Notes: generated by a model not told the origin, from the sequence alone. 64,000 nt of DNA from an uncultured Hormoscilla sp. (GCA_963921275.4 OZ001293.3:1888001-1952000), one strand, 5' to 3'. Numbered from the stretch's first letter, positions 1 through 64,000 are shown. Made by a program: numbers and translations.

Positions 1-100
1 CCTCTTAGATCACACCAATATATCCTGGTTGTCAACTCAATAATCTTGTTATATATTTTTGGTGGGGACCCATATCGTTAATCTAACTGATGACACGCCC
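1..100 (-). mobile_element. Terminal part of an IS5-family element (same element as 8994-9892), cut by the window edge
   Basis: 1-100 is nearly identical to 9793-9892 and ends in TGATGACACGCCC followed by TAG. Confidence 0.9.
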
Positions 101-550
101 TAGAATCTCTCGGCATTAATATTATTACCACAGAGTCAGAAGTTAACCGCAAAGATGTCCTGCAACTGCTACGGGAAATACAATATTACCAGCGCAGTCG
201 CCGCATTCGTCAAGGACATGCCCGCAAACGCCTGCAAGGTAAACCGCCACCGGGTAAAGTACCCTACGGATACAAGCGGGGTAAAAATAGCTATGCGATC
301 GATCGGGCGGCGGCGCCAGTAGTGAAGGATTTTTTTGCACAATTTCTGCTGTATGGTTCTTTGCGGGGTGCCGTGCGCTATTTGGAGAAGAGATATGGCA
401 AGAAGATATCGGTTTCTACAGGACGGCGGTGGCTGACTAACCCCGTGTATCGGGGGATACGGCTTTCCGAGATGGTGAGATTATCTCGGATACCCATGTA
501 GCAATTATTTTACGAGAAGAGGCGGCCCAGGTAGACAGAATCTTGCGGAC
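101..550 (+). pseudogene. Serine recombinase-family gene fragment (recombinase domain), truncated by IS5 and at its 3' end
   Basis: Manual translation: ESLGINII...QRSRRIRQGHARKRLQGKPPPGKVPYGYKRGK...GSLRGAVRYL...RWLTNPVYRG, then a frameshift. Confidence 0.75.
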
Positions 551-3289
551 GCTCGCGTAGCATCCCGATTTTTCCGGAACGGCAGACATCGAAAGCTAAA
601 TTAGCTACCAATTATTATCTCCCCACTCCTCGGGGTTGAGGGTTGGGGGTTGATGATATGAGTGATTCCCGAATCGAAGTAAATTAGGGGGGGCCGAGCT
701 GCGGGAACCGCAAGATTTGACGGCCACAATTCGTCCCCTGCAATGCTGCGGTGCTGAGCTCTAGGTCGGTAGGAGAGGAGTGCTATTCTGATCGCTCACG
801 TAAATCTTTGAAATTTCCTGCAGGGTAGCCAGGGTTTCCCTTTCAAAGTTAATCAAGGTATCTAGGCCCTGATAGACGATCGCCAAATCTACCGTTCCGG
901 AAAAATCGCGTCCAGCCCGATCGCGTCCAGCCCCGTCCGTATAATCTTCAAAGTCTATGATAGTACCCATCATGTCCGACTCCAGAACAAAAATATTGGC
1001 CTCTGATCCTTCGTAGAGACGATCGCTTCCATGGTTTCCGTAGACGCGATCTCTTCCCTCCCCGCCGATCAGAGTGTCCTCCTCCTCCTTCTCAAAGAGT
1101 GATAAAGTTAGGGGTTGGGGGTTGAGAGTTAGGGGTTGACGAGTATTGCTGAAGTTAAGGTCAGTAGGAGATTCGGCAACATCGTTCACATTAATAATCA
1201 AAGCCTCCGAGTAACTGGCCCCAGTAACGTCAGTAGTCTGAACGCGGATGCTGTAACTCGACCTCATCTCCAAAGCCGGAGAACTATTAATTAGCAGTTG
1301 GTCCCCTACTATAGTGAAAGCAGCGTTATCATCGTCACCAAAACCCGAGATTAACCCGTAGGTAAAAGTATTTCCCCCGTCCGGATCGCTAGTTCCGAAA
1401 GTCCCCACGATCGCACCCACACGGGAATTAGAATTAATGCTGCCATTACTAAGAACTATATCAGTAGGAGACTCAGCAACATTGTTCACATTAATAATCA
1501 AAGCCTCCGAGTAACTGTTCCCAGTCGAGTCGGTAGTCCGAACGAATATCCTGTAAATCTCCTGAGTCTCAAAATCCGGAGAACTGTTAATTCGCAGTTG
1601 GTCCCCCACTATGATGAAAGCAGCGTTATCATCATCACCAATCGCGTAGCGTGCGCGCGGCGCATAGCCCGAGATTAACTGGTAAGTAAAGGTATCTCCA
1701 TTATCGGGGTCAGTAGTTCCGAAAGTCCCTACAACTGCACCCAATAGGGAATCTTCATTGATGCTGCTGCTGCTAAGGACTAGGTCGGTAGGAGACTCGC
1801 CGACATCGTTGACGTTAATAATCAAGACCTCCGAGTAACTGTTCCCAGTCGAGTCAGTAGTCTGGACGCGGATGCTGTAACTCGACTGAGTCTCAAAGTC
1901 AGGGGAACTGTTAATTCGCAGTTGGTTCCCTACTATGGTGAAGGCAGCGTTATCATCGGCACCAATCGCGTAGCGTGCGCGCAGCGCATAGCCGGAGATT
2001 AACTGGTAGGTAAAGGTATCTCCATTATCGGGGTCAGTAGTTCCGAAAGTCCCCACGACAGTATTGGCTGGGGAGTTTTCGTTGATATTGATGCTGCTGC
2101 TAAGAATTATATCAGTAGGAGAGGAGTTCAATGCTTCATCATTGACCTTAATAGTCAAGACCTCCGAATAACTGTTATTAGCCGAGTCAGTAGTTTGGAC
2201 GCGGATGCTGTAACTCGACTGAGTCTCAAAGTCCGGAGAACTGTTAATTCGCAGTGAGTTCCCTTGTATGGAGAAGGCGGCGTTATCATCGGCACCAGCG
2301 CCGGAGACTAACTGGTAGGTAAAGCTATCGGAAGCGTCGGGGTCGGTAGTAAAGAAAGTCCCCACAACTGCACCCAATGGAGAGTTAGAATTGATGCTAC
2401 TGTTGCTGAGGTTGATGCCCGTAGGAGATTCGGCAACATCATTCACGTCAATAATCAAGACCGACTCCAAAGCGTTATTAGTCGAGTCAGTAGTCTGGAC
2501 GCGGATGCTGTAACTGGACTGGGTCTCAAAGTCCAAAGAACTGTTAGTTAGCAGTTGGTCCCCTACTATAGTAAAAGCATTGTTGCCCGAGACAAGCATA
2601 TAGGTAAAGCTATCTCCCTCGTCGGGGTCAGTAGTAGAGAAAGTCCCCACAACTGCACCCAATGGAGAGTTAGAATCAATGCTACTGCTGCTGAGGTTGA
2701 TGTCCGTAGGAGATTCGGCAACATCGTTCACGTCAATAATCAAGACCGACTCAAAAGCATTATTAGCCGAGTCTGTAGTTTGGACTTCGATGATGTAAGT
2801 CGACTGAGTCTCAAAGTCCAAAGAACTGTTAGTTAGCAGTTGGTCCCCTACTATGGTGAAGGCGTTGTTGCCAAAGACTAACTGGTAGGTAAAGCTATCA
2901 GAATTGTCAGGGTCGGTAGTAGAGAAAGTCCCTACGACTGCACCCAATGGGGAGTTTTCATTGATGCTATTGTTGCTGAGAACTAGGTCGGTAGGAAACT
3001 CGGCAACATCATTGACGTTAATCATGAAAGCCTCCGAGTAACTGACCCCAGCAAAGTCAGTAGTTTGGACGCGGATGAGGTAACTCGATTTTGTCTCAAA
3101 GTCCGGAGAACTATTAATTCGCAGTTGGTCCCCTACTATGGTGAAAGCGGCGTTATCATCGGCACCAGCGCCTCCGACTAACCGGTAGGTAAAGGTATCG
3201 GAATCGTCAGGGTCGGTAGTTCCGAAAGTCCCTACAACTGTACCCTCAGTGGAGTTTTCATTGATGCGGCGGTTGCTGAGTTCGATGTC

Positions 3290-6200
3290 CGTCGGAGACT
3301 CGTTAATATCGTTGACGCTAATAGTAAAGACCTCCGAGTAACTGGCCCCACCAAAGTCAGTAGTCTGGACGCGGATGCTGTAACTGGACTGGGTCTCAAA
3401 GTCAGGGGAACTGTTAATTTGCAGTGAGTTCCCTACTATGGTGAAGGCGGCGTTATCATCGGCACCGTCGCCTGTGACTAACTGGTAGGTAAAGGGATCG
3501 GAAGAGTCAGGATCGGTAGTTGAGAAAGTCCCTACGACTGCATTATCAGGGGAGTTTTCATCAATGCTGCTGCTGCTAAGGACTATGGAGGTCGGAGGTT
3601 CGGGAACATCGTTGACGCTAATAGTCAAGACTATGGAGGTCGGAGGTTCGGGAACATCGTTGACGCTAATAGTAAAGGCCTCCGAGTAACTGGCCCCGGT
3701 CGAGTCAGTAGTCTGGACGCGGATGCTGTAACTGGACTGGGTCTCAAAGTCAGGGGAACTGTTAATTTGCAGTGAGTTCCCTACTATGGTGAAGGCGGCG
3801 TTATCATCGGCACCGTCGCCTGTGACTAACTGGTAGGTAAAGGGATCGGAAGAGTCAGGATCGGTAGTTGAGAAAGTCCCTACGACTGCATTATCAGGGG
3901 AGTTTTCATCAATGCTGCTGCTGCTAAGGACTATGGAGGTCGGAGGTTCGGGAACATCGTTGACGCTAATAGTCAAGACTATGGAGGTCGGAGGTTCGGG
4001 AACATCGTTGACGCTAATAGTAAAGGCCTCCGAGTAACTGGCCCCGGTCGAGTCAGTAGTCTGGACGCGGATGCTGTAACTGGACTGGGTCTCAAAGTCA
4101 GGGGAACTGTTAATTTGCAGTGAGTTCCCTGTTATCGTGAAGGCGTCGTTATCATCGGCACCGTCGCCTGTGACTAACTGGTAGGTAAAGGGATCGGAAG
4201 AGTCAGGATCGCTAGTTGAGAAAGTCCCTACGACTGCATTATCAGAGGAGTTAGAATCAATGCTGCTGTTGCTAAAGACTATGGAGGTCGGAGGTTCGGG
4301 AACATCCTTGACGCTAATAGTCAAGACTATGGAGGTCGGAGACTCGTTAATATCGTTGACGCTAATAGTAAAGGCCTCCGAGTAACTGGCCCCGGTCGAG
4401 TCAGTAGTCTGGACGCGGATGCTGTAACTGGACTGGGTCTCAAAGTCAGGGGAACTGTTAATTTGCAGTGAGTTCCCTGTTATCGTGAAGGCGTCGTTAT
4501 CATCGGCACCGTCGCCTGTGACTAACTGGTAGGTAAAGGTATCTCCAATGTCAGGATCGCTAGTTGAGAAAGTCCCTACGACTGCATTATCAGAGGAGTT
4601 AGAATCAATGCTGCTGTTGCTAAGGACTATGGAGGTCGGAGGTTCGGGAACATCCTTGACGCTAATAGTCAAGACTATGGAGGTCGGAGACTCGTTAATA
4701 TCCTTGACGCTAATAGTAAAGGCCTCCGAGTAACTGGCCCCGGTCGAGTCAGTAGTCTGGACGCGGATGCTGTAACTGGACTGGGTCTCAAAGTCAGGGG
4801 AACTGTTAATTTGCAGTGAGTTCCCTGTTATCGTGAAGGCGTCGTTATCATCGGCACCGTCGCCTGTGACTAACTGGTAGGTAAAGGTATCTCCAATGTC
4901 AGGATCGCTAGTTGAGAAAGTCCCTACGACTGCATTATCAGAGGAGTTAGAATCAATGCTGCTGTTGCTAAGGACTAGGTCGGTAGGAAACTCGTTGACA
5001 TTGTTGACATTAATAGTAAAAGCCTCCGAGTAACTGGCTCCAACAGAGTCAGTAGTCTGGACGCGGATGCTGTAACTGGACTGGGTCTCAAAGTCAGGGG
5101 AACTGTTAATTTGCAGTGAGTTCCCTGTTATCGTGAAGGCGTCGTTATCATCGGCACCGTCGCCTGTGACTAACTGGTAGGTAAAGGTATCTCCAATGTC
5201 AGGATCGCTAGTTGAGAAAGTCCCTACGACTGCATTATCAGAGGAGTTAGAATCAATGCTGCTGTTGCTAAGGACTAGGTCGGTAGGAGACTCGTTGACA
5301 TTGTTGACATTAATAGTAAAAGCCTCCGAGTAACTGGCCCCAACAGAGTCAGTAGTCTGGACGCGGATGCTGTAACTGGACTGGGTCTCAAAGTCAGGGG
5401 AACTGTTAATTTGCAGTGAGTTCCCTGTTATCGTGAAGGCGTCGTTATCATCGGCACCGTCGCCTGTGACTAACTGGTAGGTAAAGGTATCTCCAATGTC
5501 AGGATCGCTAGTTGAGAAAGTCCCTACGACTGCATTATCAGAGGAGTTAGAATCAATGCTGCTGTTGCTAAGGACTATGGAGGTCGGAGGTTCGGGAACA
5601 TCGTTGACGCTAATAGTCAAGGCTTCTGAGTAACTGTTCCCAACAGAGTCAGTAGTCTGGACGCGGATGCTGTAACTGGACTGGGTCTCAAAGTCAGGGG
5701 AACTGTTAATTTGCAGTGAGTTCCCTGTTATCGTGAAGGCGTCGTTATCATCGGCACCGTCGCCTGTGACTAACTGGTAGGTAAAGGTATCTCCAATGTC
5801 AGGATCGCTAGTTGAGAAAGTCCCTACGACTGCATTATCAGAGGAGTTAGAATCAATGCTGCTGTTGCTAAGGACTATGGAGGTCGGAGGTTCGGGAACA
5901 TCGTTGACGCTAATAGTCAAGGCTTCTGAGTAACTGTTCCCAACAGAGTCGGTAGTCTGGACGCGGATGCTGTAACTGGACTGGGTCTCAAAGTCAGGGG
6001 AACTGTTAATTTGCAGTGAGTTCCCTGTTATCGTGAAGGCGTCGTTATCATCGGCACCGTCGCCTGTGACTAACTGGTAGGTAAAGGTATCTCCAATGTC
6101 AGGGTCGCTAGTTGAGAAAGTCCCTACGACTGCATTATCAGAGGAGTTAGAATCAATGCTGCTGTTGCTAAGGACTATGGAGGTCGGAGGTTCGGGAACA

Positions 6201-6720
6201 TCGTTGACGCTAATAGTCAAGGCTTCTGAGTAACTGTTCCCAACAGAGTCGGTAGTCTGGACGCGGATGCTGTAACTGGACTGGGTCTCAAAGTCAGGGG
6301 AACTGTTAATTTGCAGTGAGTTCCCTGTTATCGTGAAGGCGTCGTTATCATCGGCACCGTCGCCTGTGACTAACTGGTAGGTAAAGGTATCTCCAATGTC
6401 AGGGTCGCTAGTTGAGAAAGTCCCTACGACTGCACCCTCAGCGGAGTTTTCAGCGAAGTTTTCATCAATGCTGCTGTTGCTAAGGACTAGGTCGGTAGGA
6501 GACTCGTTGACATTGTTGACATTAATAGTAAAAGCCTCCGAGTAACTGGCCCCAACAGAGTCGGTAGTCTGGACGCGGATGCTGTAACTGGACTGGGTCT
6601 CAAAGTCAGGGGAACTGTTAATTTGCAGTGAGTTCCCTGTTATCGTGAAGGCGTCGTTATTATCGGCACCGTCGCCTGTGACTAACTGGTAGGTAAAGGT
6701 ATCTCCAATGTCAGGGTCGC
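3290..6720. repeat. Near-identical tandem cadherin-domain repeats of 300 and 348 bp
   Basis: CTCAAAGTC recurs at 300-bp spacing (~4789-6289) and ~348-bp spacing (~3395-4789); the longer units carry a 48-bp internal duplication (TISVNDVPEPPTSIVL). Confidence 0.95.
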
Positions 6721-6722
6721 TA

Positions 6723-7595
6723 GGGTGTGTCATCAATCAAATTGCTTGACAGAAGTAGATGGATACGGTATGGAGTCCTTATCCAGCAATAACAATCAAG
6801 AGGGCATGATATGAGACGCTATGGCTTGCGAGACGACCAGTGGGAACGGATCGAACACCTTTTACCTGGTAAAGAGGGTGACCCAGGCGCTACAGCCAAG
6901 AACAATAGATTATTCGTGTTCTGCCGTGTTATATCGATATCGTGCTGGCATTCCCTGGCGGGATTTACCGGAGTGTTTTGGGGATTTTCGGGTTGTTCAT
7001 ACCCGCCATACCCGTTGGTCTGAAAAGGGAGTTTGGAAGCAGGTATTCGATGTCTTGGCCTCAGACGCCGATAACGAATACGCCGCGATTGATGCCACCA
7101 TCCTGCGTGCCCATCAACGAGCGTGCGGGTGCAAAAAAAAACACCCTCAGATACGTGCGAAACCCAAGCCATAGGCCGTAGTAAAGGGGGACTATCGACA
7201 AAGATTCATGCCACTTGCGATTGCCCAAGGCAATCCCACAGGATTTCATCTTACCCCTGGCCAAGCCCACGACGGGAAAGGCGCTGACGTGCTATTGGAT
7301 AAAATCGGTGAGATTGGCGCGCTGCTTGCAGATAAAGCCTATGATGCGGAACAACGTGTGCTCGAGCGCCTGAAAGAGGCGGATTGGATGGCTGTCATTC
7401 CTCCAAAAAGTAACCGCACAGAACACAGAGAATACGATGAAGAAATGTACAAGTGGCGGCATCTAATTGAAAATCTATTCCAAAAACTCAAGCAATACAG
7501 GGCTCTGGCGACACGCTACGATAAAACGGCTCGCAATTTCTTGGGTGCCATCTACCTCGCGGCAGCTGTAATATGGCTTAATTGATGACACGCCC
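6723..7595 (+). mobile_element. IS5-family (IS427-like) element, 873 bp, frameshifted transposase
   Basis: TIRs GGGTGTGTCATCAAT / ATTGATGACACGCCC, TA duplication; transposase motifs [31 protein letters not shown]. Confidence 0.95.
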
Positions 7596-8993
7596 TAGTT
7601 GAGAAAGTCCCTACGACTGCATTATCAGGGGAGTTTTCATCAATGCTGCTGCTGCTGAGATTGATGTCGGTAGGAGAGGAGTTGCTTGTGCGGATGATTC
7701 GGTTGCCGAACAGATCGTCATTGTCCAGCATGGTGCCCAAGGCGATGAACGGTGGAGTGGGGCCTCCCATATCATTAGCAGCGTTATTGTCCGAGAAGGT
7801 TACCTGTGCGAGGGTCACAGTCGGCAGGCTGCTGGGCATGCCTTGGTTGTTTCCGTTGCTATTGGTGGTGATGTGCAGGGCGAAAATGGCGCCCCCCAGA
7901 CCTCTGCCGTTGTTCGCGCCAGTGCCACCTCGAGCGTTATTATTGTTAAAGCTGCTGTTCAAAACGTTGAGTTCGCCCTCGCGGATGAATATGGCTCCGC
8001 CCATGCCCGCGCCGCCGCCGCCGCCGCCGCTGCCGATTTCGCCGCCGTTGACGAAGCCGCCGCCGCCGCCGGGGACGCCGGGGCCGCCGAGGCCGCCGCC
8101 GAAGCCGCCGCCGCCGTTGCCGCCGAAGCCGCCGCCGCCGAGGCCGCCGTTGCCGCCGCCGCCGCCTAATTTGCCCAAGTTGCCGGGGCCGCCGTTGCCG
8201 CCGCCGCCGCCGAAGCCGCCGAAGCCGCCGTTGCCGCCGTTGCCGCCAAAGCCGAGGCCTTGGGCGGCGCCGAAGCTGCCCTTGCCGCCGGGGCCGCCGC
8301 CGCCGCCGAAGCCGCCGGGGCCGCCGGGGCCGCCGGGGCCGGGATCTATGCCGTCGCCGCCGAAGCCGCCGGGGCCGCCGGGGCCGCCGTCGCCGCCTCG
8401 GTTGGTGCTGAGACTGAAGCCGCCGAGGCCGCCGTCGCCGCCGTCGCCGCCGAAGCCGCCGGGGCCGCCGGGGCCGCCGTCGCCGCCCAATTCGTCGGCG
8501 TCGCGGCCGATGCTGCCATTATTACCAGTAGGAGTGACGAAATTAGCATTACCACCCGTTCCACTGCTGTTGCCATTGCCACCCCTGGCGCTATTATTCT
8601 GGAAAGTGCTATCGGTCACCGTGACTGTCCCGTCAAAGACAAACAGGGCGCCGCCCATGCCTGCTGCCCCGCCGCCGCCATTGCCTCCCTGGGCCAGACC
8701 GTCGCTAAAGGTCAGGTCATTGAAATTGACTGTACCGCCGAGGACAAAGAACAGCCGGTGTCGGTCGGAGCCATCAATGGTGTTGTCGTTCCCATTTATC
8801 GTGAGTTGGACGTCTTCTTCAATAAGGGGTAGCAACCCGGTCAGGGTAATATCTCCCATGATGTTAATGGTATCTGCCTGACCGTTACCCGCGGAATTGG
8901 TAATGGCTTGGGATAGTTCTGCTGGTCTGTCTACGTTAAATGTAGCCATAATATCTTCTGTAAGGGATAGACTTTTTTAGGGGTTGGTCACTA

Positions 8994-9892
8994 GGGCGTG
9001 TCATCAGTTAAGCCAAACAACAGTAGCAGCCAGGTAGATAGCACCCAAGAAATTCTGAGCCCTCTTATCGTAACGGGTGGCAATGGCTCGATATTGCTTG
9101 AGTTTGGCAAAAAAATTCTCAATCAAATGACGTGCTTTGTATAGATATTTGTCATAACGGCGTTGTTCTTTTCGATTGGATTTAGGCGGAATCACAGGTT
9201 CGCATTGCTGGGCTTCAAGACGTTTCAAAACCCGTTCGTCAGCATCAGAAGCTTTGTCTGCGAGTAACGCATCAGCCTTAATATTATCAAGTAACACATC
9301 AGCCCCTTCCAAATCGTGAGCTTGACCGGCTGTTAAATGAAAACCCGTTGGGTTCCCCAATGCGTCACAGGTCGCGTGAATTTTGGTACTCAAACCCCCT
9401 TTACGGCGTCCGATGGCTTGGTCGCAATCTTTTTTTTTGAGCACCTGCACTATGTTGATGAGCCCTGACAATCGTGGCATCAATCATCGCATATTTGTTA
9501 TCGGCATCGGACGCAAGTACCTTGAATACTCTTTCCCATACCCCGGATTTTGACCACCTACTATGGCGCGTATGAATTACCCTCAAGTCCCCAAATCGCT
9601 CGGGTAAGTCGTCCCGCCAAGGTATCCCAGCTCTATATCGATACAAGACAGCATAGACAAATAAGCGGTTATCCTTAGCTGTCCCCCCCACATAACCCTC
9701 CCGACCTGGCAATAGATCCCTGATTCTCTCCCACTGGTCATCTCTTAAAGCATAGCGACGCATTTCTCAAATTCTCCTGCTCTAACCTTTACCCTCTTAG
9801 ATCACACCAATATATCCTGGTTGTCAACTCAATCATCTTGTTATATATTTTTGGTGGGGACCCATATCGTTAATCTAACTGATGACACGCCC
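8994..9892 (-). mobile_element. IS5-family element, 899 bp, two-ORF transposase joined at an A-run
   Basis: TIRs GGGCGTGTCATCAG / CTGATGACACGCCC, TA flanks; ORFs 9401-9763 and 9004-9483. Confidence 0.95.
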
Positions 9893-9894
9893 TA

Positions 9895-10030
9895 GGTTTG
9901 GCACTTCTCCAAAATCAAGTATACCTGCACCCGATCGGGCGCATGATTTTTCCCATAGCTCCTCAGAACAAACCACCAGTTCGGGAATTCTCGATGAATC
10001 AACTTCTGTTCTAACTCCCGTCACGGGGGC
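9895..10030 (-). pseudogene. Uma2-like endonuclease fragment
   Basis: VRTEVDSSRIPELVVCSEELWE...EVPNL resembles the Uma2 R.PD.VV region; cut by the IS. Confidence 0.5.
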
Positions 10031-10319
10031 GCAGCCATGCTTGGAGCTAGCCACGTACCCCAAGGTGTCATGGCTAGAATAACGTTTACCCTTCCGGGTG
10101 AGCTTGACCAACCTGAGGAGCGAGAGAACAGCTTTAGTAGTCTTTAGCTAAGGTTTGTGGTTGGTCATATGACTTTAGACGCCGATTTGGTAGACTGACA
10201 TCAATATATCGATTTTACTTCAGGATCTGAGCTTGGTGGCGGTAAAATCAACCCAAAGGTAGGTTTAAACCCGAGTCTCACCGGTGCTATTTCAAAGGCG
10301 GCCGCAAGTCAGAAGCACT

Positions 10320-10500
10320 GCCACCCCTGCCTGCACCGGTTCTGGGAAGTCCAGTGCCAGTGTCAGCGGCGATCAAAATGGGCGATCGCACCCTGACGGA
10401 GAAATCGAAATCAACCGCATCAGTTCCGCGCCAAAGCGTCAATCACCTGACAGGGAAACTAAAACAAGAAAACATCAGACCCTACCGGTACTGTCTAACG
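10320..10500 (+). pseudogene. Degraded partial duplicate of the downstream GspE/PilB gene
   Basis: Shares AGTCCAGTGCCAGTGTCAGC, GCGATCGCACCCTGACGGA, ATCAACCGCATCAGTTCC and AACAAGAAAACAT with 11500-11695. Confidence 0.8.
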
Positions 10501-10548
10501 ATACAAGTTGCGTCAGTCAAGGCTATAATAGAGACATAAGCTATTATA

Positions 10549-10752
10549 TAGCAGTTCTCTTGCTTAGTGTGATATGCTGTTGGAGCATAGTTGGCCCGAC
10601 GGAGGGCCGCTGCGCTTTTTCGTATACGAAGTGCTGCGCAGCAGCTAGTGCGCGTAGCGCTACGGGGGATAAGTTAACTCGCTACTTTTCCCCCCTCGCA
10701 ATGACTTCTAGGCGATTATTCTGTACCACATCAATGCCTTCGAGATGAGCTA
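10549..10752. mobile_element. TA-flanked MITE related to 20367-20531
   Basis: Ends TAGCAGTTCTC...GAGATGAGCTA with TA flanks; shares CCCCCCTCGCAATGAC and TACCACATCAAT with the 20.4 kb copy. Confidence 0.75.
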
Positions 10753-10786
10753 TAAGTAAAAAATAGATTGAATCAGGAGTGAGTAG

Positions 10787-10966
10787 TTGCCGACAGTAGA
10801 GCAAGCCCTTAAGGCTGTAGTGTTGTGTCAATGGTTGTCTAATTGCTATCGACCAATTAATGTTTTTCGTTACGATTATAAATTAAGGACAATCTACATT
10901 CAAGCTGGTGCTAGCGATGAAATTGCCCTTGTAATTTTTACGGATGGAAACTGGAGGTTTGTTTGA
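10787..10966 (+). CDS. Small protein, DUF6888-like (not in the ORF track)
   Basis: TTG start; MPTVEQALKAVVLCQWLSNCYRPINVFRYD...GNWRFV; stop overlaps the next start. Confidence 0.65.
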   Translation: MPTVEQALKAVVLCQWLSNCYRPINVFRYDYKLRTIYIQAGASDEIALVIFTDGNWRFV

Positions 10967-11166
10967 TGACTGACTTAAAGCAAATGACCGTCACTGAACT
11001 CAAGCAATATCTCTCCGAGCGGAGAGGGGATGATGACAGGTTTAGCGAAGCGTTGAGGGAGTTATTGAGTCGCGATCGCAATCCGGTCATCTATCCTGCT
11101 GATATGTCGCTAAAGGAAATAGATAGAGTGATGTGGGAGAAAATAGAGCAAGAACGACCAAGCTGA
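10963..11166 (+). CDS. Small protein, DUF6887-like
   Basis: DLKQMTVTELKQYLSERRGDDDRFSEAL motif; coupled to the upstream ORF. Confidence 0.65.
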   Translation: MMTDLKQMTVTELKQYLSERRGDDDRFSEALRELLSRDRNPVIYPADMSLKEIDRVMWEKIEQERPS

Positions 11167-11266
11167 AGCGATCGCCCTCCCGATGGCGATCGCGCCTTGA
11201 TTTGGCATGGGTGCTAGAAAAAAATAACAGGATGTCAACAGAAAGTAAGTTAGATTCAGCAGCATT

Positions 11267-12922
11267 ATGCAAGCATATTCGGAAACGCCCACCGTTACAG
11301 AAAAATCAGCGTGGCAATTACTGAAACAAAAAGAAATAAACTGCTCAGAGGCACTAAAAATGCTGATAGACGTCGAAGGAAATCTCAACCTCTCACTGCT
11401 AGATCCAGAAGTATATACAAGATTTTGGCGAGAATTTCCCGATCGCAGCAGTTTACCGCCAGTAATACCCCTGCTGCTGTGGCGCAACTGCTACTATCTG
11501 GGGAGTCCAGTGCCAGTGTCAGCAGAAGCGGTCGGAAAAATGAGCGATCGCACCCTGACGGACATCAAAATCATTCCGATCGCCGACAAAAGCTATAGCG
11601 CCTGGCATCACACCCGCAACTTCGATATCAACCGCATCAGTTCCACCCCCCTAGTAAACCCCCTGACAGGGGAACTAGAACAAGAAAACATTAGCGAAGT
11701 CACCGAACTGTATCTTTCCAAAGCCGTTGGTCAGATTAGTCGGATTAAAACCATTATCTCCGGAGCCCTGCGCAACCGGGCCAGCGACATTCACCTGGAA
11801 CCCACCCCGGAAGGTTTAAGAGTCCGCTATCGCATAGATGGCGTGCTGCGGGACATTACCAAGCTAGCACTAGCAGTGAGCCGGAAAGTAGTAGTCGCCC
11901 TGAAAGTAATGTCAAACATGGACATCGCTGAGAGTAGGCGTCCCCAGGACGGACGAATCGGAGAAAAGTATGCCAGTGGCGAGGAAGCAGAACTGGGGAT
12001 GGACATGAGAGTTAGTACCCTCCCCTGCGTCGGCGGCGAAAAAGCCGTAATTCGCTTACTGCCCCGGAAAAACCCCTTTATCCAGATCGAAGACCTCGGG
12101 TTCACGTCAGAAGCACTACCCATCTACAAAAGCTGGTTAGAACAACCCCAGGGAATGATCATCCTCACAGGCCCCACAGGTTCGGGTAAAACCAGTACCC
12201 TCTACACCAGCCTGCAAGCAGTGGCCACTGAGGAAGTGAATGTGGTAACAGTAGAAGATCCCGTGGAGTATGTCCTATCTGGCATCACCCAAACACAGGT
12301 ACATGAACGAGCAGGCATGACCTTCGCAGCGGGCTTGCGATCGATCCTCCGCCAAGACCCGGATATAATCATGGTAGGGGAAATTAGAGATAGCGAAACA
12401 GCAGAGACAGCAGTGCGGGCGGCACTTACAGGTTACCTAGTATTTACCACCCTGCACACCAACGATGCGGTCGGGGCCATTCCCCGCTTGAAAGATATCG
12501 GTCCAGATCCGGGCTTAATCAGTGACGCCCTGTTAGGAATTGTCGCTCAGCGGTTAGTGCGTCGGGTTTGCCAGCATTGTGGAGAAGCTTACGCCCCAAG
12601 GTCGGCAGATTTGTAAGCCCTAGGCATAGATACCCAATCCAATTTTCAATCTTGGCGTCGGGGGGCTGGCTGCTCGCAATGCTTCGATTCTGGCTATCTG
12701 GGGCGAGAGGCGATCGTCGAACTGCTGGATATGGATGACAGGATCCGAGAGCTAATCTATGAAGGAACGATAACTCAGCTGCGCCGCTACCTGCGCTCCA
12801 TCGATTTTACTTCCTTTCGCAAGGCAGCGATCGCCAAAGTGACGACAGGCGTGACTACAGTAGAAGAAGTGCTGCGAGTGCTGCCTAGAAGCGCAATGGA
12901 CAAGCCAGTCCCAAAGCCCTGA
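11267..12922 (+). pseudogene. GspE/PulE/PilB family ATPase with an internal TAA at 12614-12616
   Basis: ASDIHLEP, Walker A GPTGSGKT, LRQDPD, LHTND; the frame continues past the stop through CSQC...GREAIVELL into ORF 12731-12922. Confidence 0.9.
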
Positions 12923-13480
12923 CTCCGCCATATACAGCATCCCCGAGGGTAGTCAAGTGAAGTATAACGGAGGCATCTCCAATGGAATCTAGCCACAGAA
13001 AAGATATGGAAGACCGGCTGCTGGATTTAGGCCGCAATATGGCACCGTTGATTGAAGCACTGCACCAGGCCGATCGGAGATTAGATAACATGATGTCGTA
13101 GAGATTCTCGTCCCTTGCCAGCACAATGAATGAGTTAGAGCCTGGTTTTTAGTCGAAGTATATGACTCATCGTCAGGAGATTTTTCAACAGTATATGTCT
13201 GAACGCCAGCAGCGCCAAAATCAGGCCAACTCTAAATCCCCTAGGGAGATAGGAATGCGCTGCGCGATCGCGCCAGCAGTCACCCTTCCCGTCAGCGGCT
13301 TCCGAACAGGAAGTGGGCGACGGAGAAGCTAGCGCTTCTCCAGAGGAGACACCAGAGCGAATCTCTTTATTCTCGGAAGTTTTGGATCGCGAATTCTCCC
13401 CCCTGAAGCGTTACGATCGGGAGTAAGCAGCCCATAATTAGCCCAGAGTACCCAAAGAAACTATTCCCCATTCAAAATAG

Positions 13481-13841
13481 ATGTCAAGTAAAGATTTCAG
13501 TCAACCCATTCGAGAAATTACTGTCCAAGAACTAGCGACCCGTCTGAAAACATCCACCTCAAAGTTACAGCTGCTGGATGTGCGAGAACCCTTGGAAGTG
13601 GAGATGGCCTCCATTGCAGGCTTTGAAGTTCTCCCGAAGAAGTCAATTTTCCGAATGGTCCACACAGATTCACTCTCGCTTCGACAAGGACGCAGAAACG
13701 TTTGTCATGTGCCATCACGGGATCCGTTCCGCCCAAATGTGTCAATGGTTGATAGATCGAGGTTTTACCAAGGTCAAAAACCTGGCTGGAGGGATCGATG
13801 CTTACTCCATACTGGTAGATCGGACTGTTCCCCGCTATTGA
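13481..13841 (+). pseudogene. Rhodanese-like protein, frameshifted near 13635
   Basis: LLDVREP in one frame; CHHGIRSAQ and NLAGGIDAY in another. Confidence 0.85.
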
Positions 13842-14160
13842 GGAATTGTTCGGGACGATCGGGCTCTACCGTAAATTAGAATAATCATGATTGAGATGCT
13901 ACATAATAATAAAAACAATATATCTTTAGTGATTGTCAAGTAATCAATATGAATAAACGGTAAGTATTATAACTGTAGCAAATGTAAATAGAAAGAAGAA
14001 TAATAGGATAAAAGTATACCAGATAATTAGAGATTAAGATAAAATTAAAATAAAAAAGCTGCTATCTTGAGTAAATAATGCAGGTTTAGCCACCAGTACT
14101 TACCTGGAAGCAGGAGATCGGGCTGGCAATTGCGCAAGAGTAAATAGGGCTGAGACTCAA

Positions 14161-15234
14161 ATGGACTTTAACCTCAATAACCGGCAGCAACGTGTTCTCC
14201 AGGCAACAGTGCGTCAGTACATTGCCACAGCTGAACCAGTGGGATCGAAATCCCTAGTAGAAGAGTATGCTTTTGCAGTTAGCTCTGCGACAATCAGATC
14301 GTGCCTGGGCTTTTTAGAAAAGGCGGGGCTACTATATCAACCTTATACTTCAGCGGGGCGGGTGCCAACCGAGTCGGGTTATCGCATTTATGTGAACCAG
14401 TTGATGACGCCCAATGAAGCCACAGGGAGAGAAGTAGAGAAATTACTACGGGATCGATTGAATTGGGATGACTGGAGTTTTGAAGGATTGCTCAGAGGTG
14501 CGGCTCAAATTCTGTCTCACCTGAGTGGATATATTACCTTGATTACGATGCCCCAGACAAGTAGCACGGGAGTAAATCACGTGCAGCTGGTGCAGGTAGA
14601 TCCGGGAAGGGTAATGTTGATTGTGGTGACGGATACCTACGAAACTCAGTCATCCTTGATGGAATTGCCTCAAGCAGATCCGGGGTGCGAACTGGATGGA
14701 AAAATAGTAGAACGAGAATTGCAGATTTTGTCGAACTTTTTGAACAGCAAGCTGCGGGGCCGATCGCTCGGAGAATTAGCTAAGTTAGACTGGAGTGAGT
14801 TAGACCGGGAATTTGAAAAGTATGCGGATTTTTTGCGGTCATTACTGACAGAGTTAAGCCGTCGCAGTCAGTCGCCAGCTGCTACCCAATTGTGGATATA
14901 TGGTGTCGCTGAGGTGTTGCGGCAGCCATAATTTTCCCAGCTGCAACAAGTTCAGACTCTGCTTCAGCTGTTAGAAAAAGAACCATTACAGCTATTGCCT
15001 TTAATTTTTGAAGACCCGGATGTGGAAGGCACAGGCAGACGAGTGAATGTCTGGATCGGTTCTGAGAATCCCTTGGAACCGATGCGTACCTGTACCCTGA
15101 TTTCCTCTCCCTACTGGAAAGGTGCAGTACCTGTCGGGAGTGTAGGGGTTTTAGGACCAACTCGGATGGTGTATGAAAATGCGATCGCAGTAGTTGAAGC
15201 CACTGCTGATTATCTCTCGGAAGCTTTAAGTTAA
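14161..15234 (+). pseudogene. hrcA: Heat-inducible transcription repressor HrcA with a nonsense codon at 14929-14931
   Basis: [39 protein letters not shown] where the family has QPEF. Confidence 0.92.
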
Positions 15235-15238
15235 TGAT

Positions 15239-16177
15239 ATGAGCACGTCAAAAGTATTGTCTGGTTTAATGGGTGTCTGTGTCGGCGATGCCTTAGGAGT
15301 GCCAGTGGAATTTACCAGTCGCGCCGCGCGACTACAGGCACCCGTGACAATGATGATCGGTTATGGTACTTATAACCAACCTCCCGGGACTTGGTCAGAT
15401 GATAGTTCCCTGACTTTGTGCTTGGCCGACTCTCTCTGTCAGGGGTTTGATTTAAGAGCGATCGGTCAATCTTTTTGTCGCTGGTACAATGAGGCTTACT
15501 GGACTCCCCACGGCGAGGTATTCGACATTGGCGGTACAACCTGCGATGCTATTGAAAGTCTGCTAGAGGAAGTTGCACCTGTGGAAGCGGGCGGGACTGA
15601 TGAATGGAGTAATGGCAATGGTTCGCTGATGCGAATTTTGCCCCTTGCTTACTATCACCAAACCCTCGATTTTCCAGAATTAATGCAGCGGGTGCATGAC
15701 TGTTCTTGCATCACTCACGGTCATGCCCGATCGCAAATCGCTTGCGGCATTTATATTAGCATAGCCGTTTGTTTGCTGCAAGGGTTAGAACCAAAATCAG
15801 CGTATCTCCAAGGGATTGAAAAGGTCAAAGAAATATATTCACCAAGAAAGTATGCCATAGAAATGTATCGGTTTGAACGAGTAGGCAGTGGCACGATCGA
15901 TAGTTTATCAATGGATGAAATCAAGTCAGGAGGCTATGTAATAGATACTCTAGAAGCAGCGCTGTGGTGTTTGTTAACAACATCTGACTATGCCGAAGCA
16001 GTCTTGAAAGCAGTGAACTTGGGAGACGATACCGATACGACGGGTGCTGTAACGGGTGGTTTAGCAGGAATTTACTACGGGGTAGAAAACATTCCCACAG
16101 AATGGATCGAACAAATTGCGAGAAAAGATGATATTATAGATTTAGCAAATCGTCTAGAAGCAGCAATCTACGGTTAA
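15239..16177 (+). CDS. ADP-ribosylglycohydrolase (DraG/ARH family)
   Basis: GDALG, WSDD, NGNGSLMR, GDDTDTTGA motifs. Confidence 0.92.
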   Translation: MSTSKVLSGLMGVCVGDALGVPVEFTSRAARLQAPVTMMIGYGTYNQPPGTWSDDSSLTLCLADSLCQGFDLRAIGQSFCRWYNEAYWTPHGEVFDIGGTTCDAIESLLEEVAPVEAGGTDEWSNGNGSLMRILPLAYYHQTLDFPELMQRVHDCSCITHGHARSQIACGIYISIAVCLLQGLEPKSAYLQGIEKVKEIYSPRKYAIEMYRFERVGSGTIDSLSMDEIKSGGYVIDTLEAALWCLLTTSDYAEAVLKAVNLGDDTDTTGAVTGGLAGIYYGVENIPTEWIEQIARKDDIIDLANRLEAAIYG

Positions 16178-16192
16178 CTAATATCTCAGCCT

Positions 16193-16411
16193 ATGAAAGC
16201 TATCAAAGTTATGGGAACGATTGATGATGGAGGACAACTGGCGTTAGATGAGCATTTGTCAATAGATACAAACCAGGATGATGATGACGAACCCAAAACG
16301 CAAATTCTGGAGGATTTTCGGCAAGCATGGCACGAAGCAATGACCGGTCAAACAATTCCAGTTGCCCGACTGTGGGAGGGAATTGACGATGACCTCCGAA
16401 CCCTTAATTAA
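16193..16411 (+). CDS. Small antitoxin-like protein; partner toxin apparently lost
   Basis: MKAIKVMGTID...FRQAWHEAMTGQTIPV..LWEGID resembles small cyanobacterial antitoxin-like proteins. Confidence 0.5.
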   Translation: MKAIKVMGTIDDGGQLALDEHLSIDTNQDDDDEPKTQILEDFRQAWHEAMTGQTIPVARLWEGIDDDLRTLN

Positions 16412-16712
16412 GGTCGGTGTTATATCTCAGGGCTTTAAGGTAACAGTTGAGGGACAGGTGGGGAGGAGATCGGGTCTTTGGATGTAAGCTTGTGTTAATC
16501 TATTTTATCTGACTGTCCCGCAAAGCAGGATTCATTCCCCGATGGTGGGCGGTGCCCACCCTACTTGCTTGCCGTGCGATCGCTCTTCCCACAATTCTAC
16601 CATAGTCCTTGCGGTTTGACAAAGTCGGCGGTCTGCGATCGCAGAAGAGAAGATGACCACCGCCGCCAATCTTGTGCTAGACTAGAGATAAAAGTATGGA
16701 GTTGATAGAGCT

Positions 16713-17465
16713 ATGGTTGCAAGTAGCAAGCCCGATGTACTAGAAGATCGGCAAAAGTTACTTTTGAGTGATGAACCGCCCTTGGAAACAGAACGCCATC
16801 TCAATCAAATCATGCTGTTACTGTGGTGCCTGAAGTGGTGGTGGCGCTCGCGCCCGGACGCACCACCTTCCCGACGCAACAATTTCTATGCAGCAGGAAA
16901 TTTGACTATATATTACAGTCCTCGTCAGCGCCGGAACGAGAACTTCCGGGGTCCAGATTTTTTTGTAGTATTAGACACGGAGTACAGGGAACGTACAAGT
17001 TGGGTAGTGTGGGAAGAAGATGGCAAGTATCCAAATGTGATTATAGAAATGCTATCCGACTCGACTGCCGAAACGGATAGGGTTACCAAGAGAGAACTAT
17101 ACCAGAATGTATTCAGAACGCCGGAATATTTTTGGTTTGATCCCTATAGCTTGGAGTTCCAAGGATTACGCCTTTCTCAAGAGGGAGAATATGTGGAGAT
17201 AACACAGAATGAGCGGGGGTGGATGTGGAGTGAACAGCTAGAATTGTATTTGGGAATAGTAGAAGAAAAACTGAGGTTTTTGATGGCAACGGGGGACTTG
17301 GTTCCAGATCCTACAGAATCATCTATCCAAGAAAGGCTAGAGAAAGAAGCAGAACGCCAACGGGCCGATGCAGAACGCCAACGGGCCGATGCAGCAGAGG
17401 TAAAATATGAAAGGTTGCGCAGTCAGCTACAAGAACGTGGGATAGATTCCGATGAATTCAATTAG
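16713..17465 (+). CDS. Uma2 family endonuclease with a short in-frame insertion
   Basis: FRGPDFFVV, SWVVWEEDGKYPNVIIE, TPEYFWFDP, coiled-coil tail. Confidence 0.9.
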   Translation: MVASSKPDVLEDRQKLLLSDEPPLETERHLNQIMLLLWCLKWWWRSRPDAPPSRRNNFYAAGNLTIYYSPRQRRNENFRGPDFFVVLDTEYRERTSWVVWEEDGKYPNVIIEMLSDSTAETDRVTKRELYQNVFRTPEYFWFDPYSLEFQGLRLSQEGEYVEITQNERGWMWSEQLELYLGIVEEKLRFLMATGDLVPDPTESSIQERLEKEAERQRADAERQRADAAEVKYERLRSQLQERGIDSDEFN

Positions 17466-17589
17466 GAGCCGATCGCCCTTTTGTCATGGTGCTTCCAGCG
17501 GTGATGACAACTTAATTCCTTGCCCCCGATCGCCCATATAATTCTACTCTAGAACTTGGGGCGATCGGATAGAGTTAATCTATTTCATC

Positions 17590-18109
17590 GCTTCCAGCAC
17601 TTCATATAAGGGTAAATCAACACGGCAATTTGTTCTGCTGTTAAACCGATTTTGGTTAACTTAGATACAGTATTTAATTTAGTTGCACGCCAAACATTCT
17701 CCACCGTTGCATTGGAATCTATTGTCTTTTGTAGATTTGATTCAGTATTTACCGCATCCCGGTTTTATAATTTGGCGGTTTCGGAATTATTGCAGAGATT
17801 AATATTATCAACACGAACATGATTTCCTATTACAGGGGACTGATAATTTGCGATTCCTAAACGTTCGATTGTGGCGGACAAATTAAATTTATTTAAATCT
17901 TCGCCAAAAATATCTGACAAAACTTGCTAGAGTTCGTATCCCTTATCCTTCGCATGACCAGTGGTGCATTTATACGTTTCTGCGATTTCTTCGTACTTCT
18001 GGCCATTGAGGGATCCCTTCAAAATTTCCATTTGCAGACTATCCAGGTGCTTCCCAGTTTGCTGGAAGACCAAATCATCGATCGACTTTAACACCGTTTG
18101 CCAGTCCAT
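17590..18109 (-). pseudogene. Truncated gene with the N-terminal HTH typical of cyanobacterial NACHT/AAA proteins
   Basis: DDLVFQQTGKHLDSLQMEILKGSLNGQKYEEIA...KDKGYEL*; the frame continues after the stop (QVLSDIFGEDLNK). Confidence 0.6.
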
Positions 18110-18472
18110 CCTCGCGATGACTCCTCCGAAACATCTACTTATCCGCCATTATCCGTCATTATCCGTCATTTTTGCATTTTTTAAGATAATTTTCGTATTT
18201 ATCCGTCTTTTTCCGACTTTTGCCTATTTCCCCTGCAAGGAACTTCCGAAATTTCTAGCTATCCGCCATTATCCGTTATTTTCACATTTTCTTAAGAAAA
18301 TATCCGTCTTTTTCCGTCTTTTTCCGTCTTGTCGATATTGAGACGACCAGGTGATAATAAGAATAGGAGTTGCGTATGTTCCTAAATAGATCGATGCTGG
18401 CAAGTTCTACAGGTGTAGCGGCGGCGTCAGCGCTGGATATAGCGGTACACCGAAGCAGTCCGCACCCAAGAC

Positions 18473-18560
18473 GTGACATTTTGTATAGGTCCGGCGGGAA
18501 CGGGGAAAACCTATTTAGCCGCAGTTCTGGTGTTCCAAGCATTGCTAAATAATCAGTGCG
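18473..18560 (+). pseudogene. phoH fragment (Walker A region only)
   Basis: [23 protein letters not shown]. Confidence 0.65.
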
Positions 18561-18578
18561 TAAGTTTCAAAAGGTTAA

Positions 18579-19717
18579 ATGACAATGAAAATTGTCAAGA
18601 CAATCACAAGCAGACTGTTTGTTGGTTTTACAGCTTTGGCCTTAATAGTTGGTTATTCACCTAAAGAAGTAAATGCACTAACAGGAAACGGAGGTAGCAC
18701 AGGTTGGAATAGAGTGGTGCGATGAGTTCTAGCCTAACGTGGTCAAACACGGAACGCTAGCCTAGGAAACTAGGAACTCTGGTAATCATGGGGGTTAAAT
18801 TCCCCCTCCCCAAGTACGGGGGTAACACCGGTCCTCGGTGCTGCGGAATAACATCACCGTGGTGCTAAGCGAGAACTTAAATGTAGGATAGCTAGCAGCC
18901 ACGGCTGGCGACTCCGCTAGGAAAGGTGTCCAAGGTTAGAACAAGCGAACCTATGTAAGCCTCGTCAGCCAAAACCGGCGAAATAAGGCTTTATGCGCCG
19001 GCACAAAAGTAGCCGTAGCTAGTGTTAGTTATCACTCCTGGCTAACAACGTACTCAAATAGCTATCGGGGTATAGTAGGAACCTAAAGGCATCGCGCTCC
19101 GGAGACCAGGGAACGAAGTAACCCCTCGCGAGCTGTCCGTCAGGACCAGTCAGATGTGAAGCGCAAGCCGCGAGCGGGAGAGATGGCCTAAGAAGCAAAT
19201 GCCCGGGGCAATACTTGGGATACGCAGACGTAGGTCGGTGATAGTAGGAAGTCTCGGATGAAAGTATCTCTAAATGTCATAAGCCCGTCACTGTTAATGA
19301 TTCCGAATGAATTGAAAGGGGAGAAATTGTAAGGGACAAGGGACAATAGGAGTAATCCTTATTAATCCTGCCAGTGGCAAAATGGCCTACTACCCAGTAG
19401 CCGGATGCGGTGAAAGTCGCAAGTCCGGTTCCGAATGGGAGGGTTGGTACGCGAGTACCAGCTCGACCCCTACTAGTACCACAGATGAGCAAAGTTGTGC
19501 GCAGAAAGCTGTACAGACAATGAACTGGTTGGTAGAGCAAGGAGAAATCCAAACCCTTACTGGTTCGAGTTCACGCTTTAGAAAAGGAAATAACGTCATT
19601 TTCAATGTTGTTTGCAGTCGTAATAGTGAAGTAAGGGTTGATGTTATTTGTTTTAATAGTTGTGACAAGGACACTTTTCGCCTTCGCTCTAGAATAGATG
19701 CACTTATGAATTGGTAA
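18579..19717 (+). CDS. Intron-split small secreted protein (~126 aa); exons 18579-18716 and 19475-19717
   Basis: Exon 1 is 46 whole codons with a signal peptide ([13 protein letters not shown]...VNA); exon 2 is in frame and has 4 Cys. Confidence 0.7.
18717..19474 (+). ncRNA. ORF-less group II intron (~758 nt)
   Basis: 5' GTGCG; domain V AGCCGGATGCGGTGAAAGTCGCAAGTCCGGTT; domain VI with bulged A; EBS1 loop CACTC pairs with exon end GAGTG; homologous to the introns at 43-45 kb. Confidence 0.92.
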
Positions 19718-19754
19718 AGAAAATCATTTTTTTTCAAAAGATTACAACAGAAAG

Positions 19755-19985
19755 ATGTGTTCAGAAACCCGGTTTCTTTATAAATGCGCGAAATGCGCGA
19801 TCGCCCCAAAATCAGAAACCGGATTTATACGATAACTTTTCCCTCACTACTGAAATATTTGTTCAGAAACCTGGTTTCTTTCGCTACCCGATCGCGGCCA
19901 GAAACCGGGTTTCGGCAATAAATTTGTTTGGCATCAAAACCGCAAGATTTGTTCAGAAACCCGGTTTCTTTAGCTACCCGATCGC
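19755..19985. repeat. Cluster of AGAAACCCGGTTTCT palindromic repeats
   Basis: About 5 copies here; further pairs at 25821-25852, 46240-46286, 49807-49848 and 57254-57287. Confidence 0.85.
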
Positions 19986-19999
19986 CCGCCGTCAGTGAG

Positions 20000-20550
20000 T
20001 CACCAGCGTCGATTAATTCCATAACTATCAAATTTCGGATCTGCACTAATGATTTCCATGTTTTCTGCGATCGCCTGTGCGATGAGTAGTCTATCGAACG
20101 GATCGCGGTGATGCAAGGGCAGTTTTGCCACAACAGTGAGATGCTCAATTATAACGGGCAGAACTTCAATGCTGTTCAGGGTCAGTTGTTTTGGAATAAA
20201 TGTTTCATAGGCATCTGGCAGGGTCAATTTTTTGAGATTGACCTTGATGGCAATTTCCCACAAGCTAGCAATACTGAGCAATATATCAATATCAGATTCC
20301 AATAGCTCGGCGGCATTGTTCCTCAGATTGGGATGATCGTTGATAAACCATAGAAAAGTATGGGTATAGCAGTTCTCAGATTAGTGTGATCTGCTGTCGG
20401 AGATTGCTAGCCCTCCTGGCGTCGGGCCGCTGCGCGAACGGGGGGGGTAACTCATCAAGCATAAGTTACTCGCTAGTCTACCCCCCTCGCAATGACAAAT
20501 AGGCGATACCACATCAATTTGAGAAACGCTATATCGATGAGTATTTTCAT
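20000..20550 (-). pseudogene. VapC (PIN) toxin interrupted by a MITE
   Basis: Removing 20367-20533 restores MKILIDTHTFLWFI...; HRDPFDRLLIAQA; start overlaps the antitoxin stop. Confidence 0.88.
20367..20531. mobile_element. 165-bp MITE with TA duplication
   Basis: TAGCAGTTCTCA...TGAGAAACGCTA ends; excision restores the vapC frame. Confidence 0.88.
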
Positions 20551-20774
20551 TCCATATATTCTCGAAAATATTCTAGTGGCTCATCAAAGTCGGGAGCCAT
20601 CTGGATCTGTCCTTTGGCACTTCCTCGTTGCCGCCGTTTGGCAGGAGACCCGAATTGAATCAGTTTAAGGATGGGTTGATTGTCACGGGTGATGATAATT
20701 TCCTCACCCCTCAGAGCAAATTGAAGAAGCTGACTAATTTGGACTTGAGCCTCAGTGATGTCAACCTGTTGCAC
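20547..20774 (-). CDS. Phd/YefM-type antitoxin
   Basis: GEEIIITRDNQP...GSAKGQIQMAPDFDEPL; upstream of vapC. Confidence 0.85.
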   Translation of the reverse strand: MQQVDITEAQVQISQLLQFALRGEEIIITRDNQPILKLIQFGSPAKRRQRGSAKGQIQMAPDFDEPLEYFREYME

Positions 20775-21376
20775 GATCTAGCCTCCTATTAATTATACCG
20801 CAAATATTTGTAATCGTAGTTGCTGGCAAATTAAATTTGTCCGCTTAAATCCAGTATATTCCGCTTTTTGCGGGTGCGGATCAGTTCTTACAAAGCAAAT
20901 TCAATCAATTCTTTTTCTGTCTTGAAGTTGGTTAAGCGCAATCCTTCTTGAACCAATTATTCATTAATTTAAACATTAGTTGCCATAGTCAATAGTTAAT
21001 TCAATTATCTAATTATGGCACGATCGCGCTGCAACCGTCAACCTCGCCCAACTCTCCTAACTCCTCCCCATGGAGGGCAGCTTTCTGCACACAAAGTGCC
21101 CCACTACCGACATCTTAGGGCAACTCGTCCTTTACGGCATCGCCAGCGAAAATCCAGGAGGTAATGGGCTATGACCGGTCAATCCCTTGTCGTGTCCAGA
21201 AAGTAGAACGAAACAGCCCTGTCGCTTCATCCAATCTATCCTGACTTGGCTGCAACGCACAATTTTATAAATTTAATCCCTCTCATCACCGGTTAAAATA
21301 GAAACACCAACTGATGATTACGCCCATCCATATTTTTGGCGCTATAATGTAGGTAATCAATTACAGCAAACAAGCG

Positions 21377-21680
21377 ATGGCTGAAATTACCCTAGACGAA
21401 ACCAAACTCAAAGAATTGTTCAAAGCAGCAATTCTTGAGTTACTGCAAGAACAAAAAGAAGAGTTTTCCGAATTTTTAACAGAAGCCCTAGAATATCTAG
21501 GGATGAAAAATGCGATCGCGGAAGGTGAAAATACCGAAACAGTCGGGAGTATATCAATTTTGTAATCTAGCCCGCACAGGCGGGCTTTGTATCTGTAGCC
21601 CGACCCTTTAGGGTGAGGGCAGTGGTCGCAATTGCAAAGCGTGAGATGTACCGAAACAGTCAGCCGCCATTTTTGGAAAT
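21377..21680 (+). pseudogene. Small antitoxin-like gene interrupted by a ~100-bp REP-like insert
   Basis: 13-bp direct repeat TACCGAAACAGTC at 21532 and 21649 flanks an AGCCCGCACAGGCGGGCT hairpin. Confidence 0.55.
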
Positions 21681-21784
21681 GAAACAGTTCTGTCCCAAGA
21701 CTCCCACCTCATCCAATCTATTATCAATTAGCTGCAACCGACTAGCAGCCTGAATTGGCAAACCCTACTTAATCGTAACCCCTT

Positions 21785-21991
21785 ATGACTCAAACCATTG
21801 ATTTTACCGGACTCACTCCCGAACAAATCTTACAGATTTATGAGATGATAGAGACATTTCGCGCTCTCAATAGACATCAGCACCCATTAACAGAGTCGGA
21901 AATATTAAAATTCGATCCAACTCCGTTATTTTTTGAAAGCGAAATTCTCCAACCCTTTAATCGTAGCACGCTCTATGGCAACAGAACCTAA
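21785..21991 (+). CDS. Putative antitoxin
   Basis: Short ORF overlapping the PIN gene. Confidence 0.55.
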   Translation: MTQTIDFTGLTPEQILQIYEMIETFRALNRHQHPLTESEILKFDPTPLFFESEILQPFNRSTLYGNRT

Positions 21992-22424
21992 ACGAATGTA
22001 TCTCGACACCAACGTTCTCGCCTACGTTGTCAATACTAAAGCACCTCAACACAGGGCAGCATTGGAAGTATTGAGACCCAGTGAAACAGAAATTATCTGC
22101 GTTTCATCCCAGGTTTTAGCAGAATTTTATTCCTATATTACCAATCCTGCAATCTTAGCCAAACCCCTAGAGCCAAGGGAAGCCATTAGCCGCATTAAAA
22201 GGATTTGCCAGATGCCTCATGTCTGCTTGCTCTCAACTACTCTTGATCTCTTTGAACGTTGGATGACTTTACTCCAAGAACGACCCGTGACTAATGGAGG
22301 AATTTTTGATTTACTTCATATTGCGATTATGTTAGCACATCAAGTCACCAGGATTTACACCTTTAATGTCAATGACTTTTCTTGGTGTTCCCAAATTGAA
22401 GTCATCGACCCCAGTCAACTTTGA
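21975..22424 (+). CDS. PIN-domain (VapC-like) protein
   Basis: YLDTNVL, QVLAEF, IFDLLH, YTFNVNDF. Confidence 0.88.
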   Translation: MATEPKRMYLDTNVLAYVVNTKAPQHRAALEVLRPSETEIICVSSQVLAEFYSYITNPAILAKPLEPREAISRIKRICQMPHVCLLSTTLDLFERWMTLLQERPVTNGGIFDLLHIAIMLAHQVTRIYTFNVNDFSWCSQIEVIDPSQL

Positions 22425-22496
22425 AAATCCACTAAAATACAAATAAATGGAATAAATTATTTGTTCTATTAAGGACTTTCTCAACATAAATAACCT

Positions 22497-22697
22497 TCAT
22501 CTTACTTGTCTTTGTTGCTTATAATCATAATCTTCTTCATAGTCGATAGTACTAAACAAGTCCAACAGTTTCAGTTGTTGGCGACGTTGAATGTATTCGC
22601 GCAAAGCCTCTTCTATTAATTGATTAACTGTTGAATGGTTGCTCAAAGCCAGGGCTTCTTCGAGTAGTTGTTCGTCAATTTGAAGGTAACTTACCAT
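22497..22697 (-). CDS. Orphan VapB-family antitoxin
   Basis: LQIDEQLLEEAL...LIEEALREYIQRR...DYDYKQQR. Confidence 0.75.
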   Translation of the reverse strand: MVSYLQIDEQLLEEALALSNHSTVNQLIEEALREYIQRRQQLKLLDLFSTIDYEEDYDYKQQRQVR

Positions 22698-22720
22698 GGG
22701 TTTTTTATAGCAAGTAATGG

Positions 22721-24014
22721 ATGAAAAAAACGATCGCCCGACTACCATCCTCAAGTGCCAGGTCCACCCTTAAATGGACCAACAATATCGCTAGTGCGCC
22801 AACCGCCGTAGAAATCTCCAGCTTGCGCCTGCACCAGTTCGCCATCAACATAGCAAGCGTCCATCATTTGCGCATAAAAAGCCAAATAGCCCTCGATCGA
22901 TGCAAAGGATGGCGTCGGATTAGGATAATCAGTCTGCTAACAGTACGTCCGATCAAGATTGCGATCGCGGGAGAAGTGAACAGACCAGGTTCGTACTCAG
23001 TAGACTTAAACAGAAACCAAAGTGTTAACATACCAACAGTAACGGGTGCGATCGAACTGGCAGGGGGATTCGCAGTCGGCGGATATACGTCGCATTCAGG
23101 TACGACGTACCCGACCATATACAGGGGAAGTGCAATCTTTTTTGAAGTCTGCTGAAATAATCACAGTAGATCTGTGGCAACTGTTGCAGAAGGCAGACTT
23201 AAGTCAAGACATAATACTGCGAGACGGAGACAGCATATTAATACCCACGATCGCCAGCGTCAACCTGGATGAGACCCCCCAACTGGCAGTAGCAAGCTTT
23301 GCCACGAACACCGGTCGTGCCCTGAACATAGCGGTGGTAGGAGAAGTAAAGCGTCCGGGTTCCTATACCCTCAGCAACAGTCAAAGCACCAAGGCGGCAA
23401 CTGTCACCCAAGGCATTCAAGCAGCCGGAGGGATCACCCAAGAAGCAGATATTCGCAACATACTGGTGCGCAGACGCACAAAATCAGGCTCAGAGCAGCT
23501 TGTAGAAGTCAATTTCTGGAATCTATTACAGACTGGAGACCTGCGCCAGGATTTGCCATTGCAAGAAGGAGACACGATAGTAGTCGCCAGGGCAAAGGAA
23601 ATGAGTCCCGATGAAGTGACAGAACTAGCAACAACAAGCTTCTCATCAGAGACGATAACGGTCAATATTGTAGGAGAAGCAATACGATCAGGGGCAGTAG
23701 AGGTGCAGCCGAATACACCACTGACCCAGGCGCTACTGGCAGCAGGAGGCTTTAATAGCGATGCGCAAAAAGGGGTTGTGGAACTAATTCGCCTCAACCC
23801 GAACGGTACGGTTTCCAGACAGACATTGCCCGTAGATTTTAGCCAGGATCTAAATGAAGAAAACAATCCAGCATTACGCAACAACGACACAATCGTAGTC
23901 AAGAAGTCTGGGACGAGAAAAATTGCAGATGCTGTCAACCCAATATTTAATATATTAGGTACGTTGGTGGGAATTTTCGCAATCCCCAGAAGGATAGATG
24001 ACTTGTTCGATTAG
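22721..24014 (+). pseudogene. Polysaccharide export protein (Wza-like, SLBB repeats), 5'-degraded and frameshifted
   Basis: GEVNRPG, AAGG, DLPLQEGD, LRNNDTIVV. Confidence 0.85.
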
Positions 24015-24109
24015 ATGAGATTACAACTAAATTCGCAGTGAAGGGCGGATTTGACAAGATGGTGTCAGAGATTTGTTGGGAAAAGACTGTAAACTAATAG
24101 ATATAAATC

Positions 24110-25777
24110 ATGCAAGCTGGAACCACCCCGAAAATAAGTCAACGCAATGGGCATAAGCCGACGAACCTGAGTTTATACCCAACTCAGGTTCTGGAGAAAA
24201 ATGAAGAGTTCGACCCGAAACAGATACCAGTCGCTTTACGTAATACTGCAAAGACAGCTGGGCTCCAGTCCTGCAGAAGCATTCGCAGCCTCAGCCCTGA
24301 GTGAGTCAGGGCGCTATCAGAGCTTACTCAACCAGTTGCTAGAAATCGAAACAGAGATAGCCGCAGAATCAGTGCGATTTCAGCCAGATAGCCCCAATAT
24401 AGAAGTGCTGCTAGAGAAGCGGGACTAGAGAAGCGGGAAAGGTTGTTACCGCTGATAAATAGGGAATCTGAAAGCATTCTGGGACCTCAGCAGTCGTCTG
24501 GTACGGCTAGAAATCTGGCACCGATTGCGGTAGCACTGAGCAAGCAATTGGTGCAAACGACTAACCAGTTGCAAGTGTTGCAGGTGCGATTGGGAGCCCT
24601 AGAGCAGGTAGAAAAAAGTCTCAAGGAAGAATTTAGCCTTATTCCGGCCTTGGCACGACAGTACACAGATTTACAGCGAAAATTAGTATTCGCCAATAAC
24701 AGTCTGGATCGATTCCTCGCAACCAGGGAAACCTTGCAGATAGAAGCGGCTCAGAAAGCAATTTCCTGGCGAGTGATCAGCAAACCTTTTGAGCCAACAG
24801 GAACGATCTCGCCCAATATACCCAGGAACATGGCCTTAGGCGCGATCGCGGGGTTGCTATTGGGGATAGGAGCTGCATTGCTGAGTGAGCAGCTGGACAA
24901 CGCATTCCATTCTCCTAACGAAATCAAAGAACTGACAGGACTGCCACTTTTGGGGACGATCCCATTCAAGCGGCGACTCCAACAATTCACCAAATCCCTA
25001 GGTAGCGGCTATAAAGCAAATCCCCAGAATTGGGAAATAGGCAATGGCAGCGTTATTACCCGATCAGGCTTCGGAGGACAACAGACTCAATTAACAAATG
25101 TCAACAGGAAGCATAATTACGGTTCATCACCATTTTTAGAAGCATTCCGCACGCTGTATACCAATATTCGCTTTCTCAGTTTGGATACACCCATCCGTTC
25201 CTTAGCGATCAGCTCCTGTTTACCAGCAGAAGGCAAATTCACAGTAGCGCTATTTCTAGCCAGATCGGCGGCGGCAATGGGTCAGCGGGTATTATTAGTA
25301 GACTCAGACATACGTAATCCTCAAATACATGAGAGGATGGGCTTACCGAATATCCGGGGTCTGAGTAATGTGATTACCACAGAGATAGACCCCAATGAAG
25401 TAATTCAGCGATCGCCCTTGGACGAAAACCTGTTTGTGCTCACAGCAGGTCAGATACCGCCAGACCCGATCAAGATCCTCTCGTCGAGAAAGATGCAAAA
25501 CCTAGTCGAGCAATTCCAAAACGCCTTCGACTTAACCATCTACGACACCCCACCCAGTCTCGGATTAGCAGACGGCAGCATACTAGCTACCCGTGCCGAT
25601 GGCATGGTTCTGGTGATAGGAATGGATAAAACCAGTCGTTCCGAGCTGAACCAAGTATTAGATAACCTGAAAATCTCCGACGTTTCAGTCTTAGGAATGA
25701 TTGCTAACGGTGTTAAAGGACAGACAAGCGGAGCGGATTACTATTATCGGTACTACAGTCCTCACCGAGACTCTTAA
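24110..25777 (+). pseudogene. Wzc/GumC tyrosine autokinase with internal deletion
   Basis: EAFRTLYTN, degenerate Walker A AEGKFT, YDTPP, YYYRYY tail; 14-bp duplication CTAGAGAAGCGGGA creates a stop near 24426. Confidence 0.85.
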
Positions 25778-25950
25778 AGCTATAATTGAATTGCATTTGT
25801 TAATGTATTTCATCTTGAATCCAGAAACCCGGTTTTTTCACCGGGTTTCTGGGCAGTGAATATGCTCAGAACTTTATCTCAAGTTTCCAAGTCAGGCTTG
25901 ACTAGATAATAGCGATGCGATCGCCATTGATATCATTTGCGATCGACAAT

Positions 25951-26150
25951 CTACCAATGTAGGAGGACTTTAGACAAATAGCTGGCGTTCAAAACCACCC
26001 AATACTTTTGAGCAATAATCTCGGCAGTAAAATTTGACTGCAGATAACTGCGACCATTTCTGCCCAGCATATCTGTAAGCTGGGAGTCCGAAGCCAAGCG
26101 TAGAATAAAATCAGCCAAACCAGAGCCATCCCCATTATCGAAAGCCTCAC
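25951..26150 (-). pseudogene. GT4 glycosyltransferase C-terminal remnant
   Basis: CGEAFDNGDGSGLADFI...GRNGRSYL; fused directly to the SGNH gene. Confidence 0.6.
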
Positions 26151-26872
26151 CGCAGCACAAAAACGGGCGTCTGTTGTTCGCGAACCAAAGTCACGATCGC
26201 CTTTAACAGCTGCATATTTTGCTCGAACTGCTGGTTGGGATCTATGGACGCAGCCGGAATCTCCGATGTGGGTGAATTGAGCTTTAATTTCCCGGCGATT
26301 CTCGGCCATGCATAGCGCGTCCAAGCTTCTTGGATTGCCAGTATTGGCCGTTGGTTGGGAAAATGGAGCGAGCCAACAGCATCACTGGTGCTGGTAGGCT
26401 GGAGCAGATCGTGGGTGCCAATTTGGATAATGACAGCATCGCTGCCAAAAGTCCCGAATTTCCGCAAATATCCTAATTGATTGCTAATCCCCCAAGAACC
26501 CGCAGAGGCGTTGAGGACTTCTGCCTGATGTCCAGATGCTGATAATTTATTCTTAAATAGTTCTGTAATCGTGCGAGGCTGATCCGTAGGATTGCCGCCA
26601 TTGAGTACAGAGTCACCGGTCATCAAAATTCTTATAGTTCCTGGAGCCTTTTGGGGGGCGATCGGCTCCGATCTTTGAGAATATTGATTATACTCTATTT
26701 TTCTACCAAAGCGCCAAACTTTCTGGTTCGCTTGAAACCGATAGCCCGAGTTGGGGTCAGCTTGAACGAGAACGGGGTTTCCTAATCCGAAAGCTAGTCG
26801 CAGGCTTAATTCGGTCGCTGCCAATACCGCTATTATACCACCTGCTACTTTATATTTTCCTGACCATTTCAT
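26147..26872 (-). pseudogene. SGNH/GDSL hydrolase, C-terminally truncated
   Basis: GDSVLNGG, NASAGSWG, GTHDL; no DxxH motif. Confidence 0.8.
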
Positions 26873-27449
26873 CTCTCAGATTCTCTGGGCTTGATTCCTT
26901 CGATACAAACTGAATCTGCATGTCTAATTTCTTTCTCAACTGCTGCAAATCGCGGGTCAGACCATTCCCTATAATTGCACCTACGAATATTAATAAAACC
27001 CTGTTTAGCCAAAGCATTTTTCAGGGATGGTTCGTCCCACATCCATTGGTGTCTGTGGTTGGAGAATGCGTCCCGAAGTCGGTGATAAAAACTGCGGCGG
27101 CTTCCTGTCCGATCCATGAATGATGCATAAAATCAGTGGCAGCTTTGGTTGCTAACTCCTTGTCAGACCTATTCTTGATGTAGGCTTCTATATATTTTTC
27201 TAGGTCAGGAACAATTATTCTTAATATGCCTCCAGGTTTTAAGTATAAATAAACCTTTTCTAAGGCAACATAAAAGTCAGCAATAATCAAGTGTTCAAAA
27301 ACATGTGAGGCATACAGTAGGGTACAACTACCGGGAGCAATGCTCAGACCTTTTAGTAGATCGCCACACTTGGCTTCTTTTGACCAGTTTTGTCCCCCTA
27401 TCATAGATACTAATGGTCGTCCAATCAGCGGAATTTTTGATATTTTCAA
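26869..27449 (-). pseudogene. SAM methyltransferase (type 11), frameshifted and 5'-truncated
   Basis: YASHVFEHL, LKPGGILRIIVPD, HQWMWD in a shifted frame. Confidence 0.8.
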
Positions 27450-28162
27450 ACTGGTGCCTCAATCAGCAGATCGGGACGCTTTTTATAATGCAGGCGAGAG
27501 AGAAACAGCACCACTGGCGTTTCTGGAGCTATGTTGTAGATTTGGCGTAGCTTCTGTGGAGCATCTGGCAATTCAATCTGCGGATCCACCCCAAAGGCAG
27601 GGTTATGGTGGGAGCAGTGATGCCAAGGTTACCCACGTCTTCTGCTTCACCGGCAGATGTACAATGGACTGCTGCGGCATGATTTAGATTATGGCGCTCT
27701 ACGATTAAGGTATATAGTTGTTTTTTCCGCCTACTCTGGGCTAATGCCCAAGGCGCGAGTTGTCCCATAGTACGGACCGTGTAGGGAACTTTTTGCCAGC
27801 GGGCGATCGCCCCTGCACAGGTAGAAGCATAGGAAAACAGATAGTGGTTGTCCAGAATGTCATAGTCTCGTATATGTTGCCACAGCCAGCGAGTGAGAGC
27901 AACAGAAAAGAGAAAGCCTCTATCTCTCCCCCCTTTGCTGGGTGGAGAAAACAGAGGTAAAAACCAGACTGGCACTCCCTGATACTCCGTGCGCTGGTTT
28001 AATGGCACATCTAGCAGTTGATCGTTTTCAGCTCCATTATCGTGTGGTGGCAATTTCAGCGTCAACCCCACATTCCCTCAATGTTTTCACCAGATTTAGG
28101 GCTACTTTAGTGGGGCCCCCGCGACTGGGAGATAGGGAAGGGATAACATGCAGGACTTTCAC
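27450..28162 (-). pseudogene. GT4 glycosyltransferase, frameshifted and truncated
   Basis: [17 protein letters not shown] start; HYLFSY; VHCTS. Confidence 0.8.
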
Positions 28163-29325
28163 TCACTACCTCCCATCAGATAGTTTTGCATTATTTCCGC
28201 TAAGGTTTGCTGAAAACGCTTCCTACCAAAAATATCAATAACTTGCTGCCGCAAGGCTTCAGGCTGATACATGATAGGATTGGCATAGGTGCCCTGTAAT
28301 ATCTGAATGATGGTTTGGGCGATCGCGCCTACATCATCTGGATTAACCAAAGCCCCCAGCTTACCATGACACAGGGCATCAATGGCCCCATCCTGGTTTC
28401 CTCCCAAAGTTGGTTTACCGCAGGCTAAGGCTTCCAGATACACAATACCAAATCCTTCTCCTTTGCTGGGCATGGCAAATACATCACATAAATTGTAGTG
28501 GTCGCAGAGTTCTGAGTCTGGAATAAAGCCAGCTAAGATGACGTGATGTGGCAAATTGAGTTGTTGAATCAGTTGTTCCACGCCGATCGTCCCCTTTCCC
28601 CACTATCAGATAGTACACCTGGGGAAGATTTTCTATTATAGTCGGTAACGCTCTGAGTACGCGGTCATAGCCTTTATATTGCTCTTGACTATCCAGACGC
28701 CCTACAGTTAATATAATCTTTTGATCGGGAGATAAACTATAGCGTTTCAGTAAGTATAGGGGTTTGGGGGAAATTTGAAAGCGATCGCGATCGAATGTGT
28801 TGGGCAGCAGTAATACTTTTTTTGGATCTAGATGTTGTTCTTGAAGGAGGCGATCTCGAGTGTAGCTGCTGACAGCAAGAATGCGATCTGCATTCTTGAG
28901 GGCTTTCTGTAAGGCGGGACGCTGAGTGTTCCAGCCTTCTACCCCGTGGGCGCGATCGCCCAGTAGGGAATCCCCCTCAAGCGTTTGAGCCAGTAAGCCG
29001 CTTCTGTAAAATTAAGATGAGTGGCAATGACTAAACTCGGATGCCTCCAGATCCCATATCCCAGCAGTTTAGCAGCGAATGTTGGCGTTCGTAAACTATG
29101 AGGGTAACGACCAGCAAAGTGAAATCGGGTATGGTTTAAAAAAGTCAAATTTGGTGACTTATCCGTATCATGCTTGAGAAAAACCTCATAATTACTATTT
29201 GGGTATAAACTCTGTAATGCTTGGAGTAAAAATGCCGAATATACTTGAATTCCCCCTTTAAATCCAAATCTATTAGGAAACCACAAGTGAAAATCAGTTT
29301 GTTTTGAAGGGCTTTTATCTGGCAC
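28159..29325 (-). pseudogene. GT4 glycosyltransferase in several frameshifted pieces
   Basis: KGGIQVYS at the N-terminus; EGFGIVYLEALACG at the C-terminus. Confidence 0.85.
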
Positions 29326-29598
29326 TGATGCCTTCCCCCCTTACATTATTCTTAATATCTTTTTCTTGACAAACATCTTCGTCGATCTGGGTAACATCCT
29401 CGATAATACTCTGCGAACTGCTAGTTCCGTTTCATTCCAATACCGCTCGATCGCATTTATATCTTCCTCCTCTATCTCTAATATCCGTTTATGTTTAAAA
29501 ATCGAATAAAGGGCGCAATCACTTAAATCTTTTTCTTGGAATGATTGGGGCTTTCTTGCTTTTATAAACACCCCTGGTTGTTCCGGATCTTTGTCTAA

Positions 29599-29730
29599 GA
29601 GGCTGTTTGAAAAGTACTTTTTGGTACCTCAAGGCGACCTGGAGCACCTATACTGAGTTGCTGAAAGCCTAATTATTGCGTTGAATATAAGTATGGTCAA
29701 AGTAGCAACTCTGACTTTTAAAACAACCTC
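29599..29730. mobile_element. 132-bp MITE of an IS5/IS1031-group element
   Basis: TIRs GAGGCTGTTTGAAAAGT / ACTTTTAAAACAACCTC; TAA duplication; excision restores the host frame. Confidence 0.9.
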
Positions 29731-29883
29731 TAAGACTTCTATAATCATATCTGCAAATGTCACTTCCATGTCCGAGACTTGATAGCGCCAGTAATCTGCT
29801 GACGCACTGTGATAAGCAAACCCTATGGATTCGTCGTGATCAGCAAAACACCATCAGGTTTCAAAATATTCTTAAAGTTGCTA

Positions 29884-30756
29884 GGGCGTGTCATCAATTA
29901 AGCCATATTACAGCTGCCGCGAGGTAGATGGCACCCAAGAAATTGCGAGCCGTTTTATCGTAGCGTGTCGCCAGAGCCCTGTATTGCTTGAGTTTTTGGA
30001 ATAGATTTTCAATTAGATGCCGCCACTTGTACATTTCTTCATCGTATTCTCTGTGTTCTGTGCGGTTACTTTTTGGAGGAATGACAGCCATCCAATCCGC
30101 CTCTTTCAGGCGCTCGAGCACACGTTGTTCCGCATCATAGGCTTTATCTGCAAGCAGCGCGCCAATCTCACCGATTTTATCCAATAGCACGTCAGCGCCT
30201 TTCCCGTCGTGGGCTTGGCCAGGGGTAAGATGAAATCCTGTGGGATTGCCTTGGGCAATCGCAAGTGGCATGAATCTTTGTCGATAGTCCCCCTTTACTA
30301 CGGCCTATGGCTTGGGTTTCGCACGTATCTGAGGGTGTTTTTTTTTGCACCCGCACGCTCGTTGATGGGCACGCAGGATGGTGGCATCAATCGCGGCGTA
30401 TTCGTTATCGGCGTCTGAGGCCAAGACATCGAATACCTGCTTCCAAACTCCCTTTTCAGACCAACGGGTATGGCGGGTATGAACAACCCGAAAATCCCCA
30501 AAACACTCCGGTAAATCCCGCCAGGGAATGCCAGCACGATATCGATATAACACGGCAGAACACGAATAATCTATTGTTCTTGGCTGTAGCGCCTGGGTCA
30601 CCCTCTTTACCAGGTAAAAGGTGTTCGATCCGTTCCCACTGGTCGTCTCGCAAGCCATAGCGTCTCATATCATGCCCTCTTGATTGTTATTGCTGGATAA
30701 GGACTCCATACCGTATCCATCTACTTCTGTCAAGCAATTTGATTGATGACACACCC
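29884..30756 (-). mobile_element. IS5-family element, copy of 6723-7595
   Basis: Same length (873 bp), identical ORF translations, TA duplication. Confidence 0.95.
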
Positions 30757-30874
30757 TAATAACTTGGCGCCAATTCTTAACGTGTTCTATCACCTCTGTA
30801 CAAATCAGTAGGTCAAATTTTTCCGCACCATAATGGGTAAGTAAATCTTCAGCTGCGCGCACGCTACGCGAACG

Positions 30875-31610
30875 AGCAGAAGATGGAAAGATACTATAGG
30901 TCCTTGTCCGAAAAAGACCGCAGGCGCTATGCGGCTATCGAAGCGCTCAAGCTGGGTCACGGCGGTATCAGCTACATCTGCTTAGTGCTGGGCTGTCATG
31001 CTCACACTATTCGGCGAGGGATGGAAGAACTATCTTCTGAGCAGGCTATGAGTGATGAGCGCATCCGTCAGCCTGGAGGTGGACGTAAAAGGGCCACCGA
31101 TCAAATAGAGGGATACTTTGCATTTTTGCGTGTTATAGAGAGCCATACAGCAGGTTCACGCCCTGGATGAGTCGGCGGTGTCTGGAGCGTGCCGAGTCCT
31201 TCAGGACAAGAGCACGCGGAAGACGCAGATAAAATGGACGCATCCGCCCTTCATACGCCGACAATTTGTTGCTTGATGCTGGGATTTCAGTTAGTGTCAC
31301 GGTAGTAGATCAATTGCTAGAAAAATACAACTTCCGTCGTCCTAAGGTCTTCAAGACCAAAGCCACTGGGGAGCATAAAGAGCGCGGCCCGAGCAATTTA
31401 AGAATATAGACTCTCTTGTGGAGAGCTATCAAAATGCTGGAAATCCAGTAATAAGTATGGACACAAAAAAAAGAGTTTATAGGTCAACTATATCGTGATG
31501 GGCTCTGCTTAACCCAAGAGAGAATCAATGTTTACGACCATGACTGGCCATCTCTGGCTCAAGGCAAGATAATTACCCATGGTTTATACGATCTCAACTA
31601 CAAGGAGGGC
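30875..31610 (+). mobile_element. ISAzo13-family transposase relic
   Basis: [21 protein letters not shown]...RQPGGGRK; later fragments GNPVISMDTKK and HDWPSLAQGK..HGLYD. Confidence 0.85.
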
Positions 31611-32540
31611 TGCTAAGGCAATCTCCAAAGCGCGAACACCATCTTCAAGGGATATTAATGGAGTCGCTTTGCCTTCAATGCATTCCAGAAAATGGCGCAT
31701 TTCATCTAGAAACATTGTATTTCGTTGAGAGTTCTGTGGTGCTGGGATACTCTCCCATTGCTGCTCAGTTGTTTGGTATAACTCCACCTGACTAGTCGCC
31801 TGATCCCAACTAATGGTGCCGCCTTCGCCTGCAATGTGCAAACGGTGGGACGGCGGACGTTGTATGTAGTCTAGATGTACGGTAGCGATCACCCCTGAGT
31901 CAAAGGTTAGCTGAATATCGGCCATATCTTCTACATCTAACTCCAAGATGCCGCCCTGTTGCGTAGTTGCCATGACTGTTGTTACCTCACCAAATAACCA
32001 CCGCAGATAGTCTAGGGGGTGACATAGGGTAAGGATGATGCCACCCCCTAAATCAGCACGAGCGCTGTAGCTGTAGCGGTAATCTTCCCAAGGATGCCAG
32101 TCGGGTAAATATTCTCCCCAGTGAACGTGGGTATAGATCGGTTTGGCTATCGCCCCATTGTTGATTAATTCTCTGACTACACCTAAACCCTGATTAAACC
32201 GGAACTGAAACCCTACTAACACCTTTAATCCTTGTTTTCCTACAGTGGATAGCAATAAATTGACGCCATCAGAAGTATGAGAAATGGGTTTCTCAATGAA
32301 CAGATGACATTGAGCTAGAGCTGTTTCTAAAGCAACACTCAGGTGTAGAAAAGTTGGATTCGCAATTATAGCTGCTTGGGGTTGATGAGCGAGGGCAGCT
32401 TGCCAATCAGTTTCACTGGGTATGCCTGCCAATTCTGATTCTGGTAGAGTATTCTTGTGAGTGCGATATAGAACAAAATTATGACAACCTAATGCTTGCA
32501 GATTGCGCAAATGACGACGACCTATTGAACCAATTATCAA
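31584..32540 (-). CDS. Gfo/Idh/MocA oxidoreductase (ends degraded)
   Basis: GSIGRRH, IEKP, VGFQFRF, GGG....HPLD. Confidence 0.85.
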   Translation of the reverse strand: MIIGSIGRRHLRNLQALGCHNFVLYRTHKNTLPESELAGIPSETDWQAALAHQPQAAIIANPTFLHLSVALETALAQCHLFIEKPISHTSDGVNLLLSTVGKQGLKVLVGFQFRFNQGLGVVRELINNGAIAKPIYTHVHWGEYLPDWHPWEDYRYSYSARADLGGGIILTLCHPLDYLRWLFGEVTTVMATTQQGGILELDVEDMADIQLTFDSGVIATVHLDYIQRPPSHRLHIAGEGGTISWDQATSQVELYQTTEQQWESIPAPQNSQRNTMFLDEMRHFLECIEGKATPLISLEDGVRALEIALAALLVVEIV

Positions 32541-32694
32541 AATTTTGCTAATTTTGTGATTCCTCTTGTTGTTCTGAAATCAATATTTATATTTGTTTTT
32601 CACTACGTGGATTACTATCTGTTCTTTTACTTATCACTTCCTCTGTTGATAAAACAACCCTCTTTACCATGGTTCTTTTGATGTCACTAAAAAC

Positions 32695-35110
32695 CTAAAT
32701 GATTCTACCAATATCTAGGCTAAATAACTTCGACTTAAACAACCAAATCTTCATATTGTACAGCCCTGGCTTTAATCCTAAGCAAGGCATCTGAAGCTGA
32801 ATTTCATGGTCCCCTGGGGATAAATTAAGCGACTCGCCGTCTTTTTTGCTATTTACCCTAAATGCATGATCGCTCCCACCCGATATTTCCATGACTCCTA
32901 TATCTACTACTACATCTTCTATTCTTTCGCGTGCTTTGCAAAACATACACAACCATGCTGATTCACCACTCACTGGTGCCTCTATAACATTCCCTTGAGA
33001 GTTCCTAAAATATAGTGAAGTAATATCTAGTCCTGAACTTTCTGCTTCTGATTTTTCGGTAAGCAATATTTTTCCTAACTCTCGATCGTCATTTACCTTG
33101 CTTAGAAACATATCTGCCTCATATTTTTTTATAATTGCATATGTTTCACCTGAGCAACTAAATTTCCCTTGTTGATATATATAGCATGATCGCATACCTT
33201 AAGAATTGGTTGAGGGTGGTCAGAAACCAGGATAAAAGTGACGCTATTTCTGCGTATTTCATATAACCGGCGATAACACTTAGCTCTAAACTTGATATCT
33301 CCCACCGATAATACTTCATCAATTAATAGAATATCTGGCTCTGTATGTATTGCACAGGCAAACCCCAACCGTGCCCTCATCCCAGAACTATAAGTCTGCA
33401 CTGGCGCATCGATCGCCTCTTCAATCTCGGCAAAATCTACAACTGCCTCAAACCGCGAGTCGATCTCTTGTGATGACAACCCCAAAATCGACATATTCAC
33501 ATAAATATTTTCTCTGCCTGTCAGGCACTGGTTCCGTTAAGTGTTTGGGGTCTTGCTGCTGAATTTAGGGAATTACAGAGCAGATCGTATGCTCAATAAT
33601 TGAGACCTTGATATTCCGGTTTCCAAGAGCCCTAACTTGACAGCAGGGACAACTTTAGTCGTGAAATGCACCGTACAAAGTTGTGGATGACCCAGAAGAA
33701 ATCCAGGGTTCTTTGGAGATGTTGACGAGACTTCGCATCGGTGTTGGTTTGGCGACGGAAAGCCGAATTTCGCCGTCGCATTCAGGCATTGAATCCCTCA
33801 ACATGGTTGGCATGAATCTCGTTTTCTACCACTTTCGTCTCTGTCTGAGGATGCTCAGGCACGGGAGCTTCATATTTCTTACGAGGACGACCCACTCGCT
33901 TCTTGGCTCCTTTATTCTTGAGTCTGACCCGTATTCCTTTAGGCAGAGGTTTGGGGGGACGACCGAGTTTGCCATCTCGGATCACCTCATGGCAAATGTC
34001 AAAGAGCAAATTACCATAACGCCGTTCCCCATCGGTAAACAGGCTAAGATCCTCGGTTTGCGAAATCACTTCAACCAAAGTATTTAAGGCTCGCTTAAAC
34101 AGTTGTTGGTCTTTCGAGCCACAGTGCAACTCCCACAAAAAACGACTGGGCGGTGTCTTCCGCGTACTCTTGTCCTGAAGGACAAGAGTACGCGGAAGAC
34201 GCCGGAGATCCCGACTAACAATCCTCCACCCTTGACTCAGAGCAGGCGGCTCATTTTTCTCCACCAATGTATAGAGTTCATCTCCTTCAATCATCAATTC
34301 TATAAACTGATGGAGCCAGGCAGAGAGCCTCAGAACTGGTTTGAGCTCCCCGAGACGGTCTTCCCAATCGATGACAGTTTTCTTGGAGACGTTAAAGGTT
34401 CGTGCGACTGCATTGAGACCCATCCCTTCACTCCTGGCTTTGAGAACTTGGATAATCCGACTTCAGGGAGTTCGTAGACCCGCTAAGTGGCCAAGGTTTC
34501 ACTGTAGTAAATGTCACACGCCTGGCAATGGTGGATGGTGCGGCTACCGTTGTGTTGAGTCTCATAATGGTGGTGAGGGTGTACCTCTTCACTCCCACAA
34601 CAGGGACAACACTGCGAGAATAGTTCCATAACACACCTCCAATTCCGGAAAAGTCTCAGCCTCTCTATGATCATCTATAATTCATAGAGGGCAAGCCTTT
34701 GGGCTATCCTGTTTAGCGGAACCAGTGCCGCCTGTCAAAATCGGATTAAATCCTGCTCCCAAGGCAATCAGTGGCGCTATCCTACCCCTTACCTTCACTG
34801 TACCAGTATCTGGCTTGATTAGACCACTAATAATTCTTAGCAGGGTAGTTTTCCCACTGCCATTCGGACCCACTAGCCCCAGTGCTTCTCCTCTACGAAG
34901 CTGAAAACCTACATTATTCACTGCCCAAAACTCTTGAGATCTTAGCCTGTCACTGTTTTTCCGAAGTCCTGTTAATTCCTTGGTAATGTCTTGAATGCCG
35001 TAGAAAAGAGAACTCTTCAAGTCCCGACAAAACTTTTTGGAGACTCCCGATAGTACCACTTCAGCCTCTTGAGACTTTTTAGTCACTTCTCTATCAGAAA
35101 CACTAATCAT
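32695..35110 (-). pseudogene. Wzt ABC transporter ATPase split by IS1 and frameshifted
   Basis: GPNGSGKTT, NPILT|GRENIY, YSSGMRARLGF, DEVLSVGD. Confidence 0.9.
33524..34729 (-). mobile_element. IS1-family element, 1206 bp, degraded transposase
   Basis: TIRs GGCACTGGTTCCG / CGGAACCAGTGCC; 8-bp duplication GCCTGTCA; Zn-ribbon CPCC...CQAC, EGDELYT, FTDG. Confidence 0.9.
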
Positions 35111-35235
35111 CAGGAACTCATCCTTTCTACTATAAAGGGCATTGCTAATCGGTAAACTACCCAGCTAACCAACAAACCACCCAAAGCGATACCACTGGCT
35201 ATCAAAAATCCCACTGAATCTGACACGACACCTCA
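35110..35235 (-). pseudogene. 3' remnant of a wzm permease
   Basis: ...GGLLVSWVVYRLAMPFIVERMSS* overlaps the wzt start. Confidence 0.6.
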
Positions 35236-35237
35236 GC

Positions 35238-35957
35238 CTAAGAATTGCGATCGGGCTCGATGTCCGCTTCTCGCAGTAATTGTTCTAAACGTTTAGCAAG
35301 TTGACGTTCCTGTTCAAGTTGTTCTGACACAATTTCCTTAGCCTGACGTTCTTCGAGCAATTCCTGCTGAACCCTTTGCAATTGCTGGTTCACTTGCAAA
35401 TAATCAGCAAACGGTTGACCCTCTGGACGATACAACACCAGGGTGTCCGATGACAGTTCAAAGCGAATTCCCAACCGAGGAGAAACCCAACCATTCATCT
35501 CATCAATCACATCTAACCAAGCATCAGAACGCGACCATCCCTTTAAGCTATTTTTCTTGGGATCGTAGAGATAGTATTCTTCCACCCCATAGCGATCGTA
35601 AAATAACAACTTCCAGTTCATTTCCTTAGTGGTATTCCCTGGAGAAAGAATCTCAAAGACCACTTGGGGGGCGATATGATTCTCTTTCCACTGTTTATAA
35701 GAACCTCGATCGCCTTTTTCGACACCAAACACTACCATTATATCCGGGGCTTGGCGCAATTTATTATTCCCTTCCACTGGATACCAAAGCAAATCTCCAG
35801 CCACGAAAACTTTACTGTTGTCGGCAAATAACCAAGCTAAATTGTAATAAATGACTGTAATCCAACGAAATTGAATGGTCTTATCTGCCATTGGTTGTCC
35901 ATCACTGTCAGGATAAATGATTTCGGCATCGGTTTGGGGCTGCAATTGTGTGACCAT
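35238..35957 (-). CDS. Uma2 family endonuclease
   Basis: YPDSDGQPMA, APDIMVVFG, PQVVFEILSP, GVEEYYLYDP. Confidence 0.92.
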   Translation of the reverse strand: MVTQLQPQTDAEIIYPDSDGQPMADKTIQFRWITVIYYNLAWLFADNSKVFVAGDLLWYPVEGNNKLRQAPDIMVVFGVEKGDRGSYKQWKENHIAPQVVFEILSPGNTTKEMNWKLLFYDRYGVEEYYLYDPKKNSLKGWSRSDAWLDVIDEMNGWVSPRLGIRFELSSDTLVLYRPEGQPFADYLQVNQQLQRVQQELLEERQAKEIVSEQLEQERQLAKRLEQLLREADIEPDRNS

Positions 35958-38425
35958 ATTTAATTAACTCAATGTAGAATAGACTCATAGCACACCAAAA
36001 CTATTTGTATACTATCTTACCACAGGGATTCAATTAATTACCTCCTATAAGAATCAAGGGCGACCAATAGGCTGGATGGCGATCAACTTCACTCAGCTTT
36101 GCTTGCTGCAGACTTGCACTCATCCCCTGCTTGAGATGCTGATAAAATGCGATCGCCATCTCCCCACTTTGCCGATCCGCACTTGGCCAGAGACTGGCGA
36201 TCGCCTCTTTCGCCCCCGCTTGTTCCCACAAATAAGCAAATCCTGATATTTCGGGCCCGGCGGTTTGGGGGATAATAATGCTAATCAGTTCTGTTTTTTA
36301 CAGTCCCAGAAGTGCTGCCTCGGCAATGGGGAAGGTTTGGTTATTTGCAAATAGCAAGGTATTCTCTTCCATGCCTAAATTGGGACAGCCTCCAGGTTGG
36401 AAACAACCGTGAGTCTCCAGGTGCAGAAACCGATATCGGGGCCCTTGACTTTTGAACCGGTTGAGAGTCGGTTGACTGCCAATATATGCTTTACTATTGG
36501 GAAAAATTCTGCTGATTTCCCGGGCTGTTACTTCTGGCAGATTAACCGACGATGGCAAGGGGTTTCCAACTGCAAACACATATGCATTTCTTTGCATCAG
36601 CAACCATAAGGCCCCGCTACCCCACAGCAGCAGCAATGCCCCACTCACGATGATGCCTGGTTTCCGCCACAACCAAATTGCCGCGCTGCCCAATACGATC
36701 ACTACCACTAGAGATATAATGATTGGTGAGGAGATCGCGCCTATCTGGACCATCTCATTCGCCTCTGTCTGTTCCCAAGTCCGACCCCCTACCCGAGTCA
36801 GATAGTTGACGGGATATTTCTCGATCAGGTATTCGCTGCCCGAAGCCCGATCGCACTCTTTCCTTGACTCACTTTCACAGAGAGTTTCCCAGGGAATATC
36901 CCCCAACTTTCCACTCAGGATAATACTCAGTTGCTGGGGTGCTTGAATTTCCCCTGCCACTGGACCCATCAATATCTCGTATAATTTAGCGCTGGTTTCC
37001 CGATATTTTCTGTCTTTGGGGTCTGACAATTGCTGGCGGTAATCTTGCAACAACTGGTCGAATTTTTCTGGCTTTATATTTTCCTTGATAACATTGATTC
37101 TCTCTTTTGTCAACACAAAAATTGCCAGAATCGAGGAGACATTTTCTACTCCGGTTAGCAAAACTGGATGCACGATCAGCGTCTCCCGAACGCGCTAATC
37201 GCACTGTCCGGGAGACGCTGAAGCCCTTCCTGGCGGGATCTTCGAGAGCAGCTGTTCGCTCTTAATCGGAGTGGTATATAATAGTTCTGCTACTTCTGGG
37301 AATTGACTGGTGATCGCCGCCTCTTGCTGGGACAGTGATGCTTTTAAGTCTCGCAGTTTTTGGGCTACTCCTGAATCGAAATTCTCTGCTAACTGTTGTT
37401 CCCGCAAATCTATTTCCTGATGTTCGGCCTGCCACTGGGCCATTGCTGCTTCTGCTTCCGGGTTCGCCACCCGCCCATTAATCTTCCGGAAGTAGTCAGC
37501 TAGCTCTACAATAGTAGCTAGGTTGACCCATTCATAGGCCCGATCGGGTTGCTTTTCTTCGATCAGCATATCCAGCAGCGAGATCAGCAGTTTGCGGTAT
37601 TCTTTTGACTCTGATATCCCTGCCTGTCCCATCTGTAAACTAATTGTTACAGCTTCTTCTAAAACCCAGATCGCCTCTGCTGGTCGGTCCAATACTTGGT
37701 AGACGATCGCCATATTTCTCAGAGTCTTCACAATGCGCGATCGCACTCCCACTTCTCTGTCTACTACCAATGCTTGCTGAAAAAACTCCAACGCCTGTTC
37801 CGGTTGTCCCAAGTCTCCGTAGACGGCGGCGATATTATTCAGAGTCGTCGCCACCACCGATCTATCTTCCAACTTTTGGGCGATCTGCAAGGCTTTTTGG
37901 TAGAATTGTAACGGCCGTTCTGGTAGTTCCAAGTCCCCGTACATTGCAGCCATATGATTCAGGGTAGCAGCTTCCCTTTCTGGGTCCGGAAGTTGCCTGA
38001 TTATCGGTAAAGCTGCTTGCAAGAACTCCAATGCTTTATACCTTTGCCCGATCGCTCTATAGGCCACGCCGATATTATACAGCGCCTCTACCTCTCCCGG
38101 GCGATCGCCCATCTGACGGCGCAGGGGCAAAGCGCGGCTAAAGTAATTCAACGCCTGCCGATCTTTTCCCAGATTTCTGTATGCTGCACCCAGTCCCGTC
38201 AGGGTCGCTGCTTTTGATGACCGATCCCCTACTTGTTTTAATATCGACCAAGCTTGCTGGTAATGGGACAACGCCTTCTGAGATTCTTCCCTATCTAAGT
38301 ATACCGCCCCCATATTACTCAAGGCGATCGTTTCTGAGATGCGATCGCCCACTTCCCTACTTATTGGCAAAGCTTGATTGTATAATTCCAGCGCCTTTGT
38401 TGCTTCCCCCAGCTTCTTATATACC

Positions 38426-38571
38426 CAGGGCAAGCGCAAGAAAAATTGTGCATGTGGTATGGAGCCACGAAAATTGCGAGTGGACTGTGCCCTATTCGCA
38501 CTCCTTGAAGGAAATCATTCTCATTATAGTTGATAATAGATGCCCCAAGCATGATTCTTGCGCTTACCCTG
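38426..38571. mobile_element. 146-bp MITE with a 10-bp target duplication
   Basis: TIRs CAGGGCAAGCGCAAGAA / TTCTTGCGCTTACCCTG; TSD CTTATATACC; excision restores AVYKKLG. Confidence 0.92.
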
Positions 38572-38900
38572 CTTATATACCGCCTCGATATTATTCAGCG
38601 TCCTCGCCAACTCTCTGCTGGTTCCATTATCTCTTTCAATTGACAGTCCTTGGTTGTAATATTCTAACGCCTCTTGCCATTTTCCCTGTTCGTAGTAGAT
38701 CGTACCCATAGCATTCAGCGTCGAAGCTTCTGTCGATCGGTCTCCCAACTTCTGAGACATCAGCAACAACTTTTTATAGGACTACAACACCTTTGAAGCT
38801 TGTCCCAGTTCTTTCTGTAGCCCCGCGATCTGCTTGAGAATCTTTACTTTTTCTGCTGCATTTCCCAATTCTTCTACTCTTTGACTGGCTTGGTTATAGT

Positions 38901-39122
38901 CAATACTCCGGACAGTTTTTAGACCCTATTTCGACCACAACACAAGGGTTGCAGCCAAAATCGCCTTATTTTTTTCAATGTCTGCCCCAGGGCTAACTTG
39001 CCTAAAATTGCTCTATCGAGCAAAGGCTGACGCTGCGATGCGCGAGGGGTAGTGCGAGTAGCGCACCTCGAGTGCATCGCAAGGCTTGCAGCTACGTACA
39101 GCCAAAACGGTCCGGACTATTG
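38901..39122. mobile_element. 222-bp MITE with a 7-bp target duplication
   Basis: TIRs CAATACTCCGGACAGTTTT / AAAACGGTCCGGACTATTG; TSD TTATAGT; excision restores ALSYYNQA. Confidence 0.9.
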
Positions 39123-39155
39123 TTATAGTAACTCAATGCCTTTTCTAGTTTCCCG

Positions 39156-39675
39156 CAAATGAAGCATTTAGACCAACCGAATGCGCCGACAGTATCACAA
39201 GAAAATTGCGTGATATAACATATTATCACCCATGTCAAGTGATACTGGCTTTCGATATCTCTGCCGGTGCTCTTGTCCCAGGGTCTATGGACAGCACACA
39301 GGAGACATCGGCGATAGGTACCCATGGCTGCGCCCCCAGCGCAGCGCTAGGTTGACAAGTGGCTGTACCGACGAGCGGGAGAGTGTAGTTGACAAGGCCT
39401 AATGGCCACGAAAATGGTGGTTATCAATGGTCAAGAAACTGGCAAGGGGGTTTGTAGAAATGGCCTGCTGTTTCCAGCAGTGAGACGAGAAGACTCGACT
39501 CGACTATCCCAGGAGTGCTTCTTAGATTTGGTTTACTACAACACTCTACAGGGTGGATAGCTTTCGGACCAACTCCCTTTTCAACTGGCTGTCGTAATAC
39601 ATATGTATTACGACATGACTGTATATGTTACATAGTGAATTATAAAAATTATTCTCAAAACTGTCCGGACTATTG
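39156..39675 (-). mobile_element. Decayed IS relic (IS4-like), short copy
   Basis: Ends AAAACTGTCCGGACTATTG, the same TIR as the 222-bp MITE; homologous to 43030-43115 and 45615-45959. Confidence 0.7.
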
Positions 39676-39682
39676 TCTTATG

Positions 39683-40402
39683 CTAATCGCTTTTTTGCCA
39701 TCCTAAACGGGTTGGCTGTTGATAAACTCGCTTTAATGTGTTAACATCTCTAGCAGAAATCTCTGGAGGATAGCGCACCTGAGAAAAATACATGACATCC
39801 CTCTGGTCAGGAGAATGTCCCCATATTCCCAGAGCATGACCCATTTCGTGACGTGCCGTTGCTGTCGTGTACTCAGATGTCTGGTTCGGGCTTAACCAGA
39901 TAATAAACTTATGTGACAAAATCCCGGATGCATTATAATATAGCTCAAAGCGAGTTGACCCAGCCCGCACTCGACCTAACTCCCCGTTAGGGCCCAACTG
40001 CAACGGCGGATTTTTGCGCTTAACGATTATATCTGCCATTTCTTGCCGTTCTACTACCTTTAAGGGCAAATAAACTTGCCATTGGACTACCCCAAGCCAT
40101 ACCGCCTTTCGCCATTCTTGCCCGCGACCATCTCCCGATGATGAGTCTAGATAGATTTTAATCGGAAAGGACGACCATACTAGATAACCTACCTCGCTTG
40201 GCTGCACTCGCTCAAAATAATCGCCACTCTCTTTTTCCGAATGCCATTGGGCCAGACTGGGCGGTAGCGGATGGGCTACAAGAGGTGGTTTTGGTCCTTC
40301 TGTCGCCCGGAGACTATTGCTGGACAGATGCGGAAAATGACTGGCGATCGCTAGGATACAAGATGCGATCGCCACTCCTAAAATCAGCCATAACTGCCGC
40401 AT
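39683..40402 (-). CDS. Secreted zinc metallopeptidase (matrixin-like)
   Basis: Signal peptide; HEMGHALGIWGHS and Met-turn. Confidence 0.9.
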   Translation of the reverse strand: MRQLWLILGVAIASCILAIASHFPHLSSNSLRATEGPKPPLVAHPLPPSLAQWHSEKESGDYFERVQPSEVGYLVWSSFPIKIYLDSSSGDGRGQEWRKAVWLGVVQWQVYLPLKVVERQEMADIIVKRKNPPLQLGPNGELGRVRAGSTRFELYYNASGILSHKFIIWLSPNQTSEYTTATARHEMGHALGIWGHSPDQRDVMYFSQVRYPPEISARDVNTLKRVYQQPTRLGWQKSD

Positions 40403-40632
40403 TAACCTAACCAGTTAGCGCTCAAAATCACGGTTAAGCCTATAAACATCACCGTCAGGGTCCAGGTAATGCGGTTGAGAGCAGTTTCGGCACTCTTAGT
40501 ACTGGTAAACAGTTGAGCTTGTCCGCCAATACCGCCGAGGCCATCTCCTTTAGGGCTATGCAGCAATACTAAGACGATCAAACCCACGGCCGACACGACC
40601 CAAATAATTTCTAGGATGTTGTTAACATTCAT
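40402..40632 (-). CDS. secG: Preprotein translocase subunit SecG
   Basis: VLLHSPKGDGLGGIGGQAQLF; follows gpmI. Confidence 0.95.
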   Translation of the reverse strand: MNVNNILEIIWVVSAVGLIVLVLLHSPKGDGLGGIGGQAQLFTSTKSAETALNRITWTLTVMFIGLTVILSANWLG

Positions 40633-40633
40633 A

Positions 40634-40763
40634 GGTTAGTGGTTAGTTGTCAGTGGTTAGTGGTCAGTTGTCAGTGGTTAGTGGTCAGTTGTCAGTAGTT
40701 AGTGGTCAGTTGTCAGTTGTCTTAGAGGTGGTCAACCCACAACTGACAACCCACAACTGACAA
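40634..40763. repeat. STRR-type 7-mer tandem repeats
   Basis: GGTTAGT/GGTCAGT/TGTCAGT array followed by an inverted array. Confidence 0.85.
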
Positions 40764-40764
40764 C

Positions 40765-42363
40765 TTACCGGGACAGTCGCACCGGAGAACGATTCTGTTG
40801 CACTTGATAGGCAGGTAATCGCAACATCGATTTACCTGTCATTTCCAAGGGCTGCGGTAGCCTTAAAATCTCCAGGATCGTCGGCGCGATGTCGGCTAAA
40901 CGACCATCACTCCTGAGACCGACTTCAGCCCCATGTCCTGGGATTTTTAGTCCTTCCCCTTCTATCAGGATAAACGGAACTGGGTTGGTTGTGTGAGCTG
41001 TCCAGGGGTTACCCGCAAAGTCAAGCATCAGTTCCGCATTGCCGTGGTCTGCTGTAATGATTACTGTTCCTCCTACTCGGTTGACTGTTTCCACTAGCTG
41101 TCCCAAACATCGATCTACTGTTTGTATGGCTTGGACTGCCGCTGGTTGTATGCCTGTGTGACCTACCATGTCCGGGTTGGCGTAGTTGATCGCTATCAGG
41201 GAGTATATCTGTTGGGCGATCGCAGCACAGGCTTCATCTGTTACTGCCGCTGCGGACATTTCCGGCGCTTGGTCGTATGTTGGCACTATCGGACTTTGGA
41301 CCAGATAGCGGTCCTCTCCAGGAAAGGGTTCCTCTAAACCGCCATTGAAGAAATAGGTCACGTGGGCGTACTTTTCCGTTTCTGCAGTTCTAAACTGTCG
41401 CAGTCCATGCTGGGCTATCACTTCTCCCAGAATATTACTCAGGTTCTGGGGTTCAAAGGCTACTAAGACTGGCAAACTCGGATCGTACTGGGTAAAGGTG
41501 ACAAAGGTCAAAGGCTCAAGAAGCTCTCGTTCAAACCCTGTAAACTCCCGGTCTACAAAGACTTGGGTCAGCTGTCGGGCCCTGTCTGGGCGGAAGTTAA
41601 AGAATACCACCCCGTCTCCGGGTTCCACTGCACCGGGGGCTATCCGCGTCGGCACCACGAACTCATCTGTCACTCCCCCATTATAGGAAGCCTGCAATAC
41701 CTCTACTGCGCTACCATCGCATCCTGGACCATCGGTAGTCATCAGGTCGTAGGCTTTTTGGATCCGGTCCCAGCGTTTGTCCCGGTCCATTGCATAGTAA
41801 CGACCGCTGAGGGTGACGATGCGCCCGACTCCGATTTTTTCTATATAGTCTTGAATGCGTCCGATCGCCTTCACGCCATCAGTAGGATAAGTATCCCTAC
41901 CATCGGTGATCGCGTGGATGCAAACCTGGGAAATCTCCTGAGCTGCTGCTATATCCAGCAGTCCCAATAAATGGTCCAGATGGGAATGTACGCCCCCTTC
42001 CGAACACAGCCCTACTAAATGTAGCTTACCGTCGCGGGCGCGAATTTCACCCCATAGTTTCCCTAGGGCGAGATTCTCGGCCAGGGAACCATCTTCTACT
42101 GCATCTGATATCCGGACTAATTCTTGCTTGACTATCCGCCCTGCGCCGATATTCACGTGACCCACTTCCGAGTTTCCCATTTGACCCTCTGGTAGTCCCA
42201 CATCTTTGCCTGATGTTCTGATTAAGGTATTCGGATAAGCCGCCCAGAGGCTATCCATTACGGGAGTTTTCGCGGCGGCAATAGCGTTTCCCTCACTAGC
42301 TGAGCGGTAACCCCAGCCATCTAAAATGACTAGCACTACAGGGGATACAGGTGCTTGCGTCAT
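40765..42363 (-). CDS. gpmI: 2,3-bisphosphoglycerate-independent phosphoglycerate mutase
   Basis: LDGWG, GNSEVGH, AETEKYAHVT, NPDMVGHTG, ADHGN. Confidence 0.97.
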   Translation of the reverse strand: MTQAPVSPVVLVILDGWGYRSASEGNAIAAAKTPVMDSLWAAYPNTLIRTSGKDVGLPEGQMGNSEVGHVNIGAGRIVKQELVRISDAVEDGSLAENLALGKLWGEIRARDGKLHLVGLCSEGGVHSHLDHLLGLLDIAAAQEISQVCIHAITDGRDTYPTDGVKAIGRIQDYIEKIGVGRIVTLSGRYYAMDRDKRWDRIQKAYDLMTTDGPGCDGSAVEVLQASYNGGVTDEFVVPTRIAPGAVEPGDGVVFFNFRPDRARQLTQVFVDREFTGFERELLEPLTFVTFTQYDPSLPVLVAFEPQNLSNILGEVIAQHGLRQFRTAETEKYAHVTYFFNGGLEEPFPGEDRYLVQSPIVPTYDQAPEMSAAAVTDEACAAIAQQIYSLIAINYANPDMVGHTGIQPAAVQAIQTVDRCLGQLVETVNRVGGTVIITADHGNAELMLDFAGNPWTAHTTNPVPFILIEGEGLKIPGHGAEVGLRSDGRLADIAPTILEILRLPQPLEMTGKSMLRLPAYQVQQNRSPVRLSR

Positions 42364-43257
42364 ACTCGTTCACCAAGCTTTACGTCTAATTTCTCCCGCC
42401 CATCTTACCATTAGATTCTGCTTCTGACTTGCAATACTTGCTACACGGACAAAATTAGGAGGCTATGGCCCCGTAGGCAAGCAGGTTCTGGTAGTTCCTT
42501 CGATGTCTCCTGGTGCTGCCGAAACGTGGGAGCGCGGTTGAGCACTACCCACGTTTCGGCAGCGCGCTAAAAGCATAACTGGTGGGGAGACATCTTTGTG
42601 AGATTTAATCTTTCCTTGGAGGAGCCAAGGAAATAAATAAGTTCATGCATATGCTCTGTGAAGTGCCTTTAGAGAAGACAGCTCAAGAAAGCTCAACTCC
42701 GTGGCTGTGTCCCTTAACAGGCATGAGACGATAGTATCTCATGCCTGTTAAGGGACACAGGTTGCTGGCCCTTGACTGTTGTCTTGCTGTTTTAGCTTTC
42801 CGGACTGGCCGTGAAAGATATCTCTGCTCCTTGCTCTTGTCCCAGGGTCCATGGCTGCGCCACCCATCGCTGCGCCACCCATCGCTGCGCCACGCTACGC
42901 GCTACGCGATACGCGAACGGCACACAGGAGACATCGCCTCCGCATCGTGCTTAGCATCTTTTTGTCAATATCGGTGGTCAGCCATCGAACTTGCACCACA
43001 TAACCGCCCTTGCCATTGTGCTCAAAGAGCATTTAGACCAACCGAATGTGTCGACAGTATCACTTGACAATTGCGTGATCTAACATATTATTACCCATGT
43101 CAAGTGATACTGGCTGGATCCTCACAGACCACACCACCGCTGTATAAAGCTGTTCGATATCTCTGCTCCTTGCTCTTGTCCGGTGGTGACATGGCTGCGC
43201 CCCCAGCGCAGCGCTATCGGCACACAGGAGACATCGACGCCGTTCAATAAGGTTTTA

Positions 43258-45113
<1,856 letters not shown>

Positions 45114-45282
45114 TCAACCTTACCAGCGTAGCCTATAGCCGCGACGAAGATATCTCTGCTCCTTGCTCTTGTCCCAGGGTCCATGGCTGCGCCACCCATG
45201 GCTGCGCCACCCATGGCTGCGCCACCCATGGCTGCGCCACGCTACGCGATACGCGATACGCGCTATGCGATACGCGGACGGC

Positions 45283-45653
45283 ACACAGGAGACATCGTCG
45301 TCCCCTTCTTTTCTGTGGTCTGATGCACTTCTTACTTTTCGATATCTCTGCTCCCTTGCTCTTGTCCCAGGGTCCATACGGCTTGTGCTCTTGTCCCCGG
45401 CCCCGGGGACATGGACGGCACACAGGAGACATCGGCGATAGGTACCCTCTGACAAGTGGCTGTACCGAACACAGGAGACATCGTCGTCCCCTTCTTTTCT
45501 GTGGTCCGATGCACTTCTTACTTTTCGATATCTCTGCTCCTTGCTCTTGTCCCAGGGTCCATACGGCTTGTGCTCTTGTCCCCGGCCCCGGGGACATGGA
45601 CGGCACACAGGAGACATCGGCGATAGGTACCCTCTGACAAGTGGCTGTACCGA
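45283..45653. repeat. 186-bp tandem duplication
   Basis: 45283-45468 and 45469-45653 differ at only ~2 positions. Confidence 0.92.
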
Positions 45654-46400
45654 CGAGGGGGAGAGTGTAGTTGACAATGCCTAATGGCCACGAAAATGGT
45701 GGTTATCAATGGTCAAGAAACTGGCGTTGGGGTTTGTAGAAATGGCCTGCTGTTTCCAGCAGTGAGGCTAGAAGACTCTCTGAGACTATCCCAGGAGTGC
45801 TTCTTAGATTTGGTTTACTACAACACTCTACAGGGTGGATAGCTTGGAGACAAACTCCCTTTTCAACTGGCTGTCGTCATACATATGTATTACGAACTCT
45901 GACTGGATATTAACAATAGTTAATTATAAAAATTATTCTCAAAACTGTCCGGACTATTGTCAGTAGGATAGCAGAAACAATGATTAGTCGATGCGCGAGG
46001 GACAGTGCGATTAGCGCGTCCCGAGTGCATCGTAGAGTTTTGGGCGATCGCGATGGGATTGCCCAAAACTGGGCCGAAATGCCGGACGACCCTTCTGGCC
46101 CGCGACCTGCAAACTCAACAACGCCTTATCCCTGGAAGCACATCTTACCGCTGAACTGACCTTCAGCGAAAGCGAACTCAAACAGATCGCTAAGGGGTGC
46201 ATCTCACGCCTCCTCGTATTGTCACGCCACCCAGGTGAGAAGAAACCGGGTTTCTACGAGTTATCCTGCTCACGGGGCGATAGTTTGTCAAAGAAACCCG
46301 GTTTCTGGCCCTCACGAGCGCGCCCCCGAGGTATTGGGTTAGGAATCCCTATTTCTGCGATCACAAAATTGTAATTATTTTGTTTCACTTACAAGTTAAC

Positions 46401-47414
46401 TTACTGACCTGCTTTTCTTGCTTCTTCCACCCAGCGATCGAACAGTTCTTGATGATTAGCCACCCACTCTTCGGCATGGCGACGGATATCTTCTGGTGTA
46501 TCTTCACCATTGTAGATCCGCAAGTTCTGGGCGCTGACATCTGCAATGGGAATCTCAACCAGTTCAAAGAAGCGTCGCACTGCTGGGTTGGCATCCAGAA
46601 ATTTATGAGAAGCTAATATTTTCTCCTGATTGATGGAAAATCCCATGGTTTTTCCATCAATCACGGCTTCTTTAATCTCTTGAGGATGTTTTTCTGGGAA
46701 AGAGGTGAAGGGCACTCCCAGCCATACCACATCCTCCCCATTCTTCAAAACAGCATTCTGCCATGAGGGAGTCCAGCTATAATAGAGAATCGGCTTTCCT
46801 TCCTTAAAACGGGCAATAGTGTCCCCGAGCAAGGCAAAGTAACTCCCCCGTTCCTGTTCGACAGTCTCCTGGAGATCGTAAGCCTGTATATGGTGCTCTA
46901 TAATTAATTCACAATACCAACCCGCATTGCAGCCGATTAAGTTAGCTTTTCCATCCCCGTCCGTATCAAATTGTTTGGCAATCTCTGGTTTTTTTAGGTC
47001 TGACAGGTTGGTTATCTTATATTTATCTGCCGTTTTTTTATCGATTACATAACCTTGGAGACAATTGTCAACTATCACCCCATCACGGGACAATTTCTCA
47101 TCCCCCCCTGCATTTTCAAAAAAGCTGTCCTGCTGTGGATACCAGTGATTAGCAGCATAATCAACATCGCCATTAGCTACAGCTAGGTGCAGGCTTGGAG
47201 GCGGGAGTTGTAAGCCTGTTTCTATCTGATATCCGAGTTTTTCCAGACCAATATTAACAACTTCTGTCTGGAATATTTCTTCTTGAATGTCGTAACCGTA
47301 GCTTATTCTCATTCCAGTATCTGGGTTATCACTAGCTGATTCGGGACTGCAAGCGTGAGCCCCTGTCAGTAAGGTCGCTAGGACTGTGGCCAATGCTAGT
47401 TTTTTGGCTTTCAT
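46401..47414 (-). CDS. proX: Glycine betaine/proline ABC transporter substrate-binding protein
   Basis: ProX-type motifs DTDGDGKANLIGCNAGW, YYSWTP; operon context. Confidence 0.9.
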   Translation of the reverse strand: MKAKKLALATVLATLLTGAHACSPESASDNPDTGMRISYGYDIQEEIFQTEVVNIGLEKLGYQIETGLQLPPPSLHLAVANGDVDYAANHWYPQQDSFFENAGGDEKLSRDGVIVDNCLQGYVIDKKTADKYKITNLSDLKKPEIAKQFDTDGDGKANLIGCNAGWYCELIIEHHIQAYDLQETVEQERGSYFALLGDTIARFKEGKPILYYSWTPSWQNAVLKNGEDVVWLGVPFTSFPEKHPQEIKEAVIDGKTMGFSINQEKILASHKFLDANPAVRRFFELVEIPIADVSAQNLRIYNGEDTPEDIRRHAEEWVANHQELFDRWVEEARKAGQ

Positions 47415-48397
47415 CTGCTGATTTCCTCTCCCTTCTTGGTACTTAATAGTGGTAGCAGGGCCCCGATCGGCCCGCGCTCTTTCCAAGATAGCTTACTATT
47501 GCTGGATTTAGTAGCCGCCTGGGTGATGCGATCGAGCATCACTGCCACCAGCACAATCCCAATCCCACCCGTAGAGGCAAGTCCAATATCTAGTCTACCA
47601 ATTCCCCGCAAGACCATTTGCCCTAAACCTTCGACAGCAATCATCGACGCTACCACCACCATTGATAGGGCCATCATAATCGATTGATTTACACCTGCTA
47701 GGATAGTTGGCATTGCCAGAGGAATCTGTGCTTCCCACAGCACTTGATTGGGCGTCGAACCAAATGCCTGGGCCGCTTCCACAACTTCTGGAGAAACTTG
47801 TCTGATGCCAATATTAGTCAGGCGAATCAGAGGCGGTACGGCAAATATAAAGGTGACGATCACTCCCGGTACTTGACCAATTCCAAATAGCATCACCACT
47901 GGCACGAGATAGACAAAGGTCGGCAGGGTTTGCATGGCATCCAGTATCGGTCTAATTATCTGCTCTACCTTGTTACTCCTGGCACAGGCAATGCCTATGG
48001 GTATGCCTACTATCACGCATAATACCACAGCTGTGATTACCAGGGATATGGTCACCATTGACTCTTCCCAAACCCCCAAAAATCCCACAATTACCATGGC
48101 TATATAGCTAAATATTCCCACCCCTCGTCCAGCTATTTGCCATGCCAAAATCCCGACAATGATGATAAATATCAGCGGCGGTATCGCATTCAAAACTGTT
48201 TCTATCCCTTCCAGACCAATACTCACTGGCCAGCGAATTGCTTGGAATACTGGTCGAAAGTTTTCTACCAGAAAATTTACCCCTGTTTCTATCCAGTCCC
48301 CCACAGGTAATTGATACCATTCAAAGGGATTTAAAACGCTTCCTTGCGGTAATGAATACAAATTAAACTTGTTCATTTTTTTTGACAATGTTCGCAA
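47411..48397 (-). CDS. proW: Glycine betaine/proline ABC transporter permease
   Basis: LDAMQTLPTFVYLVP, EAAQAFG. Confidence 0.93.
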   Translation of the reverse strand: MRTLSKKMNKFNLYSLPQGSVLNPFEWYQLPVGDWIETGVNFLVENFRPVFQAIRWPVSIGLEGIETVLNAIPPLIFIIIVGILAWQIAGRGVGIFSYIAMVIVGFLGVWEESMVTISLVITAVVLCVIVGIPIGIACARSNKVEQIIRPILDAMQTLPTFVYLVPVVMLFGIGQVPGVIVTFIFAVPPLIRLTNIGIRQVSPEVVEAAQAFGSTPNQVLWEAQIPLAMPTILAGVNQSIMMALSMVVVASMIAVEGLGQMVLRGIGRLDIGLASTGGIGIVLVAVMLDRITQAATKSSNSKLSWKERGPIGALLPLLSTKKGEEISR

Positions 48398-49562
48398 AAA
48401 CGTCTGATTGTTCTACCACTCCTGCTAATTTTCCCTTACTATCCACTACCGCGATCGCCTCTCCCTCTTGGCAGAGGTGAAAAATTTCCTCTAGCTTAGT
48501 TGTCTTATCTACCTTGGGGAAATCTCTTGCCATCGCCTTGGCAATATCATTTTCACCCACTTCCAGGGCCTTGGCAAGTCTAGCTGCTGTCACTAATCCT
48601 ACTGGTTTGCCATCGCCGTCAACCACGTACTTCTGTTTGCGCTCTTCTGCGCTCATTTCGATCGTGGCTGCCTTAACCGATTTACTCTCTAGTATAAATG
48701 AATTGGGATTGCGGGCGATCGCGCCTACTTTAATTACGCTAGCGCGGTTAACATCCTTAATAAATGCTTTAATATAGTCATCAGCTGGTAAAGTAATTAT
48801 TTCTTCCGGGGTTCCCAACTGGACCACATATCCATCCTTCATCACCGCTAGGCGATCGGCCAGTTTCAGCGCCTCTTGAATATCGTGACTAATGAACACA
48901 ATTGTTTTCTGCAATTCCTTTTGCAGTCGGATGAGCTCATCTTGCATCTCCCGCCTAATCAGAGGATCCAGAGCCGAAAACGCCTCATCCATCAACAATA
49001 TGGGAGCATCTGTTGCTAATGCACGGGCTAAACCCACCCGTTGCTGCATTCCCCCACTCAGTGCCGATGGATAGTAGTCCACCCACTGATTTAAACCGAC
49101 AACCTCTAAAGTCTCCAAAGCTTTTTGTCGGCGTTGGTTTTTTTCTACACCCCGCACCTTCAAACCATAGGCCGCATTTTCTGCCACTGTTTTGTGGGGA
49201 AACAGACCAAATCTCTGAAATACCATTGTCACTTGCGTGCGACGCAACTCCCGCATCCGTTCGGAACTGACATGGGCTATATCTTCGCCATCTATATAGA
49301 TATGGCCGCTAGTCGCAGGAATTAGACTGTTAATGCAGCGCACCAATGTTGACTTTCCCGAACCCGATAGCCCCATGACCACGAATAATTCCCCCTCACT
49401 TATTTCCAGAGAAACATCCGCTACCCCAACTACATTTCCCGTCGCCTCTAATATATAATCTTTCGTCGCACCATCTCTAAACATTTTCAGGGCTTTCCGA
49501 GGATTCTTTCCGTAGATTTTGATCAGATTCTCGATGATTATTTTCGGTTTACTGCTCTTCAT
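48363..49562 (-). CDS. proV: Glycine betaine/proline ABC transporter ATPase with CBS domains
   Basis: GLSGSGKS, LSGGMQQRVG, DEAFSALDPLIR. Confidence 0.95.
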   Translation of the reverse strand: MKSSKPKIIIENLIKIYGKNPRKALKMFRDGATKDYILEATGNVVGVADVSLEISEGELFVVMGLSGSGKSTLVRCINSLIPATSGHIYIDGEDIAHVSSERMRELRRTQVTMVFQRFGLFPHKTVAENAAYGLKVRGVEKNQRRQKALETLEVVGLNQWVDYYPSALSGGMQQRVGLARALATDAPILLMDEAFSALDPLIRREMQDELIRLQKELQKTIVFISHDIQEALKLADRLAVMKDGYVVQLGTPEEIITLPADDYIKAFIKDVNRASVIKVGAIARNPNSFILESKSVKAATIEMSAEERKQKYVVDGDGKPVGLVTAARLAKALEVGENDIAKAMARDFPKVDKTTKLEEIFHLCQEGEAIAVVDSKGKLAGVVEQSDVFANIVKKNEQV

Positions 49563-49613
49563 TGTTATATTTAGTATACTATAGTTAACTCAGTCTAGTG
49601 ATGGGAGAATGCT

Positions 49614-49796
49614 ATGTTTGGACTCGGATGGCCCGAAGTAGGTGTAATTGCCATAGCTGCTATTGTCATTTTCGGTCCCAAGAAGATTCCCGAGATGGGA
49701 AAAGCCTTGGGCCAAACTTTGCGCGGCTTCAAGGATGAGATGAACAAGCCTGAAACCGCCGATACCCCGTCCCTTGAGACAGATAAGGAAGTCTAA
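49614..49796 (+). CDS. tatA: Twin-arginine translocase TatA/TatE
   Basis: FGPKKIPEMGKALG...GFK. Confidence 0.92.
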   Translation: MFGLGWPEVGVIAIAAIVIFGPKKIPEMGKALGQTLRGFKDEMNKPETADTPSLETDKEV

Positions 49797-49858
49797 CATC
49801 TCTTCAAGAAACCGGGTTTCTCTTCTACAAGATAAAACCCGGTTTCTGGTTATTGGTC

Positions 49859-52564
49859 CTAATCCGATCTCTTCGATTTATCCCGATTTTTCGCGTAGCG
49901 TTCCTGGGGCTGTCGGGCCTCTATCAAGCGAATGGCACGGCTGACTATTTCGGGCAAAACTACCACGAGACTGTCCTTGCTGGCCATATCCAACGCCGTC
50001 TCGATCGCCTCTGCTTCATCCAGAATTGTTTCATACCGACAATCACTCTGAGTTGCTTTTATCCCCTCGGAGATCAAATCTGCTGCATCCCCCCGCGGAC
50101 GGCCCCGGGTATCGTCATCTTCCTTGACAATAATCCGATCGAACATTTGGGCAGATAGCTTGCCCAGGGTGAAGAAATCTTCGTCCCGACGATCGCCCGG
50201 TCCTCCCACCACCCCAATCCGTTCTCCAGGCCAATTGCGGACAAAACCCGCCAGGGCTTCGTAAGAATGGGGATTGTGAGCATAGTCGATCAGGGCACTA
50301 AAGTCACCCAGATCGAACAGATTCATCCGTCCGGGGGTCTGGGCCGTCGAGGCCACAAAGCTGCTTAAAGCTGCCCGAATATGCTCGATCTCCACTCCCT
50401 GGGCAAAAGCTGCCAAGCATGCAGCCAAGGCATTAGCAATCATAAAGGGCGCCCGGCCTTTCATGGTCAGGGGCACCTGGACCGCCTCTTCTATCCGCAG
50501 CTTCCAATCCCCTTGCAAAATTGACAGATAACCCTCTTCATATACTGCTGCCAAACCGCCCTTTTCCACATGCCGTTGCAGTATCTGATTGTCTGAGTGC
50601 ATTGAGAAATAAGCCACCTTCCCCTGCAACCTTCGATGCACTCGGGACGCGCTAATCGCACTGTCCCTCGCGCATCGATTAGCCATCCCCTACCACCAAA
50701 GGATCGTCGGCATTCAGCACTGCATAACCGTTTGGCCTTACCGCTTCTGCCACCACTGCCTTCACTTGAGCCATTTGCTCAATGGTATCTATATCTCCCA
50801 GGCCCAGATGGTCAGCTGCCACATTCAGCACGACCCCGACATCATGCCCATCGAAGGCCAGGCCACTCCGGAGAATCCCACCCCTCGCCGTCTCCAGCAC
50901 CGCTACTTCTATCGTTGGGTCTTTGAGAATCAACTCAGCACTCTGGGGACCAGTATTGTCCCCCTTTTCCACCATATAGTCGCCGATATAGGTGCCATCG
51001 GTGGTCGTATAGCCGATCGTCTGTCCCGTCTGCTTAAATATATGGGCAATCAGCCGGGTAGTCGTCGTCTTCCCATTCGTTCCCGTCACCGCGATAATCG
51101 GTATGCGACTACTCGTTCCAGGGGGAAATAGCATATCGAGTACCGGGGCCGCCACATTCCGAGCAATCCCCTGACTGGGGCTGACATGCATCCGGAATCC
51201 CGGTGCCGCGTTCACTTCCACTACTACACCTTCAGTCTCCCGTAGAGGCCGGCTGATATCTTCCGTGACAATATCCAGTCCTGCTATGTCCAAACCAATA
51301 GTTTTTACTACCCGTTGGCACAACCAGATATTTTCCGCATGAATTTCGTCCGTGCGATCGATCGCTATGCCGCAGTGCTCAGATTCGCCGTTGCCCGCAA
51401 CGGACAGAATTGTCCTTTTTTGGGGATGCTATCGAGGGTATAGCCCAGCCTATCCAATAGCTGTAGACTGGTGCGATCTACTTCTAGGCGTGTAAGCACA
51501 TTATCATGGCCCTTCCCCCGAGCTGGGTCTCGATTTGTTTCGTCGATCAGTTCTGAAATTGTGGACTTCCCATCTTCCACCACATGGGCCGGTACCCGTT
51601 CTGCCACCGCTACCACCTTCCCATTCACCACCAATACCCGATGGTCTCGTCCTCGATAATAGCGCTCCACGATCGCCTTTTTGCTTTTGGAAGCCTCAAT
51701 GGCTGCATCGTATGCTGCTTCTGCTTCCGACCATTCCTCTATCTCGAGCGTGATTCCCCGTCCGTGATTGCCATCTAGGGGTTTGATCACCACCGGGTAC
51801 CCCCCCACATCCGCGATCGCATCTTCCAGGTCTTCCAGGAATTCGATCGTCGTCCCCTGGGGCACTGGCACCCCTGCATTTTCTAGCACTCTTTTCGTAC
51901 CTTCCTTATCGCAGGCCAGTTCTACTCCCAATATACTGGTGCGATCGCTCATTGTTGCTTGCAGTCTTTTTTGCTTTATTCCATAACCCAGCTGGATAAT
52001 GAAGCGTGCCGCCAGAGGCATCCAGGGAATGTCTCGCGCCTCTGCTTCCTTTATCAGCATCGTCGTTGAAGGGCTCTTTGCTGCTTGGGCCCACAACTCT
52101 TTGAGATCCCGTAAATCTTGCTCCAACTCTGATTTTGGATAGCTGCCCCTGTCTGCTATACTCCTGCACATGCGGACCGCTGCTCTGCCTGCGTAGCGAC
52201 CTGCCTTCTCCTCTAGATACTCAAACACCACATTGTACACCCCTGGGGTTGCCGTTTCCCGCGTCCGGCCAAATCCCACCTGCATGCCTGCTAACGTTTG
52301 CAGTTCCAGGGCTACATGTTCTACTATATGTCCCATATAAGTGCCCTTGTCCAGTCGTTGCAGGAACCCTCCCCGGCACCCTGGCGAGCAGTAATGTTCG
52401 ATTAAACTTGGCAGCGCCGACCTCAATCCCTCATAGAAACCTGGGATTTCATTTGATGGCCTGTCCGCCAGTTCTTCTAAATCTAGACGGATAACTATCA
52501 GTTGCCTGCGGCGAATGCTCCAGTAATTTGGACCGCGTAATGTTAAGGTTTTTATAATTTTCAT
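49859..52564 (-). pseudogene. cphA: Cyanophycin synthetase in three pieces
   Basis: LRGPNYWS, KPLDGNHGRG, GTNGKTTT, DYAHNP; 1-bp deletion near 51372, extra G near 50688, 42-bp insert at 50634. Confidence 0.93.
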
Positions 52565-52885
52565 GAGCCTCAGCAGCTGTTTTTTGTTGACTGAATTGTT
52601 TACTTTTGCCTGTTGCCTGTTTGCTATCTTTTCATGCTGTCAACATTCTACTGCTTGCCGCTTCTGTTTCTTTGGTAACACTGCTTGTCCCACCCGTGCC
52701 CTAGTTTTATGTTAACTTTTCAGCCGCGACCTCAGCATCTAGCCGTCTTCTTCTCTCAACTGTTCACCATGAACCTTTTTTCTCCTACCTTGCGGTGTCT
52801 CCCGACGATGCCGATGCGTGCGCGCATCGCCCTTAGTCGCACTACTTTTTCTCTCCTCTCATATCTGGAGCCAATTTTTCAATAG

Positions 52886-53764
52886 TTAACTAACATTTTT
52901 GCGATGTTCTGGCATTATCACTTTCCGAGAACGAATATTGTAGCGATCGCCATGACTTAGGATATGTACTCGCAGATTGTAAGCACTCAGTGGAGCTGTC
53001 GCCGTCACATATGGTTCATTTGTGTATTACATTTCCCCTGGGTCTATGATCGTTACCGTTCCTTTCCCCATCACTACTATTGTACCATCCCTTTCTACTA
53101 ACGCACAGGTATCTTCATCTATTCCCATTCCCAGTCTATAGCGGAATATTGCGATCGCGCTCATCAGCCGTCCCATCCGATTGCGATTATAAAAATGCTG
53201 GTCCACTATCACTTCTGGCACTATCGATAGACCTGTTGTCAAGTCTACCAGTGAGCGATTTGGATACTCACCACTTCCTCCACCAGCAATCATTTCCTGT
53301 CCCATCACTGCTGCACCTGCACTGGTTCCCGCCAGAGTTATTTCCCCTGCCAAGGTTCTGCTGCGGATTATTTCCATCACTGGCGTATCCGCTAGCAACC
53401 CACATAGTCGCAGCTGGTCCCCACCCGTGATAAATACCCCTGTACAATTTGCCACATATTCCTTCCACTGCTGGTCATCTCCCTGGGCCCGATCGCGGAT
53501 ATCTATCGCCTTTATTTCCTTCGCCCCCATTTCCGCGAATATTCGCCAGTACCTTTCCCCGATCGCCCCTGGTTCTCGGGACGCTGACGGCACTATCGCT
53601 ATTTTCGCCGCCCTTGAGCCAGCACGAGCAAAAAATGTATGTAGTATCTCCCTGCCATGCACTTTATCTTCTGCACCACCTATGATCATGATGGCTGTTT
53701 TCGTCTGTTGGCCTTAAAGTTCTTTCACTTGCTGCGGGTGGGATTGCGATTTCATCTGCAACAT
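52886..53764 (-). pseudogene. cphB: Cyanophycinase with two in-frame TAA stops (53714-53716 and 53027-53029)
   Basis: IIGGAEDK, GTSAGA, DQHF; the frame continues past both stops. Confidence 0.9.
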
Positions 53765-54202
53765 TATCTTTGTCCGTAGTACCTTCAATCATAACAGCCT
53801 CCTGAGTTTTCTTCTTATATCGCTTTTTTCCCAGCGAGCGCCGTCCGATTTTTCCGGCACGGTGTGCTATGAGCTGACAATCAGTTAAACAATTATCAAT
53901 AATTTTCCACCCTCGTTCCCTGGGGACCGCCTGGGAACGTGAGGGCATCGTGGGAGCATCTTGGAGAGCTAATTTTTCCTGTTTGTCTTCCAGGTATGGA
54001 TCCATTAGCTGCCGATGTCACAGGACTTGGGTGATATTCTATTTTTACATCCGAGTCCTGTGACATCCTCGAAGCCATATTTGGGACGAGCCGGCGATGC
54101 GCGAGGGACAGCGTCCCTCGCGCATCGTAGGTCGGCAACTCCTCTGCTAAGTATGACTTATAATGATATAATACTACATCCTGCTTGTCAAGTGACCGTA
54201 CC

Positions 54203-54922
54203 GTGAGATTCGATCTTGTCACCTTATTTCCCGATTTTTTTACCTCGCCCCTCAGTTCTGGACTGTTGGGTAAGGCGCTAGGGAAAAATATCGCGCAAGT
54301 CAAGTTGGTCAATCCCCGAGATTTTACCACCGATAACCATCGCCAAGTGGATGACACGCCCTATGGCGGCGGCGTTGGCATGCTGCTCAAACCAGAACCG
54401 GTCTTTGCGGCGGTGGAGTCCCTACCGGAGTTGCCCCAAAGAGATATTATCCTGATGACGCCCCAAGGTCAAGCCCTAACTCAGAACTTATTGAAAAAAT
54501 GGGCGAGTGTTTACGATCAGTTGATAATCCTCTGCGGTAATTACGAAGGCTTCGATGAGCGAGTGCTACATCTAGTCACCCGCGAGGTGTCTTTGGGGGA
54601 TTTTGTCCTGACTTGTGGGGAAATACCGGCACTAGCGATCGTTAATGGCGTGGTCCGGTTGTTACCCGGGACGGTGGGCAAGTCAGAATCCCTCAAGGCT
54701 GAGAGCTTTGAGTCGGGATTGCTAGATTATCCCCAGTATACCAGACCAGCTGAGTTTCGGGGATGGAAAGTCCCGGATGTCTTGCTCTCAGGACATCATG
54801 GCCAGATTGAGCGCTGGCGATATCAGCAGCAGCTGGAACGCACCCGCCAACGGCGTCCAGATCTATATGCTGCTTGGTTGGAAAAATCTGGTTCTGAAGC
54901 CCCCGTGCAGGACCAACCTTAA
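54203..54922 (+). CDS. trmD: tRNA (guanine-N1)-methyltransferase
   Basis: VDDTPYGGGVGM, SLGDFVL, YPQYTRP. Confidence 0.96.
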   Translation: MRFDLVTLFPDFFTSPLSSGLLGKALGKNIAQVKLVNPRDFTTDNHRQVDDTPYGGGVGMLLKPEPVFAAVESLPELPQRDIILMTPQGQALTQNLLKKWASVYDQLIILCGNYEGFDERVLHLVTREVSLGDFVLTCGEIPALAIVNGVVRLLPGTVGKSESLKAESFESGLLDYPQYTRPAEFRGWKVPDVLLSGHHGQIERWRYQQQLERTRQRRPDLYAAWLEKSGSEAPVQDQP

Positions 54923-54923
54923 G

Positions 54924-55305
54924 TTAAAGAATGGTCAGATAAGTTTGATTCGATTCGGTGGGGAGGACTTTCAGTTGATGGTTGTGCAGGTCCAGTTCGA
55001 TACCGTTCGCGCAGCGTAGCGATAGCGTGTAGCCATGGGCTTCTAGAGGAATGACTCCCAATAAGGCATCTCTTTGTCCTGGTAGTTCCAAGCATTCAAA
55101 AGTACCTTCTCGTCCCAGTAAAGAAATTTTAGCGCAGCGTGTCTTGGAAGATTCTGGCTTTCTTAAGTCCTGCGGCGGTGATGACATCAACTTCTTTCAG
55201 GAGGTCGAGACCCAGTTGGGCGATCGCCTGCGGGAGCCGGCAGAGGGTGGTAGCACCGGTATCGATGAGTACGTTGTCTAAAGCGATCGAGCGGATTTGT
55301 CCTTC
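54924..55305 (-). pseudogene. Clan AA aspartic protease relic with micro-insertions
   Basis: VLIDTGATT, LLGVIPLEA; inserts at ~55005-55040 and ~55130. Confidence 0.75.
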
Positions 55306-55452
55306 ACAGACGTGGATTGGCAACTGGCAATATATTACCATCGGCAACCTGCAAGACGACGATCGCGATGAACGACTGCCCTTCATACACAAAGCCATTC
55401 GGTGGCGATAAACAAGTAACGATTCCCCAAATAGGTCAGAACCATGGCGCCC

Positions 55453-55683
55453 ACGGAAGAGTCGTACCCGGGTACAAAAGAGTTGTACTCGGGTACGCAA
55501 GAGTTGTACTCGGGTACGCAAGAGTTGTACTCGGGTACGCAAGAGTTGTACTTGGGTACGCAAGAGTTGTATTCTGGTACGCAAGAGTCGTACTCGGGTA
55601 CGGAAGAGTCGTACTTGGGTACGCAAGAGTCGTACTCGGGTACGGAAGAGTCGTACTCGGGTACGCAAAAGTCGTACTCCATA
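55453..55683. repeat. 21-bp tandem repeat, about 11 copies
   Basis: Consensus ACGCAAGAGTYGTACTCGGGT, contiguous with no spacers. Confidence 0.95.
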
Positions 55684-56029
55684 CGTAACTGCTCCCTGCT
55701 TCTTACTCTTTACTTATTGCTGGACGCTAAATCATTACATCTTTATCTCTACCAGTCATTCACCTCCTCATGTTACGCAGGCTCTTTTGATTCCTTTTAC
55801 AATTTCAAAACATCCTCTAAAACTTGAAACTCTTTGCACATAGGAATCTTAGCTTTGAACCAGACAATGTACCAGTCCCGAAAAGTCATGTTGCGAATAA
55901 AATTTAAACATTGGATACAGGTGATATTTGGGCGAGTCAGCAAACTTATCCCTTTTTCGACCCAGATTAGCAAAATTCAAAGGAGGTAGGCAGCCATTAT
56001 GGAATGGCACTGACGACGAAGGAGTGAAA

Positions 56030-56306
56030 AAAAGCCATGCGGGAAGTCTCCGGGCAAGTCTCTCCACTTACAGCCATTGACAACCACATAAAAAATAGCA
56101 TTGAGGACAGATAACATCCAAACTTCACGTGGACGACCTCCTGTTTTTGCTGGTGGAATCAGCGGTTCAATTAAGTCATATTGGTCTTGAGTCAGGTTAC
56201 TGGTGTATGCTGAGCGTCATAGCTCACATGGGGCAACAGTTTTACATATCTTTAGCCTATACCATGTGGGCTTTCTTACACACTTTTCGACTTTTCAAAC
56301 AGCCTC
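56030..56306 (-). mobile_element. IS5/IS1031-group relic (left end plus transposase N-terminus)
   Basis: TIR GAGGCTGTTTGAAAAGT at 56306; [27 protein letters not shown]...[12 protein letters not shown]. Confidence 0.85.
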
Positions 56307-57190
56307 TCACTCCCAGCAATATTACGCCCAGTCAGCGATCGAACCTCGTCTATGCTTTGGGAACCCCTGGGATACGACTTTGGCACGGAAGCACGACATG
56401 ACTCTTTCAAACAACTGATGCCCGATGGAGCCGTCACTATCGGCGACACGCAAGTTCCTGCCAACCCCTATGACGCCCGTCAGATGGTGGATCATTTAGA
56501 AATCAACCCGTGGGAGGCTAAATCTCTCATTTGGACATTAAACCTGGAACTAACCCCTATTTACGCGATCTCCCCGGTGGGAGCCTTTGCGGCAGATATC
56601 TACGAAGTGATGCAATATATGCTTGCTGGTCAGGTATTATCAGAAGAGGATGAAAACTATATCGAACGAGTGAGTATTACCGGTAAGCTCACCGACAAAA
56701 CCGTCAAACTATTTTCCGGTCAAATCGTTCCCGTTCTCAAGGTGAACAGCCCTAGAAGAATGTACGGTTGGAAAGTGAATACTCTAGTTTCCTCGGCATT
56801 GCAAGTGGTCGGTACGGAACTTGAAGTTGCCGAGGAAACGATAATGCGCCGTTCCATCAGCAGTTTCTTCAATCGAGTCTATTACGACTTGCGAAATCTG
56901 GAAAAAATGGCTCGCGATCGGGCCCTGAACTTCGCCGCCACAAATGCCTTCTAAGCCGTGCAAACCTTCTCAGAAGCAGTGGCGCGCGGCCTGGAACTCG
57001 ACAGCATTAACGTGGGAAAAAGCCCCTTCTGTCGCTATGGTAGCGAATGCTGGGATGTTAAGTTAAAATTCTTCGACCCAGAAAACAGTCGCAGGGGGCA
57101 GGAGGGGGAGTGTTTCCGTTTACCATTGAGGTGAGCGATCGGACTCCGGTTACCTTAGGTGAAGTCCGTTCTTGGTCGGTATCCAAGTAA
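56307..57190 (+). pseudogene. Cyanobactin maturation protease (PatA/PatG) C-terminal DUF relic
   Basis: VYALGT/LGYDFGTEAR.DSFKQLM, ANPYDARQMVDHL, DRALNFAATNAF*, ECWDVKLKFFDPEN; frameshifts and a stop. Confidence 0.88.
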
Positions 57191-57353
57191 GGATTAAAAC
57201 AATTAACAATCAATATCATCCCGTATGGGGCCATATGACGAGTACCCACGACCCAGAAACCAGGTATGAGCAAAAAACCTGGTTTCTTAATTTTCACTGG
57301 TAACTGGGCATTGTAAAATTAACTAGGTTTTGCTTGAGGGAAAAGATAACTGA

Positions 57354-57833
57354 ATGAATATCAGAATTGGCAACGGCTACGATATCCATCAGCTGGGTGG
57401 GGGACGCCCGCTGATTCTGGGAGGGGTGAATATTCCCCATGAGTTGGGACTGCTGGGACATTCTGATGCTGATGTCCTGACCCATGCAATTATGGACGGG
57501 ATGCTGGGGGCTTTGAGTCTGGGAGATATTGGTCATTATTTTCCTCCTTCTGACCCCCAGTGGGCGGGGGCTGATAGTCTGGTTTTGCTCAAGCAGGTAA
57601 ATCAGTTAATTGTCGATCGGGGCTGGCAGGTGGGAAATATTGACTCGGTGGTGGTGGCGGAACGTCCGAAACTTAAGCCCCATATTGCCCAGATGCGCGA
57701 TCGCCTGGCTGGTGTTCTGGCAGTAAAACCGGACCAAATTGGCATCAAAGCTACTACTAATGAGAAGTTAGGACCTGTGGGACGAGAAGAGGGTATTGCA
57801 GCTTATGCTGTGGTATTACTCGATCGGAAATAA
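57354..57833 (+). CDS. ispF: 2-C-methyl-D-erythritol 2,4-cyclodiphosphate synthase
   Basis: [24 protein letters not shown]. Confidence 0.97.
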
Positions 57834-58477
57834 GAGCTGTTCTCGGGAGGGAAGATGATTGAAAATTATTATGAAGCGGCGATGCCTCTCGGGTAGTGCG
57901 ATTACGATGTCCCCGGGGTAGTGCAATTAGCGCTCCCCGGGTACCATGTCGTAACCACTAGGCTAAGGTTTCAGGTGATAAATATTTATGTCTGGCTATA
58001 TAGATCGTCGAGCGCAATTCGCAATTTGCAATAGCGTTACGCGCACAATGTGCAACTTGGAGTTGATATTGGCGATCGCCGTCGATAATCTGCAAATAAA
58101 TTGTGGAAATCTCTACCGATGCCTTCCTGTTTATCGACGCTGTTTGCTATACAGATTTTTGGGCTGTGGAAGCATATAAAACATGGATGCGCCGCTCCCG
58201 ACAGGTGTCTCGCCTGTCGGGAAGTTGTCACTTGTCAGTATAATATAGCCCGAAAGCCAGACAAGTAATTTAAGCTAGTTTAACAAAATTTGACACAGTA
58301 CATAAAATTTATGTCAGACTACTTAGTATAATATATCTCGGGCAATTGTCTGATGAAACGTTATCTGCTATACTATAGCCTATTGTTGAGGATGTAATAC
58401 TATGCTGCAAACCCATCTCGGTCCCAGACTAATCCTAGGGTAGAAACAAACGAATAGCAAAAAAAGCAATTTATAAG

Positions 58478-60163
58478 ATGTCAGATATTAAAGATCTTCT
58501 CAGTTCAATTGTACCCGAAAAACTTACCACACAATGGCGTCGCACCATTAGACCCATAGGAGTATACGCATTGCAGGGTCTAGCATCCGATGGCGACCTG
58601 CTGGTGGCCCTAGACTCAGTGCGAGGGTATCTGCTACAGATAGATAGGGCGAGGGACAATGCCATTATCCTCAACCCTTATCATTACCCCCACTTCCAGT
58701 ACGCCACAGGGTTGGCCATCTGGGAGAAGACCCTATGGTTCGCTCTCGACGAGAGGGTGTATTACTGCGACTGGGGGGATCTGACACCCAAGGTATTTAC
58801 AACTTTACCCTATGAGGTCAATGGCGTAGCGGTATTGGAATCAATAGTATATGTCACATGTCGGCAGTTGGGCTACATCCTCATATTTGACCGCAACAGG
58901 GCGTCGGAGATCACCAGGATCAGAGCGCCAGGGGTGGGAGTAGAGAATATCACCATCAAGGGAGAAGAACTCTGGGTGGCAGACCGGGAGGAGCAAACAG
59001 TCTTCTGCTTGGACCGGGGGACTGGGGAAATTATCTTTAGCGTCCTCACCCCTTTTGAAAGTCCGACAGCTCTGACATTTCACAGAGGGCCAGACACAGA
59101 AGCAGAAATTCTCTATGTGGCCTATGCCGGTGAGGAGCCTTACATTCGAGATGACCCCAACTCCGAACCATCTTACCAGTTGACATGGCGCGATCGCACC
59201 TTCATCCATCCCCTGCATTACTACTACAACCAAGCTCAACATTACGTCATTTCCAACGGTTATCTGATCGAGATGTCCTATGTAGAGGAACTCTCCCCCC
59301 TAGAGGAATATTATTTAGAGAATCTGGAATGGCGGATTGCCCTGCCAGCGTCAACCCACCGGCAAAAAGTCAGGCAAGTGGAACCCATTGGCCTACCCTT
59401 CAGGGAAGAAGTCGAAGATGGTCAGCGGGTGGCCGTATTTAAGTTCGATCGCCTCAAACCCCATGAAGGGCGTATATTTGGCTGAAAAGCCCTGATCGAA
59501 GTCAGGAGTATCAAATATAATTTCGTGCCTCTAGACCTAGAAGAGATCCCCCCATTAGATCGGGAACTGCAAAAGCGTTATCTGGTGGATGATGACGACT
59601 TAGCGATGGACACAGAGACAGTCCGGCGGGCGGCCAAAGAGGCGATCGGGAGGGAAAGAAACTTCCTGCGGCAGATGATCTCGATTAGAAACTACGTCTA
59701 CGATCGACTATCCTACGGGATCAAACCAAAGATCGATCGTCCAGATATAGTCCTAGAACGAGGCATCGGTTCCTGCGGGGAGTACGTCGGCGTGTTACTA
59801 GGACTAGCACGCTTGAATGGCATAGCCTGCCGGACGATCGGTCGGTATAAATGTCCAGCAACCCCGGAGCAGCAAGGAGTCCCGCTGATACCAGACTTCA
59901 ATCATGTATGGTTAGAATTCTACATCCCCGGGTTTGGCTGGGTGCCGATGGAATCAAATCCCGATGATGTCGAAGACGGTCCCCACCTGACCCGATTTTT
60001 CATGGGATTAGCATGGTATCATATAGAAATAGGCAAAGGAATTTCCTTTGAAAAGCTGTTGCGCAACGGCAAACCTGTAAATAAAGAGGAAGTGTCCTTG
60101 GGGGATTTAGCCATCAATCATGTCAGATTCACAATAATAGAAGAACTGCCACCACCTGGGTAG
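58478..60163 (+). pseudogene. Beta-propeller plus transglutaminase protein with an in-frame TGA at 59483-59485
   Basis: GSCGEY, NHVWLE, GWVPME; the two ORFs are in the same frame. Confidence 0.85.
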
Positions 60164-60522
60164 TTCCTTAGTTGGTATACTTTGAAAGGGATCGACTTGC
60201 GCTTTATTACATTGTTGGTGTCCTGAGCGAGGGGGGCTCTAGCAGCAGTAACTCTGGTGAGCACAACTGCCAGACCCCCCGGAACGCGCAGCAGCTCCAT
60301 CGTGCGACGCAGGAGCGCTCTTCATCTCCTAAAGGGCGCGTGGAGATTGCTAGCCCTCCTGGCGTCGGGCCGCTGCGCTAGCGGGGGGTGTTACACAAAC
60401 TAAACAAGGATATCGTTATTTAGCTCCCCCCTCGTTCCGGACATTTGCTTAGCGCTTTTGCTCTTCAAGATATGGCCCTAAGAGCAAAGGGACCCTTCGC
60501 AGTATAGTTATCTTAGCTGCAG

Positions 60523-62055
60523 TTGAGCAGCAGACCTGATCCATTACAAATAACCGCGATCGCTATGTCATCCCAACCGTTACTGTCTGGCAAACCTACT
60601 GGTAAACGCAAACAACGGCGCCGCCGCAACCTCTGGTTTGAGAGATTGATGGCGATCGTAGCGGTGGGGAACTTGACCTTGGTGGCCTTCGATATGAGTT
60701 ACGTCCGCATGCGGAATTTCTGGCTACAGGGTAATATTCCCATTCCTATAGTTGGCGGCACAATTAAAGCTCCCGTGCCACCGGTCACCTCTTGGTATGA
60801 CCCCGTTAAGGGGATTGAACCCCACCGAGATACGGCGGCGTATCTCCAGCGGGTGGATGCGCTAGAAGCTCAAATAAGGAAAACAGGAGTGCGATCTCCC
60901 TCCTCAGAAGCTCTCTTAGAAGAATTGCGGGTCAGAAGCATGAAAATGATTGAAGAGAATCCTTTTCAGGTAGCCAATAAGAGTGGAACCCTGGAAAAGA
61001 TTAAAAATCGGATGCGCGACCTAATTGACAATGAACAGGATTCATCCAAAGAAGTATTCAAGACTTTCTGGAGCCAAGAATATTTAGCTACAGCATCGCC
61101 AACACAAGGACTAGGGTTCTTTAAGGAAGAGATTCGTCCCCTGATCGAAACCAACTACTTTCGGTCGAGCGACGAAACTGGGAAATTTACCGATAAATTC
61201 TGGCAACTAGACTTACCCTTTGCCATACTTTTTATCCTAGAGTTTCTGGCGCGGACCTTTTACATCAGCCGCAGGTATACTAGCATTGACTGGCAAGAGG
61301 CCATGTTGTGGCGCTGGTACGATATCTTTTTGTTTTTGCCGTTTTTCCGCTGGCTACGAGTCATCCCGGTGACTATTCGGCTGAACGACGCAGAGTTAAT
61401 CGATCTCGAACCAGTCCGCGCTCAATTCAGTCGAGGTTTTGTGGCTAGCTTTGCTGGAGAGCTAACAGAAGTCGTGATCGTGCAAACGATAAACCAGGTA
61501 CAAAAGTCAGTCAAGAGTGGTGATTTAGCACGGCAGGTGTTTGAGAGTGTCAACCGCCCCTACATCGACCTGAACAACATTAACGAAGCAGAAGCGATCT
61601 CAGGACGTCTAGTGCAACTGACTCTCTACGAAGTGTTGCCAGAGATAGAGCCAGACTTAAGAGCCTGGCTGAACCATAACATAGAAAGCATCCTCAGTCA
61701 ATCTCCTGTGTACCAAGGTCTGCATGCCTTACCAGGCTTGAATCAGCTCCCCGCTCAGTTAACCTTACAGATAGCGACACAGGTCTCAAAGCTGCTCACA
61801 GAAGGATCCCAATCACTCTACGATGCCATCATCAACGACCCCGTCGGTGGTGAACTGACAAACAAGCTAGTGCAGCATTTCAGCCAAGCTTTAGGCTCGG
61901 AAATTCAACAAAAGCAAAACTTGCAAGAACTCGAATCCCTGATTTACGACTTCCTGGAAGAGGTTAAGATCAATTACGTCCAGCACCTATCCCAGGAGGA
62001 TATCGAGCAAATTCTGGAACAAACCAGGCAACTCCAGCAAGGTAGCAAATCCTAG
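60523..62055 (+). CDS. Hypothetical membrane protein with an ion-transport-like TM segment
   Basis: Long intact ORF; FAILFILEFL...WRWYD..L.LP..RWLRVI. Confidence 0.75.
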   Translation: MSSRPDPLQITAIAMSSQPLLSGKPTGKRKQRRRRNLWFERLMAIVAVGNLTLVAFDMSYVRMRNFWLQGNIPIPIVGGTIKAPVPPVTSWYDPVKGIEPHRDTAAYLQRVDALEAQIRKTGVRSPSSEALLEELRVRSMKMIEENPFQVANKSGTLEKIKNRMRDLIDNEQDSSKEVFKTFWSQEYLATASPTQGLGFFKEEIRPLIETNYFRSSDETGKFTDKFWQLDLPFAILFILEFLARTFYISRRYTSIDWQEAMLWRWYDIFLFLPFFRWLRVIPVTIRLNDAELIDLEPVRAQFSRGFVASFAGELTEVVIVQTINQVQKSVKSGDLARQVFESVNRPYIDLNNINEAEAISGRLVQLTLYEVLPEIEPDLRAWLNHNIESILSQSPVYQGLHALPGLNQLPAQLTLQIATQVSKLLTEGSQSLYDAIINDPVGGELTNKLVQHFSQALGSEIQQKQNLQELESLIYDFLEEVKINYVQHLSQEDIEQILEQTRQLQQGSKS

Positions 62056-62489
62056 CCCAGCGTAGGACAGGCGTCTCGCCTGTCGGTCGGTGGAGGAGAT
62101 CGCCAGATCCTGCTAACTACCACCGGTAGGTATAAGCCTCGGTCCATAAATAAAACTTGACAAATAAACTTTTCTGTGATAGCATAGTAAAATATATCTG
62201 AGATCCTCTCCCCCCTCTCTAGGCGCGAAAGCGCCTGGGAAGCACTAAAGCGCTGACTACGAACGGGAATGTTATGATAGAAATAACTCGAAGGCACCCA
62301 CGGGACTAGGCCGCTAGTAGCCCCGTAATGATGTGGAACGGCGTCGTGGAGGTCAGGCATAATTTCACGCCTAAGTGGGTCTGTTACCAAATGTGTGGGC
62401 ACGCTCCGGGAACCCTACGCTGCTCACCATGAGGGTAAATACCCGCTTTTTTTTAATGGAAGTTAGAGCTGTTTTGCGGGGGTTGACAG

Positions 62490-62951
62490 ATGAATCATCC
62501 TTTAATTCCAGAAATTCTGGATTTGGCAACACCAGTGGCATCTACCCTGGGATTAGAAGTGGTAGGAGCAGTTTTTCAGACGAACCAAAAGCCCCCAGTA
62601 CTGCGTGTAGACATCCGGAATCCTCAACAAGATACCGGTTTAGATGACTGCGAACGAATGAGTCGAGCGATGTCGGCAACCTTAGATAGTAATGAAATTC
62701 TATCAGATGCTTACGTTCTGGAGATTTCCAGTCCTGGCATATCACGACAGCTGACGAGCGATCGAGAATTTATCGCCTTCAAAGGGTTTGCCGTCATTGT
62801 CAGCACAAAAGCTGCTGCCGAAAGTATAAAGGAGTGGCGAGGGCAGTTGCAGCGTAGGGATGAGACAGCAGTTTACTTGAATCAAAAAAGAAAAAGCATC
62901 GCCATCTCGCGCCAGGATATTACCAGGGTGGAGTTAGATGAAAGCCGCTAA
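62490..62951 (+). CDS. rimP: Ribosome maturation factor RimP
   Basis: LRVDI, DDCERMSR, YVLEISSPG; precedes nusA. Confidence 0.95.
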   Translation: MNHPLIPEILDLATPVASTLGLEVVGAVFQTNQKPPVLRVDIRNPQQDTGLDDCERMSRAMSATLDSNEILSDAYVLEISSPGISRQLTSDREFIAFKGFAVIVSTKAAAESIKEWRGQLQRRDETAVYLNQKRKSIAISRQDITRVELDESR

Positions 62952-62995
62952 CAATCATCAAAGAGCAGTCATTTTTTAGGGAGACAGAACAAAAA

Positions 62996-64000
62996 ATGTC
63001 AATGGTAAATCTGCCAAGACTAAAAGATATGATCGACAGTATCAGTCGAGATCGCAACTTACCGAAACACGCTGTCCAGGCGGCGCTGCGAGAAGCGCTG
63101 ATGAAGGGATATGAGCGCTATCGTCGCACTCAAGGGCTGAATAGCGCCAACTTTGATGAAGAATACTTTGACAATTTTGAAATCGAACTAGACATCGAGG
63201 AGGAAGGATTTAGAATCCTGTCCACTAAAAGTATTACCGAAGAGGTCAGCAACCCAGACCATCAGATTTCACTCAAAGAAGTGCAAGAAGTCGCTGCCGA
63301 AGCCCAGTTGGGAGATACCGTGATATTGGATGTCACGCCAGATCAGAGAGATTTTGGTCGGATGGCGGCGATCCAGACTAAGCAGGTGCTGGCTCAAAAA
63401 CTGCGAGATCAACAGCGTAAGCTGATTCAAGAAGAGTTCCAAGACCTGGAAGGGACAGTACTACAAGCTAGAGTCTTGCGCTTTGAAAGACAATCAGCGA
63501 TCATGGCAGTTAGTAGTAGTTTTGGCCAGCCAGAGGTAGAAGCGGAACTGCCCAAGCGGGAACAGCTGCCCAACGACAACTATCGAGCTAATGCCACCTT
63601 CAAGGTTTATCTGAAAAAAGTGGGCTCCGGCTCTCACCGAGGCCCGCAGCTGCTAGTGTCGCGAGCTGACGCCGGTTTAGTGGTGTATCTGTTCGACAAC
63701 GAAGTGCCAGAAATTCAGGATGAAATAGTGCGCATTGTGGCAGTAGCGCGGGAAGCAAATCCTCCTTCTCGTTATGTGGGCCCCCGCACGAAAATTGCTG
63801 TTGATACTCTCGAACGAGATGTAGACCCAGTAGGAGCCTGCATCGGCTCCCGAGGGTCGCGCATTCAAGTGGTGGTCAATGAATTGCGGGGGGAAAAAAT
63901 CGACGTGATCCGCTGGTCCCCTGACCCAGCTACCTATATTGCCAACGCCCTCAGTCCCGCCCGTGTCGATGCTGTGTATTTAGTAGACCCGGATGTTCGT
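62996..64000 (+). CDS. nusA: Transcription factor NusA (runs off the window)
   Basis: MSMVNLP..., FGRMAAIQTKQV, EVPEI, DPVGACIGSRGSRIQ. Confidence 0.96.
   Translation, partial: MSMVNLPRLKDMIDSISRDRNLPKHAVQAALREALMKGYERYRRTQGLNSANFDEEYFDNFEIELDIEEEGFRILSTKSITEEVSNPDHQISLKEVQEVAAEAQLGDTVILDVTPDQRDFGRMAAIQTKQVLAQKLRDQQRKLIQEEFQDLEGTVLQARVLRFERQSAIMAVSSSFGQPEVEAELPKREQLPNDNYRANATFKVYLKKVGSGSHRGPQLLVSRADAGLVVYLFDNEVPEIQDEIVRIVAVAREANPPSRYVGPRTKIAVDTLERDVDPVGACIGSRGSRIQVVVNELRGEKIDVIRWSPDPATYIANALSPARVDAVYLVDPDVR

Follow-up and report, generated by a model that had tools for sequence, protein, structure and literature searches.

The window (the whole 64,000-nucleotide stretch of DNA from an uncultured Hormoscilla sp. 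that was analysed here) contains a gene for a small, putatively secreted protein which is split by a group II intron carrying no protein gene (Table 1). The intron is inserted in sense orientation between the codons for V46 and S47, and its removal joins AGAGTG to AGTACC to give a frame of 126 aa with four Cys (124 aa if counted from the second ATG at 18585, which is the start used by the homologues) that is colinear with intron-free homologues. This agrees with the initial annotation of the DNA, in which exon 1 was described as 46 codons directly followed by GTGCG, at 18717-18721, and exon 2 as an in-frame restart at 19475 leading to a product of about 126 aa with four Cys. The same annotation held that the ORF track misses the gene, which is accurate for the gene as a whole, but two pieces of it are in fact listed, as a 48-aa ORF (18579-18725) and a 111-aa ORF (19382-19717). 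It is the 111-aa form that has been recorded for this genome (P0003), and so the annotated protein begins with a spurious stretch translated from intron sequence and is missing the putative signal peptide along with a conserved strand; its correct length is 126 aa, as opposed to the 111 aa recorded.

Table 1. Coordinates of the split gene, its intron and the elements assigned within them, counted from the first base of the window.
Feature	Position	Strand	Description and basis
Exon 1	18579..18716	+	46 codons, ATG 18579, end ...GWNRV
Putative Sec signal peptide	18579..18677	+	basic n-region (K/K/R), hydrophobic core, c-region ...EVNA
IBS2 segment GGUUGG	18702..18707	+	UUGG 18704-18707 pairs in the family register
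IBS1 AGAGUG	18711..18716	+	last 6 bases of exon 1; 5/6 pairs with EBS1
Group II intron without protein gene	18717..19474	+	758 nt, GUGCG...CCCCUACU; empty site, alignment break
EBS2 loop UCAGCCAA	18965..18972	+	copy alignment, register scan, sister fragment
EBS1 CACUCC	19033..19038	+	terminal loop of domain I
EBS3 candidate U	19073	+	pairs with A19475, first exon-2 base
False N-terminus of 111-aa ORF	19382..19474	+	31 codons from intron domains V-VI
Domain V	19398..19431	+	AGC triad 19399-19401, GAAA loop 19412-19415, 2-nt bulge A19421-A19422
Domain VI and 3' end	19436..19474	+	Rfam match, hand reading
Exon 2	19475..19717	+	80 codons and stop 19715-19717; opens AGT ACC

A search with exon 2 returned six candidates, all of which were accounted for by the window's own 111-aa ORF and five proteins of 126-135 aa (P0004-P0008) that share 64-80% identity with exon 2 over 91-100% coverage. 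All five homologues carry the exon-1 sequence immediately 5', as a signal-like N-terminus followed by a conserved stretch, and all five are intron-free and cross the junction ...GWNRV/STT... without a gap. Exon 1 matches residues 1-44 of these homologues, and on its own it aligns to the closest of them, P0004, with an E value of 1.2e-18. The junction is thus in frame and homologues span both exons, which were two of the points on which the initial annotation had made the existence of the gene depend.

P0004 is 100% identical to a gene in the metagenome-assembled genome (MAG) Hormoscilla sp. GUM202 (locus L038), and this locus is syntenic with the window. Positions 2040-4132 of L038 align to 16562-18716 of the window with 90.3% alignment identity, and 4133-4534 align to 19475-19895, so that the GUM202 site is empty and reads ...ggaatagagtg/agtactac..., with the alignment break exactly at 18716/19475. 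As five homologues cross the junction gap-free and the DNA alignment breaks exactly at this point, the junction is not a product of chance. The boundary cannot slide in either direction because the first intron base is G and the first exon-2 base A, and the last intron base is T and the last exon-1 base G; both intron ends are therefore fixed to the base by the GUM202 empty site. The search for intron-less orthologues in relatives that had been suggested at the outset thus yielded the five homologues and, in GUM202, an exact empty site.

When metagenomes were scanned for the intron in other strains, one locus (L048) was found, in which the contig stops 4 nt upstream of the same junction; an exon-1-like AGTG is attached, and the locus is intron-free as far as the contig reaches. 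A split copy in another genus (G204) was considered as a further intron case and rejected, as it is interrupted by an insertion sequence instead. Contigs of four runs span both exon-intron borders and lack the 18716-to-19475 joint; their kind is unrecorded and they have no bearing on expression.

The intron is a non-autonomous derivative with no reverse transcriptase or maturase in domain IV. As had been claimed at the outset, it lacks a maturase; within its 758 nt the only + strand ORF of at least 30 aa is the 111-aa frame that enters exon 2. Rfam model RF00029 aligns over its whole length (positions 1-77 of 77) with domains V and VI at 19396-19473 on the + strand, scoring 46 bits where the gathering threshold is 40 (E 7.4e-6), and the pairing within the two domains given in Table 1 is a hand reading of the sequence. 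Group II introns usually begin GUGYG and end ...AY, and they branch at a bulged A in domain VI that lies 7-8 nt short of the 3' splice site. The GTGCG at the 5' end of this intron is shared by nearly all of the family copies listed. Its ...ACU 3' end deviates from the usual pattern but occurs in 111 of the 400 copies in the genome, at many different sites (among the 400 distinct 3' ends, 109 end CCCCGACT and 2 end CCCCTACT), and is normal for this genome. In the hand-drawn domain VI helix A19466 is unpaired, 8 nt before the splice site, and is the candidate branch point.

The intron forms 150 of the 152 pairs of a family consensus structure that was built from 27 representatives; 151 of the 152 are formed in the representative of a 61-copy subfamily and all 152 in that of a 20-copy subfamily. 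The pairing of EBS1 with the exon end had been proposed in the initial annotation, and the CACUC given there lies within the EBS1 loop at 19033-19038. Across the family, this loop and the 5' exon covary, with at least five of six pairs formed in 118 of 138 unique copies, as compared to a mean of 3.2 for shuffled flanks. For EBS2 the loop and the exon segment had been correctly picked out, but the register in which they pair is ambiguous: the best-covarying family register gives CCAA/UUGG (4 bp), and the register originally proposed gives UCAGCC/GGUUGG (6 bp, of which 2 are G-U). A truncated sister copy that is 94% identical (C1:4167383-4167821) has UCAACC, which is a better fit to the latter. 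Alignment column 19073 showed the best covariation with the base that opens the 3' exon and is the candidate EBS3; of the 136 copies that have a base in this column, 127 form the pair (A:T in 20 of 22, G:C in 3 of 3, and T:A in 90 and T:G in 14 of 111). With EBS1, EBS2 and an EBS3 whose behaviour is that of the IIB type, the intron appears IIB-like.

When compared to the sister fragment, ten substitutions are specific to the window copy, and the three of these that fall at paired sites all preserve the pair; the sister fragment also keeps all of its paired sites, however, and so offers no contrast for dating or for selection. The minimum-energy fold of the whole intron has a z score of -2.2, and the assignment of domains was made without it. 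From its sequence, the intron looks intact.

The extent of the intron family in the genome was surveyed by BLAST with 120 nt from the start and 160 nt from the end of the intron, and gave counts that are rough and method-dependent: 289 5' ends, 400 3' ends, and 255 head-tail pairs lying 600-1000 nt apart, which represent complete copies without a protein gene. The 255 pairs comprise 138 unique sequences, with 123 pairs of 871 nt and 63 of 835 nt, and many of these complete copies are mutually identical. Members of the family also occur in each of the four further genomes from the genus, and none turned up in the one sister-genus genome searched. This genome-wide intron load is more striking than the single split gene.

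Dozens of identical protein-less copies point to recent mobility driven by a protein that is made elsewhere. That such mobility needs splicing by a protein from elsewhere has been shown experimentally for TeI3/TeI4 of Thermosynechococcus (PMC2882425), and this argues indirectly for a working trans helper for the intron described here. Seventy-five matches to the GIIM maturase domain were found in the genome above the Pfam cut-off, and by our count approximately 39 of these are in open frames of at least 450 aa. In a search for a maturase-bearing parent of the family, 33 of the 289 5' ends had no 3' end within 1 kb, of which 19 have one further on; these 33 longer relatives contain no intact maturase ORF, their longest ORF being 303 aa. 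One maturase-bearing intron (C1:3168096) was considered as the parent and rejected, as it shares only domain V and approximately the first 12 nt. Across the longer relatives and this one maturase intron, none of the maturases of the genome was linked to the ribozyme family of the window intron.

We favour, with moderate confidence, the reading that splicing continues and the gene remains in use, because the ribozyme is intact, the sequence change in the gene is biased towards synonymous sites and the indels preserve the frame. The spliced product retains 66 of the 71 columns that are invariant in four outgroups (68 of 71 for the GUM202 orthologue), and all four Cys. Changes were polarised using a MAG gene (L037) as the outgroup, with a neutral synonymous share of approximately 0.20. 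Of the changes that fall on the window lineage, 12 are non-synonymous and 8 synonymous (binomial p 0.05), or 11 and 8 in exon 2 only (p 0.024); on the GUM202 lineage the numbers are 11 and 3, with no synonymous excess. These counts are low, and it is not possible to place the changes before or after the insertion. Measured against the outgroup, dN/dS is 0.40 in the window and 0.64 in GUM202. Both indels in the exons are of 3 nt, as compared to the flanking DNA, in which three of ten are multiples of 3. Taken as sequence evidence, the substitution patterns mildly favour continued constraint. Points that speak against continued use are the dN/dS of 0.51 between the window and GUM202, the weak 4-bp pairing of EBS2 with IBS2 in the family register, and the lack of an intact maturase ORF among the 33 longer relatives of the ribozyme.

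The strongest alternative, which we judge to be possible but the less probable, is that the gene is dead, having been silenced by the intron or by loss of its promoter in a decaying region, and that the exons are still open for lack of time. Gene remnants lie around the gene, one of them a PhoH fragment of 30 aa immediately upstream, and the sole paralogue in the genome is truncated. The gene was found in two of the five genomes of the genus (including that of the window) and not in three of the other four, and it is therefore dispensable. In the window product G96 (P0004 numbering), which is invariant in ten of ten homologues, is changed to S, and a conserved P-x-G-N turn is altered and is one residue shorter. 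By our rough estimate, a frame of 372 nt that takes approximately 20 substitutions would stay free of stops by chance in about four cases out of ten. A promoter and terminator scan of 18300-19950 gave three promoter-like sites where 2.3 are expected, which is not above chance. Against a dead gene are the synonymous bias of the window lineage (8 of 20 changes, or 8 of 19 in exon 2, set against 3 of 14 for GUM202), the preservation of the frame by both exon indels and a ribozyme that is without decay, together with the other long split genes, which are clearly tolerated and maintained in this genome.

These other split genes were sought among the 255 complete copies. After removal of the intron, 65 copies have a sense frame that runs open through 40 or more codons to either side; the same criterion is satisfied by 58 in the antisense direction and by 651 of 2000 random positions, and so there is no enrichment of introns in genes. 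Three of the best split-gene cases were checked, and in all three the Pfam match continues across the junction. The other split genes lie at C1:5580677, 4811277 and 5955114. In a glutamate synthase, GATase_2 is matched up to profile position 420 and Glu_syn_central then from position 1, with 1082 aa open after the intron; in a class-III aminotransferase the profile is matched up to 276 and then from 282, and in a DUF3352 gene up to 188 and then from 189. A second, intact copy of glutamate synthase is present elsewhere in the genome, so that the split copy may not be essential. At least three further checked genes are thus split in the same manner as the gene in the window, and gene callers will mis-call all of them.

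The manner in which the gene acquired its intron is a separate matter, and bears on origin only. Rather than by insertion of the intron itself, the intron-bearing allele could have been acquired by homologous recombination from a diverged strain, an origin that we consider rather doubtful. Upstream of the intron, and within exon 1 as well, the window and GUM202 differ at 0-4 bases in every 60, and they do so again from approximately 19920. Between these regions is a patch of approximately 445 nt, running from exactly the 3' splice site at 19475 to approximately 19920, which differs at 84 of 445 aligned bases (19%), as opposed to around 2-3% on either side; at synonymous sites the divergence amounts to 0.375 for exon 2 and 0 for exon 1. 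However, the patch includes a repeat-rich 3' flank (19740-19920) that may evolve fast or align badly, the change could be that of GUM202 (polarised exon-2 changes number 19 for the window and 10 for GUM202, with 8 ambiguous), and a donor allele was not found.

It is highly improbable that exon 2 is expressed alone and unspliced from the intron ATG at 19382, as although the resulting 111-aa ORF exists and is recorded as P0003, its first 31 residues are read-through of domains V-VI that is present in no homologue, and it is without the signal peptide and the conserved GGSTGW strand of the predicted fold.

If the gene is spliced and used as we favour, a pre-mRNA would be transcribed from upstream of 18579, and the intron would fold such that EBS1, the EBS2 loop and EBS3 (U19073) hold both exons. 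Catalysis would be aided by a maturase encoded elsewhere in the genome, and the intron would exit, probably as a lariat branched at A19466. The ligated mRNA would then be translated, and the product exported via the Sec pathway and cleaved after ...VNA, leaving a mature protein that may fold to an alpha+beta domain of approximately 93 residues, probably with two disulfides and with residues contributed by both exons.

Among bacteria generally, it is unusual for a protein-less group II intron to be located within a protein-coding gene. The closest precedent is Trichodesmium erythraeum, for which protein-less group II introns within protein genes, with splicing aided in trans, are described by Pfreundt and Hess 2015 (PMC4649490). 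Like the Hormoscilla sp. studied here, this is a filamentous cyanobacterium with a high intron load, sense introns in protein genes and introns nested within introns. The two differ in that splicing in Trichodesmium was established by RT-PCR and RNA-seq (PMC4649490), whereas here it is predicted from the DNA; the host genes there are conserved, whereas the one here encodes a tiny orphan secreted protein; and the intron load here appears to be at least ten times higher. Given this precedent in the cyanobacteria, the single split gene is no surprise. Split genes of this kind are already documented, and the present one adds a further member; it is the scale of the intron load in this genome that would matter, more than the single case.

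In Thermosynechococcus elongatus, TeI3 introns without a protein gene are spliced and mobilised by TeI4 proteins, and 28 introns are described, only a small number of them within genes (Mohr et al. 2010, PMC2882425). The two systems are alike in that a protein-less family outspreads its protein-coding relatives, EBS sequences differ by subfamily, copies enter other introns at a fixed site and the 'driver' protein is made elsewhere. They differ in that here there are 255 complete protein-less copies, several of them within genes, and the parent with a protein was not found. The same source also mentions maturase-less group II introns of organelles that rely on trans factors (PMC2882425). The window intron is similar to these organellar introns in that its gene is readable only after splicing and it cannot supply its own protein. 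The group II introns of plant and Euglena plastids are ancient, fixed and often degenerate, whereas the window intron is young, structurally complete and from a recently mobile family.

With respect to load, 1,790 bacterial genomes were surveyed by Miura et al. 2022 (PMC8919778), and the published record stands at 101 group II introns per genome, in Arthrospira platensis. This is likewise a cyanobacterium in which group II introns have multiplied explosively; the BLAST census here (289 5' ends, 400 3' ends, 255 complete copies) was made by another method and the figures are not directly comparable. A literature search for Hormoscilla paired with group II intron or intron found no report, and one on the Hormoscilla genome and pseudogenes returned nothing relevant.

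We tentatively suggest, while thinking it unlikely to hold in full, that dozens of genes in this sponge-associated lineage, the present one among them, are readable only after splicing by a shared trans apparatus that serves more than 250 protein-less introns, that this is the heaviest load yet in a prokaryote, and that intron alleles move between strains by recombination. Were this the case, the lineage would offer, among free-standing bacteria, a parallel to the stage that has been proposed for early eukaryotes and organelles, in which many non-autonomous introns in genes are served by few common protein factors, and the diverged patch at the 3' splice site would be a sign that alleles with the intron also spread between strains by recombination. 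If the split genes have been kept working, the genome relies on splicing aided by trans proteins to a degree undescribed in bacteria.

The host protein is a member of a very small family of putatively secreted, cysteine-containing proteins. A signal-like pattern is conserved among the full-length homologues on reading of their sequences, and residues 1-30 of the model of the orthologue have pLDDT values below 50; the putative signal peptide fits both the sequence and this low-confidence N-terminus of the model. AlphaFold, when run with ten homologues, gave a mean pLDDT of 79.5 with 76 residues above 90, and in the orthologue model values are above 90 across most of residues 36-126. The mature part is confidently predicted to be an alpha+beta domain, consisting of a strand pair (37-43), a helix (49-65), three strands and a further helix (111-123). 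The four conserved Cys of the mature domain are encoded in exon 2, and the strand pair with its nearly invariant G-W (the conserved GGSTGW strand) is encoded by exon 1, so that neither exon 2 alone nor the 111-aa ORF would make the domain.

The initial annotation recognised no family for this protein, and no match was obtained at a curated cut-off of Pfam or NCBIfam. A Pfam search gave no match for P0004 or P0007, and for exon 2 only PAZ (E 0.024), whose 15 bits fall short of the cut-off at 28.8; an NCBIfam search of the protein gave nothing meaningful, and the source annotations read 'hypothetical protein'. A Foldseek check against the PDB found no match at E ≤0.001 for either model. The best VIA-align match had a Z score of 8.8, to the C-terminal domain of phosphoglucomutase, and was followed by many unrelated alpha+beta domains with Z of 6-7; the likeness to phosphoglucomutase was therefore rejected as a functional lead and read as a common arrangement among generic alpha+beta matches. 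The best ESM Atlas score was 0.89 (the line being drawn at 0.9), and the matches are all hypothetical proteins. The neighbouring genes are SelO, Ppx/GppA and DUF2854 in an uncultured MAG, and Uma2 and a PIN/Phd pair in the window; no gene context is shared between the two, and no hint of function was obtained from it. A disulfide-stabilised, secreted protein with a binding or surface-interaction role in this sponge-living lineage would be our guess. A profile search of 1.84 billion representatives returned 14 proteins at E ≤0.001, about nine of which were judged to be true relatives, and an order-level search found the gene in nine of 401 genomes and four of 142 genera, the window's own genome included.

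The group II intron load of this Hormoscilla genome is very high. A BLAST census detected 289 related 5′ ends and 400 related 3′ ends on contig C1, and the genome holds 255 complete copies of 600-1000 nt that lack a protein gene, including length classes of 871 nt (n = 123) and 835 nt (n = 63). Up to 61 copies within the intron family are identical, 75 maturase-domain matches were found, and the genome has at least 151 Rfam domain V/VI matches, this count coming from the 150 candidates scored out of 867. The published maximum is 101 group II introns per genome (PMC8919778); our BLAST census was made by another method, and its counts are rough and not directly comparable with that figure. All four further genomes from this genus carry the family too.

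The closest full-length relatives of the 758-nt intron in the secreted-protein gene share ~80% identity with it and are located at C1:2265897, 4581308, 6622111 and 1428685, among other positions. Nearly all of them occupy one fixed site, directly after ...GGGTTAAATTCCC, within domain I of other family copies, and their EBS1 (the intron loop that pairs with the 5′ exon end), GGGAAT, matches this site. These relatives form a self-targeting, intron-in-intron lineage. A further nested pair is present in the window (see table). Members of the family also lie inside other genes: glutamate synthase, class-III aminotransferase and DUF3352 genes are split in sense, with Pfam matches continuing past the junction, and a reverse-transcriptase/maturase gene was seen by eye to be interrupted as well.

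Features around the host gene and elsewhere on contig C1 of the same genome
Feature	Position	Strand or orientation	Remarks
PhoH-like P-loop gene remnant	window 18473-18560		~30 codons, just upstream of exon 1; Pfam PhoH E 3.3e-6
PIN-domain ORF	window 20000-20302	-	downstream of host gene
Phd/YefM-like or DUF2281 ORF	window 20547-20774	-	downstream of host gene
Outer intron of nested pair	window ~43258 to ~45113		3′ end CCCCTAAT; bounds inferred from BLAST ends and sequence reading
Inner intron of nested pair	window 44145-44979		835 nt, in domain IV of outer intron; Rfam match 44901-44978
Introns of same family inside other genes	C1:5580677-5581511; C1:4811277-4812111; C1:5954245-5955114; C1:2801581-2802451	sense to host genes	
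Second glutamate-synthase-like ORF	C1:1318965		intact
Truncated paralogue of host gene	C1:6877402-6877659 (locus L042 1459-1779)		106-aa ORF

Comparison with the orthologous region of Hormoscilla sp. GUM202 revealed a divergent patch at window positions 19475-19919, where 84 of 445 positions differ (19% divergence) and which begins exactly at the 3′ splice site, while the DNA on both sides differs by ~2-3%. The patch may reflect recombination of the intron-bearing allele, or it may be a fast-evolving, repeat-rich flank. Reading of the sequence located three copies of a palindromic element, plus degenerate ones, just 3′ of the host gene (19750-19980), with the form TTGTTCAGAAACC[C/T]GGTTTCTTT, then ...CCCGATCGC; these look like a small dispersed repeat. 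The two ORFs further downstream are probably a toxin-antitoxin pair, and the PhoH-like remnant occurs in GUM202 too.

Relatives of the host gene were found at several other loci. The truncated paralogue retains the signal peptide and first helix, but its sheet is gone and three of its four cysteines are missing. The next gene downstream of it is psbA-like, as identified by eye from the translation. In another assembly, a homologue (L048, JAAUYJ010000522.1, 1-250) sits at the end of a contig that breaks off 4 nt before this junction is reached, reading AGTG and then, across the junction, AGTACCACAGAT, and the homologous protein P0012 likewise starts at the junction valine. These ends may be a coincidence, or the assembly may have broken at an intron site that varies. 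In another genus (L057 230-1495, on contig C1 of genome G204), a paralogue of the family is split by a ~1.27 kb insertion sequence, which has terminal inverted repeats and, on the opposite strand, a transposase-like ORF. Near this split paralogue, at L061 663-884, a HEARO RNA (RF02033, 118 bits) was also detected.
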